64,000 nucleotides of DNA from an uncultured bacterium. Lineage in GTDB: Bacteria > Babelota > Babeliae > Babelales > JACPOV01. Made by a program: the position numbers and the translations under genes. The first letter of the stretch is position 1. Each line of letters starts with the position of its first letter. Below, in pieces: positions 1 to 64,000 of this stretch. Under the pieces are notes generated by a model. That model saw only the letters and a program-made list of their open reading frames with translations, had not been told where the DNA came from and made no database searches. Location of the stretch: positions 102,864 to 166,863 of the forward strand of contig CAVUUR010000009.1 of the NCBI GenBank assembly GCA_963744715.1. The letters run 5' to 3'.

Positions 1-99
1 CATAAGCGTATTTTAGATATTGTTGCTCCTTCAGACCAAACAATGGATGCGCTTATGAAATTGAGTATTTCATCAGGCGTAGACGTTGAAATTCGATAA
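1..99 (+). CDS. rpsJ: 30S ribosomal protein S10, 3' end (partial)
   Basis: Frame 1 reads [32 protein letters not shown], the S10 C-terminus, directly upstream of rplC. Confidence 0.95.
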
Positions 100-115
100 T
101 TAGAAAGGTCTTGAA

Positions 116-736
116 ATGTTAAGAGGTGTTTGGGGGAAAAAAATAGGAATGACACAATTTTTTTCTGAAAATGATGGTGTGATTCCTGTAACAGTTATTA
201 ATCTTGCTGATTGGATTGTTACTGTTATAAAAAATAAGCAACGTGATGGCTATGATGCTATTCAGGTTGGTTGTAAAAGAGAGAAATATGCCGATCAAGC
301 ATTTTCGAATGAATGGTTGAAAAAGCCAAAACAATATTTTGGTTTTTTAAGAGAAATTAAAGTAGCTGATGCAAATCACGGTTATGAAGTTGGTCAATCA
401 ATTGATTTTGGTTCTGCATTATCAATTGGTGAAAAAGTTAATGTTCGTGGTACAACCAAAGGATACGGATTTCAAGGTGTTGTAAAAAGACATGGTTTCC
501 GTGGAGGCTCAGCAAGTCATGGCCCCCGCTTTGGAAGATGGCCTGGCTCAGTTGGTGCCTTTAGATCACAAGGTAAGGTTATTAAAGGGAAGCGATTGCC
601 GGGGCACATGGGTTGTACGCAACGAGTTATGCGACAATTAGAAGTAATAAATATTGAACCAGCATCACGAATTGCTCTTGTAAAAGGATCAGTTCCTGGT
701 AGTTCCGGTTCGTTGGTATTCATGCAGAAAGCGTAG
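116..736 (+). CDS. rplC: 50S ribosomal protein L3
   Basis: GKKIGMTQ, KGYGFQGVVKRHGF and LPGHMG motifs; operon position. Confidence 0.98.
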   Translation: MLRGVWGKKIGMTQFFSENDGVIPVTVINLADWIVTVIKNKQRDGYDAIQVGCKREKYADQAFSNEWLKKPKQYFGFLREIKVADANHGYEVGQSIDFGSALSIGEKVNVRGTTKGYGFQGVVKRHGFRGGSASHGPRFGRWPGSVGAFRSQGKVIKGKRLPGHMGCTQRVMRQLEVINIEPASRIALVKGSVPGSSGSLVFMQKA

Positions 737-744
737 GTTAAATA

Positions 745-1404
745 ATGTGTGCGCAAAAAGCAGCTAAAACTAATGATATTGCACAAGGTAGTATTGTAGA
801 GAAATTGACACGTAAAAATTTTGACGCAGAACTGCCGCAAAGAAATCTTGATAAAGCAAGCTTTGCTATATATATTCGGCAATTATTACAGAATTGGCGT
901 CAAGGAACGGTTGCCTGTAAAGGACGTTCTGACGTTAGTTATGCCAATAGAAAGCCATGGAAGCAAAAAGGAACAGGCCGTGCTCGTGCAGGGTCTGCAC
1001 GTTCTCCACTGTGGAGAGGCGGCGGTATTATTCATGGGCCTCAGAAACGTGTGCGTACCTTAAAAACATCTAAGCAATTGCGTAGTGGTGTTTTAAATAC
1101 GTTGTTCTGGAATTATTTAGAACAAGGAAAAATTGCGTATTTAGATTGGACATTAACGCATGACACGCCTAAAACGTCTCATGCATATAAAGCATTGCAA
1201 AGTGCGAAGTTATTAGATCATAAAATTGCGATTTTTTTATCGCCAGATGATGCCGCGCATTATTCTTCATTTGCAAACATTAAGAATGTAAAAGTACTTT
1301 TTTTTGATGAAGCAAATGCTTATAGCGTAGCGTCAAATGATCGTTTGATTTTTTTGAAAAAAGATTTTGATGCATTTAAGGAAATGGTGGCCAAATGGCT
1401 TTAA
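745..1404 (+). CDS. rplD: 50S ribosomal protein L4
   Basis: [26 protein letters not shown] motif. Confidence 0.98.
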
Positions 1405-1742
1405 CAATTTATGATGTTATACAAAAGCCTATTGTTACCAGTAAGGCTTCTGAATTAGCAAGAAAATTTAATCAATATACTTTACAAGTTCATCCTGATG
1501 CAAATAAACCATTGATTGCTGAAGCATTAAAAAAATTATTTAATGTTTTAGTTAAAGATATAAACATTATAGTTCGTCAGGGAAAAAATCGTACTTTTAA
1601 AAGAATTAAAAGTAAAGGGAAGTTAACTAAGCGAGCTATTGTTACCTTGAAGGCTGGATATTCTTTAAGCGTAGCAGAAGGTCAAGGTTTACCGACAGAG
1701 CAAAGAACTGTTGAGCAATCAGAAGTGATGACGAAGGAATAG
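1395..1742 (+). CDS. rplW: 50S ribosomal protein L23
   Basis: V-H-P-D-A-N-K and KRAIVTL motifs; operon position; short C-terminal extension. Confidence 0.95.
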
Positions 1743-1748
1743 GATCTT

Positions 1749-2564
1749 ATGGCTATAGTAACGCGAAAACCAAGAAATTCTTCATTGCGAGCTCAAACAT
1801 TTCTTAGTTCGACCGATTTGACAACGAATACTCCCGAAAAATCGTTAATCGTTGGATTACGAAAAAAAGGCGGCAGAAATGCTTATGGCCGTATAACGGT
1901 AAGGCATAGAGGCGGCGGTGCTCAACGAAAATATCGTATTATTGATTTTAAACGAGTTGAGCGCGATGTTCCTGGCTCGATTGTTTCAATAGAGTATGAC
2001 CCAAATCGTAATGTTCGAATAGGGTTAGTCGTCTATGAAAATGGCGTAAAATGCTACATATTAATGCCGGATGGATTAGGCGTAGGAGCTAAAGTTTTAG
2101 CCGGAACAAACGTTGATCCTAAAACCGGTAATTGTTTGCCGTTAAAATCAATTCCCGTTGGTTTTATGGTGCATAATATTGAAATGAGACCTGGCTCGGG
2201 CGGAAAATTAGCACGAAGTGCTGGTATGTCTGCTCAAATAATGGCCAAAGATGATAATAATGTTACGCTTAAAATGCCATCTGGTGAAATTAGGATGGTA
2301 AATAATAATTGTTGGGCAACGGTAGGTGTTCTTGGTAATGCCGATCATAAAAACATTGTTATTGGTAAAGCTGGCAGAACAAGACATTTGGGTTTTAGAC
2401 CTTCAGTTCGTGGTATGGCTATGAACCCGGTTGACCATCCACATGGTGGTGGTGAAGGTCGTTCTAAATCTGGTTCGCATCCGACAACTCCATGGGGTAA
2501 AGGTTGCAAAGGTACCAGAACAAGAAGACGTAAAAATCCGTTGATTTTAAAGAGACGTAGATAG
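1749..2564 (+). CDS. rplB: 50S ribosomal protein L2
   Basis: [17 protein letters not shown] and [13 protein letters not shown] motifs. Confidence 0.99.
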
Positions 2565-2590
2565 TTCGTCATTATAGGAAAGAAATAATA

Positions 2591-2875
2591 ATGGCAAGAT
2601 CGATTAGTAAAGGACCATTTGTTGATGAATCTCTTATGAAAAAGATTCAAAAACTTAAAAGTAGTGGTAAGCGAGATGTTGTTAAAACATGGTCAAGACG
2701 TAGTATGGTGATACCAGACTTTGTTGGATTGACTATAGCAGTGCACAATGGGAAAAAATTTATCCCTGTTTTTGTTACTGAAAATATGGTAGGACATTAT
2801 TTAGGAGAATTTGCGCCGACAAGAACTTTTAGAGTGCATAGCGGACAACGCAAGGCTGGCGCAACTCCGGAATAA
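2591..2875 (+). CDS. rpsS: 30S ribosomal protein S19
   Basis: KTWSRRS, HNGK and [11 protein letters not shown] motifs. Confidence 0.99.
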
Positions 2876-2973
2876 TTATAATCACCAGACATTTGTATAA
2901 AAATTATTTATACTAGTTTAAATATGATAAAGAATACGTTTTTATTAGGTGATTTACATACGTAAGGAAAAAA

Positions 2974-3321
2974 ATGCAATTTGTTGCAAAGGCGAAATTT
3001 ATACGTTATTCGCCATATAAATTAAGACCTTTAGCTGATGTGATTAGAGGGAAAAAAATACCCTATGCTTTAGGCTGGTTGGCAACGCATCAAACAAGAA
3101 GGGTAAGCCCTTTAAAAAAAATGATAGAATCAGCGGTTGCTAATGCAAAACAATTGAAGAACGTTAATCCTGAAGATCTTGTTATTAAAGATCTCCGCAT
3201 TGATCAAGGGCCAATATTTAAGTATTTTAAGCCCGGAGCAATGGGAAGAGCGGTTATATTAAGAAAGCGATTTAGTCATTTAAGTGTTATATTAGAAAAT
3301 AAGTCACAAGAAGAGGTATAG
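2974..3321 (+). CDS. rplV: 50S ribosomal protein L22
   Basis: SPYKLR..ADVIRG, SAVANA and GRA..I.KR.SH motifs. Confidence 0.97.
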   Translation: MQFVAKAKFIRYSPYKLRPLADVIRGKKIPYALGWLATHQTRRVSPLKKMIESAVANAKQLKNVNPEDLVIKDLRIDQGPIFKYFKPGAMGRAVILRKRFSHLSVILENKSQEEV

Positions 3322-3322
3322 C

Positions 3323-3955
3323 GTGGGTCAAAAAGTTAATCCTAGAGGATTCAGGCTAGGGATTTATGGCGATTGGGATGCTCGTTGGTTTGCACGAGAT
3401 TCTTACGGCAAGCAAATTATTGAAGATATTAAGTTAAGAAAATATCTTAGTAAAATTCTTGATGGTGCTGAAGTTGCTCGAACAGAAATTGAAAAAGCTG
3501 GCGACAACATAAAAATTATTGTTCATTCAGCTCGTCCAGGCGTTGTTATTGGTAAAAAAGGCCAAGACATCGAAGGATTAAGAAAAGAGATTGCTACGCA
3601 ATTGAAAAAAACAGGCGTTGAAGTATCAGTACAAGAAGTAAAAACTCCTGAATTAAATGCAACGTTAGTAGCTAAGAATATTGCTACACAATTGGAAAAA
3701 CGAGCTAGTTATAAGCAAGCAATGAAAAAAGCAGCAGATACTTGCATGAGAGCAGGCGCTAAAGGTGTTAAAATTCGTTGTGCTGGTCGATTAGCTGGTG
3801 CTGAAATTGCTCGGGAAGAATGGACACGTAGAGGAGCTGTTCCTTTACATACATTAAGATCAGATATCGATTATGGTTTTGCGGAAGCAATAACAACATA
3901 CGGTAAAATTGGTGTTAAGGTCTGGATTTGCAAGGGTGATTTTCAAATAATTTGA
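3323..3955 (+). CDS. rpsC: 30S ribosomal protein S3
   Basis: [21 protein letters not shown] and [10 protein letters not shown] motifs; GTG start. Confidence 0.99.
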
Positions 3956-3980
3956 TAATACGGTATGTGGAAGTAAAATT

Positions 3981-4412
3981 ATGTTATTAATGCCAAAAAA
4001 AACTAAATATCGTAAAGTGCAAAAAGGACGTTTAAAAGGTATCTCTAAAGGTGCGCTAACGGTTGCTTTCGGTGATTATGGACTCAAAGCAGTTGAAGCT
4101 TCTCGGTTAACAGCTCAACAAATAGAAGCAGTTAGAATTACCATTTCTCGTCAGCTAAAAAAAGGTGGTAAGCTTTATTTACGCGTTTTCCCTGATAAGC
4201 CGGTTACCAAAAAACCTGCAGAAACACGTATGGGTAAAGGTAAAGGTAATCCAGAGCTATGGGTTGCCGTAGTAAAAAGAGGCCGTATAATGTTTGAAGT
4301 GCAGGGGTTAGAAGAAAAAGAGGCTAAAGAAGTGCTAAAGTTAGCGGCTTATAAGCTTCCTATGAAAACGCAAATTGTGAAGAAATTGGTGGAAGATCAT
4401 GAACAAAAATAA
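3981..4412 (+). CDS. rplP: 50S ribosomal protein L16
   Basis: [20 protein letters not shown] motif. Confidence 0.99.
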
Positions 4413-4596
4413 TGTAGAATTTAAAACGATGTCCAAAGATCAGCTTTATAAACAGGTTGAGACATTACGTGGTGAATTATTTAGTTTAAGGCTTAATGGC
4501 ACGGCATCACACATCAAAGACTATTCACAATTTAAAAAATTAAAAAGAGCAATAGCAAGAGCGCTAACGCATTTACGCCAAAAAATACAGGATTAA
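4399..4596 (+). CDS. rpmC: 50S ribosomal protein L29
   Basis: ELFSLR and KRAIARALT motifs; operon position. Confidence 0.93.
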
Positions 4597-4613
4597 TTAG
4601 TTAAAGGTAATCA

Positions 4614-4880
4614 ATGGTTGAAGTAGAAAAAACCAAAAAACAAATTTTTCGCGGACGCGTAATTTCAGACAAAATGGATAAAACTATTATTGTTGAACAT
4701 GATAGAACGTATAGAGATCCGCAGGTTCACAAGGTTGTGCAGATAACTAAAAAATATAAGGTGCACGACCAACAAGAACGAGCCAAAGTAGGTGATATTG
4801 TTGAGTTTTATGAAGGCCGCCCGCTTTCAAAAACAAAATATATGTATTTAGCTCAGATTATTACTGAGAACAAGGATTAA
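4614..4880 (+). CDS. rpsQ: 30S ribosomal protein S17
   Basis: G.VISDKMDKTI.V, VHD and RPLSKTK motifs. Confidence 0.97.
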   Translation: MVEVEKTKKQIFRGRVISDKMDKTIIVEHDRTYRDPQVHKVVQITKKYKVHDQQERAKVGDIVEFYEGRPLSKTKYMYLAQIITENKD

Positions 4881-4893
4881 TTGAGGTAACAAC

Positions 4894-5277
4894 ATGATAC
4901 AAAAGCAAACTTATTTAGAAGTTGCAGATAACTCAGGAGCTAAAGAGGTGCAGTGCATTCACATCGTAGGAGGCACTCGCAAGCGATATGCATACCTTGG
5001 AGATAGAATTAAATGCGCAGTAAAAAGAGCTATTCCGGGTGGCTTAGTAAAAAAGGGACAAGTGGTAGACGCAGTGATTGTGCGTACGGTAAAAGAATTT
5101 CGTCGTGAAGATGGTAGCTACATACGTTTTAGCGATAACGCGGCAGTAATTCTTGATAAAGAAGGTAAGCCAGTTGGTACGCGAATTTTTGGACCTATCG
5201 CACGGGAATTACGTCCAAAAAATAAAGAAAAAGCAAAATATTCAGACATAGTTTCTCGTGCTCCAGAAGTTTTATAG
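4894..5277 (+). CDS. rplN: 50S ribosomal protein L14
   Basis: [20 protein letters not shown] and APEVL motifs. Confidence 0.99.
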
Positions 5278-5287
5278 TGAGGTTATT

Positions 5288-5599
5288 ATGATGCGTATAA
5301 AGAAAAATGATACTGTTTGCATTATAACGGGTAAAGATAAAAATAAAACAGGAAAAGTAATTGAAATTTTGCATAAAAAAGATAAAGTAATGATTAAAGG
5401 TCTTGCCCTTTCTACGAAACATCTTAAACCACGTAGACAAGGTGAGGTTGCTGGTATTAAAGAAGTGGAAAATTATATACATAGTTCAAAAGTTATGCCA
5501 GTATGTACTTCTTGTAATAAGCCTGTTCGTGTGAATGCAAAAACGATTGATACTGGTCAGAAAGTTAGAATTTGTAATCAGTGCAAAGAAATTTTTTAA
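5288..5599 (+). CDS. rplX: 50S ribosomal protein L24
   Basis: KOW motif IKKNDTV.IITGKDK.K.G.V; start moved to the ATG after a GAGG Shine-Dalgarno site. Confidence 0.96.
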   Translation: MMRIKKNDTVCIITGKDKNKTGKVIEILHKKDKVMIKGLALSTKHLKPRRQGEVAGIKEVENYIHSSKVMPVCTSCNKPVRVNAKTIDTGQKVRICNQCKEIF

Positions 5600-5617
5600 G
5601 GTTTTCAAGGATTATCA

Positions 5618-6163
5618 ATGGCTCAAGTGCGCTTAGAAGAATTATATAGACAGTCGGTTCCTCAACTACAAAAAGATTTAGGCTTTGCTAACGTTATGGA
5701 AGTGCCAAAGTTATTAAAGATTGTTCTTAATGTAGGAATAAAAGAATCCGACAGTAAAGTGATGAAAACAGTAGTAAAAATAATCGAGCGTATTTCTGGC
5801 CAAATGCCAGTAAAAACTCTTGCAAAAAAGTCTATTGCAGGATTCAAAATTAGAGAGGGAATGCCTCTTGGCGTTATGGTAACATTACGCAAAAAAAGAA
5901 TGTATGAATTTTTGGATAGACTTATTAGTTTAGCGTTGCCAAAAGTTAAAGATTTCCAAGGGATTTCATTAAAGTCTTTTGATGGACGTGGAAATTATAA
6001 TCTCGGTATTAAAGAATGGATTATTTTTCCTGAAGCAGAAAGTAATGTTGATGAATTTGTTGGTGGATTAAATATAACAATCCATACAACGGCAAAAAAA
6101 GATAAAGAAGGCTTATTGTTACTTAAGAGTTTCGGCATGCCTTTTGTTAAAGCAAAGAATTGA
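5618..6163 (+). CDS. rplE: 50S ribosomal protein L5
   Basis: AKKSIAGFKIREG and FDGRGNYNLG motifs. Confidence 0.99.
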   Translation: MAQVRLEELYRQSVPQLQKDLGFANVMEVPKLLKIVLNVGIKESDSKVMKTVVKIIERISGQMPVKTLAKKSIAGFKIREGMPLGVMVTLRKKRMYEFLDRLISLALPKVKDFQGISLKSFDGRGNYNLGIKEWIIFPEAESNVDEFVGGLNITIHTTAKKDKEGLLLLKSFGMPFVKAKN

Positions 6164-6172
6164 GGTCTTGCA

Positions 6173-6358
6173 ATGGCTAGAAAAGCAATGATAGAAAAAT
6201 CGAATAAAACACCTAAATTTGCTGTTCGACAAAGAAACAGATGTAAATTATGTGGTAGACCTCGTGGATATATGCGGTTATTTAAAATGTGTAGGATGTG
6301 TTTTAGAAAGTCAGCTTTAGATGGATTAATGCCTGGCGTGAAGAAATTAAGTTGGTAA
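6173..6358 (+). CDS. rpsN: 30S ribosomal protein S14 (zinc-binding, type Z)
   Basis: RCKLCGRPR...CRMCFR; 61 aa. Confidence 0.98.
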
Positions 6359-6380
6359 ACCATAAAGGAATTAGAAATAT

Positions 6381-6773
6381 ATGGATTCAATTGGAGACTT
6401 TTTAACCATTATCCGTAATGGACTTATGCTTGGCAAGCCATCGATAGTTGATTCATATTCAACAATGAAATTTAATATTGCGCAAGTTCTTAAGCGTGAA
6501 GGTTTTATTAAAGGTTTTGAAATTACTGATAGTGAAACTCCTGCTAAAAAGAAAATTGCTATTCTTTTAAAATATGTTGATGGTGAATCTGTTATTCATG
6601 AAATTACGAGAGCAAGTAAGCCAGGTAGACGTTATTATGCAAAAAGTAAAAATATAAAACCAGTAATAGGAAAATTAGGAATATCTATTCTCACGACCAA
6701 TAAAGGCATTATTACAGACAAGCAAGCTGCAGAATTGTCTGTTGGTGGGGAAGTTATTTGCTCAGTTTGGTAA
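6381..6773 (+). CDS. rpsH: 30S ribosomal protein S8
   Basis: D.I.DFLT.IRN, SKPGRR.Y and GGEVIC.VW motifs. Confidence 0.98.
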   Translation: MDSIGDFLTIIRNGLMLGKPSIVDSYSTMKFNIAQVLKREGFIKGFEITDSETPAKKKIAILLKYVDGESVIHEITRASKPGRRYYAKSKNIKPVIGKLGISILTTNKGIITDKQAAELSVGGEVICSVW

Positions 6774-6783
6774 AGGTGCTTTG

Positions 6784-7323
6784 ATGTCTAAAATTGGAAG
6801 AAAACCAATTGATTTGGGAACTGTTCAGGTTGAACTGAAAAATAATACCGTTTTTTACAAAGGTAAAAAAGGATCAGGGGAACACGTTTTGCCTAGCGCT
6901 TTACGTGCGCACCTTATTGATCATGCGCTGAAATTAGAGTGTTTGGAATCATCTAGAAAAAATAACATGTTATGGGGACTTCATAGAGCTCTCCTTGCTA
7001 ATGAAATTCAAGGAATTGATTCTGGTTTCCAAGAAGTTGTTAATATTAGTGGATTAGGTTTTAAAGCTGTTTTGGCTGGTAAGGTATTGACCTTTTCATT
7101 GGGGTACAGTCATAAAATTCAATTTCCATTGCCAGAAGGCATAGATGTTGAAGTTGATAAAACTGGTCAAAATGTAACTATTAAGGGCAAAAATCGTCAG
7201 TTAGTAGGTTTAACAGCTTCTAAAATTCGAGCATTAAGACCAGTTGAGCCGTATAAGGCTACTGGAATAAAGAGAGCAGGGGAAGTAGTTTTACGCAAAG
7301 CTGGAAAAACAAAAGCTGCTTAA
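6784..7323 (+). CDS. rplF: 50S ribosomal protein L6
   Basis: MSKIGRKPI start, LGYSH and RPVEPYK motifs. Confidence 0.98.
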   Translation: MSKIGRKPIDLGTVQVELKNNTVFYKGKKGSGEHVLPSALRAHLIDHALKLECLESSRKNNMLWGLHRALLANEIQGIDSGFQEVVNISGLGFKAVLAGKVLTFSLGYSHKIQFPLPEGIDVEVDKTGQNVTIKGKNRQLVGLTASKIRALRPVEPYKATGIKRAGEVVLRKAGKTKAA

Positions 7324-7342
7324 TAGGTAATAAGGGTTAATC

Positions 7343-7693
7343 GTGTCTTTACTAAGAAAACTTAAAATAAAAAGAGAAAAACGAGCTCAAAGAGTTCACA
7401 AAGCTATTAAAAAGAGTGAATTATTGAGAGTTTCTGTTTTTAAAAGCCTTAATCACATTTATGGTCAAATAATTGATGACAGCAAGCAAGTTACCTTAGT
7501 AAGTTGCTCGTCATTAGAATTAGATGCTAAGGGTGACAAAAAATCAGTCGCGAAGGCCGTTGGATTAGAGCTTGCGCGCAGAGCAATTGATAAAGGATTG
7601 CAGAAAGTGGCTTTTGATAGGGGTCGTTTTTCGTATCAAGGACGTATTAAAGAGCTTGCTGAAGGACTTCGCGAGGGTGGGCTAACCGTTTAA
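7343..7693 (+). CDS. rplR: 50S ribosomal protein L18
   Basis: SVFKS..HIY.QIIDD and FDRG...Y.GRIK motifs. Confidence 0.97.
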   Translation: MSLLRKLKIKREKRAQRVHKAIKKSELLRVSVFKSLNHIYGQIIDDSKQVTLVSCSSLELDAKGDKKSVAKAVGLELARRAIDKGLQKVAFDRGRFSYQGRIKELAEGLREGGLTV

Positions 7694-7717
7694 CAAGATG
7701 ATAATTTAGGAAAAAAT

Positions 7718-8236
7718 ATGTCTCAGGATCGTAAAGAAAAAAATTTTTTAGACACCGTTGTTAGTGTCAGACGAGTTACAAAAGTTACTAAGGGTGGAAA
7801 AAGATTTTCATTCTCAGCTTTTGTAGTATCAGGTGATCAACAAGGTAACGTTGGTTTTGGAATAGGCAAAAGTAACGAAGTTTCGTCAGCTATTGCTAAA
7901 GGCACTATAAAGGCCCGTAAAGATATGGTTGCAATACCAATTCGTAATAAGACAATTTCTTATAGTATTGTGGGTAAACACGGTGCTAGTAAAGTTCTTA
8001 TTAAATCTGCTTGCAAAGGTACAGGCGTTATTGCCGGCGGTGCGGTTCGTGCTATTATGAAAGCAGCGGGAATAGAAGATGTTTTAGCTAAATCTTTTGG
8101 ATCTTCTAATAAACAAAATGTTGTTAAAGCAGCACTTAATGCTTTAGCTAAATTACGTAGTATTCAACAAATAGGGCATTTGCGAGGAAAAACTATTGAA
8201 GAAATAGTGAAGGGAAGCCATGTCTCAGTTAAGTAG
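7718..8236 (+). CDS. rpsE: 30S ribosomal protein S5
   Basis: [14 protein letters not shown] and GTGVIAGG motifs. Confidence 0.99.
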
Positions 8237-8667
8237 TTTGACAAGTTTAGTCAAAAAAAGAAAAAGAATTGGACGAGGTGGGAGCAGAGGGGGTACTTCT
8301 GGTAGAGGTAATAAAGGACAAAAGGCGCGCACCGGTCATTCAACGATGAGAGCCGCTTTTGAAGGCGGTCAAATGCCATTGGTCCGTCGTCTGCCAAAAC
8401 GCGGTTTTAATAATAAGCCATTTCAAAAAGAATTCGAAATTATAAATATTGATAGACTTGGAACTTCTATTTGAAATGGGTGAACAGTTACTAAAGATGC
8501 ATTAATTGAAAAAGGTGCAATTAGAGGTAAAAAGGGCGCATTATTAAAGGTACTGGGAAATGGTTCTTTAGTAAAAAAATTATCGTTCATGCAGATGCTA
8601 TTAGTAAAAATGCAAAAAAGCAATAGAAAAGTGTGGCGGAGAGGTTCAATTAACCAAGGAGATTTAA
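8220..8667 (+). CDS. rplO: 50S ribosomal protein L15 (apparent frameshifts, probably sequence error)
   Basis: [17 protein letters not shown] and [16 protein letters not shown]; the C-terminal part (LKVLGNG..., GGEVQL) continues in other frames to TAA at 8665-8667. Confidence 0.9.
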
Positions 8668-8670
8668 GTA

Positions 8671-9988
8671 GTGATTCTCTTTAAGAATTTTAAAAATATT
8701 TTTTTTATTCCGGAGTTAAGAAAAAAATTTCTTGTTTACTTTAGGAGTTTTTATTGTTTAACAGGCTTGGGAATCATTATTCCTGTCATAGGAGTAAATG
8801 TTCCTTTGCTGGGTGAATATATGAAACGAGCAACTGGCGTTAGTGGTTTGCTTGGTTATTTGGATATTTTTTCTGGTGGAGCACTGAGTAAAGCAACAGT
8901 ATTTGCTTTGGGAATTATGCCTTATATTACTGCTTCTATTATGATGCAAATGTTGGGAATGACCATTCCTTATCTTGAGCAGTTGTTAAAAGAAGGAGAA
9001 TACGGGCGTAAAATTATTAATCAGTACACGAGATATTTAGCTCTCGCATTGAGCGTAATGTACAGTTCTGGTTATGCTTTATACCTTGAAAATGCAAATC
9101 TTGTTATTAACTCCAGGATTGGCATTTAAGTAATATTTATTCTATCCTTAATGGTTGGTTCGTTATTTGTTATGTGGCTTGCTGATCAAATATCATTACA
9201 TGGTATTGGTAATGGCAGTTCGATGATTGTTTTTGCAGGTATTGTTTCTCGATTCCCTGAATATTTTATTAAGACAATAAGCGCTTGTTGATGTTGGCAC
9301 AATGGAATTCTGGCAAGCCTTGCTTATTTTGCTTATTTTCATCTTTATTACTGGTTGCATTGTCTTTCTTGAAAAGGGTGATCGTAAAGTTCCTGTGCAA
9401 TATGCGCGCCGCGTTGTAGGGCAACGAGTGTATGGTGGTCAAAGTACCTACATACCTTTTAAAATTAACACAGCAGGTATTATGCCCGTTATTTTTGCAT
9501 CATCGGTGCTTCAATTGCCAGCTACATTAGCAGTAATGTTATCTTCTTACGGAGATGTATTCAGAAAGTTTGCAGACATGATCTCTCCCGGTGCAATTCT
9601 TTTTAACGTTATCGAGTTTTTTCTGATTGTTTTCTTCTCTTTTTTCTACACGGCATTAGTTTTTAATCCGGAAGAATTGGCTGAAAACATTAAAAAAGGT
9701 GGCGGCTATATTTTAGGAATACGTCCAGGTAAAAAAACGGCAGAATTTTTTAATTATATTCTCACGCGAATAGGATTGGTTGGTTCTGTTTATTTAGCAT
9801 TCTTAGCTCTTTTACCTAATATAATGTATGCCCTTTTTAGAATGCCATTTTATTTAAGCGGAACTTCTCTGCTTATCGTTGTAGGTGTAGCACTGGAAAC
9901 GTTTGCTCAAATAGAGTCATATTTAATAGAGCATCGTTATGAAGGTTTTTTAACAACAGGAAGATTAAAAAGTAGGATTGCGCGTTGA
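8671..9988 (+). CDS. secY: Preprotein translocase subunit SecY (apparent frameshifts)
   Basis: FALGIMPYITASI, GIGNG.S, IPFKIN.AG.MPVIFA and GTSLLIVVGV motifs spread over split ORFs 8671-9129 and 9302-9988. Confidence 0.95.
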
Positions 9989-10668
9989 GCATAAGTAAAG
10001 AAATTATTGTCTTTATAGGGCCTCCTGGTTCAGGAAAAGGGTCATTATCCAATTTATGTATTAATCAGTTTGGGTGGATTCAACTATCAACTGGGTTTTT
10101 ATGTAGAAAACATATAGCTGAACAGACGGAAATAGGCAAACAAATAGATTTTTTTATTAAATCTGGTAAGCTCATAACTGATAGCCTCGTTATTGCTATG
10201 GTAGATGATTGGTTAATAACATCTATTGATAACTATAAGGGGGTTGTTTTAGATGGGTTTCCCCGTACAATAGCGCAAGCAGAAGCGCTTGATATAATTA
10301 TTCAGAAAAAAGTGCCATCGTGCAGATTGCATGTAATTAAATTATCAATTTCTGATGATTGTGTCGTAGAACGTTTGTCACGTCGCTTTATTTGCAAAAA
10401 TAAAGATTGCCAAATGGTTTATTCTATGACGACTCAAGCTGATTTAGGGCCAAAAAAACCTAATGAATGTGACTATTGCACCGGCGAACTTGTTCGTAGA
10501 CCCGATGATGATAGTGCAATAGTTCGTGAGCGGCTTAAATCGTATCATAGCTATGAAAAAAATTTGCTTAATTTTTTTGTAAATAGTGGAAAAACTATTA
10601 CGCAAATAAATGTAGAAAAGCCGCTATATGAAGTTTTTGAAGATTTTAAGAAAATGATTGGTGTGTAA
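9985..10668 (+). CDS. adk: Adenylate kinase
   Basis: GPPGSGKG P-loop, LDGFPRT and a Cys-containing LID domain. Confidence 0.96.
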   Translation: MSISKEIIVFIGPPGSGKGSLSNLCINQFGWIQLSTGFLCRKHIAEQTEIGKQIDFFIKSGKLITDSLVIAMVDDWLITSIDNYKGVVLDGFPRTIAQAEALDIIIQKKVPSCRLHVIKLSISDDCVVERLSRRFICKNKDCQMVYSMTTQADLGPKKPNECDYCTGELVRRPDDDSAIVRERLKSYHSYEKNLLNFFVNSGKTITQINVEKPLYEVFEDFKKMIGV

Positions 10669-10673
10669 CTTTC

Positions 10674-11432
10674 ATGATAACCATTAAAAATAAGCTTGCA
10701 ATACAAAAAATGCAGACAGCAGGCGCATTGCTTGCAGAAATTTTTAGTGAACTAAGTACCTTAATGGTAGATGGTTTATCAACGCTTGAGCTTGATTGCC
10801 ACATAGAGCGTATGCTTAATGATAGACATTTAGTTTCGCAAACAAAAGGGTACAAAAGTTATAAACATGTTAGTTGTATATCGGTTAATGATGAGGTTGT
10901 GCATGGCGTTCCTCAAGCTAATAAAATAATGCGTACCGGTGATTTGATAAAAGTTGATATTTGCGCTGCTTGGAAAGGATATTGTGCTGATGGAGCACGA
11001 TGTTTTTTTATAGGTAAGCCTTCTTCAGAAAATGCTCAGCATTTAGTAGCAATAGCTCAGGAAGCATTGGAAGAAGGTATAAAAAAAGCAATACCAGGCA
11101 ATAGAGTTTCCGATATTTCAGCAGCAATTCAAAAAAAAGTTGAAGATCATGGATACAGTGTTATTCGTGATTTTGCGGGACATGGTATAGGTAAATCTAT
11201 GCATGAAGAGCCAGAGATTCTTAACTATGGCAAACCTGGCCAGGGTCCAGTATTAATGGCGGGGATGACATTTGCTCTTGAGCCTATGATAGCGCTTGGT
11301 AAACATAACGTTTACGTTGCGCATGATGGATGGACTGTAAAAACTATTGATAGAAGTTTGGCAGCTCATGTTGAAGATACTATTCTTATTTCACATGATG
11401 GACCAAAAATTTTAACTCGAAATGGGCAATAA
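10674..11432 (+). CDS. map: Methionine aminopeptidase type I
   Basis: [24 protein letters not shown] and AHVEDT motifs. Confidence 0.98.
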
Positions 11433-11439
11433 GGGTTGT

Positions 11440-11667
11440 ATGAAATCAAAAAAAGAAGATGTTATCAAAGTTGATGGCATAGTAAAAGAGACGTTGTCGA
11501 ATGCTATGTTTAGGGTGGAAATTGAAGGTGGACATGTAATTTTAGCGCATGTTTCCGGTAAAATGCGCATGCATTATATAAAAATTTTACCCGGGGATAA
11601 GGTTGCCTTAGAGCTTTCACCTTATGATTTGACACGGGGAAGAATTGTATTGCGTTATAAAAATTAA
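11440..11667 (+). CDS. infA: Translation initiation factor IF-1
   Basis: [30 protein letters not shown]. Confidence 0.99.
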
Positions 11668-11688
11668 ATTAGGTGTAAAGGAATTATT

Positions 11689-11805
11689 ATGAAGGTTAGA
11701 ACATCAGTAAAAAAAGTGTGTTCAAATTGTCGCGTGGTAAAACGTAAGCGTATCGTCAGGATTATTTGTGAAAAAAATCCACGGCATAAGCAACGTCAAG
11801 GATAA
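11689..11805 (+). CDS. rpmJ: 50S ribosomal protein L36 (not in ORF track)
   Basis: Translated by hand: [38 protein letters not shown]. Confidence 0.98.
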
Positions 11806-11841
11806 ATATGAAACTATCGGGTATTCAAGAGGATTTTTGGT

Positions 11842-12231
11842 ATGGCACGAATTGAAGGTGTTAATTTACCGCAAAAAAAGAGAATCGAATATGGGCTTAC
11901 ATATCTTTTTGGTATAGGTTTAAAGACCTCGCAAGATATTTTAAAAAAACTTCGTATTGATTTTGATAAACGAGTTAAAGATCTCAGTAACGAAGAAATA
12001 GCCTCCATTCAAAGAGAAGTTTCTCAAAATTATAAAACTGAAGGTGAGTTGCGTAAGGAAATTTCTACAAATATTAAACGTTTGCAAGAAATCGGTTCTT
12101 ATCGTGGCTTAAGGCATAAAAAGGGATTGCCAGTTCGTGGTCAGCGTACAAAAACTAATGCGCGAACACGCAAAGGTCCTCGTAAAGCGGGTAGTGCTAT
12201 AGCCTTGAAACGTGCGGTAACTAAGAAATAA
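11842..12231 (+). CDS. rpsM: 30S ribosomal protein S13
   Basis: [25 protein letters not shown]. Confidence 0.99.
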
Positions 12232-12262
12232 TTAATGAAAAATTAATCTAGGTAACGAAATA

Positions 12263-12643
12263 ATGGCTTATCAAAAGAAAACAAAAAAAGTAAAACGAAC
12301 CGTACAGTCGGTTATTGCGCATATTCAGTCTACATTCAATAATACTATCGTTTCTATTACAACACCTGAAGGCGATGTTTTATTAAAGGGTAGTGCCGGA
12401 CAATTAGCAAAAGGCGCCCGTAAAGGAACCCCTTTTTCGGCTACTCAAATAGGTAATTCATTGGCTAAAGATATGCTTGATATGGGTATTAAAGACGTTG
12501 AAGTAAAAATGAAGGGCCCTGGTTCTGGAAGAGATTCAGTGGTACGTTCTTTTCAGACTTCAGGATTACATATTACTTCTTTAAGTGATGTTACACCATT
12601 GCCTCATAATGGTACTCGTTCACCAAAGAAACGTAGAGTTTAA
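12263..12643 (+). CDS. rpsK: 30S ribosomal protein S11
   Basis: STFNNTIV, KGPGSGR and DVTPLPHNG.R.PK.RRV motifs. Confidence 0.98.
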   Translation: MAYQKKTKKVKRTVQSVIAHIQSTFNNTIVSITTPEGDVLLKGSAGQLAKGARKGTPFSATQIGNSLAKDMLDMGIKDVEVKMKGPGSGRDSVVRSFQTSGLHITSLSDVTPLPHNGTRSPKKRRV

Positions 12644-12655
12644 TATAAGGATATT

Positions 12656-13204
12656 ATGAAATTAAAAGCTACAACTAAAGTGCAAGAACAACAATTAGAG
12701 AGAGTAAATAAGCGTTCATCAGAATATGGTAAACAGCTTGATGAAAAACAACGCGCGAAAAGAACGTATGGTCTTCTTGAGCGTCAATTTAAACGTTTTT
12801 TTATTATGGCAACAAAAAGCCAAGAAGCAACGGGACATGCTTTATTAAGTTTGCTTGAACGCAGAATTGATAATGTGTTGTATCGTCTTAAATTTTCTAT
12901 TTCACGCGCGCAAGCACGACAAATCGTTGTTCACGGGCATGTTTTAGTAAATGGCAAAAAAGTTTATTCTCCTTCATATTTGGTTGCTATGAATGATGAA
13001 ATAACCTTGGCTCCTAATGTTCTTGATAAAAAAGAATTTTTGGACCAAGTCATTGATAAAAGACTTAAAATTGGTATTAAAGTTCCTGAATGGTTGGAAC
13101 TTGATAAAAAAGATCGTATAGGCCGTGTATTGCGTATGCCAGTGCGTTCAGATATTCAAATGCCAATTGAAGAGCATTTGATTGTAGAGTTATATTCTAA
13201 ATAA
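12656..13204 (+). CDS. rpsD: 30S ribosomal protein S4 (short N-terminus)
   Basis: SEYG.QL.EKQ, LERR.DN and IVELYSK motifs. Confidence 0.97.
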   Translation: MKLKATTKVQEQQLERVNKRSSEYGKQLDEKQRAKRTYGLLERQFKRFFIMATKSQEATGHALLSLLERRIDNVLYRLKFSISRAQARQIVVHGHVLVNGKKVYSPSYLVAMNDEITLAPNVLDKKEFLDQVIDKRLKIGIKVPEWLELDKKDRIGRVLRMPVRSDIQMPIEEHLIVELYSK

Positions 13205-13271
13205 TGCCTAAATTGGTAGGCTTTTTATAATCTCATGTATTTATTATTTGAGAATACGGGTAGGGAGAATC

Positions 13272-14323
13272 ATGAATAGGAAGGAGTATAAACCTTTAAC
13301 AATTCCACGACTTTCGTGGGATAAAAAAACATTAACTACCAGTTATGGTGAACTTATGGTACAGCCGTTGGAACCTGGGTTTGGTATAACATTGGGGAAT
13401 GCAATTCGTCGTCTTTTATTGGGTGGGGTGGAAGGTTCAGCTATTACAGCAGTCGTTATCAAGAGCGTAAATAATGAATTTACTTCTTTACCTGGCGTGA
13501 TAGAAGATACCATGCACGTTATTCTCAATATTAAAGAGATTGTTGTTCGCAACAAAGAAGGAATTCCTGGCAAAATGCATTTAACGATGCAAGGAGAAGG
13601 TGTTGCTCGCGTTGCTGACATTAAAGGCTGACCATCATTTAGAGCTTAGTTAATAAAGATCATATTATTGCTCATGTTGCGCCAGGTGGTGATCTTTAAA
13701 TATTGAATTTTTTGTTGAATCTGGCAGAGGATATCGTCCGGCACAATGGCCTGAAGGAAAACCGTTACAAGAAGATGGTAGAATTTATTTAGATGCTATG
13801 TTTTCTCCGGTGCGTAAGGTAACTTTTGATGTTGAGAAAACTCGTGTTGGTAAAGAAATTGACTATGATAAACTTATACTTAAAGTTACATACCGACGGT
13901 TCTGAAAATCCACTTGGATGTATTGCACTATGCGGTATCAGTATTGCGTACGCAACTTGAACATTTCTTAGCAAGCGCAGAAATTCCATTTAATGAAATT
14001 TCTGCAGCACCTGAAGAAGAATATTGAAAAGCCGATAGAAGCAGCATGAATTTAGGCTTAAAAGGTATTCCTCCTGATTTATTTTAAAGCCAATTGATGA
14101 ATTAGAACTTTCAGTGCGTGCGCATAATTGTTTGATTAATGCAGGTAAAAAACGAATTATTGATTTAGTAAATATGACTGAAGATGAAGTATTAAAAATT
14201 AAGAACTTCGGTCGTAAATCATTAAGTGAAGTTAAAGAAAGTATGAAAGCATTTGGTCTTTCTTTAGGAATGAATATCAACGAATCTGATATTAAAAAAC
14301 TTGTCAAAAACCAAGAAGAATAG
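13272..14323 (+). CDS. rpoA: RNA polymerase subunit alpha (apparent frameshifts)
   Basis: PLEPGFG.TLGNA.RR.LL, DA.FSPVRKV and ELSVRAHNCL...KNFGRKSL.EV found in different frames. Confidence 0.95.
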
Positions 14324-14349
14324 GCCAACAAGGCAAACTAGGTGAAATT

Positions 14350-14708
14350 ATGAAACATCAAATTGGATAGAAAAAAATTAAATATGAAGCCATCGCATAA
14401 GCGATCGATGTTTCGTAATCAAGTAATTACATCTTATTACGTATGGTCATGTTGTTACTACAAAAGCACGTGTTCAAGAAGTGCGTAAGATTTGTTGAAC
14501 GATTAGTTACTATTGCTCGCAAAGGTAATACGTTCAATGGAGACGCCATGTCAAATCAATATTGCCTTATAAAAATGAGGCATTAGTTAAGTTATTTGTT
14601 GAAATAGCACCTAAATACGTTGATCGTCCCGGTGGCTATACCCGCGTGATTCCTATGGGCCATCGCGTCAGTGATACTGCCCGCATAGCTAGGTTAGAAT
14701 GGGTTTAA
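14350..14708 (+). CDS. rplQ: 50S ribosomal protein L17 (several apparent indels)
   Basis: Segments MKH..G / KKLN..SH.RS.FRN / TTKAR / ERLVT.A / IAPKY.DRPGGYTR...ARLEWV* can be pieced together across frames. Confidence 0.9.
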
Positions 14709-14714
14709 TATCCT

Positions 14715-14954
14715 ATGAATGATGATCAAAACTTAAAAGTTGCTATTTTGGCCCTTATTGATGCTGAAATTAGGCCCAAAATACAGCTTGATGGTGGTGA
14801 CATCGAACTCATTGATATTAAAGATTCTATTATTCATATAAGATTTCAGGGCGCTTGTGTAGGGTGCCCTTTTTCTTTATATACCCTTATATTGGGTATT
14901 CAGCAAAAAATCCAAGAACATTTTCCCTCTATCAAAAAAGTAGTCCCCGTTTAA
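14715..14954 (+). CDS. NifU-like C-terminal domain protein (NfuA family Fe-S carrier)
   Basis: IRP.IQ.DGGDIEL and GACVGCP.S motifs. Confidence 0.9.
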   Translation: MNDDQNLKVAILALIDAEIRPKIQLDGGDIELIDIKDSIIHIRFQGACVGCPFSLYTLILGIQQKIQEHFPSIKKVVPV

Positions 14955-15103
14955 AATTCTGGGCCTGGGCATCTTTTTTTGACCCGAACTATTCATAATT
15001 AACAGGTTGCCGCATTAACGGTATTTACCCCATTTGATAATAAGTATGCTTTTGATAACATAATTTATGTTAATTATTCATTTTTAAAATATGGGTATTT
15101 ATT

Positions 15104-15553
15104 ATGAAAATATTACATTTTTTACTTAGTTTACTAATCCTATCAACTGCTATAACTCAAAAAGCTTTCGCTAAACCGGCAAGGTTTACACCATCGGAAA
15201 AAAATTCTGAGGCATTGATACATCTTGATAAAGGTCAGAAGGTTATGATGAGTTATCATATCGTCCGCTTTATTAATGATGTTGATCTATTAAAAACTAT
15301 GGTTAGAGAAATGATAGGAAATGAAGATGAATATGTTTTAGACGATATTTCTAACCTACTTGATATCGTTGCCAGCACTATAAGCCTATCTGAAAAACAG
15401 GTTGCTCTTAATAACTTCAGTGACGCCCTAGGATTGGATTATTTTGACCTCAGTGATATTCCTGGGGAGATAGAACGATATTTATGGTTAATTAGGTTTG
15501 CGGTGAATTCAATTACAAACTCTGTAAATAGGGTATCTCGGGTTAAAAAATAG
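15104..15553 (+). CDS. Hypothetical secreted protein (paralog array member 1)
   Basis: Signal peptide ending KAFA; KQVALNNFSDALGL motif shared with the next gene. Confidence 0.75.
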   Translation: MKILHFLLSLLILSTAITQKAFAKPARFTPSEKNSEALIHLDKGQKVMMSYHIVRFINDVDLLKTMVREMIGNEDEYVLDDISNLLDIVASTISLSEKQVALNNFSDALGLDYFDLSDIPGEIERYLWLIRFAVNSITNSVNRVSRVKK

Positions 15554-15569
15554 TAAATAATTTGACTAA

Positions 15570-15597
15570 TTGACAATTAATTCTGGTCTGATAAGCT
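15570..15597 (+). promoter_or_regulatory. Sigma70-type promoter TTGACA-16nt-TAAGCT with extended -10 TG
   Basis: Read directly; near-identical module at 16289-16316. Confidence 0.6.
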
Positions 15598-15625
15598 ATA
15601 TATATGTTTTATCTAACAAAATGGA

Positions 15626-16279
15626 GTGAATTATATGAACATGTTAAAGATAATAGTAATGGGGTTACTGGTTGTAGCAGGTATGGAACAAGCTGCTTTT
15701 GCTATGCAACCAGGTTCAAATGCTAGTCAATCGAGCCAAGGCTGGTTTGATTCGGTCAACGTAAAGCCTATAGCTATTACCCTAGGAATAGCGGTTGTAG
15801 CCGGATTCGGCCTAAAAATGGCCTATAATTACTGGAAATCTAGTTGCCAAGTAGAGAACAAGAACCAGTCAAACGAGTCCAAAATTGAGGCTAATTTGGT
15901 TGAATCTAACGTACAAGATCAAGTTAATCCTGCAATAGTTGAAAAGCAAAAAGAGGCTACCAAAGTTTTGGTGAATCTTGATCGAAATAATCAGATTATA
16001 ATTAATAGTTATCTGCAGGTTGATGATGTACGTGTTTTAAGATATATACTGCAAGAGATGCAGGTTAACAATAATGAGCTTGAAATGCTTATTGATGCAT
16101 TTGCTGAAGCTAAAGGCAATGGGAAACAGACAGCTCTTAATAATCTCACTGATGCATTAGGTTTAGAACGTATCGAAATTAAGCAAAAACAGCCAGCAAA
16201 CCGTACTAAGGCACAAATAATGCAAGGTGTAAAACAGGTTGGGGTAAAAGTTATTAATACAGGATCAAAAATCAAATAA
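15626..16279 (+). CDS. Hypothetical secreted protein (paralog array member 2)
   Basis: GGAG Shine-Dalgarno, signal peptide ending AFA-M, then a hydrophobic segment. Confidence 0.8.
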   Translation: MNYMNMLKIIVMGLLVVAGMEQAAFAMQPGSNASQSSQGWFDSVNVKPIAITLGIAVVAGFGLKMAYNYWKSSCQVENKNQSNESKIEANLVESNVQDQVNPAIVEKQKEATKVLVNLDRNNQIIINSYLQVDDVRVLRYILQEMQVNNNELEMLIDAFAEAKGNGKQTALNNLTDALGLERIEIKQKQPANRTKAQIMQGVKQVGVKVINTGSKIK

Positions 16280-16288
16280 ATTTTCTAA

Positions 16289-16316
16289 TTGACAATTAAT
16301 ATGGGTCTGGTATTCT
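16289..16316 (+). promoter_or_regulatory. Sigma70-type promoter TTGACA-16nt-TATTCT with extended -10 TG
   Basis: Read directly; duplicate of the 15570 module. Confidence 0.6.
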
Positions 16317-16355
16317 ATATACAAGATTAATTTAGGTTTTTATCTATTAAATGGA

Positions 16356-17510
16356 GTGAATTATATGAAAATGTTAAAAACAATAATAATCGGGTTAAGT
16401 TTGGCGGTTGCAATAGTACCACAAGCGCAAGCCATGAGTTACTTACACGATGTTAGATCTACTGTGAAAGATATTTATTCTATCATAAGTATAGGTCTTC
16501 AATTGGCTTATAATAAAGCACAGGCTTTCCAAGAAATAGAAAATTTTGACATGATATTAGAAGAAGGTGATGTGAGTTTGGCATCTTTATCGGAAGGATC
16601 ATGCGAAAAGCTTAATGCTGAAGATAAGGCTAGAGAGCAAGAGATGTTGGTAGCTAAACAAAAAGAGCAAGAGATGTTGGTAGCTAAACAAAAAGAGCAA
16701 GAGATGTTGGTAGCTAAACAAAAAAAAGAAGAAGCATTATCAACAATAGTACAATATATTCAAAGTGATTTGAATTGTGGATGTACATCTTTTATTAAAA
16801 ATTATCAACAATCAGTTAGTGAGGTTTTTGATAAGCTTAATGACCCACAAATTAAAGAAGAGCTTTTAGCAAAGATTAATGAAGTTTATAAAAAGCTTAA
16901 CGCATATTATGCATCATTTTCTTTAACTGCTAACGCGCAAGAAAAGTTTTTTGAAAAGTTAAATCAATCAGTTGCTGATTTTAATAAAGTAATGCGTACG
17001 TTGAATGGAGATTTTGTAGTTACTGCATATCGCATTGATAAAACAAAGCTTGTTGGAGCGTTAGTTAAAGATTTGCATAAGGTAATAAATGGTCAATTAT
17101 CTGAACAAAATAGGATTGTACAATCTTTTGATGATAATGCATCTGCACAAAACCTTGTTAAGAATATTTACACATACGTTGGTAGTAAAAACTTTGTTCT
17201 CGCGCAGCAGGGCATTGATAGATTATGCGAACAATTAAAGATTAAAAAAATAGTTGATGTATTTGGCGACTTAGTAGAGCAGAGAACGGTTTATGCTACA
17301 TATCAAACAACAAATGTAATGTCTGAAAAAACTAGAAATGTTATTACTGCTGATGCTCTAGCAAAAAAAGTTGTTGCACCTGAAGTGAAGAATTCTAATG
17401 CAGAGATATCAGCGCACGTTGAGGATGCTGAAGAGGTTAAACCTGCAACGATTGGATATTTCATGTCTAAATATCTAGCGCCATGCGTGTGTCACAAGAA
17501 TAACCAATAA
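16356..17510 (+). CDS. Hypothetical secreted protein (paralog array member 3)
   Basis: Signal peptide MNYMKMLKTII.GLSLAVA..PQAQAM nearly identical to the next gene. Confidence 0.8.
   Translation: MNYMKMLKTIIIGLSLAVAIVPQAQAMSYLHDVRSTVKDIYSIISIGLQLAYNKAQAFQEIENFDMILEEGDVSLASLSEGSCEKLNAEDKAREQEMLVAKQKEQEMLVAKQKEQEMLVAKQKKEEALSTIVQYIQSDLNCGCTSFIKNYQQSVSEVFDKLNDPQIKEELLAKINEVYKKLNAYYASFSLTANAQEKFFEKLNQSVADFNKVMRTLNGDFVVTAYRIDKTKLVGALVKDLHKVINGQLSEQNRIVQSFDDNASAQNLVKNIYTYVGSKNFVLAQQGIDRLCEQLKIKKIVDVFGDLVEQRTVYATYQTTNVMSEKTRNVITADALAKKVVAPEVKNSNAEISAHVEDAEEVKPATIGYFMSKYLAPCVCHKNNQ
16634..16724 (+). repeat. 30-bp tandem repeat, 3 perfect copies (EQEMLVAKQK)
   Basis: agagcaagagatgttggtagctaaacaaaa x3. 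Confidence 0.95.
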
Positions 17511-17528
17511 TTTCAAAATACAAATGGA

Positions 17529-18188
17529 GTGAATTATATGAAAATGTTAAAAACAATAATAGCTGGATTAAGTTTAGCGGTTGCGGTAGCACCACAAGCG
17601 CAGGCAATGAATCTTGATAGTTTCAAAAACTTTGGTCAATCAATTGTTGATCAAGCCTATGTAAATCCTGCGTTGGCAACAATTACTGCAGTAAGTATTC
17701 TTGCGGCTACAGGATTAGTATTAAAAGGCGGTTATGATAAGTATCAACAATATCAATTTGCACAAACCGAAGAAGGAAAACTAATACAAGATGCAGCGGC
17801 AAAAGGAGAAATAGTTGCATTATTGAATGATTGGGTTAACAACGATAATGAAAAGAATTATTCCAAAATTTTTGAGTTTGTGAAAAACCTTAATTTATTG
17901 AAAAATAAACAACCGGCTTTTAGCGCGATAAATGACATTAAAAGAGATTTAAAATTCTATAATCAAGAATTAAACGTTAATAATCAAGAATTAAACGCTA
18001 ATAATCATGGTGTATTATATGCTAACGTTAATGCTTTCTGTGGTTTAGTAGGGCTGGATAAGACACAAGTGTTTGTTAAAGATAGACATACTAAGGCTCA
18101 GCTGCAAGAACGAGTAGTTGCACAAGTTAATACAATGGCTGAAAACAGTAGTAGAGTTATTTCTACTAATATTGCTAAGGTTGACTAG
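17529..18188 (+). CDS. Hypothetical secreted protein (paralog array member 4); frame stays open to 18299 past the TAG
   Basis: Shared signal peptide; hydrophobic segment; internal 21-bp duplication (NQELNVN/NQELNAN). Confidence 0.8.
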   Translation: MNYMKMLKTIIAGLSLAVAVAPQAQAMNLDSFKNFGQSIVDQAYVNPALATITAVSILAATGLVLKGGYDKYQQYQFAQTEEGKLIQDAAAKGEIVALLNDWVNNDNEKNYSKIFEFVKNLNLLKNKQPAFSAINDIKRDLKFYNQELNVNNQELNANNHGVLYANVNAFCGLVGLDKTQVFVKDRHTKAQLQERVVAQVNTMAENSSRVISTNIAKVD

Positions 18189-18326
18189 GTCATTCCTACA
18201 CAAGATGCTGCTAAAACAGCAGGCCTTAATATATTAAATATGGGTCAAGCGATTGGGCAAGCCGGTGTTGGTTATCTAATGTCATGGTTTGGCAAATAAT
18301 CGATAATTTTAAAAGAAATAGATAAG

Positions 18327-18359
18327 AGAACAGCTTCCCACAACGTAGGAGGCTGTTCT
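18327..18359. terminator. Stem-loop, putative terminator
   Basis: AGAACAGCTTCC-9nt-GGAGGCTGTTCT inverted repeat with one G:U pair. Confidence 0.55.
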
Positions 18360-18377
18360 TGGTTAGATGGAGGAATT

Positions 18378-18923
18378 ATGAACATAGTAAAAACAATAGT
18401 ATTTGGATTAGGTTTGATAGGCATAACCGTGCCACAAGTATATTCCTTGAATACTGATATACTACCACAAGAGTATCGATTTGCTGCTGTTGGTATGGTT
18501 ATGGTGCCCGGTGTATTATTTGCATGTTATAATTACTGGAAATCTCGCCAACAAACAAATGTTAGTAATCTTGGAGCGGAGAAAAAAGCAGAAATTAAAC
18601 AACTACTTCAAGATGATATAGAATTCAAATATGGCATTATGTTTAAAAATAAAGATATTATTGGGCAGGAGCTTAAAAAACTTCCTAAAGATTTAATTGA
18701 ACAAGCTCAATCTCAGCTTGATACTATGTATCTTTGCCTGTGTCGCTATAGACTCAATGATACATTACGCACTACGGCTGATAACGATCGGCTGTTCGAA
18801 AACGTGCAACAGGCAGTAAGTAAATTTTGTACTCTCTTGAAGTTGAAGCCAATTCAATTGAAACCAATTGCGCGCAAAGATATTTATTCAACAAAAACAA
18901 AAAAAATGGATGATGTTGATTAA
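18378..18923 (+). CDS. Hypothetical secreted protein (paralog array member 5)
   Basis: GGAGG Shine-Dalgarno, signal peptide, YNYWKS motif shared with member 2. Confidence 0.75.
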   Translation: MNIVKTIVFGLGLIGITVPQVYSLNTDILPQEYRFAAVGMVMVPGVLFACYNYWKSRQQTNVSNLGAEKKAEIKQLLQDDIEFKYGIMFKNKDIIGQELKKLPKDLIEQAQSQLDTMYLCLCRYRLNDTLRTTADNDRLFENVQQAVSKFCTLLKLKPIQLKPIARKDIYSTKTKKMDDVD

Positions 18924-21637
18924 TGTTCCACTACCGTAATGGTACTTCCTTTGGGGCCTTTTTCTATTAAAAAATGTACCGGAAACTGCTCTTTCATTGA
19001 CGTTAAGTGTGAGACAATAATAATTTTCGCAAAATTATCCTGTATTTTATGAATGCAATCCATAATATGGGCAATACCTTCTTCATCTTGTGAGCCAAAA
19101 CCTTCATCAATAATAAGCGTTTGCAATGAGGTGCCTGCGCGGCGCGCTAATAATTTTGAAATAGCAATACGTAACGCAAAATCAATTCTAAATGCTTCGC
19201 CACCGGAAAAAAGCTCATATGGGCGAATTCCCATAGGGTCTGATATTTTAATATCCAACGTTTCTTTGGTGCCACCTTTTTTTAAATCACGTAACGATTC
19301 AATACTGATATGTGCTTGATTATTAGTTAATTGTGCCAGTAATGCATTAGCTTCTTGCTCAATTTCTGGTAATGCATCTTCAATCAATAATGCCTGAATT
19401 CCCTCTTTTCCCAATGCGGTTGCAATCATCTGATAATCATCAATGGTTTCTTGGAGTATGGAATATTTTTTTTGGTATTCATGCATTTCTTGTTCGCGTT
19501 GCAAAATCATTGCGCGTTGTTGTTCAAGACTTCCTTTACGCTGCAGCAATGATTCCTTTTCCTGCACAATAGTGCGTAATTGATTTTTTGTTACGATTTC
19601 CTGCTCTAATTGCACGGATAACGGTTTCTTTTGTTCATCAAGAACCGTTATTTCATGATTAATAGTTTCACGTTCTTTTTTTACTATTCTGAGGGCGCTA
19701 CACAAAGTATGAATATCATCTTTGCGGCGTTGTTGTAGGCTTATATGTTCTTGTAAACGAGAATATTCTTGATACTGTTGTTCAAGGGCAGCCATTTTTT
19801 TAACCGCCTGTTGATGCTCCTGTTGTTTATAGGATGTTGTTTGTAATGCATTGGTAATGCTATCAAGTTCTTGTTTGAGCAGTTGATAAGTTTGATCATG
19901 GTGATGCGCCTCTTGCGCCTGTTGTTTGAGATTGTTTAGTTGCTCAGTTTCTTGTTTAATGAGCATGTCATGCTGCGAAAGTGTAGTTTGTGCATCAGTA
20001 TATTTTTTTTCAATCTGTTTTTGCGTTTCATTGAGCGTTGCTATTTGTTGTAGTAAATCGGCATGTTTTGTTTGTAGTGTATTATGTTTTTGTGTATTAG
20101 CGCGATGTTGTTCAAGGAGGGCATGATTGGCTACTAATTGTTGCTTGAGCGCCGTTAACACTTTGGTTAAACGACTGCGTTTATGCTGATACGATAGTTC
20201 AAGTTTGCTAAATTTTGCCTGTAAAAAGCGTTTTCGCGATGCTGATAAATTTTGTTCGCATAATGAACAGCTTGGATTATTAATATCTTGTGCCAATTGT
20301 TTTTTGTATTCTAAATTTTCATATTCAGTTTTGATCAGATTTGCTTGTGCCACCCAATGATGATAATAGGTTTTTTCTTTTTCAAAGCGCTGTTCAAGGG
20401 TGTTGTTTTTCTGTAATAAGGTAGTAAGTTCTGCTATGTGCTGTTCATGATCGTGTACTGATTTTTTTGTATCATTATGGTGTGCAATGAGTGCTATTTT
20501 TTGTTGTTCCAGCTCTTTACAGGCATTGATAACGACACTTTTTTCTATTTCTAACCGCTCAATACAGCGTTGTTTTTTTTGAATATCTATCTGGTATTCA
20601 TCATTAATAAATTTGAGGCGTTGCTGTTCTAATTCTTTTTTTAGTAAATATTCTTCTTTAAGTTCCAACGTTTTTTGCAATGTTTGTTGATGATGATCAA
20701 TGCTTTTACTGAGAAGTTGTTTTTCTGCGTGTAAAGAATGTACATCGGTTGTTGTTTTTTTTCGGTTAATTAATCGCCATTCATTAAATAGTACCCGTAC
20801 TTGTTCTTCTTTAGTTGATTGTTCAGTGATAATTTGATTTTTTTTAAATGCTAAAAGTGCCTCTTGATGTTCATATTCCTGATACTGTTTTCTGAGTATG
20901 GCAAGGTCATCTAATGTTTTTTTGCAGGCACTATTGTGCTTTTCAAGAGCAGCTAATTCACGATCAACATCGGCTAATTGTGGAATGATGGTTTGCGCTG
21001 CGGCCAATTCATTGGTAATGCGTTGTTGTAGTTGGTTAATATGCGTAGAATCGGTGGTTGCTTGTTTTGCTTTATCAAGAGCAATTTTTCGTAGAGCTTC
21101 ATATTGCTGTAAACTCAAAATAGTTGCTAAAACATCTTTACGTTCTTTGGGTGATTTTTTTGAAAATTCATTGGATTGCCCTTGGCGTAAAAACGCTGAA
21201 TTGATAAATGAATCGAAGTCGAGGCCGAGCATAGTTTCTATTTTGTGTTGTGTTGCCCGTATCGTTTTGTCAGTTAATGGGCGTGCTTTGTTATCGTTAC
21301 TGGTTTCGATGATAGCAAAATCAAGAACAGCGTACGGTTTGCCATGAGTTTCCGAATATTCACGTTTGATTCGATAAGTTTGGCCATTAAACATAAAATC
21401 AAAAATAACCATCATGTGCGTTTGGCCGAGGCGCAATAATTGTGAATCTGGTTTTGCGGTGCTTGCTATTTTGCGAGCCTGCCCCCATAATGCCCAGGTT
21501 ATGGCATCCAAAAGCGCCGATTTTCCATGACCATTTTTGCCATTTAAACAAATAAGGTTATAAGGCCCAAAATCAATAGTTTGTCCTTGTGGGCCATAGC
21601 TGAGAAAGTTTTTAACGTGTAATTTGAGCGGAATCAT
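18920..21637 (-). CDS. sbcC: SMC-family ATPase SbcC/Rad50
   Basis: Walker A GKNGHGKS, long coiled coil, CSLC zinc hook, signature FSGGE, Walker B IIDEGFGSQD, H-loop VSH. Confidence 0.92.
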   Translation of the reverse strand: MIPLKLHVKNFLSYGPQGQTIDFGPYNLICLNGKNGHGKSALLDAITWALWGQARKIASTAKPDSQLLRLGQTHMMVIFDFMFNGQTYRIKREYSETHGKPYAVLDFAIIETSNDNKARPLTDKTIRATQHKIETMLGLDFDSFINSAFLRQGQSNEFSKKSPKERKDVLATILSLQQYEALRKIALDKAKQATTDSTHINQLQQRITNELAAAQTIIPQLADVDRELAALEKHNSACKKTLDDLAILRKQYQEYEHQEALLAFKKNQIITEQSTKEEQVRVLFNEWRLINRKKTTTDVHSLHAEKQLLSKSIDHHQQTLQKTLELKEEYLLKKELEQQRLKFINDEYQIDIQKKQRCIERLEIEKSVVINACKELEQQKIALIAHHNDTKKSVHDHEQHIAELTTLLQKNNTLEQRFEKEKTYYHHWVAQANLIKTEYENLEYKKQLAQDINNPSCSLCEQNLSASRKRFLQAKFSKLELSYQHKRSRLTKVLTALKQQLVANHALLEQHRANTQKHNTLQTKHADLLQQIATLNETQKQIEKKYTDAQTTLSQHDMLIKQETEQLNNLKQQAQEAHHHDQTYQLLKQELDSITNALQTTSYKQQEHQQAVKKMAALEQQYQEYSRLQEHISLQQRRKDDIHTLCSALRIVKKERETINHEITVLDEQKKPLSVQLEQEIVTKNQLRTIVQEKESLLQRKGSLEQQRAMILQREQEMHEYQKKYSILQETIDDYQMIATALGKEGIQALLIEDALPEIEQEANALLAQLTNNQAHISIESLRDLKKGGTKETLDIKISDPMGIRPYELFSGGEAFRIDFALRIAISKLLARRAGTSLQTLIIDEGFGSQDEEGIAHIMDCIHKIQDNFAKIIIVSHLTSMKEQFPVHFLIEKGPKGSTITVVEH

Positions 21638-21736
21638 AGAAAGTACGTATCACTTTACAGATTTTTCAACATCTAAACCTGTAGATTAGTGTATAAGAAC
21701 TTAGTACGTTAGACAAATAAGAATTATATTTAAAAA

Positions 21737-22546
21737 CTATTTGTATGTGCTTTTATAATAACGTTTTAATTTAAGTAAATATAATTTAAATAAATCATGA
21801 TCAATACTATAGGCTTTGCTACCATTTTCATACGTGAAATAAGAATAGCCAGGCAGACCATTGTAGGTTACGGATATTGTTTTTTGTTTTATAATGTTTT
21901 GTCCCACGGCAGTTTTAATCATTTCAGGATTTAAAGCGACTGCTGGGTTTTCTCGAAAGTTTTTTATCAACGTACCGAGAAGATTTGCATTATCTAATTT
22001 CCTGTTTTCTCTAGACAAATTTGTATCGTTATTAAGGAATATGTCTTTTTCGGCAACCACTAAATTTGTTACTAAATGAAGAGGTAATAGTTGTTTTTCT
22101 GTTTCCGGTAATTGTACCGTTAGTACTGGCTCGGCACTGTTTATCGAGTTAGGCTCATTGTCATATGTTTTTAATAGTGCTAAATCATGTTGTGTTGGAA
22201 GTCTTAAAACATTGCTATCATCGAGTGGTAAATTTGCTTCGTATTGTTTTAAAGCTAATTGGGCAATATCATTGAACGGTAAATTTTGCTGTTGTTCATT
22301 TTTGACCGTTTTTCGAGAGCTTTTTGAGCCAAATTGATACATAAAACCGAACATCCCGCATGCTACAGCTATACCAATACCGGTAGTGGCTACATAGCCG
22401 GTATTTATTTTTGATGAAATATTGCCATACAAACCTGAAAAGGTAGCATGAGTTCGATTTAAGACATCACGCCAATCGGCATGGGCTGATGGTACGCCCA
22501 TAGTGGCAATCAACAGGTATAGAGATAATTTTTTAATAAGCTTCAT
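21737..22546 (-). CDS. Hypothetical secreted/membrane-anchored protein
   Basis: Signal peptide ending SAHA plus hydrophobic segment; N-terminal ~70 aa shared with 22713-23651. Confidence 0.75.
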   Translation of the reverse strand: MKLIKKLSLYLLIATMGVPSAHADWRDVLNRTHATFSGLYGNISSKINTGYVATTGIGIAVACGMFGFMYQFGSKSSRKTVKNEQQQNLPFNDIAQLALKQYEANLPLDDSNVLRLPTQHDLALLKTYDNEPNSINSAEPVLTVQLPETEKQLLPLHLVTNLVVAEKDIFLNNDTNLSRENRKLDNANLLGTLIKNFRENPAVALNPEMIKTAVGQNIIKQKTISVTYNGLPGYSYFTYENGSKAYSIDHDLFKLYLLKLKRYYKSTYK

Positions 22547-22589
22547 AGTAACCTTCTTGAATTAATGTTAATGCTGATTTATATACCTA

Positions 22590-22617
22590 ATTATACTATA
22601 AAAACTCAATTTGTCAA
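22590..22617 (-). promoter_or_regulatory. Consensus sigma70 promoter TTGACA-16nt-TATAAT
   Basis: Reverse complement of attata-ctataaaaactcaatt-tgtcaa, about 45 nt upstream of the ATG at 22546. Confidence 0.7.
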
Positions 22618-22712
22618 TAATTACTTATGTGTATGAATGCAGGTCAAAATGAGGTTTTTAGGTATAAAAACAGATTTTATGGGGGGGGGGAATTGGCTTG
22701 CGCTACGGATGT

Positions 22713-23651
22713 TTAGGCTTCGAGTATTTCTTTATCGGATGTTGTAATGTATTGTAACGTATAATTTTCACTTGCCTGGTTTTTGTAAATACAAGCCAGC
22801 AAGTTTCCTTGTCGATTAAATAACGTTGTATTCAAGTTAAATGTATGTAAAAGAAAATTATCATTTTTTAAGATACGAGTTAATGGTATCTTATTCTGAT
22901 TTAAATCGATTGCTTCCCCTAATTTAATCTTAGCAAGATTGGTAAACGTAATATGGGGTTTGTTAGTAATGTCTTTCCATGCTATTGCTAGATCACCCTT
23001 CTTGGATAAACTACATGAAATAATAGCATCATTATTTGGATTAGTAATGATTGCTTTAAGGGTTTTTTTTGATGTATTTACGCAAATAATGGTATTTGGA
23101 GCACTCGAATCGGCATACCAAAGTCCATTGAGCATAGATGGTTGTGCATTTTCAATAATATAACCGGAATTACCTACGCAGGGTTTGTTGCCTTTGAGAG
23201 TATGAGAATTAATAGGGATTTTTTTACCGTTATAACCATATTTTCTTCGTTCTTGTGCTGAAGTTCGCTGTTTTTCCTTAAAAGGTGTTTCTTTGCTCCA
23301 TTGTAACGCTATATCTTTAAACTCACCGGGACCGTCATTGACTGCCGGCATGTAAGAAATAATATGCCGTCGCATGTCTGGCGGCAATTTTTCAAAACGT
23401 GAAGCAACTATTTTATCGAAAGGTTTAGGCTTTTTTGCACCAAATCGATACATAAAACCGAGGGTTGCGGCAGCTATTCCTAGCCCAATACTGGTTACTG
23501 CCAAATATTCAGGATTAAATGAAACGTTGCCATACAAGCCCGAAAACGTTGCATGAGTTTGGTTTGCCCATTCACGCCAATCGGCGTGTGCGGATGGTAC
23601 GCCAATAGTGGTAATCAACAGGTATAGAGATAATGTTTTGATAAGCTTCAT
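22713..23651 (-). CDS. Secreted protein with F-box-like motif and possible beta-propeller repeats
   Basis: Signal peptide, hydrophobic segment, FEKLPPDMRRHIISYM, then beta-rich segments. Confidence 0.6.
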   Translation of the reverse strand: MKLIKTLSLYLLITTIGVPSAHADWREWANQTHATFSGLYGNVSFNPEYLAVTSIGLGIAAATLGFMYRFGAKKPKPFDKIVASRFEKLPPDMRRHIISYMPAVNDGPGEFKDIALQWSKETPFKEKQRTSAQERRKYGYNGKKIPINSHTLKGNKPCVGNSGYIIENAQPSMLNGLWYADSSAPNTIICVNTSKKTLKAIITNPNNDAIISCSLSKKGDLAIAWKDITNKPHITFTNLAKIKLGEAIDLNQNKIPLTRILKNDNFLLHTFNLNTTLFNRQGNLLACIYKNQASENYTLQYITTSDKEILEA

Positions 23652-23666
23652 AGTAACCTATTTTAA

Positions 23667-24263
23667 TTAATCTATATCTGGGTGAGTAAAAGTAGGTTTG
23701 GCGATTGGTCTAAGGTATTTTTCTTTTAAGGGGTTTATGGTTTTTGGTATATTATCCTTCCAGAGGTTTATTGCTTTTGTATTATTATATTGATGATAAG
23801 CAATCCCACCGGCAACAATGGTAGCAATATCCCGCCATGGAATATCGCGATAGTCATCATTGAGAACCATATAAACAACCGGTAGAAAGGACAAACTAGC
23901 GAATACCCCAGTAAAGAATCTACTTTTTCTTGCTTCCCAGCGGTTTGCTTTGCGTAGATTTTCTAAATCTTGAGAGATAGTTGTTAAAAAATACTCTACT
24001 GCTGCACCATTTTGTATTTCACTTTTTGATTTACTATTTATTTGTGTAACTTCATGATCTATTTTTTGTGTCAGGTCCACGGTGTTTATTTTTCCAGATA
24101 ATCCATACTGATACCAACGTGGCATAGTACGGTATAAATCTTTTGCCACATCACTTTTCAATTCGGGTTCTTTTTTCAATGAAAGCCACTGCATAGCCTG
24201 CACATTATTAGTAGTAAAACCGATGAATGCAAGTGCAATTATTGATAATAAAAACTTTTTCAT
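23667..24263 (-). CDS. Hypothetical secreted protein with two C-terminal hydrophobic segments
   Basis: Signal peptide ending VQA-M; DLY..MPRW and IPW motifs shared with 24458-25018. Confidence 0.75.
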   Translation of the reverse strand: MKKFLLSIIALAFIGFTTNNVQAMQWLSLKKEPELKSDVAKDLYRTMPRWYQYGLSGKINTVDLTQKIDHEVTQINSKSKSEIQNGAAVEYFLTTISQDLENLRKANRWEARKSRFFTGVFASLSFLPVVYMVLNDDYRDIPWRDIATIVAGGIAYHQYNNTKAINLWKDNIPKTINPLKEKYLRPIAKPTFTHPDID

Positions 24264-24304
24264 AGAAAATCCTTAGTATAAAAATAAACTCCACTATATG
24301 CACA

Positions 24305-24332
24305 AGGATACCAAAAAACGTCAATTTGTCAA
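24305..24332 (-). promoter_or_regulatory. Sigma70-type promoter TTGACA-16nt-TATCCT with extended -10 TG
   Basis: Read on the reverse strand upstream of 24263. Confidence 0.55.
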
Positions 24333-24457
24333 TAATTTTTTATCTAGTAATGGCAGGGGGTCTGGCAAGGCTCAATAAGGGGTTTTTAGGTCGGATAAGG
24401 TTAATGGGGGCATATGCGGAACAGGCTTTTTGATGGTTGCAAGAAGATAGCGGGATA

Positions 24458-25018
24458 TTAGTTTTTTAACAACAATGTTTTTGAATTACGAGCTTTGGAT
24501 AATGCATCCATCCAGTTATTTATTGATTTCCTCTTGTTATATTGACGGTAAGCAAAGCCAAAACTAGCAGCGGTGAGGATAACTCTATCCCATGGAATAG
24601 TATAGGTATAGATCATCTCAAGAATTGGTATACATCCAATGACAAGGCCGGATCCTATAGCAATTTTATTTGCACGCGCTTCCGGTTGTGTAGCGTTAAT
24701 TATAGCACCCAGTTCTTGATGAACCGTTTTTAAATAGCGTTGTACTTCCACCTTTTTTTGTTGTTCGGTAGTATTTCCTGCAGTGTTTATGGTATTAACT
24801 TTCGTTTGTATCGCAGTTTGTATCATAGTTTGTATCTCTTGAATATCTTCTTCATTTTTAATTGATGGAATAGGGCCGGGCCAACGGGGCATCATACTAT
24901 ACAAATCCATCGTTATGTCGGTTGTAAGTGTCGTTTTTCCTACTATTTCCATGGCCTGCAGATGAATATTACAACTCACGAATGTAAGAGCAACTATTGA
25001 TGATAAAAATCTTTTCAT
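24458..25018 (-). CDS. Hypothetical secreted protein, paralog of 23667-24263
   Basis: MKRFLSSIVAL...LQAM, DLYSMMPRW, IPWD, AYRQYN motifs. Confidence 0.75.
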   Translation of the reverse strand: MKRFLSSIVALTFVSCNIHLQAMEIVGKTTLTTDITMDLYSMMPRWPGPIPSIKNEEDIQEIQTMIQTAIQTKVNTINTAGNTTEQQKKVEVQRYLKTVHQELGAIINATQPEARANKIAIGSGLVIGCIPILEMIYTYTIPWDRVILTAASFGFAYRQYNKRKSINNWMDALSKARNSKTLLLKN

Positions 25019-25100
25019 AACGACCTTCCCCGTATAAAAAAATGTAATTATGCCTAGTATGCTTTAGTAGAAGGGCAGATTGTCAATAAAATAGTGATAT

Positions 25101-25523
25101 CTAGAGAGGGAAAAAATCGTTTGGGTATTGTAAAGAAGCACCGTAATGGGTGTTTTTATGTATAAAAAGGCCGCCCTTTTCATTATCGTAGTAATTATCC
25201 CATATATACAGGGTAAAACCTTGTTCTGGTGGGAATTGATTAGGGGTGTCAACTAAGGTATAAATAGATTGTCCATTGGCGGGAATGGTTGCTTGTGAAC
25301 ATACGCTATTAATAGGGGTATAAAAGCCACGTTTCCAGCTTTTTTGATTGGTTCCATAATCATTCCACATCTGATTACATAGAACCCAATTACTTTGCAC
25401 AATCATAACGACCGGATAACGTTTATTATTTTGAACGATGATGCTTTTTTTTGGTAGTTGTTGTGCCTGGAGAGGCAGAGCGGAAATTATTGTGCAGCAT
25501 ATAATCAATTGTACATAGTTCAT
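25101..25523 (-). CDS. Hypothetical secreted protein
   Basis: Signal peptide; KSIIVQN...W layout resembles 25520-25993. Confidence 0.65.
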   Translation of the reverse strand: MNYVQLIICCTIISALPLQAQQLPKKSIIVQNNKRYPVVMIVQSNWVLCNQMWNDYGTNQKSWKRGFYTPINSVCSQATIPANGQSIYTLVDTPNQFPPEQGFTLYIWDNYYDNEKGGLFIHKNTHYGASLQYPNDFFPL

Positions 25524-25993
25524 CGTGCTTCCTTTACTGTTTTTTGTATATTCATGTCACGTGGGTATACAATAATAGAACGCCATGGAACTTTCGTTAA
25601 TGTTCCGGTTGTATTGGTGGTACTATTCCATATTTCAATACTGATATCTTCAATACCCAATAACGGTGCAAGCGGTGGTTGTGGTCTATAGGTTACCGAA
25701 CCATGTGATGAAATTATTGCAGAATAACAGATAGCTTTTGGCTGTGGCGGTGTTAATTTTTCCTTACCGGACGATGCTTTAGCAGAAGCTAATTCTTGTT
25801 GTACTAAAAACTTATACGTATTTTCTGCAGCTGGATCAAGAATGGGTGAACACCATCTATTATGAATAATCAGAATAACATCATCTGGCGATTCATTGTA
25901 CACGGTAATTGCTTTTTCCATGCTAATGAATGCATTGAGTGCACACGCACAAAGGCTTAAATAGATAATAGTATATATTTTTATGTTTATCAT
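25520..25993 (-). CDS. Hypothetical secreted protein
   Basis: Signal peptide; KAITVYN...W; 4-bp overlap with the downstream gene. Confidence 0.65.
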   Translation of the reverse strand: MINIKIYTIIYLSLCACALNAFISMEKAITVYNESPDDVILIIHNRWCSPILDPAAENTYKFLVQQELASAKASSGKEKLTPPQPKAICYSAIISSHGSVTYRPQPPLAPLLGIEDISIEIWNSTTNTTGTLTKVPWRSIIVYPRDMNIQKTVKEAR

Positions 25994-26206
25994 AGGTTTC
26001 CTGCTATTTATTTTCTATAATAATATCAAATATGAAATAACAAAATCAATAAAAGAGCTATAATATCGTGTTTTTCTGTATAATTTATGTAAAATAGTTG
26101 ATTATAGAAGCGGTATAGATACACTACGAGTAGAGATACGTGAGTGGTAGTAACTTTTTCTAATACTTCAATTAAGAATATAAAGAATATAAAGGTAATT
26201 ATCGTG

Positions 26207-27610
26207 ATGGATCACATTTTTAGACAATATGATATTCGAGGTAAAATGGGTTCGGAGCTATTGCTCGAAGACATCCCTCGTATAGGCAAGGCAATTGCCT
26301 ATTATTTTTTACAAAAAAATCCGCACGGTAAAACTATTGCAATAGGTGCCGATGGTAGAATTGATTCTCCTCGTATTAAAGAACTGTTATGTAAAGCTTT
26401 GCAGGAATCCGGATTTAATGTGATATTTATTGGTGTTTGCGCAACCCCAGTACTCTATTTTTCCCTTTTTAATCTTCCGGTTGATGGCGGATTAATGATA
26501 ACGGCTTCTCATAATGGTAAAGAGTATAACGGTATAAAAATTTGTTTAGGCAAAGATTCAATATGGGGCGAGCAGATTCAGGATATTAAGGAGTTAGTGC
26601 ATCGTAATGCCCAGATAACCAATGCAAATAAAGGTTCATATTCTGAATATGCGTTAATTCCGGATTATATTGCATGGATGGCTCAGCACTTTACTCATTT
26701 AAAAAACATAGATCTTTCGATGGTGCTTGATTGTGGCAATGGAGCTGCCGGAACTATTATACCAGATTTAATTAAGGCTATGCAGTGGAAACATGTCAAC
26801 GTACTATATGCTGAGGTTGATGGAACATTTCCTCATCATGAACCCGATCCAACGTTTGAAAAAAATATGCGTGATGTCAAACGTATTGTACAAACTACTG
26901 ATGCAATACTGGGTATAGGGTTTGATGGTGATTGTGACCGCATGGCATGTATGACCAAGCAAGGAGAATTGGTACAAGGGGATAAACTATTAGCACTTTT
27001 TAGTAAAGAAATTTTACAGCACAATCCCGGTGCCACTATTGTTTTTGACGTTAAATGTTCATCCGGATTAATTGAATTACTAGAACAATGGGGAGCAACG
27101 GCGCACATGTCCCCTACGGGGCATTCCATTATTAAAAATCAGATGAAATTGCATCATGCATTACTAGCAGGAGAATTGAGTTGTCATTTCTTTTTCAATG
27201 ATCGTTATTTTGGTTATGATGATGGTGTTTATGCTGCGCTTAGATTAATTGAAATATTGGTACAAACAAAAGAATCATTAGATAGCCTGTTATCAATATT
27301 TCCGCGTAAAATAAATACTCCTGAAATTAAAATTGTATGTAAAGAAGAAGAAAAAAAACCTATTGTTGAGAATATAAAGAATGCTTTTTTACACAAAGCT
27401 GGTGCGTCGGTAAATAGCATCGATGGCGTGCGCGTCACGTTGCCGTACGGCTGGGGAATTTTGCGCGCATCAAATACGCAACCGGTTCTTTGTTTGCGAT
27501 TTGAATCGGATTCTGTTGCCGGATTGCAGCACATTCAAGATGATTTTATTATGCTGTTAAAAGAATATTTTCCTGAGCAGTTTTTGCGTCAACAGGTTTA
27601 TGATCAATGA
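26207..27610 (+). CDS. Phosphomannomutase/phosphoglucomutase
   Basis: FRQYDIRG, ITASHN, FDGDCDR, GELSCH and RASNTQP motifs. Confidence 0.96.
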   Translation: MDHIFRQYDIRGKMGSELLLEDIPRIGKAIAYYFLQKNPHGKTIAIGADGRIDSPRIKELLCKALQESGFNVIFIGVCATPVLYFSLFNLPVDGGLMITASHNGKEYNGIKICLGKDSIWGEQIQDIKELVHRNAQITNANKGSYSEYALIPDYIAWMAQHFTHLKNIDLSMVLDCGNGAAGTIIPDLIKAMQWKHVNVLYAEVDGTFPHHEPDPTFEKNMRDVKRIVQTTDAILGIGFDGDCDRMACMTKQGELVQGDKLLALFSKEILQHNPGATIVFDVKCSSGLIELLEQWGATAHMSPTGHSIIKNQMKLHHALLAGELSCHFFFNDRYFGYDDGVYAALRLIEILVQTKESLDSLLSIFPRKINTPEIKIVCKEEEKKPIVENIKNAFLHKAGASVNSIDGVRVTLPYGWGILRASNTQPVLCLRFESDSVAGLQHIQDDFIMLLKEYFPEQFLRQQVYDQ

Positions 27611-28436
27611 GAGCAATTGGCTTACACCTTCGTATAACAACAACTATTCTTGATCTATTACAGTATGCTATCGATATGCACTTAGATACGTTTCAATGTT
27701 TTTTAATGAATCAAGCTACTAATAATTATATACATTTGACTTCAGGGCAAATAAGGCAATTTTTGGCACTACGAAATCGCTATTTTAAGGATCTTTTTGT
27801 GCATGGATCTTATTGGATCAATTTGAGCAATAAAGATATGGAAGAAAATCAATATCTTTTGGCCAAAGAATTAACCATCGCAAAAAAATTAGGATTTACG
27901 CATATGATTTTACATCCGGGTTCTGCCAATGGATGGGAAACGCACCAAGAAGGGGTTGATTGTGTTGTGCGCGTTTTAAATGCGGTGTTAAAACATGAAA
28001 ATGATATAACCATAGTATTGGAAAATACAGCACATGGCAGTAGAGCCATAGGCAGTGATTTGCATGATTTGTTTGCGATACAACAAAAAATAGATTATCC
28101 CGAGAAGATAGCATTTTGTATCGATACGGCGCATGCGTATGCCTTTGGTTATGCAATTGATCAAGAGCAGGGTCATGATGAGTTTATTTCATTAATAGAG
28201 CACAGTATTGGTTTTGCATCGGTTGCACTAATTCACCTTAATGATACCAAAGAAGAGCGAGGCAGCAAACGAGATAAACATGATGACTTGGGCAAGGGAA
28301 TATTGGCATCGACGCATTAAAACGATTTATAAAACACAAACAATTAGATACTATTCCTATTATTATGGAATTACCAGTTATACCCCAATCAGAACAACAT
28401 GCTGTCATTAACATGGTCAGAACGTGGCATAGTTAA
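27607..28436 (+). CDS. nfo: Endonuclease IV (apparent frameshift near 28300)
   Basis: HGSYWINL, HPGS, LENTA, CIDTAH and HLND...D.H motifs; C-terminus (IPIIMELP) in another frame ending at 28436. Confidence 0.9.
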
Positions 28437-28452
28437 AAAAGGAGAATTTTTT

Positions 28453-29459
28453 ATGCGTATTGCAATTAATGGGTTTGGGCGGATAGGAAAAACATTTTTG
28501 CGTGTGTTGCTCAATGATAGTTCGGCATCGCGAGATATTGAGGTTGTTGCAATTAATTGTGGGCCAGGAAATATTGACACGTTAGCCTATTTTTTTACGT
28601 ATGATACCTTAATGGGAAAATATCCAGGAACAGTTTCGTTGCAAGATAATTATTTATGTATCGATACTAAAAAAATAGTTATTTTTGCCGAATCCGTTCC
28701 AACCAGTACCATGTGGAAAGCATTAGATATTGATTGGGTCGTTGATTGTTCCGGTAAATTTACGCATAGGCAAGATGCGCAAAAACATATTGATGCGGGA
28801 GCAAAAGCAGTGTTAATTTCTGCTCCTGCGCATGATGAAGATGTTGCCATTGTTCCCGGTGTTAACGATGCGTTATTTAATCGCAATAAGCATAAGATTG
28901 TTTCATTAGGAAGTTGCACCACGAATGCGTTTATGCCTATGCTAAAAGTGTTATATGAATCATCCGGATTTTCAAGAAGGGTTCATGACCACCGTCCATG
29001 CATACACCAATTCGCAAGTGTTGTTAGATTTGATGCCATGATAACGATCCAAGAAAATCACGCGCAGCTGCCTTAAATATAATTCCAACAGCGACAGGTG
29101 CAGCCAGTATGATACGTAAAATAATTCCCGCACTGGATGGCAAACTGCAAGCACGTGCGTTGCGTGTTCCGGTAGCAAAAGTATCGCTCGTTGATATTTC
29201 CTTTGAAGCGGATAAACCATTAACCGTTTCAGGGTTTAATGCTGTTTTTAAAAAAGCTGCTCAGAGTACGTTGAAAGGAATTTTAGCTTTTACCATGGAT
29301 CCTCTTGTTTCTACTGATTTTAGCGGCAATCCACATTCTGTTATTGTTGATGGCACCATGACCAATGCTATTGGTACGATGGGACATGTATTTGGTTGGT
29401 ATGATAATGAATGGGGTTATAGTGAACGTCTCAAAGATTTTTTGCTTTCAGTGCGATAA
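28453..29459 (+). CDS. gap: Type I glyceraldehyde-3-phosphate dehydrogenase (apparent frameshifts near 28980-29040)
   Basis: IAINGFGRIG, GSCTTN, ALRVP and WYDNEWGYS motifs. Confidence 0.95.
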
Positions 29460-29500
29460 TAATGCTCTATTAGGTATATTAAAAAATTAAGGAATAGATA

Positions 29501-29947
29501 ATGGTTAAGATTGGTCAACAAGCACCAGATTTTAAGCTTAACGATGAGACAGGTATTGCGCGTAGTTTGTCTGAATTTAAGGGTAAAAAAATTGTTATTT
29601 ATTTTTATCCAAAAGATAATACGCCTGGTTGTACCAAAGAAGCTTGCGGGTTGCGTGATGCATATCAGATGTACAACAGTAATAATATTGTAATTCTTGG
29701 CATAAATTACGATTCTCCTGAATCGCACAAACAGTTCAAAGAAGAGCACAAATTACCCTTTGTGTTACTGAGTGATTCCGATCGAGAAGTGGCGCGTTCT
29801 TATGGCGCTTATCAAGGCATTATTAATATGCTTTTTCCTCAACGCATGACATTTTTAATTGACGAGCAAGGCAAGGTTATTCACATTTTTGAAAACGTCG
29901 ATATTAGCACGCATGCACAAGATATTTTAAAGGCATTTGGCATATAA
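29501..29947 (+). CDS. bcp: Peroxiredoxin Bcp/PrxQ
   Basis: YFYPKDNTPGCTKEAC. Confidence 0.95.
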   Translation: MVKIGQQAPDFKLNDETGIARSLSEFKGKKIVIYFYPKDNTPGCTKEACGLRDAYQMYNSNNIVILGINYDSPESHKQFKEEHKLPFVLLSDSDREVARSYGAYQGIINMLFPQRMTFLIDEQGKVIHIFENVDISTHAQDILKAFGI

Positions 29948-30086
29948 AATTCGTAAAAAAAGTATCTTATCGAAATACTCCCCAGTTTTTAGGTGTTTAG
30001 AGAGCAAAAGTGGGGTATCTTGATTTTTTTACCATTTACTATAATATTAATAATAGAAATAAAAATATGAATTTATAAGGATTTAT

Positions 30087-31898
30087 ATGAATGCATTTAA
30101 AAAAATAGTAATTCTACTCAGTTGTATGGGTATAGGAAACACGAATCCCCTGTTTAAAGGGAGTTTCACCCCTAAAAAATCGCCTGGATTTAGCGCTGTT
30201 TCTGTTCCGGGTCAATACAGCTTGTTATCGCATAATAAGCATTCTTTAGCGTCTTTTCCCGTACAAAATAAGCAACAATCATTATTTGATACAGAAAAGA
30301 TGAATAATGGGCAAAACTCATATCGTACGTATGCTGTCTATAACCAGCAGGCTAAAAAATTTAAGAGTAATTATACGTTCTTTAAAGGCGGAGCAGCCGT
30401 AATTGCGGGTGCATTATTGGCCCTTTTATATGGTTCTGGGCAAGATGATGATGATAAAGAATCGGTACCAACAATACCAATAAAACCTGTAGAGCCAACG
30501 GAGCATAGAAGATTAGTTATTTTAATGGATTCAGATGGAACCATTACTAGATTATCTCACAATAGCTTTGAAGATTTTTTACAAGCTTCTTTTATTACGA
30601 ATGATACACCATTACTGATTCATGAAAATATATTAAATGCACAAGCAATAAAAAATATGAATACTGCCGCATGGGATATCTATAAAGTAGGAAAAGAATT
30701 TGTGCTGTTGATTCCACATGCGTATAAAAATCAGGTAGGTGATATAGGATTTCAGTTAGATAATGCCCAGAAGATTGTGAATATGTCAGAATATAAATAC
30801 CATCGCTCATATTTATCAGTTTTTTCCGACTTTTTAGTATTGGGAACAAAACACCGCCTAATGAATAAAGATCTTTCTACGCTGGTAAAGGAAAAAAAAT
30901 GGGGTTCTGAATTGGTACCATGTTTAGAGCAATTATTTGAAAATGAAACCACTGCAAAAAAATATCGTTGGAATGTGGCTATTTTCGGACATGGTGGGAT
31001 TGATAAAACTGGTTACGTTGTAGGAATGCATGAGGATTATTTTAAGTCACTGTTAAATTTTTTAGATACTAACATTAATACTCATTCATTACTTTATGAC
31101 GGTTGTTTTTCCGGAGGAACTCGTTTTGAAAAATTATTTGATAAGCCATATTCATATGCTGTTTTTTATACAGGCGGCATTGACGGCTTTGGATATGACC
31201 ATACAGAATCTCTTAAAAAAGATTACAGGAGTGAAGGTTGGTTTGAAGAAATTGCAAAAACCGATGTGGTATCGAGTAATTTTTCAACACTGTCTTGTTT
31301 AGCATTGCTGCAGAGCTTTGGGGGGGGAAGTACTTTTGTCAGAGAACCGGACTCATTTCATTTTCATCCTATTCGGGTTAGCAAGTCTTATAAAAATGGG
31401 TATTTAGCTACAGAATGTGACCATGCCGTATTAATATACGACCATGGTAATGGAATAGGACAGCAGGTAAAAACTCTTTTTATGGATAAGCCAATAGTTG
31501 ATGCATTGGTAAGGCCGCAATATGTTCAAGGAATATCTTCTGACGCACAATACACCATTAAACAACTCATGTTACCTATTCATGGGCCTTTGGAACCGCG
31601 TGATATTGCAAAAAACTTATGCGAAATATTTTGTAACGATCAAAAGGGATATGAAAAGAGTATGCTCAACAAAGAATTTATCATTGAGAGTATTATTATA
31701 CCAGCTTGGAATGAAAAAGAGTATACGCAAGAAATTACTAATGCCGTTGTAAAAGTGACTGCAACAGGCAGTAAGATTGAATGTGCTATGACCTTTAAAG
31801 ATAACAATAATAATACGTATGAAGCTTCAGGGTTCAGAAAACCAACAATAAAAGCTTATGAAGTTATTTTGCAAAAAATGAATCAGATTCCTTCTTAG
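30087..31898 (+). CDS. Large secreted protein with possible caspase-like (clan CD) His-Cys dyad
   Basis: Signal peptide, hydrophobic segment, VAIFGHG and LLYDGCFSG motifs. Confidence 0.55.
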   Translation: MNAFKKIVILLSCMGIGNTNPLFKGSFTPKKSPGFSAVSVPGQYSLLSHNKHSLASFPVQNKQQSLFDTEKMNNGQNSYRTYAVYNQQAKKFKSNYTFFKGGAAVIAGALLALLYGSGQDDDDKESVPTIPIKPVEPTEHRRLVILMDSDGTITRLSHNSFEDFLQASFITNDTPLLIHENILNAQAIKNMNTAAWDIYKVGKEFVLLIPHAYKNQVGDIGFQLDNAQKIVNMSEYKYHRSYLSVFSDFLVLGTKHRLMNKDLSTLVKEKKWGSELVPCLEQLFENETTAKKYRWNVAIFGHGGIDKTGYVVGMHEDYFKSLLNFLDTNINTHSLLYDGCFSGGTRFEKLFDKPYSYAVFYTGGIDGFGYDHTESLKKDYRSEGWFEEIAKTDVVSSNFSTLSCLALLQSFGGGSTFVREPDSFHFHPIRVSKSYKNGYLATECDHAVLIYDHGNGIGQQVKTLFMDKPIVDALVRPQYVQGISSDAQYTIKQLMLPIHGPLEPRDIAKNLCEIFCNDQKGYEKSMLNKEFIIESIIIPAWNEKEYTQEITNAVVKVTATGSKIECAMTFKDNNNNTYEASGFRKPTIKAYEVILQKMNQIPS

Positions 31899-31946
31899 CC
31901 TAATGATTGATTATTTTATAATTTTTTTAAATACAAAAATAATGCA

Positions 31947-32462
31947 TTATTGTTTTTCATGATTAAGAAGCCATTGTTTGCGCGTTAAGCCGCCAGCATA
32001 ACCTCCTAAATCACCATTTTTATTAATAACACGATGACAAGGGATAACAATAGCGCATTTATTGGTAGCATTAGCCTGCGCAACAGCCCTAAAAGCAGTT
32101 GGTTGCTGTATGTGATGTGCTACATCACTATATGATTGTGTTTGTCCGTACGGAATTGTTGTTAATGTTTTCCAGACCGATTGTTGAAATGATGATCCAG
32201 CAAAAGCTAAAGGTATCGTAAATGTTCGTAATTGCCCATCAAAATAGTGCTGCAATTCTTGTTTAATTAAAGAACTGAGTTTGCTTGGACCATCTTTTAT
32301 TACAAATTTTTGCTTATTTGTTACAAGAGATATTTTTTTATCTAGATTATTTTTATCTGCAAAATCTAAAAAGTAGAGCAGACGATCATCGGCAAGGGCT
32401 ATCATATCTCCGATTGGTGTTGTAATTGAAAATTTGCTGAGTGTAATAATAGTGTGTTTCAA
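31947..32462 (-). CDS. ogt: Methylated-DNA-protein-cysteine methyltransferase
   Basis: FQ..VW..L..IPYG, RAVA.AN and IPCHRV active site; start uncertain. Confidence 0.93.
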   Translation of the reverse strand: MKHTIITLSKFSITTPIGDMIALADDRLLYFLDFADKNNLDKKISLVTNKQKFVIKDGPSKLSSLIKQELQHYFDGQLRTFTIPLAFAGSSFQQSVWKTLTTIPYGQTQSYSDVAHHIQQPTAFRAVAQANATNKCAIVIPCHRVINKNGDLGGYAGGLTRKQWLLNHEKQ

Positions 32463-32654
32463 GTGAAAAATCTTTCATAATGATGAAAAAAGTACAATTA
32501 TAAAAACAGGTAAAACTGTTTGCTATGAGCAGCGTATGACTATGGATTTATTTTAATCAAAAGAATAGTAGTTTTATGGTAAAAAGTAAAATTTGAACAA
32601 TGTATTACTACACTAATCTTGCTATTAGTACTATTTTATGATACAAATAGATAT

Positions 32655-32786
32655 ATGAAGATTATAATAAATTGTCCTAACAATGCATGTTCGAACACCA
32701 CATTTTTTGGCCTTAATAGTGCCAAGAGCCATATCTGTGCCCATTCTTATTATTCTTACGTATATAGGGGGTCGCAGTATGCCTAA
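32655..32786 (+). CDS. Putative Tyr-rich attenuator leader peptide (43 aa)
   Basis: MKIIINCPNNACSNTTFFGLNSAKSHICAHSYYSYVYRGSQYA*; homologous in-frame copy at 33900. Confidence 0.7.
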   Translation: MKIIINCPNNACSNTTFFGLNSAKSHICAHSYYSYVYRGSQYA

Positions 32787-32849
32787 ATAATAAATTTAAG
32801 AAAATTTAAGGCTTTTGCGGAACCCCGGTTTTTAAAACCGGGGTTTTTT
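32767..32849 (+). terminator. Antiterminator/terminator pair (attenuator 1)
   Basis: Terminator AACCCCGGTTT-loop-AAACCGGGGTT+U-run at 32821-32849; competing helix GGGGTCGCA..GCCT / AGGC..TGCGGAACCCC. Confidence 0.8.
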
Positions 32850-32877
32850 ATTTGGTAAACATTTAACAAGGAATTTC

Positions 32878-33840
32878 ATGAAAAAAATAATGTTGAGTAT
32901 TGGTATTACGATCATATTTTTTGCAAGTTTCGTTATGGTTAAACGAAGTAAGCAACCAACGAAAACTGCTGCGTATGCCGTCGGTATCGTGCAAACGGCA
33001 TCGCATCCGGCACTTGATGCTGTGCGTGAAGGATTTATTGAAGTATTACAACGTAAAATGGGTGACTCTATTGAGTTTGTGATTCAGAATGCACAAGGCT
33101 CAGTTGCTCAGGCTCATGCAATTGCTCAACAATTTCATAGCAACAAACAATATAATGGATTTTTTGCCATTGCCACACCCGCGGCTCAAGCTATGAGTGC
33201 GGTGCAAAAAGAAAAGCCACTTATTATTGCTGCAGTAACCGATCCGGATGCATTAGGCCTTATGCATCCAACTACTAATGTCTGCGGTGTCAATGATATG
33301 ATTGATGTTAGATCTGAGATAGAAATGCTTACGCAGTTACTACCGAATGTAAAAAAAGTTGGCCTTTTATATACCGCAGGAGAAGCAAATTCTATTGCGG
33401 TAATAAAACAAATGCACCAGGAACTTGAAACGCGAGATTTAGCGTTTATTGATTTTGCAATAGGCAGTGAAGCGGATATTTCTGCCATGGTACATCTAGC
33501 TTGTCGAAAAACTGATGTTATTCTTGCCCCAACCGATAATATGGTTGCTTGCGCAATTGCAATAATTGCAACCATAGCAGGACACTATAAAAAACCTTTA
33601 ATCGTAAGTGATAATATGCTCGTTAAGTTTGGTGCGCTTGCAGCGCGTGGTGTTGATTATAAAGCTCATGGTAAACAAGCTGGAGAGGTGGCGTACAAGA
33701 TTCTTGTTGAAGGAAAAAAGCCATGCGAGTTACCGATTGAACCAACAAAAAGTGAACAAATAGTGGTTAACCAAGCAACGTTAGCAGCACTCGGATTGAC
33801 TATTCCCCATGAATTGCAACCGTATGTTGTCTTAGTCTGA
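32878..33840 (+). CDS. ABC transporter substrate-binding protein (TrpX-like aromatic amino acid family)
   Basis: HPALD..REGF, NAQG, IATPAAQA, AVTDP, E.NS and TDN motifs. Confidence 0.88.
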   Translation: MKKIMLSIGITIIFFASFVMVKRSKQPTKTAAYAVGIVQTASHPALDAVREGFIEVLQRKMGDSIEFVIQNAQGSVAQAHAIAQQFHSNKQYNGFFAIATPAAQAMSAVQKEKPLIIAAVTDPDALGLMHPTTNVCGVNDMIDVRSEIEMLTQLLPNVKKVGLLYTAGEANSIAVIKQMHQELETRDLAFIDFAIGSEADISAMVHLACRKTDVILAPTDNMVACAIAIIATIAGHYKKPLIVSDNMLVKFGALAARGVDYKAHGKQAGEVAYKILVEGKKPCELPIEPTKSEQIVVNQATLAALGLTIPHELQPYVVLV

Positions 33841-33899
33841 TAACGATAAAAAAATGATGAACTTGCTATTTGTATTATTGTATGTTACCATAAAAAAGC

Positions 33900-34043
33900 A
33901 TGAAGATAACGATGAATCGTTCTAACAACTTATTATCGAATACAGAAGTTCTTGGCCTAGATAGGGCCACAGGCAATCATTGTGTCGTTTCTCATACCAA
34001 TTATTATTTTTACTTTACACTATGGGGATCGCAGTATGCCTGA
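33900..34043 (+). CDS. Putative aromatic-rich attenuator leader peptide (47 aa)
   Basis: MKITMNRSNNLLSNTEVLGLDRATGNHCVVSHTNYYFYFTLWGSQYA*. Confidence 0.7.
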   Translation: MKITMNRSNNLLSNTEVLGLDRATGNHCVVSHTNYYFYFTLWGSQYA

Positions 34044-34109
34044 GGTATAAGTTTAAAAAATTTATAAGGCAGTTGTGAAAACCCCGGTTTTAAAAGCCGG
34101 GGTTTTTTT
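34024..34109 (+). terminator. Antiterminator/terminator pair (attenuator 2)
   Basis: Terminator AAAACCCCGGTTT-loop-AAGCCGGGGTTTT+U-run at 34078-34109; competing helix GGGGATCGCAG..TGCCT / AGGCA.TTGTGA..CCCC. Confidence 0.8.
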
Positions 34110-34153
34110 ATTGCAAAAAGTTGAAAGTTTGATGTTCATGAAAGGAAAAATAC

Positions 34154-35128
34154 ATGAAAAAAATTAGAATACAAGAAAGCTTCGTGAAAAAAACGATATT
34201 GATTATCATGGGGATTATCTGTTTGGTTACTATAATTCAAGGTATAAAAAAACCAGTAATAACTGCCGCTTATACCGTTGGTATAATGCAAACGGCATCG
34301 CATCCGGCACTCGATGCGGTGCGTGAAGGATTTATTGAAACATTAAAAAATAAGATGGGCAATACTGTTGAATTTGTGATTCAGAATGCACAAGGTTCAG
34401 TTGCTCAGGCTCACGCAGTTGCCCAACAATTTCATGCCAACAAACAATATAATGGATTTTTTGCCATTGCTACGCCTGCTGCGCAAGCCATGAGTGCCAT
34501 AGAAAAAGAAAAGCCAATTATTATTGCTGCAGTAACCGATCCAAGCATTTTAGGAGCACAGACTAATATTTGCGGTGTTCATGACATGATTGATATGCAT
34601 AAAGAAATTGATATGGTTCATCAATTATTGCCTCATGCACAAACTATTGCATTATTGTATAACAATGGAGAAGCAAACTCTATTGCACAAATTCAAATTA
34701 TTAAGAAAGAACTGAAAGAGCTCAACGTAGATTGTCTTGAGTTAGGAATTGTTCAAGAAAATGATATCGCAACCGTTGTTGCTATGGCTTGTCGAAAAGC
34801 TGATGTGCTACTGTGTCCAACTGATAATATGCTAGCATCGGCTATGGATTTGGTAGCATCAATTGCACATGCCAATAAAAAACCACTCATTGCATGCCAT
34901 AATCAGGCAGTAAATCAAGGTGCGCTTGCAGCGCGTGGTGTTGATTATAAAGCTCATGGTAAACAAGCTGGAGAGGTGGCGTACAAGATTCTTGTTGAAG
35001 GAAAAAAGCCATGCGAGTTACCGATTGAACCGACAAAAAGTGAACAGATAGTGGTTAACCGAGCAACGTTGACAGCACTTGGTTTGACTATTCCTGATGC
35101 GTTGCAGCCATATATTGTTTTAGTTTGA
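34154..35128 (+). CDS. ABC transporter substrate-binding protein, paralog 2
   Basis: Same motifs as 32878-33840; start may be the GTG at 34184. Confidence 0.88.
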   Translation: MKKIRIQESFVKKTILIIMGIICLVTIIQGIKKPVITAAYTVGIMQTASHPALDAVREGFIETLKNKMGNTVEFVIQNAQGSVAQAHAVAQQFHANKQYNGFFAIATPAAQAMSAIEKEKPIIIAAVTDPSILGAQTNICGVHDMIDMHKEIDMVHQLLPHAQTIALLYNNGEANSIAQIQIIKKELKELNVDCLELGIVQENDIATVVAMACRKADVLLCPTDNMLASAMDLVASIAHANKKPLIACHNQAVNQGALAARGVDYKAHGKQAGEVAYKILVEGKKPCELPIEPTKSEQIVVNRATLTALGLTIPDALQPYIVLV

Positions 35129-35140
35129 TAAGGATACATA

Positions 35141-35985
35141 ATGATTGAATTACTCAACATAGCACAAGGTATTATTGAGCGCGGTCTTATTTTTGGTGTT
35201 GTGGTGGCCGCAGTGTACGTAGCTTCACGCCTCGTTAAGTTTGATAATTTAGCCGTTGAGGGTGCATTCGGATTAGGTGGTGCACTAACGGCGCTGTTAA
35301 TAAGTTACGGCGTAAATCCATGGATGGGCCTTATTGGTGCAGCATGCATTGGGGGAATATCAGGAATAATTACCGGATTACTTAATACTTCCTTAAAATT
35401 AAACAATTTGATTAGCGGCATTGTAGTGAGCACCGGTGCATTTTCTGTAACATTGAAAATAGCTGGATCAAATATGTCATTATACGGCAACCAAACTATT
35501 TTTACGCTCATGCCATTGGCGCTAGCGCCGTATCAATCACTACTGTGCTTACGTTTGTTTGTTGCATACTTTTTTATTTCATTAATTGGTTGTTAACAAC
35601 AGAAGTTGGTTTTTTATTGTATGCGGTTGGTGATAATCCGCAGATGCTTACCAATGTTGGTAAAAGTGTGCAGGGATATACGATGTTAGGATTAGCGATC
35701 TCCAATACCTTGGCAGCATTAAGCGGGGCATTGTTTGTGCAATATGCCGGTTATTTTTCAATTTGGGCAAGCGTTGGTGTTTTAATTATTGGCTTGGCCG
35801 GTATGATACTAGCGCAAGCATTAAGTAATAATTTTGGCATTGCTCTTCTAGTTGGTTCAATTGCATACCAAGCAATTATAGCACTCACCTTTGAATTACA
35901 GCTTGACCAAGATTGGAACAAATTAATTACCGCATCACTTATTGTAATACTTATTATGCTTAAACAATGGTTGCCTAAAAAATAG
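35141..35985 (+). CDS. ABC transporter permease (apparent frameshift near 35550)
   Basis: L.VEGAF.LGGA, T..G..L.AVGDN and GLA.SN.L.ALSGAL motifs across two ORFs. Confidence 0.88.
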
Positions 35986-35992
35986 GATTATT

Positions 35993-36748
35993 ATGTTACA
36001 ACTTAAAAATATTAATGTATGGTTTGATAATAATCATATCGTGCGCGATATTTCTTGCGATGTTCAGCCAGGTGATTTTATTGTTATTGTTGGTACCAAT
36101 GGTGCTGGGAAAACGACCCTCTTTGATGCTATTGCAGGAAAAATAAAACCAAACAGTGGCGCTATTGTAGTTGATAATGTTGATATTACCGCATTGCATG
36201 AACAACAACGTGCTCATATTATTACGCGTCTTTTTCAAAATACGAAATTAAATTCGGTGGGGTCATTAACGGTAGCGCAAAATCTTGCTATGGCGAACTA
36301 CAGCCGGCGCCGTGCGCGTCTTGTCGACGGTATGCAGGTAATGCCTCAAGAGTTGGCAGAAAAAATAATAACCGAACTTGGTGGTGATGTATCACTATTA
36401 GAAAAACCAATGAATGCCTTGTCGGGAGGGCAACGACAACTGATTGCATTTGTGATGGCAACACAAGCAATACCGAAAATATTGTTGCTTGATGAGCCTA
36501 CTGCGGCACTTGACCCACAAGCTTCAACAATATTACTGCATCATGCAACAAAATTTATTAAACAACATGCGATAACTACGTTGCTGATAACGCATGATCC
36601 ACATATTGCTTTAAGCATTGGTAATAAAATTTGGGTTTTGGAACATGGTAGGATTACTAAGCAGTATGGTGAACAAGAAAAGAAACATTTGAATCCGGAT
36701 CAGCTGATTGGCCAGATTGATTATGCAAAAATTTCTCAATATTATTAA
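35993..36748 (+). CDS. ABC transporter ATP-binding protein
   Basis: GTNGAGKT, LSGGQRQ, LLLDEPTAALDP and ITH motifs. Confidence 0.96.
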   Translation: MLQLKNINVWFDNNHIVRDISCDVQPGDFIVIVGTNGAGKTTLFDAIAGKIKPNSGAIVVDNVDITALHEQQRAHIITRLFQNTKLNSVGSLTVAQNLAMANYSRRRARLVDGMQVMPQELAEKIITELGGDVSLLEKPMNALSGGQRQLIAFVMATQAIPKILLLDEPTAALDPQASTILLHHATKFIKQHAITTLLITHDPHIALSIGNKIWVLEHGRITKQYGEQEKKHLNPDQLIGQIDYAKISQYY

Positions 36749-36825
36749 AAAATAAACTAAGCATGTATTTCAGGTCCCAAATATTTCTTGGGCCCATGGA
36801 GCAAATGCATCGTTATTTTTTATAG

Positions 36826-37188
36826 TTAATGTGTTGTATGAAATAAATTGTAGCTGTATATTGTATCCGGCCATGAATCCTGCCAGGTATATCCTTCTAA
36901 ACATGTCATAAGGCCGTCTTTTATAAATAAAACAAATCCATATCCATAAACGTCATTTATAGTGGCGTCAACATCACCATAACCATATTCAACTGGCTCA
37001 ATTATATGGAGAACATTATTGGGCACAATAAAATCAGTAAAAAACCCGACACCAGTAAAATCTCTGCATTCTATATGTACACGTTTATACTGCTCTCGTA
37101 ATACATTATTAATTGAAGTATCATGTTCCATTATTTTGTGCATAACTGCTTGTTCAAATTTTTCAAACGGTATTATTTTTCTGATCAT
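36826..37188 (-). CDS. Putative immunity protein (orphan)
   Basis: Small acidic ORF (RDFTGVGFFTDF...GFVLFIKDG...LEGYT...WP) at the end of the toxin-downstream array. Confidence 0.55.
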   Translation of the reverse strand: MIRKIIPFEKFEQAVMHKIMEHDTSINNVLREQYKRVHIECRDFTGVGFFTDFIVPNNVLHIIEPVEYGYGDVDATINDVYGYGFVLFIKDGLMTCLEGYTWQDSWPDTIYSYNLFHTTH

Positions 37189-37192
37189 TAAT

Positions 37193-37576
37193 CTAATCTC
37201 TCAGTTTTTTTCCAAAGGTATATGAACCTTCTTTAATTTTGGAAAATATATGTTGTTTTAGTTCTTGATCATCAATTCTATCAAAATCATTGGTAAACCA
37301 ACGTAATGAATCGGGCAAACCTAAATTTTCTTTATACAGCAAGAGAGCCAATGTTGCTTGAATTTTTTCTAGCATAGCAAAGTAATCATCGGCCAATTCA
37401 AGTTTTTCGCAATTTTTTATCATAGAAAAAATATACATAATTTCCTGACCTAGCAATGACGGATTATTAGATAGATCAATTCCTATATTTTCTAATTCTT
37501 TCAATTTTTTATCTAAATCTATTGATGAAATGAGCATATTACGCAAGTAATCCTTATCATTGTTTTTAATGTTCAA
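37193..37576 (-). CDS. Hypothetical protein, putative immunity
   Basis: 127-aa ORF tightly packed in the array. Confidence 0.5.
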   Translation of the reverse strand: MNIKNNDKDYLRNMLISSIDLDKKLKELENIGIDLSNNPSLLGQEIMYIFSMIKNCEKLELADDYFAMLEKIQATLALLLYKENLGLPDSLRWFTNDFDRIDDQELKQHIFSKIKEGSYTFGKKLRD

Positions 37577-37581
37577 CTAAA

Positions 37582-37971
37582 TCATAGTATTTTTTCTGAT
37601 CCAAAAGTTTTTTTATGCCAATATCCTTTTGGTTTACCATAAAACCATTCTTTGTTATTTTGATTTAAGAAGATTGTCAATTGTTTCATTGATATTTTAT
37701 ATCGATAAAATAATGCAATTAATTCTCGTAAATCATCATCTGGTATTATGTTGCTTTTAATATACAAATGTAATTCATCAGAAATTCCACGAAATTCAAT
37801 TATTGATGGTATTCTTTTGATCCATTCAAAAAATAAATCTTCATCAATGCTGGAATAATACCAAACTGATTTTCCTACTAAAGTAATGTGTTCATTATTT
37901 TTTGTATAAAATCTGAGAGGTGTACAGATGAGTGTTATTTGTTTATTGAATTTGTTGATAATCTTCTCCAT
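37582..37971 (-). CDS. Hypothetical protein, putative immunity
   Basis: YS..DE..FFEWI...DDDLRELIALFYRY; array context. Confidence 0.55.
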   Translation of the reverse strand: MEKIINKFNKQITLICTPLRFYTKNNEHITLVGKSVWYYSSIDEDLFFEWIKRIPSIIEFRGISDELHLYIKSNIIPDDDLRELIALFYRYKISMKQLTIFLNQNNKEWFYGKPKGYWHKKTFGSEKIL

Positions 37972-38416
37972 CAGTTTTAATACTTAATGAAGCAAAAAAA
38001 TCATACAAATCGATACTCCACTCATCAACAGGTTGGGTTGCTCTTGCCATAAGATATAAATAACATGTTTGAGCATTATAAGGAGGAAGTTTAGCTCGTT
38101 TTCTTTTAAATGTTTGACCCCCAAGAATATGAATTTGTACGTAGACCATATTACGAACCTTATATAATGCCCATAGACTCATACGTGGATTTGTTTCTAA
38201 AGTCGATATATCAGCAATCAGACAAGAAACATTATGAGTTTTAAGTCTATCAATGCCTTCTTTCCACTGTTGTTTGTATTCTTGAATTGTCCATGAGTCA
38301 AGAGACATAATAAATTTTTCCTTATAATCACCTATGGTAATTTGTCCCCACTCACACAATTCACCAGCAATCTTTTTTGGCTTTTTGCTAACAACTTCTA
38401 TCTTGAATTTCTTCAT
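37943..38416 (-). CDS. CdiI-like immunity protein, paralog of 38889-39386
   Basis: MKKFKIEV..KKP and WT.Q.YKQQWKEG.DRLKTH shared with 38889-39386. Confidence 0.7.
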   Translation of the reverse strand: MKKFKIEVVSKKPKKIAGELCEWGQITIGDYKEKFIMSLDSWTIQEYKQQWKEGIDRLKTHNVSCLIADISTLETNPRMSLWALYKVRNMVYVQIHILGGQTFKRKRAKLPPYNAQTCYLYLMARATQPVDEWSIDLYDFFASLSIKTDGEDYQQIQ

Positions 38417-38447
38417 GGTAACTTTCTATAAATTTCCTGTTGGTGCA

Positions 38448-38885
38448 TTATGATGTGCGTATTAATTGCACTTTAGGTTCGCATGTATCAATAATATCTA
38501 CTATCGAATCTGCTGCAACGATAGAAAAATGTATGAATGATAATGAATCGCTAATACCATATGATTCTTCTGATAACCATTGTACATATGATGAATTAGT
38601 TACTTTAAAGAATGTCCAATCTCCATAAAATTTTGAGCCGTAGCGCTCATCAAGTATGTTTATAGTATTTAATCTAAAACTTTCATCAACACTTCGATAA
38701 GAATCTACAGAACCTTCAAAGGTTATTAAAACCTTATTGTTTTCATTATTATAATCAGAGAGCCAGACTTTAAATCCATCAATAGCATCAACAATTGAAT
38801 CAACATAATACTTAGCGGCCAAACCTTGTACTGGTTCCCATTTTTCCCATTGTTCTAGCATCGTTATCATTTCTGTATTATTCAT
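38448..38885 (-). CDS. Hypothetical protein, putative immunity
   Basis: Acidic 145-aa ORF (WEP...YR..DES.R...WTFFKV.NS.Y..W); array context. Confidence 0.55.
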   Translation of the reverse strand: MNNTEMITMLEQWEKWEPVQGLAAKYYVDSIVDAIDGFKVWLSDYNNENNKVLITFEGSVDSYRSVDESFRLNTINILDERYGSKFYGDWTFFKVTNSSYVQWLSEESYGISDSLSFIHFSIVAADSIVDIIDTCEPKVQLIRTS

Positions 38886-38888
38886 TCC

Positions 38889-39386
38889 TTATAAAGCTAA
38901 TCTGGTAATATTGCTATCTACTGATGCAAAAAAATCTTCTGCGGCAATACTCCATTCTACAATTTTATGACCCTCTTCAGTTATTGAATCACCTTTTTCA
39001 TTAGTTACCCGTTGATCAATAAGTTGATAACAGGTTTTAGAATAACAAGGAGATTCCCCAGGTGGTATTGTTTTCAATAATATACAACTGATAAGTTGAT
39101 ACGTTACAAAAATAGTAGTATCAACTTTATATAATTTCCATAATCTTAAGCATGGAAGTCGAAACTTCGTCATCATGATAAAAGTAACGAAACATGAAGA
39201 ATCATGAGTTTTCAGTCTATCAAGACCTTCTTTCCATTGTTGTTTATAATCCTGAAGAGTCCACACATCTAACGGCATATCTAATATTTCTTTAAAAGAA
39301 CCTACAGTTAGTTTTCCTTCGTGCCATAAAATTCCGGAAGCCGTCGTTGGCTTTTTGTTAATAACTTCAATTTTAAATTTTTTCAT
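38889..39386 (-). CDS. Cognate immunity protein (resembles Enterobacter cloacae CdiI family)
   Basis: Starts 1 nt after the toxin stop; G...G.F.E....PL..W...DY..QW pattern recalled from CdiI-ECL-like proteins. Confidence 0.7.
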   Translation of the reverse strand: MKKFKIEVINKKPTTASGILWHEGKLTVGSFKEILDMPLDVWTLQDYKQQWKEGLDRLKTHDSSCFVTFIMMTKFRLPCLRLWKLYKVDTTIFVTYQLISCILLKTIPPGESPCYSKTCYQLIDQRVTNEKGDSITEEGHKIVEWSIAAEDFFASVDSNITRLAL

Positions 39387-39387
39387 A

Positions 39388-40497
39388 TTATTTTCCTATG
39401 GGTTTTCCATGAGCATCTAATGTACGTCTTTGCTTTTTTTTATCAAATTCTTTCCAAATACCCCCATTATGCCCATCTCTATCTGGAGAAATCCAAATAT
39501 TACGCTTTGGGTCTTTAAATACAAGTTTCCCATGATCGTCAAAGGGATGATTTTTGTCTTCTTTATAACCTAAAACTTCTGCTAATCTTCTGGCTTCTCT
39601 ATTCGTTAATCCTCCAGGCTTGTGTTTTGTTTCATCAATTTTTTCTTCATCAGAATCTTTTGTAGGTACTTCATTATTTTTAGGTTTTCCTGGAGCTTTA
39701 TCATCTTCTTTTTCTTTAGGAGGTATTGGCTTTGGTATAGGTTGGGTAGGAATTTGTTCGTTAAACAATGCATGACCAAGTTTATCCGGATATACTGAAA
39801 TACCATAACAAGGCACATCTGCTGGGCCAAAGAACTTTTTTATTCCTATGCCAAAGAGACCACCGAGGATAGCGCCACAACTTAACGTAATGGGTCCCAA
39901 TACACCACCCATACTGCCGCCAGCTGCTGCGCCGGTACCAAAAGCAATTCCTAAACCAATACTTATAGCCGGCAAAACCATATTATGCGTTAAAATTTGG
40001 TTGGTTCCAACAAAAAAAATATGCGTGCCTTTAACATGAATGGCATAGACGGTGCGCGGTTCTTTAAAAAATCTAATCTTAGAAATTCTTTTTACTTCAT
40101 GTTGTTTAGAAAATAAAATATCGCCGATTTTTAATTGGCATGCAGGAATCCATTGCTGAGCATGCACCACATAAAATTCTTGTGTCGCTGTGCAGGTAAT
40201 ATCCTCCCACCATTCATCGTTAAAAGAAATTGCAACATGATAATCGGTTTCACTTTTTCCTGCAGATCGAATAGGGCGTTTAACGAACCCCTGTTTAACA
40301 AAATCAAAACTAGTAATCGATTGTCCATCTTCTACTACATCTTCACATACTAATCGAATTGGATACAGATCTACTGATTGATCTACAATGCTAACGAGGG
40401 TATTGCCATCAAAGCCATGGCCATAACAATGAAACGGTAAAAAAAATTGGGAAATAATCAAAAACAGTGTTGTTGTATAGAGTGAAATACGCTTCAT
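39388..40497 (-). CDS. Polymorphic toxin: signal peptide + Hint domain + Gly-rich hydrophobic segment + Ntox21-like RNase
   Basis: GFDGNTLV...A.QLKIGD.L...VY.I.V.GTH.FFVG...ILTHN (Hint); A..LGY...HG..VF...ISPD.DGHNGG.WK...TLD...IG (Ntox21-like). Confidence 0.8.
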   Translation of the reverse strand: MKRISLYTTTLFLIISQFFLPFHCYGHGFDGNTLVSIVDQSVDLYPIRLVCEDVVEDGQSITSFDFVKQGFVKRPIRSAGKSETDYHVAISFNDEWWEDITCTATQEFYVVHAQQWIPACQLKIGDILFSKQHEVKRISKIRFFKEPRTVYAIHVKGTHIFFVGTNQILTHNMVLPAISIGLGIAFGTGAAAGGSMGGVLGPITLSCGAILGGLFGIGIKKFFGPADVPCYGISVYPDKLGHALFNEQIPTQPIPKPIPPKEKEDDKAPGKPKNNEVPTKDSDEEKIDETKHKPGGLTNREARRLAEVLGYKEDKNHPFDDHGKLVFKDPKRNIWISPDRDGHNGGIWKEFDKKKQRRTLDAHGKPIGK

Positions 40498-40688
40498 ACT
40501 TCTCCGTTACACAAAAATATTTTTAAGGATCATTACATAACATGACGATATCAAAAAAGTTTATTTGCGCAATCAGTTTTTTTAATATTTCTAGCAGTTT
40601 CTAAAACTAAATAATTTATTTCATATTGAAACTTTTGCCAATAAGGTATGCTAAGAAATAAGATTGGTTCTTAGTGGAGTTGGGTTAT

Positions 40689-41621
40689 ATGAAACAAGAT
40701 ATAACAGTATTGATAGGATTGTTGCTTGTGGAGATTCAAGTACCCATTTTTTCTATGCAACTGCCGAGGTTCGACAATGATTTAAAAGTTCGAAAATATG
40801 GTATGCAAAAAAAACTGTTAGCAGATGACGAAATTGTTATGTTAGTGCAATACGTTGCCTTGCAAGCAGGGAAATCTAATGCCACTCACATAGTAATCGA
40901 AAATAATAATAATTCTTTAGCGGATCTCAAAAGCAGGATGTGCTATAAAGAAGATGTTATTGTTATTCCTGTTCCCATGGAACGTGCATTACGCAAGAGC
41001 ATGAGATCAAAGCGTAAAAAAGAACAACGATACAAATATCGTTTTTTAGGCTCATTATTGCATGAATTTGGACACATTGAATACGAAAAACAATCTTTTC
41101 AAGAATTACACCATGCGCCATATAATCCTGTGTATTGGCATAATTCCGAAATTATTTTAAAACATATGGGCGGTAAAAATATTTCTAGTTTATTAGATCA
41201 ATTAGCTGAACGATTACATAATCCAACGAAAATATTAGCCCCGAGATTTATAGAAGTATTAGTTTTCATAAGGAAAAATAAAACTTCTTTGGATGAAAAA
41301 TATGCCAGCCGCATCTTGGAAACTCAGGCTGATAATTTTGCTTGTTTGTGTTTAGCGACCATGAAGGATCAAGAACAAGCTATAGAAATTGCACAAACAA
41401 GGGCTGATTATTATCGAAAATTACATACTATCTATGAACAATGGTATCCTCATTTAAATGAGGGTAAGGGGACGCATCCAACTCCTCAATCACGCTCCGA
41501 TCAATTCAAAAAAAATGCATGGGCTTTAAGGAGAAATAGTGTCATGAAAGGCATTGAGCGAGCTAAAATCTGGAATGGGGACTTTGGAAGCATATTTAAC
41601 GTAAGCAATAAGAAATTTTAA
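40689..41621 (+). CDS. Secreted zinc metallopeptidase, M48-like
   Basis: LLHEFGH (HExxH), ETQADNFA (ExxAD) and THP....R motifs. Confidence 0.7.
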   Translation: MKQDITVLIGLLLVEIQVPIFSMQLPRFDNDLKVRKYGMQKKLLADDEIVMLVQYVALQAGKSNATHIVIENNNNSLADLKSRMCYKEDVIVIPVPMERALRKSMRSKRKKEQRYKYRFLGSLLHEFGHIEYEKQSFQELHHAPYNPVYWHNSEIILKHMGGKNISSLLDQLAERLHNPTKILAPRFIEVLVFIRKNKTSLDEKYASRILETQADNFACLCLATMKDQEQAIEIAQTRADYYRKLHTIYEQWYPHLNEGKGTHPTPQSRSDQFKKNAWALRRNSVMKGIERAKIWNGDFGSIFNVSNKKF

Positions 41622-41744
41622 TATTTGAAGTATGCCGAGCAATAAAATTTATTGTACTATAATTTATCCTTCACAAATACGCCGTTTTAGTTTAGGCTTA
41701 ATTACAAGATTTTTGAATTACTATTATCTTTGAATCTATGTAAC

Positions 41745-41820
41745 GGGCCCATAGCTCAGCGGTGAGAGCAATCGGCTCATAACCGAGAGGTCCCAGGTTC
41801 GAATCCTGGTGGGCCCACCA
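41745..41820 (+). tRNA. tRNA with CAT anticodon, probably tRNA-Ile2 (lysidine)
   Basis: GGGCCCA/TGGGCCC acceptor stem, CTCATAA loop, TTCGAA T-loop, CCA end; anticodon arm is Ile2-like. Confidence 0.9.
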
Positions 41821-41875
41821 ATAGTATAATTATCTTGATTATCTGGACCATTCTAAGAATGATAAAGGAGCTTCG

Positions 41876-42586
41876 ATGAGTGAGTATCCATTACAAAAAT
41901 TTATTGATCTTATTGAATATGATCAAACCATTCTTTCTTTAGAAAAACAATTAGAAGAAGTACAACACGCAATCGATGTTGCTTATAATCAGGTAAAAAA
42001 TTGTCAGGAAAGCGTTGACAACATGAAAGCCACTAAACATGGTTTTAAAAAAGAAGTTGATGCTAAAGAACTGGAAATGAAAACATTAGATGAGCAAGAG
42101 CGAGAAAAAAAAAGAAAACTTGATCAAACAGAAAACTACCAAGAATATCAAGTTATACAATCTGAAATTAATTCATTAAAGAAGGATCAAGCTAAGCGCG
42201 AAGCGGATCTTGTAGCAGTGTGGAAAAATCTTGAATCATTTGAACAAGAATACGAGCAAAAAAAAAAATATTGCCAAGACGAAAAAAAATCGCTTGATAC
42301 CAGTATTGCTGACCAGATGAAAACCGCTGAAACCTTGAAGAAAAATCTTGATGAACATATGAAACACCGTTTAGAAAAAGAACAAGGTATTCCTACCGAA
42401 TGGCTTGACCGTTACGCAACCATGCGAGCTAAAGTTTCTAATCCGGTTGTTCCTTTAGAGCATGAAAGTTGCACTGCCTGTTTTTATAGAGTTCCGCAGC
42501 GTGATTTGACCGATTTGCGTAAAGGAAAATTATTAGTATGTAAAGATTGTTTTAGATTTTTATATATAAAACCTCCAATAACATAA
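41876..42586 (+). CDS. Coiled-coil protein with C4 zinc ribbon (DUF164 / CT398 / HP0958-like)
   Basis: Long coiled coil followed by CTAC...CKDC.R.LY. Confidence 0.85.
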   Translation: MSEYPLQKFIDLIEYDQTILSLEKQLEEVQHAIDVAYNQVKNCQESVDNMKATKHGFKKEVDAKELEMKTLDEQEREKKRKLDQTENYQEYQVIQSEINSLKKDQAKREADLVAVWKNLESFEQEYEQKKKYCQDEKKSLDTSIADQMKTAETLKKNLDEHMKHRLEKEQGIPTEWLDRYATMRAKVSNPVVPLEHESCTACFYRVPQRDLTDLRKGKLLVCKDCFRFLYIKPPIT

Positions 42587-42600
42587 GTGTACGTGCAGCT

Positions 42601-43125
42601 ATGTCTACTCACAAACAATTAGCTATTTTTGATTGTACCGAGCCCGTAAAAAAAGTTGATAAACATGCTACAATATGGCGCCTTTTTATTGATGGTGCAT
42701 CACGTAAAAATCCCGGTATAGCCGGTGCCGGTATTTACTTGGTTAAAAATGATAATGAAGTAGTTAAAAAAAAGGGATTCTATTTAGGACATAAAACTAA
42801 CAATCAGGCAGAATATTATGCATTATTGTTAGGTGTTTTTACGAGCAAACATGTTCTTGAAGCTGATGATTTACTGTATATAGTTTCTGATTCAGAACTT
42901 TTAATCAAACAATTAAAACAGGAATATAAGGTTAAAAATCCTGAACTTCAACGGCTTTATCAGTGTGCTCTTGCATTACTTAAAGGAATAAATTATTCAT
43001 TCTGCCATGTATTGCGAGAATATAATACACAAGCAGATGCGATGGCAAATCACGGTATTGACCAAAAAGGGGGCATTCCTGCTGCTTTCTTAAAAATGTT
43101 ACAAAGTCATGATATTTCATTTTAA
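42601..43125 (+). CDS. rnhA: Ribonuclease HI
   Basis: DGASR.NPG.AGAG, TNNQAEY, SDSEL and RE.N..AD..AN motifs. Confidence 0.93.
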   Translation: MSTHKQLAIFDCTEPVKKVDKHATIWRLFIDGASRKNPGIAGAGIYLVKNDNEVVKKKGFYLGHKTNNQAEYYALLLGVFTSKHVLEADDLLYIVSDSELLIKQLKQEYKVKNPELQRLYQCALALLKGINYSFCHVLREYNTQADAMANHGIDQKGGIPAAFLKMLQSHDISF

Positions 43126-44419
43126 TAGATTTTTTTCGCTACTCTTTTTCTTTCTGAACATAATATGCATGCATCTGCATGGTAACAAAAAAATTGAAAC
43201 GCGGAAAAATGTCGTAAAAAATACACAAAAAATAACATCAAAAAAAGTTGTAGAATCAAAGAATAAAAAAGTTACCGTAAAAAAAGATGCAGCATGGTTA
43301 ATTTCTTCGCTATGCCCCTTAACCAGATATAACAAAAAGAACACGCACGTATTATCATTTAATGTCCGCGTATTGCTTGATGAATTAGTATCGGGTAAAA
43401 CTGATTGGATACTAGAATCTGAGCATGGATTTATCGTGAAAGCTTTTAATAGTTCTGAGCGCATAGGATATCGGTGCAGAACTCTTACAATCACGGTTCA
43501 ACATGGTGCGCTCTTTATTAATCGCAAAAAAGTTATTGCTAAACATATTGTTATTACCGCAGCGCGGGGAAATATTATCACTTTTAATGACAAAAACTAT
43601 GCAGGATCGTTTTCAGTATTAGTTGATAAACCGTATGGATATTTAATTAACGAACTTGATTTAGAAGATTATGTTGGCTGTGTATTGTATGCGGAAAGTT
43701 GGCCTGGCTGGCCGCTGGCTGTTAATAAAGCGTTTGCCATAGCCAGTAGAAGTTATGTAATGGCGCGTATCGTTGAATCGGAAAAACAAAAAAAACCATT
43801 TCATATAAAAAATACCAACATTCATCAAACGTATAAAGGCGTTCATACTAATTCGGTATTAAAAGAAGCGGTTGATCAAACCAGAGGATTAGTTTTGACC
43901 TATAACAAAAAACCGATTGAAGCAATGTTTGATTGTTGTTGCGGTGGCGTTATTCCTGCCTATATTGCCGATGTTGATTTCAAAAAAGCTCCTTATTTGG
44001 CACGCAAATACCGCTGCAACTACTGTAAATCGGTTAAAATTTATACATGGAAAGCAGAATATTCTACTGAAGAGTTTGAAAAAATATTACAACAGGCAGG
44101 ATATCCGATAAAAAGGATTAAAAAAATAAAAATACTGAAAAAAGATAAAGCGGGGCTTGCTCAAACGATTGGTATTTATGGTTCTAAAACAATCACCATT
44201 ACAGGTAAACAAATTTATTCATTGTGTAGTAACATTAAAAGTTATTCTTTTGATATAGAAAAAAAAGGAAAAATCATTTTGGTAACGGGACGCGGTTACG
44301 GACATCACCTCGGTATTTGTCAGTGGGGTGCGCGCAGTATGTTGGATTCTGGTAAAAATTATGCAGATATTTTAAATTTTTATTATCCAGGTACGGTATT
44401 GATGGAATTACGAATGTGA
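43109..44419 (+). CDS. SpoIID/LytB domain lytic transglycosylase
   Basis: INELDLEDY..CV...E, A.AIASRSY, Q.YKG and GYGH.LG.CQWGA motifs. Confidence 0.9.
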   Translation: MIFHFNRFFSLLFFFLNIICMHLHGNKKIETRKNVVKNTQKITSKKVVESKNKKVTVKKDAAWLISSLCPLTRYNKKNTHVLSFNVRVLLDELVSGKTDWILESEHGFIVKAFNSSERIGYRCRTLTITVQHGALFINRKKVIAKHIVITAARGNIITFNDKNYAGSFSVLVDKPYGYLINELDLEDYVGCVLYAESWPGWPLAVNKAFAIASRSYVMARIVESEKQKKPFHIKNTNIHQTYKGVHTNSVLKEAVDQTRGLVLTYNKKPIEAMFDCCCGGVIPAYIADVDFKKAPYLARKYRCNYCKSVKIYTWKAEYSTEEFEKILQQAGYPIKRIKKIKILKKDKAGLAQTIGIYGSKTITITGKQIYSLCSNIKSYSFDIEKKGKIILVTGRGYGHHLGICQWGARSMLDSGKNYADILNFYYPGTVLMELRM

Positions 44420-44459
44420 TTATACTAATACCATTTAACAAAATACTAAAAGGAATTAT

Positions 44460-44918
44460 ATGCCTGGTTATCGAGGTCATCTTGTAGGCGGAGGCGTTGC
44501 ATACCTTTGCTTGTTATGTATTTTTCATTCGTATGTTGTTTCACCATTAATAGCTTTTGAATGGTTTCTATGTGCGTTGTTGGGCTCGTTATTTCCTGAT
44601 ATTGATACGAAAAGCAAAGGTCAGAAATTATTTTACCAAGGTTTTTTAATAATATTTATTGTGCTGCTCATGCAAAGGAGATTATTACTCATGGCGGGGC
44701 TCAGTATAGCTTCAGTATTTCCGCTGATAGTAAAACACAGAGGAATTTTTCATTCAATATGGTTTTTAATGGGCAGCATGATGCTTTTGTTATTCTATAT
44801 CAATAAGCAATTTCCCGTGTACGCGCCGCTGGTTTTTTTTGATGGTATATTTTTTATGGCGGGTATTATTTCTCATCTTTGGCTTGATTTGGGTATAAAA
44901 AAATTATTTAGACTGTGA
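44460..44918 (+). CDS. Membrane-bound metal-dependent hydrolase (YdjM-like)
   Basis: H, GSLFPDID, HRG.FHS and SHL.LD motifs. Confidence 0.85.
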   Translation: MPGYRGHLVGGGVAYLCLLCIFHSYVVSPLIAFEWFLCALLGSLFPDIDTKSKGQKLFYQGFLIIFIVLLMQRRLLLMAGLSIASVFPLIVKHRGIFHSIWFLMGSMMLLLFYINKQFPVYAPLVFFDGIFFMAGIISHLWLDLGIKKLFRL

Positions 44919-45886
44919 TCATGATGTAACAACTTGAAATCAGTAACAGCAAAAATATATTTGTTGTCACGATCTGGTTTAGAAGATATGGTAGAGATAT
45001 GAGAAAAAATATTTTTTAAGCTTTGTAAGATATGCGATTCTTTAGTGACATATTTTTCTGAATTTAACGTATCAAAAATTGCATTAAACAATGCGTGTGT
45101 TTTATTAATGACATTTTCACTTATAGTAGAATTATTATCATCGAGCATATATTCTTTTTGAGTATGTAAAGCATTAAAAAATCCTTTGGAATATGCTTTA
45201 ATAGGATACCACCTTAACGGTGACTCTTCTATCGTACGATACAATACTTGTGCAGTTAGCCAGGTTAATTTTTGAATATCTTTATCCTCTTGATTAGATG
45301 CGGTTGCGTAGCAACCTACCATCAATTGTAAGAGAAGCTTTGATTGTTGAGCATCGTTTTCTTCCGGTATTTTTTTTATTGGAATGAATAGGTTGATAGA
45401 AGCATCCGGGCTTACATTGGGATGATGCTCGGAAGGAAATATTTTTTGCAACGATAGCAAAAGATTTTCTGGTAGTGTGTCGGATGAATACATCATTTGT
45501 TGTAAATAACGATTGTCTCTATTGTCATATGCAAGGTAGTCATTTTGCACTATGCCGTTCTTAATTTTCCATGTACGTATACCTTGATAAATTAATGCTA
45601 CAAGGTCTAAAGTAGTATTGTTTTCTAACGTTACCTTGTCGGATGGTTCCGTTTGCGAAAGGTTTTTTTTGAATTGCTCTAATTTTTGTTCAAACTTCTT
45701 AGGGTCAATACTTCTCCCGATAGAAGAAAAATTGTTTATAATTTTTTCTTCTTTTATTTTTTGCTCATCAATTTGTTTATTTTTTAATTTTCTTTGCGTT
45801 GAATATTTTTTCATGGCGCTTTGCAGATTGCATGGCGTTGATAATGCGATTGCAAAAAAGAATACAAAAAAGAGATAATTATGCAC
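44873..45886 (-). CDS. Hypothetical secreted protein
   Basis: Signal peptide ending QSA-M; 337-aa ORF. Confidence 0.65.
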   Translation of the reverse strand: MHNYLFFVFFFAIALSTPCNLQSAMKKYSTQRKLKNKQIDEQKIKEEKIINNFSSIGRSIDPKKFEQKLEQFKKNLSQTEPSDKVTLENNTTLDLVALIYQGIRTWKIKNGIVQNDYLAYDNRDNRYLQQMMYSSDTLPENLLLSLQKIFPSEHHPNVSPDASINLFIPIKKIPEENDAQQSKLLLQLMVGCYATASNQEDKDIQKLTWLTAQVLYRTIEESPLRWYPIKAYSKGFFNALHTQKEYMLDDNNSTISENVINKTHALFNAIFDTLNSEKYVTKESHILQSLKNIFSHISTISSKPDRDNKYIFAVTDFKLLHHDHSLNNFFIPKSSQR

Positions 45887-47285
45887 GGATGTCTCCTGGA
45901 GTAAGCCAAGAAATTATACCTAGGGTGCACGTACTAACTATAAATCCAGGAATTAACGGTAATACAGTTGCATCTAATAAAGGCCATAATCCAGCGGTTA
46001 ATGCTCCGCTAACAATACCGGCTAGTGCGGCCTGCTTTGTAATCTTTGTACTATATAAAGAAGCTATCAATACCGGACTAAAGGCACTGCCAAGGCCAGA
46101 CCATGCATACGTTACTAATCCCATCACGGTTGAGCTATTACGTGCTGCGATGATATAGGCAAGAATTGATACGATAACAATGCTTATTCTAAATACCCAA
46201 ATGGTATGGTTATTGCTTTTTGATAGAATATGCTGTTGGTAAAAATCATGGGTAAGAGTACTGCCAACAACGAGAATCTGCGTATCAATAGTGGTGATCG
46301 TTGCTGCAATAATGGCACATAATATTATACCGGCAATCAATGGTGTGCATAATTCTTGGACCATGACAACAAAAATCAGTTCAGGATTAGCTAATGTTGT
46401 AAAATATGCGATTCCTAATAAACCTATTGCGGTTGCACTGATAAGGGTAATTATTTGCCATGTCATCCCAACGTATTTAGCTTTTTTCATGGTATCTACA
46501 TTATCAAGCGCCATAAAATTAACAATAATATGGGGCATGCCAAAATATCCGGCTCCCCACATAATACCATTAGCTATTGCAATGAGATTTGTTTTTGAAA
46601 ATGATGGAATGAATGAGAGAGGAACATGCTTAATTGCCGCCGCTTGAATAATATTTTGTATGCCGCCAATATGGAAGAATGCTATTATGGGAACGATCAT
46701 AATAGTAATGAGCAAAAAAATTCCTTGAAAAAAATCGTTCCAGGCCCGTGCAATAAAACCACCAATGAGAAGATAAAAAATAGCAACGCTCAGCCCGATT
46801 ATGATACCTACGTGATAATTAATATCAAAAATAGATTCAAAAACTCTTCCCATACCCGTTAGCCCGGAAGCAATATAAGGAATAAAAAAAATAATCATAA
46901 CCGCGCTACTGGTCATTCGTAATATTTTTGTGGTGTCAGCATAGCGATGCTCAAAAAAAGAAGGGAGTGTGATGCTTTTGTATTGTTCAGTAATAATGCG
47001 TAATTTTGTAGCAATAAACTGCCAGGTTAAAAACATACCGCCGATTAATCCAACCGCAATCCAGGCGCTTGGTAATCCGTGGGTATAAATTGCTGCCGGA
47101 AACCCCATAAAAAGCCATGCGCTCATGTCACTGGCATGGGCAGCTATCGCCGTTACCCAATAATTGAGTGAACGATTGGCGAGCATAAAATCGGTTGTTG
47201 AAAATGAGCGTTTATGCCAAAAAAAGCCGGTACTAATCAAAAGAATGCCGTACAGGAGTAAAATTATAAGAAATAATATATTCAT
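45879..47285 (-). CDS. putP: Sodium:solute symporter, PutP (proline) type
   Basis: ASDMSAWLFMGFP, GYFGMPHI..NFM and AWSGLGSAF.P motifs; many TM segments. Confidence 0.85.
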   Translation of the reverse strand: MNILFLIILLLYGILLISTGFFWHKRSFSTTDFMLANRSLNYWVTAIAAHASDMSAWLFMGFPAAIYTHGLPSAWIAVGLIGGMFLTWQFIATKLRIITEQYKSITLPSFFEHRYADTTKILRMTSSAVMIIFFIPYIASGLTGMGRVFESIFDINYHVGIIIGLSVAIFYLLIGGFIARAWNDFFQGIFLLITIMIVPIIAFFHIGGIQNIIQAAAIKHVPLSFIPSFSKTNLIAIANGIMWGAGYFGMPHIIVNFMALDNVDTMKKAKYVGMTWQIITLISATAIGLLGIAYFTTLANPELIFVVMVQELCTPLIAGIILCAIIAATITTIDTQILVVGSTLTHDFYQQHILSKSNNHTIWVFRISIVIVSILAYIIAARNSSTVMGLVTYAWSGLGSAFSPVLIASLYSTKITKQAALAGIVSGALTAGLWPLLDATVLPLIPGFIVSTCTLGIISWLTPGDIRA

Positions 47286-47424
47286 GAATTCCCTTTTGAA
47301 TGCTTGTGATAATATTGGGTATTTTTAACTAAATGAGTGAATTACCGTTAAAACTACCCCAAGGGGAAATGCATAATAATGTTTATTATAATTCATAATT
47401 AAGTACCAGATAAAGTTTTTCTTT

Positions 47425-47453
47425 ATAGTACGTTAAAGAGCAATTTCTGTAAA
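47425..47453 (-). promoter_or_regulatory. Sigma70-type promoter TTTACA-17nt-TACTAT for the putP-like gene
   Basis: Read on the reverse strand. Confidence 0.5.
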
Positions 47454-47578
47454 GACATTTTGATGCATATTTCCCATTTTTTTATCTAAAATATTGTTTT
47501 TTTTGCAGATTACTTTACAGTAAGCATGCTATTTGTTTCTAATGTTAATTTTATTTATCAATAAAATATAGGTTTGTT

Positions 47579-48145
47579 ATGAAAGAAAATTGCACATACT
47601 ATTCTTTTTTGATTTTTTTTATTGTTTTTTCTATGCAGGCTCAATGGAGAGATTCACAATTTACTACAAAAAACCTAAAACAATTAAAAACTAAAGAGTT
47701 TTTTAATGAAATAAATCAGCTTAAAGTAAATAATGAAAGCCTAAGGATAAAAGTTGAAGAACAAAATAATATTATTGATTACTTAAATAGAACCATAAAA
47801 GACAAGGAGCAAGAGGTAATTTCAGCAGGAACCGTTGTTATTGATGATGCTGCGCAGCAAATAATCATAAAGAACGGAGCAACGGCATATTTACAAGCTC
47901 AATCAAAACAAATTTTTAATAAAGGGACTTTACATATAGAAGGACCGTTTGCAGGTTCTATAATCAATGGCCAAACAGGAGAAGTAATAGAAAGCCGAGG
48001 TGATGGAAAAATAATCGTACATAATAATGCTTTACCAAGGGACTCTAATGACTTTGTGTGGGGTGTTTTTGCCGGCGCTTCCTTGTTCGCTGCCGTCGGT
48101 GGACTTGTCTATGTTGCTCATAGCAAATTAGTTCAAAAACAATAA
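47579..48145 (+). CDS. Hypothetical protein, signal peptide plus C-terminal TM anchor
   Basis: Short coiled coil and beta-rich segment; motif shared with the next gene. Confidence 0.7.
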   Translation: MKENCTYYSFLIFFIVFSMQAQWRDSQFTTKNLKQLKTKEFFNEINQLKVNNESLRIKVEEQNNIIDYLNRTIKDKEQEVISAGTVVIDDAAQQIIIKNGATAYLQAQSKQIFNKGTLHIEGPFAGSIINGQTGEVIESRGDGKIIVHNNALPRDSNDFVWGVFAGASLFAAVGGLVYVAHSKLVQKQ

Positions 48146-48200
48146 TATTTTGATGACGTCGGGTAATTTTTTATATACCATAGAGCTTTTAATATAATGA

Positions 48201-48680
48201 TTGTATCTGATTAAAAGGATTATGGTGAAAAAAACAATTATCCTGATTTGTTATTTTGGTACGTTAACGGGTACTAGTTTATTTGCAAACAAATCTCAAT
48301 ATCACGGATTGTATGGCGCGCAAAATATGCACAGTAGTTGTTCTATGCACCGAAGTGTACTAAGAGATTTAGAATGTCCCGAAAAAAATTTTTCCAAAAG
48401 TCTTTTTAATCAAACAACGTTTGTTATCCAAGATAGTTTGACTGACATTGCCAAAATAACGGTAAAAGGGGGAGCAACGTTACACGTGTATGGCACGTTA
48501 GTAAAAGAAGTTATCAATGAAGGGACTATCACTATACGGGAGATTAACCCAGAATGTATAAAAAATAAAAAACTTGTACAACGGAAAAAGAATTTTTTTT
48601 GTGGTTTTTTTACCGGCTTTTCATTATGTGCATTGAGTTATTGTGCATACGTTATGTATAGTGACCTACCTCAAGCATGA
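48201..48680 (+). CDS. Hypothetical protein, paralog of 47579-48145
   Basis: K.GAT....N.GT..I and F..G.F.G.SL motifs; start uncertain. Confidence 0.65.
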   Translation: MYLIKRIMVKKTIILICYFGTLTGTSLFANKSQYHGLYGAQNMHSSCSMHRSVLRDLECPEKNFSKSLFNQTTFVIQDSLTDIAKITVKGGATLHVYGTLVKEVINEGTITIREINPECIKNKKLVQRKKNFFCGFFTGFSLCALSYCAYVMYSDLPQA

Positions 48681-48813
48681 TGTAATAGCATTTAATTAGT
48701 TTGGCTTCTAAAATACGGAAATTTAAAAGCTGTTTACTTTTAACACAAAACTGCTATTCTTTTATATTAGTAATATTATTTTATTAGTGTGCTTATTTTT
48801 CTTATGTTAAAAA

Positions 48814-50028
48814 ATGTTAAGAGGTTTTATGATTATCAAATTAGATTTTAACGCTATGCGCAAAGGCATTCTGACGGGCTTAATGCTTATTTCCATAGGC
48901 GGTTCTTCCCATGGCCATGCTTCATATATTTTTGATCAAAATACCACAAAATTGGCCGTTAATACGGTTATTGCTATTGGGTTAGGCTGTGGCATATGTA
49001 AATTAGGTTACGAAGCATATAACTTATATGAAGTACATGCGCTCAACAAATTTTGCAACCGCCTTGCAAACAATGAAACAACTTCAATTAACATTATGAA
49101 TCATGAAAGAAATACTATTTTCTTAGATGATCAGCAATTGGTTAACGGATATGCACGCAGAATGGATGATTATGTTGCCTTATGCAGAAATGTTGCTGAT
49201 GATAAAATAAGCCTTTTAGCTATTCAAGGTATAACCAATCATGACATATCTGCTTGGAAAAATAATGCCAAAGCTATAGATGTTATACAAAAAGCAGAAC
49301 AATTTGCTCATGACAATGCAGATCGTTTGCACACAATTACAATGCGTTGTAGTTTTTTGCATGAGCGTAAGGCACTTATTGCATTAGCACATCTTGTGGC
49401 AACAGAAAATCAATCTTATTTTGAAAATTTGATTACTACCGTACGTAATCAAGGAAGTATTTCTGAAAGTATAGTGCGAACATGCTATCCTAATTGTGCT
49501 TGGCCTCTTCGAAAGGCGTGGCAAGAAATTGAAAAACGAAAACATGAATATATGCAATTATTACCTAAGGTTAATGCGTATGCAGATATCAGTATCGGTA
49601 GTTGCAGCCAAAAATATGTTGAATTAGCCAATGTTATCATTAAAGAATATGCGCATACGCAATCATTAATAGCAGGATTTTCTGCCTACACTGATGATCT
49701 TCGCATAGAAAAAGAATTTGAATTAAAAGAAGAGCTTGCTCGTCAAGAACGCATAAAAGCTGAGGCTATGAAAAAATCAGCAGATGCTCAACAGCGCCAG
49801 GCTTATGCACAAGAAGAACAAAATATTAATGCAAAAGAAAAAGAATTAGCATTGTGTAGAAAACAGTTAAGTGAAGTTAAACGACGTATTTCGCGCGGTG
49901 ATACCAATTATTACCTACTACAAGAAAAATATCAGTTACAAGATAGAATTAGAGACCTCAAAATAGAATTATATGGATCATGGTCTATCTTCCAATCATT
50001 CTTTGAAGTATTAATTGATCAAGATTAA
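48814..50028 (+). CDS. Hypothetical secreted coiled-coil protein
   Basis: N-terminal hydrophobic segments, C-terminal E/K/Q-rich coiled coil. Confidence 0.7.
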   Translation: MLRGFMIIKLDFNAMRKGILTGLMLISIGGSSHGHASYIFDQNTTKLAVNTVIAIGLGCGICKLGYEAYNLYEVHALNKFCNRLANNETTSINIMNHERNTIFLDDQQLVNGYARRMDDYVALCRNVADDKISLLAIQGITNHDISAWKNNAKAIDVIQKAEQFAHDNADRLHTITMRCSFLHERKALIALAHLVATENQSYFENLITTVRNQGSISESIVRTCYPNCAWPLRKAWQEIEKRKHEYMQLLPKVNAYADISIGSCSQKYVELANVIIKEYAHTQSLIAGFSAYTDDLRIEKEFELKEELARQERIKAEAMKKSADAQQRQAYAQEEQNINAKEKELALCRKQLSEVKRRISRGDTNYYLLQEKYQLQDRIRDLKIELYGSWSIFQSFFEVLIDQD

Positions 50029-50032
50029 CAGG

Positions 50033-50070
50033 AAGAGTGTTTATGAAGATGCTTCTTTATAAACACTCTT
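50033..50070. terminator. Stem-loop between convergent ORFs
   Basis: AAGAGTGTTTAT...ATAAACACTCTT 12-bp inverted repeat. Confidence 0.6.
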
Positions 50071-50224
50071 TATCTTTAGCATTCGGAATTAATTTCTGAA
50101 TAGATTGCAGTATTTTTATTTCAAGCTGTGCTTGTTGCTCAATCTCATCGTTATCGAGGCGTTTTTCAAGATATTGTTGGAAGCTTTTTGTTTTCATAAA
50201 TACTTTTTCCCGTGCAATTGATTA

Positions 50225-50536
50225 TCAAGAGGCATTATCCGGTTGATGGTATAATGTTTCAAATTTTTCAAAATATTTTTGTGCATATTTAGAATTTAAT
50301 TGACGCTGTTGGCCATCACAACCATTATTAATATCGGAACCTGTATAGATGCCATTTACATAAAAAACGTTAATCATATATAATCTTTTAGCGCCATATG
50401 ATTCAGGATATCTTATTTGCGTTCCATAGTATCCATTGTTTTCTTCGTCATAACTAATATCCCATTGCTTTTCCATGCATTGAGCAGTCGCACATAGCAA
50501 CGCTACAAGTATGCTGTAAATAATTTCTTTATACAT
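50225..50536 (-). CDS. Hypothetical secreted protein
   Basis: MYKEIIYSILVALLCATAQC-M signal peptide. Confidence 0.6.
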   Translation of the reverse strand: MYKEIIYSILVALLCATAQCMEKQWDISYDEENNGYYGTQIRYPESYGAKRLYMINVFYVNGIYTGSDINNGCDGQQRQLNSKYAQKYFEKFETLYHQPDNAS

Positions 50537-50552
50537 GCTATTCCCCAGTAGG

Positions 50553-51371
50553 TTATGACAGATCATTAACATTAAATAGATTTAAAACATTTTTCGTTGT
50601 TTGTTGCGCGATTTCTTCAAAGGATGTAGTGCGTACTTCGGCCACAAAGTGTGCAATGGTGACAATTTCTTGTGGATGATTTTGTTTGCCGCGTATACTT
50701 TGTGGTGGTAAAAATGGAGCATCAGTTTCTAGCACCATGTGCCCGAGAGGTATTTGTTGTGCCACGGTGCGTAATAATTCATTTTTCGGATACGTTATCG
50801 TGCCACCGATGCCGATGCAAAAGCCGCGGTTGATGACTTCATCAGCAAATGATTGGTCTTCAGAAAAACAATGAATGATGCCACGTAATGGTTCTTTGTT
50901 ATACTGGTCAAGAACGGCTAATGTTTCATCAGGGGCATTGCGCGTATGCACAATGAGCGGTAATGCATATTCAAGTGCTAATTCTATTTGTGCGCGAAAT
51001 GCATCTTGTTGGCGAGGCAGATTGTAATCGGGATAATGGCGATCAATGCCGCACTCACCAATGCCAATAATTTTATGTTTTTGATGATCAGCTACTTTTT
51101 TTGCAAGGGCAAGAAAATCATCATGCCATTGCGCGGTGCAGTCATTAGGATGAATACCAATTGCTGCATATACTGCTGGAAAATTAGCCGCTAAAGTTAT
51201 GCAATTAATGCTTTCAATCAAACTTGTCCCCACATTAATAATTTTTTCTACACCCATTTTTATTGCGTCATTAACAATGGTTGATGCATGAAAAATATTT
51301 TCTTTGGTAAGCGGTGTATCAAATTCTTTTTTTACCATCATATTTATATGACAGTGTGTGTCGATAAGCAT
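50553..51371 (-). CDS. tatD: TatD family DNase/hydrolase
   Basis: IDTHCH, GIHP, GECG.D, H.R, IIHCFS and LETDAPFL motifs. Confidence 0.95.
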   Translation of the reverse strand: MLIDTHCHINMMVKKEFDTPLTKENIFHASTIVNDAIKMGVEKIINVGTSLIESINCITLAANFPAVYAAIGIHPNDCTAQWHDDFLALAKKVADHQKHKIIGIGECGIDRHYPDYNLPRQQDAFRAQIELALEYALPLIVHTRNAPDETLAVLDQYNKEPLRGIIHCFSEDQSFADEVINRGFCIGIGGTITYPKNELLRTVAQQIPLGHMVLETDAPFLPPQSIRGKQNHPQEIVTIAHFVAEVRTTSFEEIAQQTTKNVLNLFNVNDLS

Positions 51372-51475
51372 AATTTTCCTTGAGATAAAGGCATTATTAT
51401 ATTTTTTTATTTTCACAATGCGTGATTGTTTATCATTATCCATACGATATATTGAGCGTTTATTATACCGCAAAT

Positions 51476-51503
51476 TTGACAAACTTAGAAATCAAATTAG
51501 GCT
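51476..51503 (+). promoter_or_regulatory. Sigma70-type promoter TTGACA-16nt-TAGGCT for the HU gene
   Basis: Read directly, upstream of the AGGAG-preceded ATG at 51593. Confidence 0.55.
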
Positions 51504-51592
51504 ATATTACGAATGTCATAGGAAGGCATTAAAAGAAAAAAGAAGAGATGATGAAGTACGCATTTTTAACCATTAAATCTAGGAGTATTTCT

Positions 51593-51871
51593 ATGAACAA
51601 AAGCCAATTAATAGATTCTCTTAGTGAAGAAACAACATTCACTAAGAAGGATGTTGCGCGTTTTCTTGATAGTTTAGCGCGCACCGTACAACGTGCCCTT
51701 AAAGGTGGAGATAAAGTTCAATGGGCGAGTTTTGGTACGTGGTCAGTTTCACGCAGACCAGCGCGTAAAGGAATTAATCCATCTACAAAGCAACGTATTG
51801 ATCTTCCCGCAGTTAATGTTCCTAAATTTAAGCCTGGTAAGGCATTAAGGGAAGTTGTTCGATCAGTTTAG
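51593..51871 (+). CDS. hup: HU family DNA-binding protein
   Basis: MNKSQLI, FGT, R.ARKG.NP and PKFKPGK.L motifs. Confidence 0.95.
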   Translation: MNKSQLIDSLSEETTFTKKDVARFLDSLARTVQRALKGGDKVQWASFGTWSVSRRPARKGINPSTKQRIDLPAVNVPKFKPGKALREVVRSV

Positions 51872-51902
51872 TCAATTTTTGACGTCGAAAAAAGCTTTAC
51901 CT

Positions 51903-51928
51903 AGGGTCGCTTCAAAGCGACCCTTTTT
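51903..51928 (+). terminator. Rho-independent terminator
   Basis: AGGGTCGCT-TCAA-AGCGACCCT followed by a T-run. Confidence 0.85.
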
Positions 51929-51996
51929 GCTTCTCAAAGACTGAATTTTTCAGTATTCTGGTAACAACATATCATATTGGCATATAGGAGAAAACC

Positions 51997-53234
51997 ATGA
52001 TAGATCTTGCTCTGTTACGAGAAAACGCTAAACATACCATTGAATTAATCAAAAGAAAAGATCCTTCCTTTGATGCTGATTTGTTATTACAATACGATCA
52101 AAATCTTAGAATATTGCGTACCGAAGTTGAAACATTACGCCACGAAAAAAATATACTTGCAAAGCAAGGGCAAAAGAATATTACACCAGAGCTGCGCGCC
52201 AAAGCAATAGAGCTTGGCGAACGAGTTAAAGAGTAGTGAAAAAAAATTACACAAACTCGAGCAATGCTTTCAGGAATTATATTTAATGTGCCCAAATATT
52301 CCAGCTGAAGATATTCCCATGGGCGGCAAAGAATCAAATAAAGTAATAAAGGAAGTTGGAGCCGAGCCACAGTTTAATTTTCCCGTAAAAAGCCACGTTG
52401 AATTAGGAACCAGCTCTTGGCTGGTTTGATTTTGCTACCGCTGCAACAATGACCGGGAGTAATTTTGTTTTGTATAAAAATGATGGCGTAAAATTGATAT
52501 ATGCGCTTACTATGTTAATGCTCAAACATAATCAAGAACATGGTTATTCGTTAGTTCTTCCACCCTATTTAGTAAATGAAGAATCACTTACTATTGCTAG
52601 TAATTTCCCCAAATTTCGTGAACAAGTTTATAAGGTTACTGAAGATCAACTTTTTTTAACTCCAACCGCAGAAGTGAGTTTAGCAAATATGTATCGTGAT
52701 AATATTTTTACGCAACAAGAATTACCTATGCGCATGACGGCGTGGACAAGTTGTTTTAGACGTGAGGCCGGTGCTTATGGTGCTAATGAGCGTGGCTTCA
52801 TTAGAATTCATCAATTTGAAAAAGTTGAATTATATACCTATTGCGAGCCGGAAAATTCTGACCAAGAATTAGATCGCATGGTTGCCTGTGCGGAGGATAT
52901 TTTGCAAAAATTAGGCTTGCATTATCGAATTTCATTACTTGCTGCGCAAGATTGTTCTTTTCCTTCATCAAAAACATTTGATATAGAAGTTTTATTTCCG
53001 AGCCAAAATAAATATATGGAAGTTTCTTCATGTAGTAATTGTGGAGATTTTCAAGCACGTCGCGGCGGTATGAGATATCGTGAAAATAGTATGAGCAAAC
53101 CGCGCCTGGTGCATACCCTCAATGCATCGTCATTAGCCATTCCGCGCTTAATGGTTGCACTAATGGAAACCTATCAACAGGAAGATGGTACTATTAAACT
53201 CCCTGAGATATTGAAATCATATGGAGTTTGGTAA
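51997..53234 (+). CDS. serS: Serine--tRNA ligase (apparent frameshifts near 52225 and 52415)
   Basis: PTAEV, CFRREAG, HQFEKVEL, EVSSCSNC.DFQARR and HTLN.S motifs. Confidence 0.96.
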
Positions 53235-53239
53235 TACGT

Positions 53240-54106
53240 ATGATTAGCCCAGAAATTATTGCAAAAATTCGTACCATTGAATTACGCACGAAACGGTTAC
53301 TGGCCGGAAGTTACATAGGAGATCATGTAACCAAACAAAAAGGTTTTGGTTTCGAATTTGAACAGTTAAATGATTATCAACTTGGTCATGATATTCGATT
53401 TATTGACTGGAAAAGCTCTGCCCGTGCCAATAAGATGTTGATTAAAGAATATTGTGCTGAAAAAACAAGAACTATGATTATTGCGGTAGATATTTCGCAA
53501 TCAGCTTTTTTTGGATCAATGCATGGCTCAAAAATTGATCTCAGTGCACAGTTAGCAAGTATTTTAGCATTAATCGGCAATTACAATAATGATATGGTTG
53601 GACTTATTTTATTTTCAGACGAGGTTGATCTTTTTGTTCCACCAGCAAAAGGAAAAAAACATGTGCACATGATTATGACAAAACTATTTTCAATAAAACC
53701 TACGGAACGCAAAACATCACTACAGAAGGTATTGCATTTTATTGGTTCATTGAAAAAGAGAGATTGTCTGGTTGTTCTCGTTTCCGATTTCATTGATCAA
53801 CCTTTCCAAAAAGAATTAAAGGCAATAACGATGCGTTATGATGTTATTGCTTTGCGATGTTTAGATTCTTATGAAGCTGTTTTGCCCTATGCTGGTTTTA
53901 TAAGGTGTCATGATATGGAAACTGGAACAGAACTTGTTCTTGATACACGTAAAAATAGTCGCAATGCAATTTCATTATTATTACAGGAACGGTTACGTGT
54001 TCAAAGTGATTGTTTTAAGCGAGCTGGTGTGAATTATATTGATATTCAAACCGGTAAAGAATATCTTAATGACTTAATTCGCTTTTTACAATACCGAATT
54101 CAATAA
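53240..54106 (+). CDS. DUF58 / vWA-like protein
   Basis: G.G.EF.....Y..G.DIR.IDW..SAR, VD.S.S and SDF motifs. Confidence 0.9.
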   Translation: MISPEIIAKIRTIELRTKRLLAGSYIGDHVTKQKGFGFEFEQLNDYQLGHDIRFIDWKSSARANKMLIKEYCAEKTRTMIIAVDISQSAFFGSMHGSKIDLSAQLASILALIGNYNNDMVGLILFSDEVDLFVPPAKGKKHVHMIMTKLFSIKPTERKTSLQKVLHFIGSLKKRDCLVVLVSDFIDQPFQKELKAITMRYDVIALRCLDSYEAVLPYAGFIRCHDMETGTELVLDTRKNSRNAISLLLQERLRVQSDCFKRAGVNYIDIQTGKEYLNDLIRFLQYRIQ

Positions 54107-54117
54107 TAAGGTTACCC

Positions 54118-54627
54118 ATGCAAATTAATGATATTCCGATCTATGATTTATATGATATTTGGTATTATCCTTTTTGGTATTCATGGTGGTTTATTGCGCT
54201 CATTAGTGCTATTCTGTGTTGTATACTATTTTTTGTTGCATGGTATTGGTATCAAAAAGTAAAAAAAGCAAAAATTCTCAAAGAACCTTGGCACGATACC
54301 TTGAGCAGTTTGTCCGCATTTAATGTGGCGTTATTCCAAGAGGCAGATAGGCAGAAAATATTTTATACGCAATTAACTGAGATTCTGAAATATTATATAA
54401 CACGGCGATATGCTATCCCACTCAAAGGCAAAACTGATCAAGAATTTCTTGATTCAGTTAAAGAATCGAATTTTCCTGAGGATTTATATCCTCATTTAGC
54501 ATCAATAATGCAGGGGGCTGTTTTGATTAAATTTGCGCATCAAAGTGCAATTTCCGAACATATGCGTTATGATTTAATGCGCAGCATTAATATTATTAAA
54601 CAGACAATACCGCATCGTACTACGTAA
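54118..54627 (+). CDS. Membrane protein associated with the DUF58/Bat cluster
   Basis: N-terminal TM segment; FY..L..ILK.Y, T..E and KFA motifs. Confidence 0.65.
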   Translation: MQINDIPIYDLYDIWYYPFWYSWWFIALISAILCCILFFVAWYWYQKVKKAKILKEPWHDTLSSLSAFNVALFQEADRQKIFYTQLTEILKYYITRRYAIPLKGKTDQEFLDSVKESNFPEDLYPHLASIMQGAVLIKFAHQSAISEHMRYDLMRSINIIKQTIPHRTT

Positions 54628-54647
54628 CTCAAGAGGTTTTAGGGACA

Positions 54648-55808
54648 TTGTTAACATTCAATTATGCATGTAATCCACGATCATTATATATACATTGGCC
54701 ATTTTGCCCCTATAAGTGTCATTTTTGTGATTTTGTGGCTATTGCTTCCCATGACCAGTACATGGAACAGTATCATAATGCGTTACAAAAAGAGCTCAAA
54801 CAATTTTTTAGTCATTATACGCCCGAAAAATTGCCGGTAAGCACGATCTACATAGGAGGGGGAACCCCTAGTACCTATCCCAGTCACTTGCTACTTGACA
54901 CGTTTGATACACTAAGAAGTGCTACGGTTTTTTCGCCGACTATTGAAGTTAGCATTGAGGTTAATCCTGGAACCGTAGTAGCCGAACAGTTAGATGTTTG
55001 GCAGGAAGTTGGTATCAATCGCATTAGCATAGGAGTTCAAAGTTTGAATGATATGGTATTGAAACGATTAAATCGTCATCAATCAGTTAATGATGTTAAT
55101 ACTGCACTATCTGATATTAGCAAACGGTTTGAGGTTATTTCAGTAGATTTGATTTTGGGATTACCGGGTATATCTGCTGATGAGTGGAAAAAAATTCTAG
55201 CAACCGTTGTGCAATGGCCAATATCACATATTTCAATATATTTTTTAATGGTGCATGAAAATACGCCATTATATTTTGGTGTGAAAACAAATAAAATAAC
55301 CTTACCATGTGATGATGAGGTTGTTGACCTTTATTTTTGGTCGATTGATTTTTTAAAACAACATGAATTTTATCAGTATGAAATTTCTAATTTTGCTCGT
55401 GTAGGATATCAATCACAGCATAATAGTGCATACTGGGAACGAAAACCTTTTAAGGGGTTTGGATTAGGAGCATGTTCATTCGATGGAAAAGTTCGTTTTC
55501 AAAATCAAAAAAACTTAATGGTATATATTGATGGGGAAGGCGATGAAAAAAAGATACAACTATCAAGTGAAGAACTCTCAGATAAACAAATACGGTTAGA
55601 AAAATTGATGTTAGGGTTACGCCAAACAAAGGGACTAGTTCTGCATGAACTATATGAATATTTGGCTCAAGAAGAAAGGGTAAAAATTTTTGATACTATT
55701 TCATTATTTGAACAGCAGGGGTTGATTATTAATAATCAAGGAACTATACGGCTTACGCCAAAGGCATTAGCTGTGGAAAATGAAATTATCACAAAGTTAT
55801 CGTTATAG
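54648..55808 (+). CDS. hemW: Radical SAM heme chaperone HemW (HemN-like)
   Basis: LYIHWPFC..KC..CDF, GGGTPS, YEISNF and HN..YW motifs. Confidence 0.9.
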   Translation: MLTFNYACNPRSLYIHWPFCPYKCHFCDFVAIASHDQYMEQYHNALQKELKQFFSHYTPEKLPVSTIYIGGGTPSTYPSHLLLDTFDTLRSATVFSPTIEVSIEVNPGTVVAEQLDVWQEVGINRISIGVQSLNDMVLKRLNRHQSVNDVNTALSDISKRFEVISVDLILGLPGISADEWKKILATVVQWPISHISIYFLMVHENTPLYFGVKTNKITLPCDDEVVDLYFWSIDFLKQHEFYQYEISNFARVGYQSQHNSAYWERKPFKGFGLGACSFDGKVRFQNQKNLMVYIDGEGDEKKIQLSSEELSDKQIRLEKLMLGLRQTKGLVLHELYEYLAQEERVKIFDTISLFEQQGLIINNQGTIRLTPKALAVENEIITKLSL

Positions 55809-55872
55809 GGTGGGTTTTTAGCAAACAATCTAAATAGCTCGAATATTATTTTACTTTTTTAGAGGATTAAGC

Positions 55873-56331
55873 ATGGCAAAACATGTTGGTATTAAACTTC
55901 CAGAAGATTTAATTAAAGCAATTAAAGGCGGCACCGTTGGTATATTATCTACTTTTTCAGAAAAAGGATTGCCACATACAACGCCTATTCAATGTATATA
56001 TCCTAAAGGACTTGAAAGTATATTAATGACCATCCATAAAGATCATGTTGGCTATTACAACATGGTATGGCAAAAAAAAATCATGTTATGCTTTATGGAA
56101 AAGGATAATGTTGCGTATAGTATTTTAGGTAGAGCAGGAGTTGTTCGCGCACCTTCGTTAGTGCATCCCTTAATGAATGTAGTACGCATTGATATTATTG
56201 ATATTAAAAGTGATCGATCTACATTGACGCGCATTGAAAGTGGTGTGCGTTGGAGTTATACTTCATGGGAAGCGGAAGAGTTAGTGAAAAGTTTGATCAA
56301 TGAATTAAAGGAATTATCAGAAGTTCTCTGA
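55873..56331 (+). CDS. Pyridoxamine 5'-phosphate oxidase-like (split-barrel) protein
   Basis: LST....G.PHTTPI and SI.G.A patterns. Confidence 0.6.
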   Translation: MAKHVGIKLPEDLIKAIKGGTVGILSTFSEKGLPHTTPIQCIYPKGLESILMTIHKDHVGYYNMVWQKKIMLCFMEKDNVAYSILGRAGVVRAPSLVHPLMNVVRIDIIDIKSDRSTLTRIESGVRWSYTSWEAEELVKSLINELKELSEVL

Positions 56332-56336
56332 TAGTA

Positions 56337-57911
56337 ATGAGGTTTACTATGAACATACAAGGCGCTGGTTATTTATTGTTTTTATCGTTATTACTTACTA
56401 CTGCACAGGGAGCAGATATTCCTTCAGGAGCAGAAAATGTTGATCAAATACAACCTTCTGGAGAACCCGCTAAATCGATTACGGCCATTCCTATCGAGGT
56501 TTCTGAAAAAACAATACCGGAACCAATTGGCCCGGAACAGAAAAAAACGATAGAAACTCTATCGACTCCAAGTATTGCCATAGGGCCAGTTTCAGTTCAA
56601 GAAAAAAATGCACCAGAAAATGCGATGCAAAAAACTGACCAACAAGCAGTGAAACAAAAATCAGCCCAAGCCGTAACAAAAGAAGCTGTGGCAGAAAATC
56701 AGATAAAACCAGAAGTTCCTACCTCGGCAACTAAACCTACGCCAGCGTCCGTTACCCCTAAAATACCTACGAGCCCAACACTCGCATCCGGCACATCAGC
56801 AATACTTACTACATCAGCTGCCCTTTCTATTCTTCCGGCAGCACCGCAAGCAGTAACACCGGTTCAACCTGAACAAGCAACCGAAGAGCAAACCACTCCC
56901 GTATCAGCTGGAAAGACAACCGAAGAATCCGTAGTTGCTCCTGAGCAAAAAAATATAGCTCAAAAAAATGATCAACAGGAAATGAAAAAAACTGCCGAAG
57001 CTCAAACAGGAACACCAAAAGAAGGAATTGATACGGTTGATATTGAAGAGGGTGGAAATTGGCTTCTTAAGCGAAAAGCATTAGAGGATACGGTTGATAC
57101 GATTGAGCAAATTAGTCGCGTTTTTACCAAAATGATTGAAGCTGCGATGAAACTTAGAATTAAACATAATCAGCTGAATAATGAATATGATATTTTTCTA
57201 AGTGGCATTGGGTTTGATTTAGGAGATCTCGATAAGCTTTTGAATGATTTGTTAGAGGAACTTGAACGTGAACGCAAGCGCGAAGGCGATTTAACTGATG
57301 AAGAACGAGAATTAATAACAGCTATTGGTGAAAAGAAAAAAGAGATTGAGCACTTACAAGAATCATTGAAAATGTTACAGGATCTTGATGCAAAAATAGT
57401 TGATGCGATGATGACCATGGAAAAGCAAGTTGAAACTGCTAATACCTATCAAAATCAGGCGTGGAAGAATTTTCAGGTTATCAAAAAAGTACTCAGTGAT
57501 GAAAAAGCTGAAGAGTTATATTATAACACCGAAGGTTTGTTTAAAAGCGTTCAAGCAAGTTATCAATATATACAGGGTTCACTTTCAAATTATTTTAATG
57601 AACAAGCAGAAGCATTGCGTAATCAGATGGCTGTGATAAAAACATCGATATCTTCATTGCAAGCAAATGGCATCGATTTGAAAAAAGAGCTGGAAAAAGC
57701 TGAACAATTGGATCAAGAACGTGATCAAAAAAGAATACATGAACAAGAACATCAGGAAGCAAAAAAAGAAAAAGCAGAGGCAGAAATAAAGCAAGAAAAA
57801 TCCGGCTTTTTTGCTGGCTTGAAAAATGTTTTTAATGGCTTTATTCAGATGATTGTTAATGCTCTTTATTTTGTCATTAACGGTATAAAGGGACTCTTTT
57901 CAAAAAAGTAA
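56337..57911 (+). CDS. Hypothetical secreted protein, Pro/Thr/Ala-rich region plus coiled coil
   Basis: Signal peptide, low-complexity linker, helical C-terminal half. Confidence 0.75.
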   Translation: MRFTMNIQGAGYLLFLSLLLTTAQGADIPSGAENVDQIQPSGEPAKSITAIPIEVSEKTIPEPIGPEQKKTIETLSTPSIAIGPVSVQEKNAPENAMQKTDQQAVKQKSAQAVTKEAVAENQIKPEVPTSATKPTPASVTPKIPTSPTLASGTSAILTTSAALSILPAAPQAVTPVQPEQATEEQTTPVSAGKTTEESVVAPEQKNIAQKNDQQEMKKTAEAQTGTPKEGIDTVDIEEGGNWLLKRKALEDTVDTIEQISRVFTKMIEAAMKLRIKHNQLNNEYDIFLSGIGFDLGDLDKLLNDLLEELERERKREGDLTDEERELITAIGEKKKEIEHLQESLKMLQDLDAKIVDAMMTMEKQVETANTYQNQAWKNFQVIKKVLSDEKAEELYYNTEGLFKSVQASYQYIQGSLSNYFNEQAEALRNQMAVIKTSISSLQANGIDLKKELEKAEQLDQERDQKRIHEQEHQEAKKEKAEAEIKQEKSGFFAGLKNVFNGFIQMIVNALYFVINGIKGLFSKK

Positions 57912-57962
57912 TAGTTATTAATAGATAAGTACCCCACTATATTGGCACGTTGAAAATAAGTG

Positions 57963-57994
57963 ATACCCGAAATTACTATAATTTCGGGTATTTT
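57963..57994 (+). terminator. Rho-independent terminator
   Basis: ATACCCGAAATTA-cta-TAATTTCGGGTAT followed by TTT. Confidence 0.75.
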
Positions 57995-58057
57995 GCTGTC
58001 GTAGTTGATCAAAGAGCATAAATCTGCTACATTTCTGTTCATACAACATTTTTTAAA

Positions 58058-58144
58058 GCCGAGGTGGTGAAATTGGCAGACACGCAGCCTTGAGGTGGCT
58101 GTGGGAGAAATCCTGTAGGGGTTCGAGTCCCCTCCTTGGCACCA
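58058..58144 (+). tRNA. tRNA-Leu(GAG)
   Basis: CAGCC-TTGAGGT-GGCTG anticodon arm, long variable arm, CCA end. Confidence 0.95.
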
Positions 58145-58207
58145 AATATTGTTTCTTAAAAAAAGAGTAGTTACGTAGAAAAAGATAAAATTTTTTGAAA
58201 GGATTTC

Positions 58208-59788
58208 ATGAGCATTTCAATACGCAATGTTTTTTCAGCAAGCTTCTTTGTATGGCTTACGGCAGCTATTCTTGGATTATGTTACTTGTTTACTATTTCC
58301 GATGGTAAAATAGCGCTACGGCAAGACCGCCTCAAATTCGGCATCGACCTTGTGGGAGGAACGTACATTACGCTTGAGGTACAAACCGACAAAGCTCTGG
58401 AAATTGAATTAATTGATAAAGGACAAAATATACTTAAGCGAATGAAAGATGCTCATATAGCTTTGCCAATTGCGCAGTTACAAGAAAAAGATACACTTAT
58501 TTGGAAATTTGAGACTATTAATCAAGTATACGATGCGGCTCAGTTTATTAAAAATGATCCATCGTTTGTAACAAAGAGTGATCAACAAGAATTAAGAATA
58601 CAATTTAAAGAAAGTGCCGCTCATAAAATTAAGGAATGGGCAGTCCAAGGGAATATTGAAGTGTTGCGCACAAGGCTTGATAGATTGGGAGTTGGTGAAA
58701 TTCATATAGCATCTCAAGGTGAAAAAAATATTGTCATTGATTTGCCCAACGTTGATAATCCTCAAAAAGCGCGTGCAATGATTGGCAAGCCTGCGTTGCT
58801 TGAAGTTAAATTGGTAGAACGATCTAGTGGTAGCAAAGAAGATATTCTTGATGCGTACGATGGAGAACTACCAGAAGGAATGGAGATTTTACCCGGTAAG
58901 CCTGGGGCCGATGGTTTTGCGCGACAGTATTACTTGGTTCCTCGCTATACTGATTTAACCGGGCGTTTACTTAAAGATGCTTATGCAGGATTTGCTGAAA
59001 ACACCCAATCTGGAGTAGTTGTTCATTTTAAATTCAATCCTGAGGGCGGCGAAAAGTTTTATGAATTAACGCGCAAAAATTATAATCGCCAAATAGCATT
59101 GATCCTTGATGGGGAAGTTATTTCCGCTCCTCGTATTTCGGTGCCTATTAGCACAGAAGGGTATATTCACGGTGATTTTACTACTGAAACTGCTCATGAA
59201 CTTGCATTACTGTTAAAATCAGGAGCATTTGTTGCACCGGTTAGCTTTGAAGAAGAACGTCAGATTGGGCCTTCATTGGGTCAAGAGTCAATTCGTCAAG
59301 GGCTTATCGCTTGTTTAGTAGGATTAATTTTACTGTTTATATTTAGCATATTGTTTTATAAGGTTGCCGGGTTTTATGCCTTTGTTACCCTGTTATATAA
59401 TTTATTGATTATTATGTTGGCGTTGTCCTGGTTGCACGCAACCTTAACCTTGCCCGGTATTGCAGGTATGGTTCTAACCTTGGGTATGGCAATTGATGCT
59501 TCGATTCTGATTTATGAGAAAATTAAGGAAGAATTGTCGCGTGGTGTTACGTTAAAAAAAGCGGTCGATGTTGGTTTTTCTGATGCAATGACCGTCATTC
59601 TTGATTCGAATATCACTACCTTCTTAGTCGGTATTGTTTTATATAAATTTGGAACAGGCCCTATTCAAGGGTTTGCCGTTACGATGATGGTAGGTATTAT
59701 TGCAACATTGGTAACAGGGTTATTCTTTTTGCGTTCATTATTTAACTTTACGTTATATAATTTAGATGTGCAAAAATTGAAAATTTAA
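58208..59788 (+). CDS. secD: Protein translocase subunit SecD
   Basis: GIDL.GG, IGPSLGQESI, LTLPGIAG.VLT.GMAIDA, DSNITT and GTGPIQGFA motifs. Confidence 0.97.
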   Translation: MSISIRNVFSASFFVWLTAAILGLCYLFTISDGKIALRQDRLKFGIDLVGGTYITLEVQTDKALEIELIDKGQNILKRMKDAHIALPIAQLQEKDTLIWKFETINQVYDAAQFIKNDPSFVTKSDQQELRIQFKESAAHKIKEWAVQGNIEVLRTRLDRLGVGEIHIASQGEKNIVIDLPNVDNPQKARAMIGKPALLEVKLVERSSGSKEDILDAYDGELPEGMEILPGKPGADGFARQYYLVPRYTDLTGRLLKDAYAGFAENTQSGVVVHFKFNPEGGEKFYELTRKNYNRQIALILDGEVISAPRISVPISTEGYIHGDFTTETAHELALLLKSGAFVAPVSFEEERQIGPSLGQESIRQGLIACLVGLILLFIFSILFYKVAGFYAFVTLLYNLLIIMLALSWLHATLTLPGIAGMVLTLGMAIDASILIYEKIKEELSRGVTLKKAVDVGFSDAMTVILDSNITTFLVGIVLYKFGTGPIQGFAVTMMVGIIATLVTGLFFLRSLFNFTLYNLDVQKLKI

Positions 59789-59822
59789 GTATAATTAGTA
59801 TGAAATAATAAGGATAACTATT

Positions 59823-59899
59823 GGCGACGTAGCTCAGTTGGTTAGAGCGGCGGAATCATAATCCGTAGGTCCGCGGTTCGAATCCGCGCGTCGCCACCA
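59823..59899 (+). tRNA. tRNA-Met(CAT), elongator type
   Basis: GGCGACG/CGTCGCC acceptor stem with paired 1:72, CAT anticodon, CCA end. Confidence 0.9.
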
Positions 59900-59911
59900 T
59901 TTAAGAACAGT

Positions 59912-60505
59912 ATGAAACTTCAATTAAACACACCACTTTTATTAACATTATTCCGTTTATTATTTTCTCCGTTTGTTTTACCAATATTATTGGTACTGTT
60001 TTTGCCGCTTAATATTTTGTGGGTTAATTGTTTATTGGCAGCCATTTTTATTTTGTTTAATCTGACCGATTTTTTAGATGGCTATTTGGCTCGGCGTTAT
60101 AAACAGGAAACAACGTTAGGAAGAATTCTTGATCCGATAGCGGATAAGTTTTTATTATTCGCTACATTAATTGCATTAGTAGCCGTCAAAAAGATCTTTT
60201 TTTATTGGGCAATTATTTTCATTGGAAGAGAATTTTTTTTAATGGCGTTACGGTTGACGGCGCTTGAGCACGGATTTTCAATGCCAGTTTCCTGGTTAGG
60301 AAAAAGCAAAACATTTGCACAGGGTGCTTATTTGACTATTGCGATTATGAATAATTCACAAGATAATTTTCAGTTAACCTCATTTGATAAGCTTGAAGCA
60401 TTATTATTAATTATTGCATTAACCATATCAATAGTTTCTGCCTACGATTATTATCGAGATTTTATCAAGAAATTTAATCGAGGGAATCTTCTTGAACATC
60501 ATTAG
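59912..60505 (+). CDS. pgsA: CDP-diacylglycerol--glycerol-3-phosphate 3-phosphatidyltransferase
   Basis: TDFLDGYLAR......LG..LDP.ADK motif. Confidence 0.92.
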   Translation: MKLQLNTPLLLTLFRLLFSPFVLPILLVLFLPLNILWVNCLLAAIFILFNLTDFLDGYLARRYKQETTLGRILDPIADKFLLFATLIALVAVKKIFFYWAIIFIGREFFLMALRLTALEHGFSMPVSWLGKSKTFAQGAYLTIAIMNNSQDNFQLTSFDKLEALLLIIALTISIVSAYDYYRDFIKKFNRGNLLEHH

Positions 60506-61079
60506 TTTATATATTTCTATTGTAGGATTTATTATTGGTTCAATTCCTTCCGGTGTATTAATTGCACGGTTACAAGGAATTGCCGATATTACTCAGTATG
60601 GCTCTGGCAGTAGCGGTGCTACTAATGTGGCAAGACTATTGGGTATATCAAATTTTTTCCTTGTTTTTTTTCTTGATGCATTCAAAGCCTTTATTTATTT
60701 ATTTATTCTTAATTGGTACGGCGTTGCATTAGTAGTACAAATATGGGCAGCGATGGCACTTATTGTAGGAAATACCGATTCAATATTTTTGCAAGGCCGC
60801 GGTGGTAAAGGAATTGCCACCAGTTTTGGTGTATTAGCAGCGCTGGCGCATTACCTGATATTACCAATTTCATGCGTATGGTTTAGTATTTTTTATGCAA
60901 CAAGAACGGTGGGGATTGCATCAGTTGCTAGTTTAATAAGTCTTCCATTTATTGCATGGTACCTGTCTAATATGAACATAGTGATGCTCAGTATTTTTAT
61001 TGCGGCATGGTGTTTAAAAAAACACACCGATAACGTCAAACGATATTTTCATCCTAGTAAATTTTTTCACAAAATATAG
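60492..61079 (+). CDS. plsY: Glycerol-3-phosphate acyltransferase PlsY
   Basis: GSIP.G, GSG..GATN..R, D..K and GGKGIAT..G motifs. Confidence 0.92.
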   Translation: MNIISLYISIVGFIIGSIPSGVLIARLQGIADITQYGSGSSGATNVARLLGISNFFLVFFLDAFKAFIYLFILNWYGVALVVQIWAAMALIVGNTDSIFLQGRGGKGIATSFGVLAALAHYLILPISCVWFSIFYATRTVGIASVASLISLPFIAWYLSNMNIVMLSIFIAAWCLKKHTDNVKRYFHPSKFFHKI

Positions 61080-61106
61080 GTTGATCTTACATAGATCGAT
61101 AATTTT

Positions 61107-61705
61107 ATGATCTATGTAAGTTTTATAGTTAGAAAAATGAAAAAAAAATTAATTTCTCCGTATCCGATTTATATCAAGAAACTAAGTATTTTAAAAGAAC
61201 TTATTGGTTTTTTTTTAATGATTACATTTATTGCTTATAAAAATAAAGATTTTGGAGACTTTGAACGAATTATTTTTTTGCCATTACTTTTTCTTGGGAT
61301 AATTATGATAATAAATCATCTGCAAAAATTGTTCCAAACAAAGCCAGAGCTTATTATTACTCATGAAGGCATTCACTTTTATAAATTGGGCTTTCTGGCT
61401 TGGCGTGATATAGATAAGATATACATAAGAAATAAAAAATGGTGGCATTATTTCGTAAATTCCATCCAACAATTAGGGAGGATTACTTTTTGTGTATTGC
61501 TGTTACAAAAAATTGGGAGATGCTAAAAATATCAATTTTTAATAGGGGTGCTGGTGTAGTGGTGATCCTTGACGAGAGTACCGAACAAATAATAGTTTCC
61601 CATAAATTGAATATTTCGGCTCAGCGGCTTGAGAAACTATTGAGCGGTGCGGGAATAAAGACATATTCTGGCCAAAATTATTGTGCGTGGGACCGATATA
61701 GATAA
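61107..61705 (+). CDS. Hypothetical membrane protein (probably one gene split by a frameshift)
   Basis: Two TM segments then KPELIIT.EGI...W.DI; overlapping ORF 61439-61705 continues it. Confidence 0.5.
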
Positions 61706-61787
61706 TCTAAACATTCTATTTATTTGTAGCTCATGCTTATCTTTGTTACGATAAGATTAAATATTGTAACATAATAAAGGTAATTCT

Positions 61788-63536
61788 ATGTATTTCAGTG
61801 AAGTTGTAGAGGTTTTTGAGCAGATAAGTCAGGTAAGTTCTCGCATTGAAATTACAAAATATTTGGCAGCTCTGTATAGAAATGCTAGTGCACAGGAAAT
61901 TCAAATTTTATGTAATCTATCGTTAGGGTTACTTCGTCCTCCTTATAAGGGAAATCAATTTAATTTTGCTGAAAAAAATTTATTGAATGTAGTAACGCAA
62001 CTACTTGGTGCATCAGAAAAAGAGATCAAAGAGCAATCTAAAAAAATGGGCGATTTAGGGTTAGTGGTTGCTACACTTGGCACTTGGAAAAGTACGCATA
62101 AGTATACGGTAGAACAAGTGTATGCTGATTTATGTACCCTAGAAGAGGTTAGTGGCAAAGGATCAAGTGAAGAAAAAAGTGAACAAATTTTAACGCTTCT
62201 TAAAAAAGTTTCTCCGTTTGAAGCAAAATATATTATTCGTATCATATTAGGTATTTTGCGCCTTGGTTTTTCTGATATGACCATTATTGATGCACTTTCA
62301 TGGATGGAAGTTGGTAGATAAATCATTGCGTGAACGCATTGAGAATGCGTATAATATTTGTGCTGATATTGGTTTGATTGCAGCAGATATTAAAAGAGCA
62401 GGGATATGAAGGAATTGAAACAATGAACATTACACGTTGGTATCCCAATTCGTCCTGCTGCTGCAGAGCGATTGCCAACGGCAAAAGCCATTGTTGAAAA
62501 GATTGGGCCGTGTGTTGCGCAGCCAAAATTGGATGGATTTCGTTTGCAAATTCATATTGATAAACGCAAGAAAAAACCTAAAATTCATTTTTTTTCACGC
62601 AATTTGCAAGATATGTCAGCAATGTTTCCTGATTTAATGGCAGCATTTGAAAATCTTGACTGTGAAAACAATCATTTGTGAAGGTGAAGCAATTGTCTAT
62701 GATCCTAATACCGGCAGCTTTTTTACAATTTCAAGAAACGGTAAAACGTAAACGAAAACATGGTATTGAAGAGGCAATCAAAGAATTTCCATTGCAAGTA
62801 TTTATATTTGATCTGATGTATTTGAATGGCAAAGATGTTATGAATCATACCCATGAAGAACGCCGTGAATTAGTTATTACAAATTTTTGATGTTAGTAAG
62901 ATCGCATTGTTCATGTTATTGAAGAAAAAAATGTAACTACTGCGCAAAGAGCTTGGAAGATTATTTTAATGACAATATTGCATCAGGCCTTGAAGGTTAG
63001 TGGTAAAGCGACCTGATTGCAATCTATCAACCGGGCAAACGGAATTTTAATTGGATTAAATTAAAACGCCAAGAAGAAGGGCATCTAGAAGATACTATTG
63101 ATTGTGTGATTTTGGTTATTATGCCGGTGAAGGTAAACGCGCGCATTTTGGCATCGGTGCATTTTTAGTTGGTGTTTATAATAAAAAAAAAGATCGTTTT
63201 GAAACGGTTGCAAAAATTGGTACCGGTCTTAAAGATGAAGAATGGAAAGAGCTTAAAAAAAAATGTGATGCAATTACAAGTTGCATGACAACCAAAAAAT
63301 GTTGTTTGTGCAAAAGAATTGTATCCTGATGTTTGGGTGAACCCAGAAATTGTTTGCAGAATTCGTGCTGATGAAATTACCCTCTCGCCATTGCATACTG
63401 CCGGCAAAACTGAAAGCAAATTAGGGTATGCATTGCGATTTCCGCGCTTTATGGGATATCGTCCTGATAAATCAGAAGAAGAAGCAACCACACCACAAGA
63501 ATTAAACGTTTATATGAAGATCAATTTAAAAAATAA
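61788..63536 (+). CDS. lig: ATP-dependent DNA ligase, archaeal/eukaryotic ligase I-like (many apparent frameshifts)
   Basis: N-terminal DNA-binding domain (LRLG), motif I PKLDGFR.Q.H, FSRNL, EGE, FD..Y.NG, EGL..K, WIKLK and LRFPRF...R.DK across frames. Confidence 0.88.
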
Positions 63537-63779
63537 ACGGAAGCAGTTTCTGACTGATTAAATCTTTAAGATTATTTTCAAAAATCCCTATATTTTATCA
63601 CATCTACCAATGCCAATCCAAGGTAATCAAAAACAATTTTTTTTGAAATATCATATTTACATGTATAGGTCAAAAAAATACGTTATAAAATCATTAAAGC
63701 CTATTGTTTACGTATTTATTACGCTATAATCTTTATGTGTTGGCCCTATAAGTAAAAACAAAAAAAACGAATCACCTTC

Positions 63780-64000
63780 ATGAAAAAAATAATGTTTTCC
63801 CTCACTCTATATAGTATCATGCTACAAAGTTATATTAGCTTTTTTGAGGCACGAGGAGCTCTCAAAGCTCCCGCTAACGCGCAAGAAACGATGATACATC
63901 TTGAAAATAATATAACGCTTCCTATCAGCTTAGAAACAGCAACATGGTTACGCAATCATGCTACTGTTCTACAGGAGATGAAAAAAAATTTAGGCGATAA
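63780..64000 (+). CDS. Hypothetical secreted protein, partial (runs off the window)
   Basis: MKKIMFSLTLYSIMLQSYISF... open to the window end. Confidence 0.55.
   Translation, partial: MKKIMFSLTLYSIMLQSYISFFEARGALKAPANAQETMIHLENNITLPISLETATWLRNHATVLQEMKKNLGD

Follow-up and report, generated by a model that had tools for sequence, protein, structure and literature searches.

A predicted Hint-led, stalkless toxin with an Ntox21 tip and an immunity gene array in a likely member of the Dependentiae

Toxins that combine Sec export with HINT, toxins without a stalk and polyimmunity loci have already been catalogued (Zhang 2012, PMC3482391). The Sec/T2SS-exported, HINT-processed and unstalked polymorphic toxins of Zhang et al. 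(PMC3482391, PMC3113570) carry a signal peptide, HINT and a variable nuclease tip, their immunity genes are adjacent, and tandem immunity arrays occur. Ntox21 is listed with HINT in these papers, and according to Zhang 2011 (PMC3113570) HINT is always flanked by a pre-toxin domain before it and the nuclease behind it. The architecture nearest to the one described here is that of class 1 MafB from Neisseria (PMC4287609), which has a Sec signal peptide, an optional A-type BIL domain, a variable tip and a cognate immunity gene, and has no filamentous stalk; DUF1020 precedes the BIL domain and a mafA partner is often present. CdiA of E. cloacae is a large two-partner-secreted filament whose C-terminal toxin (CdiA-CT, paired with CdiI in structure 4NTQ) cuts 16S rRNA at A1493/G1494 (PMC9304027). 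A-type BIL domains cleave at His-Asn (review PMC7765530). The glycine-zipper bacteriocins CdzC/D, which use type I secretion (PMC5380434), and the microcins are hydrophobic, Gly/Ala-rich peptides with GxxxG motifs that are freed from a leader.

The locus described here lies in the window, i.e. the whole stretch of 64,000 nucleotides that was analysed. The genome (1.26 Mb in 12 contigs, G+C 0.357, 86% complete) is likely to belong to the Dependentiae, known as reduced protist parasites. Its size, two secretin genes and ATP/ADP translocases agree with what has been published for that phylum (PMC4776705), and close homologues are named Candidatus Dependentiae or Babeliales. Type II secretion and outer-membrane vesicles have been reported for this phylum (PMC6561590, PMC4378268, PMC4776705); in these genome papers, a term search did not retrieve the word intein and retrieved toxins only as two toxin-antitoxin pairs. 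One gene of the window codes for a protein of 369 residues with the layout that had been claimed from the letters alone:

39388..40497, minus strand: toxin gene, 369 aa, with leader, Hint domain, hydrophobic hairpin (predicted), linker and Ntox21 tip
40502..40505, minus strand: RBS-like GGAG that precedes the toxin ATG, seen in the sequence
40420..40497, minus strand: predicted Sec signal peptide, aa 1-26, from hydropathy and a modelled helix
39982..40416, minus strand: Hint/BIL-type domain, aa 28-172, with Gly1, Gln106 at the site of the block-B His, His159 and His171-Asn172
39841..39981, minus strand: Gly-rich hydrophobic two-part segment, aa 173-219, a predicted helical hairpin with low model confidence
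39616..39804, minus strand: Pro/Lys/Glu/Asp-rich linker, aa 232-294, from the sequence, with pLDDT below 50
39391..39615, minus strand: Ntox21 tip, aa 295-369, from Pfam and from the alignment to 4NTQ_A
39805..40581, minus strand: constant block with 94% DNA identity over 778 nt to a paralog on contig C2, ending after codon 231

As an in-frame stop lies only three codons upstream of the ATG (stop-to-stop frame), the ATG is preceded by GGAG, and the gene directly upstream is divergent, the toxin ORF is whole. That it might be a fragment of a longer RHS/CdiA gene, a check proposed together with the original prediction, was ruled out by the upstream stop, the divergent neighbour and a genome in which no RHS repeat was found (control search positive in 3 of 14). 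The toxin is also free of RHS and FHA domains according to Pfam, so the stalk is absent as had been claimed. A search of the genome for a CdiB-type protein gave no match, its control being blank as well, and among 675 candidates there was no longer relative of 647-2000 aa, a count of little weight since family loci have frames of up to 1108 aa. The leader was called heuristically from its MKR start, a 9-residue hydropathy of 2.3 and a helix at residues 2-19 of the AlphaFold model. It is likely to be cleaved after C24-Y25-G26, a position that was placed by the -3/-1 rule. The model was built from a 12-sequence alignment; pLDDT is about 68-91 in the Hint region, mostly 73-88 in the tip with one block at 62, and below 50 for aa 175-294.

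The G+C content of the toxin gene (0.37) is close to that of the genome, and the array downstream of it is lower at 0.25-0.33. A promoter scan remained at chance level (20 vs 23), and terminator-like sites numbered 3 vs 1.7; neither result was drawn upon. The divergent neighbour (40674-41621, plus strand) codes for 315 aa, contains HExxH and resembles Peptidase_M48 weakly, at an E of 0.017 that does not reach the cut-off; it is followed by tRNA-Met at 41745-41820. On the other side, an ABC transporter cluster at 32878-36748 (plus strand) includes two substrate-binding-like genes; labels beyond the ATPase are a reading of the sequence. The permease-like part of this cluster consists of two overlapping ORFs (35141-35596 and 35545-35985), possibly due to a frameshift.

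The toxin belongs to a family that is widespread in the phylum. Pfam PT-HINT matches occur in 89 of 261 genomes, and a family profile of our own has matches (E 1e-8) in 109 of the 261 and in 83 of the 189 high-quality genomes, with up to 9 matches per genome. When aa 1-233 were used as a query against 1.84 billion representatives, 991 matches were obtained at E 0.001; the ESM Atlas returned only generic PT-HINT clusters under 0.9, which are leads at most. For closer study, 112 loci were sampled around the stronger Pfam PT-HINT matches, so that weak family members are under-sampled. They contain 123 distinct Hint matches, of which the 116 that aligned at both ends were used for residue counts. 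A start codon 14-40 aa before Hint, together with a hydrophobic core, is found in 97 of the 116 members by a heuristic; the remaining 19 mostly have a short spacer after the leader, and three of them have an open frame of 110-220 aa upstream. Several long members (L018, L037, L081, P0157/P0160) have an open frame of ~880-1100 aa in which hairpin and tip are several hundred residues apart; for one relative, the source gives the name EndoU-domain protein.

A mobile or viral origin was also considered. No relative was present among 28 pattern matches from viral contigs, a phage scan retrieved no family relative, and plasmids gave six weak matches to Hint alone, at 26-33% identity and 35-41% query coverage. 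The neighbouring housekeeping genes, searched against plasmid DNA, had no match. Based on the lack of viral or phage relatives, the weakness of the plasmid matches and a gene G+C of 0.37 that is near the value of the genome, this origin was rejected.

The Hint domain was recognized both by profile and by fold. Residues 81-171 match PT-HINT with 36.6 bits (cut-off 27.7), which is the profile match that had been called for, and the best PDB fold match of the model is the BIL2 Hint structure 6Y75 (Foldseek, E 2e-13, TM by target 0.84). In a profile of 95 family sequences, G28 falls on the Ala that C1A BIL2 structures have at position 1, and Q106 on the His that 2LWY and BIL2 have in block B. Cys1 is thus truly lost and TxxH truly changed to TATQ, as the original prediction had stated, and its intact terminal His-Asn is likewise present (H171 and N172), together with block-F H159.

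These features extend to the family, even though the mean column identity of the 116 Hint sequences is only ~22%. Position 1 is Gly in 110 domains, Ala in 5, Ser in 1 and never Cys; the site of the block-B His is occupied by Gln in 99 and by His in 12. The block-F His is kept in 101 of 116, and the terminal His and the terminal Asn in 114 each. The signature of a cleavage-only Hint, which had been proposed for a single protein, is therefore conserved family-wide. A set of 146 full Hint domains from 159 of the proteins matched with aa 1-233 appears even more uniform (Gly1 and Asn in 146, Gln at the block-B site in 145, Hint starting within 40 aa in 141), but this uniformity is overstated as these proteins are the closest kin of the query. 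Among 114 residues following the Hint Asn, there are 27 Met, 26 Phe, 19 Ile, 9 Val, 5 Ser, 3 Thr and no Cys. With Met in only 27 of 114, the Met that follows Asn172 is incidental, and the meaning that had been attached to it falls away. At position F4, Asp occurs in 23 and Cys in 4 of the 116 domains; the window toxin has Ala152. Asp at F4 often assists Asn cyclisation.

Splicing inteins have a +1 nucleophile in all of classes 1-3, Cys1 or Ser1 in class 1, and Cys at F4 in class 3 (PMC7765530). The window toxin has Met173 at +1 and Ala152 at F4 and has neither Cys1 nor Ser1; the family counts at +1 (no Cys, 5 Ser and 3 Thr among 114) and at F4 (4 Cys among 116) ruled out a splicing intein. The family shares with the A-type BIL domains 2LWY and Tetrahymena BIL2 the fold, the block-F His, the terminal His-Asn and the lack of a dependable +1 nucleophile. 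It differs from them in the N-terminal part of the active site, as BIL2 has a native Cys1 and both keep the block-B His, which the family replaces by Gly1 and, in most members, Gln. An active site that selectively keeps its C-terminal half would suit a domain that only cleaves. As conservation is confined to the C-terminal catalytic residues and A-type BIL domains cut at His-Asn, we infer cleavage behind Asn172 with neither splicing nor an N-terminal cut.

Directly behind the Hint Asn, the window toxin has a hydrophobic segment (aa 173-219), which is a candidate membrane-entry module. The glycine zipper that had been described is present, with GxxxG motifs starting at residues 183, 189, 193, 194, 197, 208 and 212; it is typical of this subfamily only, and what the family shares is a hydrophobic stretch of ~40 aa. 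Such a segment follows the Asn in 106 of 116 members, whereas the final 60 residues contain one in only 2 of 97. Its median length is ~40 aa, with two separate hydrophobic halves in 70 of 96 members and an acidic residue within it in 80 of 96. A 19-residue hydropathy of at least 1.6 is reached in 82 of 116, and a mildly basic stretch of 12 residues (mean +0.95 vs +0.11) lies behind the hairpin.

Six members have no tip (L014:1267-1953, the second copy at L063, L098, L107:3653-4375, L005 and L006). They consist of leader, Hint and His-Asn, followed only by a Gly/Ala-rich hydrophobic peptide of 72-111 aa, which ends in GVATGPV in four of them and has a microcin-like make-up. It is in make-up that they resemble CdzC/D and microcins. 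At L014, an immunity-like gene is not evident directly behind the tip-less member.

The tip of the window toxin matches Ntox21 above the cut-off (aa 306-355, 39.6 bits vs 25), again a match that had been called for, and this match covers only positions 3-50 of the 71 in the Pfam model. The tip is homologous to E. cloacae CdiA-CT (4NTQ_A, E 2e-4), and its residues D339, D341, H343, K349 and R357 align with D203, D205, H207, K214 and R222 of that chain. Of these, D203, H207 and K214 are presumably catalytic. The [DS]xDxxxH and K motif of Ntox21 is present as S337-P-D339-R-D-G-H343 and K349. The RxG[ST] motif reads RRT in this tip, which is one residue shorter than in homologues and has no Gly, yet Arg357 within RRT still aligns with R222. 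The motifs were taken from Zhang 2012 (PMC3482391).

The toxin gene is followed by a row of six small genes in the same orientation, spaced by 1, 3, 31, -29, 5 and 4 nt, which the original prediction had missed:

38889..39386, minus strand: W1, predicted cognate immunity gene with CdiI_N, a single nt separating its ATG from the stop of the toxin gene
38448..38885, minus strand: W2, probable orphan for immunity, with 28-45% identity to genes behind 6 family toxins with tips of family 5
37943..38416, minus strand: W3, likewise with CdiI_N, sharing 42% identity with W1
37582..37971, minus strand: W4, probable orphan for immunity, with 46-70% identity to genes behind 13 family toxins with tips of the Ntox37 family
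37193..37576, minus strand: W5, array gene of 127 aa, the last 71 nt of which recur at the locus of the C2 paralog
36826..37188, minus strand: W6, predicted spare immunity gene to the tip of the C2 paralog, 79% identical to the gene directly behind that paralog

W1 matches 4NTQ_B (E 6e-6), the partner chain of the very structure that is matched by the tip. Both chains of the CdiA-CT/CdiI pair thus have their homologues at this locus, with aligned motif residues, although the window toxin has no TPS or FHA domain and CdiA is a filament. From these matches, toxin and W1 are almost certainly a toxin-immunity pair. Five of the six array genes, all but W5, could be assigned by homology; NCBIfam has no name for any of the six. 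The genes are in tandem, on the same strand, closely spaced and not interrupted by toxin cassettes, as in a polyimmunity locus (Zhang 2012); published polyimmunity loci mostly stand alone (PMC3482391), whereas this array follows a toxin gene. Neither family-5 tips nor Ntox37-family tips were found in this genome, but as it is 86% complete they may be unassembled. The predicted orphan immunity genes argue for bacterial rather than organelle targets. They are not proof of kin rivals, since Ntox21 and Ntox37 tips occur in other phyla, too.

The genome has four copies that match the family profile, including that of the window. The C2 paralog (C2:54851-56050) shares with it a block of 778 nt at 94% DNA identity that begins 84 nt before the ATG and ends at codon 231; thereafter the two are unrelated, and the C2 copy is followed by a different downstream gene. 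The break in identity at codon 231 is a tip-swap junction. The third copy (C9:1728-2771) has a colicin-E3-like tip, and an orphan colicin-E3-like tip fragment lies behind it (G000:C9:1061-1231). The fourth (L117:1167-3100, on G000:C6) is split over two frames and has its own tip; two immunity-like genes and then a further decayed Hint fragment are found behind it. Two fragments that resemble the alternative immunity family of Ntox21 occur at G000:C11:975-1380. A second type of carrier that has tips in common with the Hint family was seen at L116:1488-3431 (G000:C7), a protein of 647 aa with a leader, a long non-Hint N-terminal region and a family-2 tip, and with three same-strand genes behind it.

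Exchange of tips was analysed for those complete members, 97 in number, in which 110 aa or more follow the Asn; their tips fall into 24 families. This and the C2 paralog, which diverges after codon 231, bear out the expectation of a constant N-terminus with variable tips. Toxin Pfams match 30 of 112 post-Hint parts (82 are without a match), namely Ntox37 in 14 (2 under the cut-off), Ntox21 in 8, Cytotoxic in 5, and Ntox33, Ntox35 and Ntox17 in one each, Ntox17 being under the cut-off. No TPS-FHA or RHS stalk was found in the 112 post-Hint parts.

A close same-strand ORF is located downstream of 96 of the 105 toxins with room for one. The N-terminal hydrophobic core is absent from 87 of these 96 genes, as expected for cytoplasmic antidotes. 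Apart from the window, 89 of 95 such ORFs were scanned with Pfam, five short ones and one Hint gene being excluded and one ORF being replaced by the next. Matches were obtained to DUF6980 (16), CdiI_N (6), CdiI_ImmP (3), TPR (3), and DUF4279, ankyrin and HD (1 each). A CdiI_N-like family stands behind 7 of 9 Ntox21 tips and another family behind the other 2. The latter, a 172-aa gene unrelated to CdiI_N (L044:1827-2342 and L049:1675-2190), is a candidate for a second immunity family for Ntox21. DUF6980 (PF22400) immediately follows a tip of family 2 or family 4 at 16 loci (among them L024, L026, L041, L099, L100 and L104) and is a candidate immunity family for colicin-E3-like RNases. Some immunity proteins have two or three CdiI_N or CdiI_ImmP domains in tandem (L010:2386-3336, L038:3153-4016 and 7051-8373, L059:1639-2256), and one CdiI_N is fused to an Ntox21 fragment.

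Among 89 pairs of tip and downstream gene, members of the same downstream family have the same tip family in 338 of 388 comparisons; in 1000 shuffles of the pairing the mean was 43.8 and the maximum 75, relatives not being independent. The tips are scattered over the N-terminal tree, with 37 changes for 6 tip families on 72 rows (FastTree; a raw, unshuffled count), so that kinship alone does not explain the pairing. The nearest N-terminal neighbour has the same tip in 36 of 96 cases, and pairs with 93-99% N-terminal identity bear different tips. With a constant N-terminus, swappable tips, and tip families that track the downstream gene, the family represents a polymorphic toxin system.

Given these parts and their order, the tip swap, the pairing with immunity genes, the spare immunity genes and the spread through the phylum, we consider it reasonably probable that the window protein is a stalkless antibacterial polymorphic toxin that combines export, self-cleavage, entry by the hairpin and cleavage of 16S rRNA. 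Export by Sec is very probable; passage of the outer membrane would then follow by a type II secretin, two genes for which are found in this genome, or by vesicles. Asn cyclisation at His171-Asn172, with neither splicing nor N-terminal cleavage, is highly likely, although the frequent loss of the F4 Asp, kept in only 23 of 116 domains, speaks against it. It is somewhat more likely than not that Hint masks the hairpin until cleavage and that the hairpin is the entry module. Against the reading as a whole stand the shortened RxG[ST] motif and the partial Ntox21 match, the low pLDDT of the hairpin, the 82 post-Hint parts with no toxin Pfam, and a locus that has neither a receptor-binding domain nor a gene for a dedicated transporter. 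The freed hairpin would carry the tip into a rival bacterium, replacing the entry domain of CdiA-CT (PMC9086364). There, the tip would likely cleave 16S rRNA at A1493/G1494 like E. cloacae CdiA-CT, and there is a good chance that it is bacteria that are hit, above all other Dependentiae that share the host cell or food vacuole.

Alternative readings differ in where the tip acts and in what Hint does. The tip might instead cut the bacteria-like mitochondrial rRNA or the cytosolic rRNA of the protist, with W1 serving only to avert self-poisoning; the decoding centre is conserved in mitochondria. Such a host-directed effector would suit C. destructans, which replicates wrapped in a host mitochondrion and has signal peptides on 44% of its proteins (PMC6561590), and ATP/ADP translocase genes are found in the genome studied here. 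Yet a parasite that takes ATP would gain little by stopping mitochondrial translation, the identified tips are antibacterial families, and fast tip swapping and orphan immunity pay only against toxins from other bacteria. We regard host direction as improbable. The original prediction had named rival bacteria or perhaps host organelles as targets: the former are favoured by the cognate and orphan immunity genes, and the latter are left as a minor rival.

It is similarly unlikely, if by a trace less so, that the hydrophobic segment stops in the inner membrane of the producer, with Hint outside and the tip inside and held by W1. The protein would then be a suicide or addiction switch, or would reach rivals only by membrane or vesicle fusion. 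A locus with no dedicated transporter gene or receptor-binding domain, the 19-residue hydropathy in 82 of 116 members and the mildly basic residues behind the segment would fit such an anchor, but the two hydrophobic halves (70 of 96) and the acidic residue (80 of 96) fit a hairpin, with which the tip would stay on the side to which the protein is exported. In addition, the tip-less members bear the hydrophobic peptide alone, and orphan immunity arrays imply incoming toxins. Hint could also be catalytically dead and serve as a folded chaperone or as a receptor-binding head, the toxin being delivered whole or cut by another protease. Cys1, the block-B His and mostly the F4 Asp are lost, and the toxin has no other candidate receptor-binding domain; against this, the residues for C-terminal cleavage are kept (block-F His in 101, penultimate His in 114 and Asn in 114 of 116), and a dead Hint seems the least probable of these alternatives.

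The antibacterial, self-cleaving toxin that we favour had been put forward as a possibly undescribed delivery class, which was overstated given that Sec export with HINT, unstalked toxins and MafB are known. The order of the parts and the phylum look new. In contrast to the systems of Zhang et al., the mature protein here begins with Hint, the hairpin lies between Hint and tip, and the N-terminal catalytic Hint residues are lost across the family. In contrast to MafB, neither DUF1020 nor mafA was detected here by Pfam, and with Hint starting at aa 28 there is no room for DUF1020. What looks new is thus Hint as a leader, the family-wide cleavage-only signature, the hairpin behind Hint, and the phylum. 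No description of this family was found in full-text searches that cover few subscription journals, and the supplement of Zhang 2012 may list similar architectures.

The family offers a natural cleavage-only Hint domain, many tips that are unnamed in Pfam, and a candidate immunity role for DUF6980; as the proteins are small and modular, cleavage, entry and toxicity are testable in E. coli. More tentatively, and with slightly less than even confidence, we suggest a phylum-wide delivery class in which a cleavage-only Hint (Gly1, Gln at the block-B site) is a self-removing leader: it would mask a hairpin during Sec export, fall off, and leave the hairpin free to enter membranes of rival Dependentiae in a co-infected protist. 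If this holds, the hairpin would carry in an RNase tip, or tip-less members would act alone as microcin-like peptides, and these obligate intracellular parasites would have in this class their chief means of fighting their kin. That 109 of 261 genomes have a toxin-immunity arsenal, with up to 9 matches in a genome, implies that strains of Dependentiae meet and compete, most likely inside their hosts, and such competition bears on superinfection exclusion.
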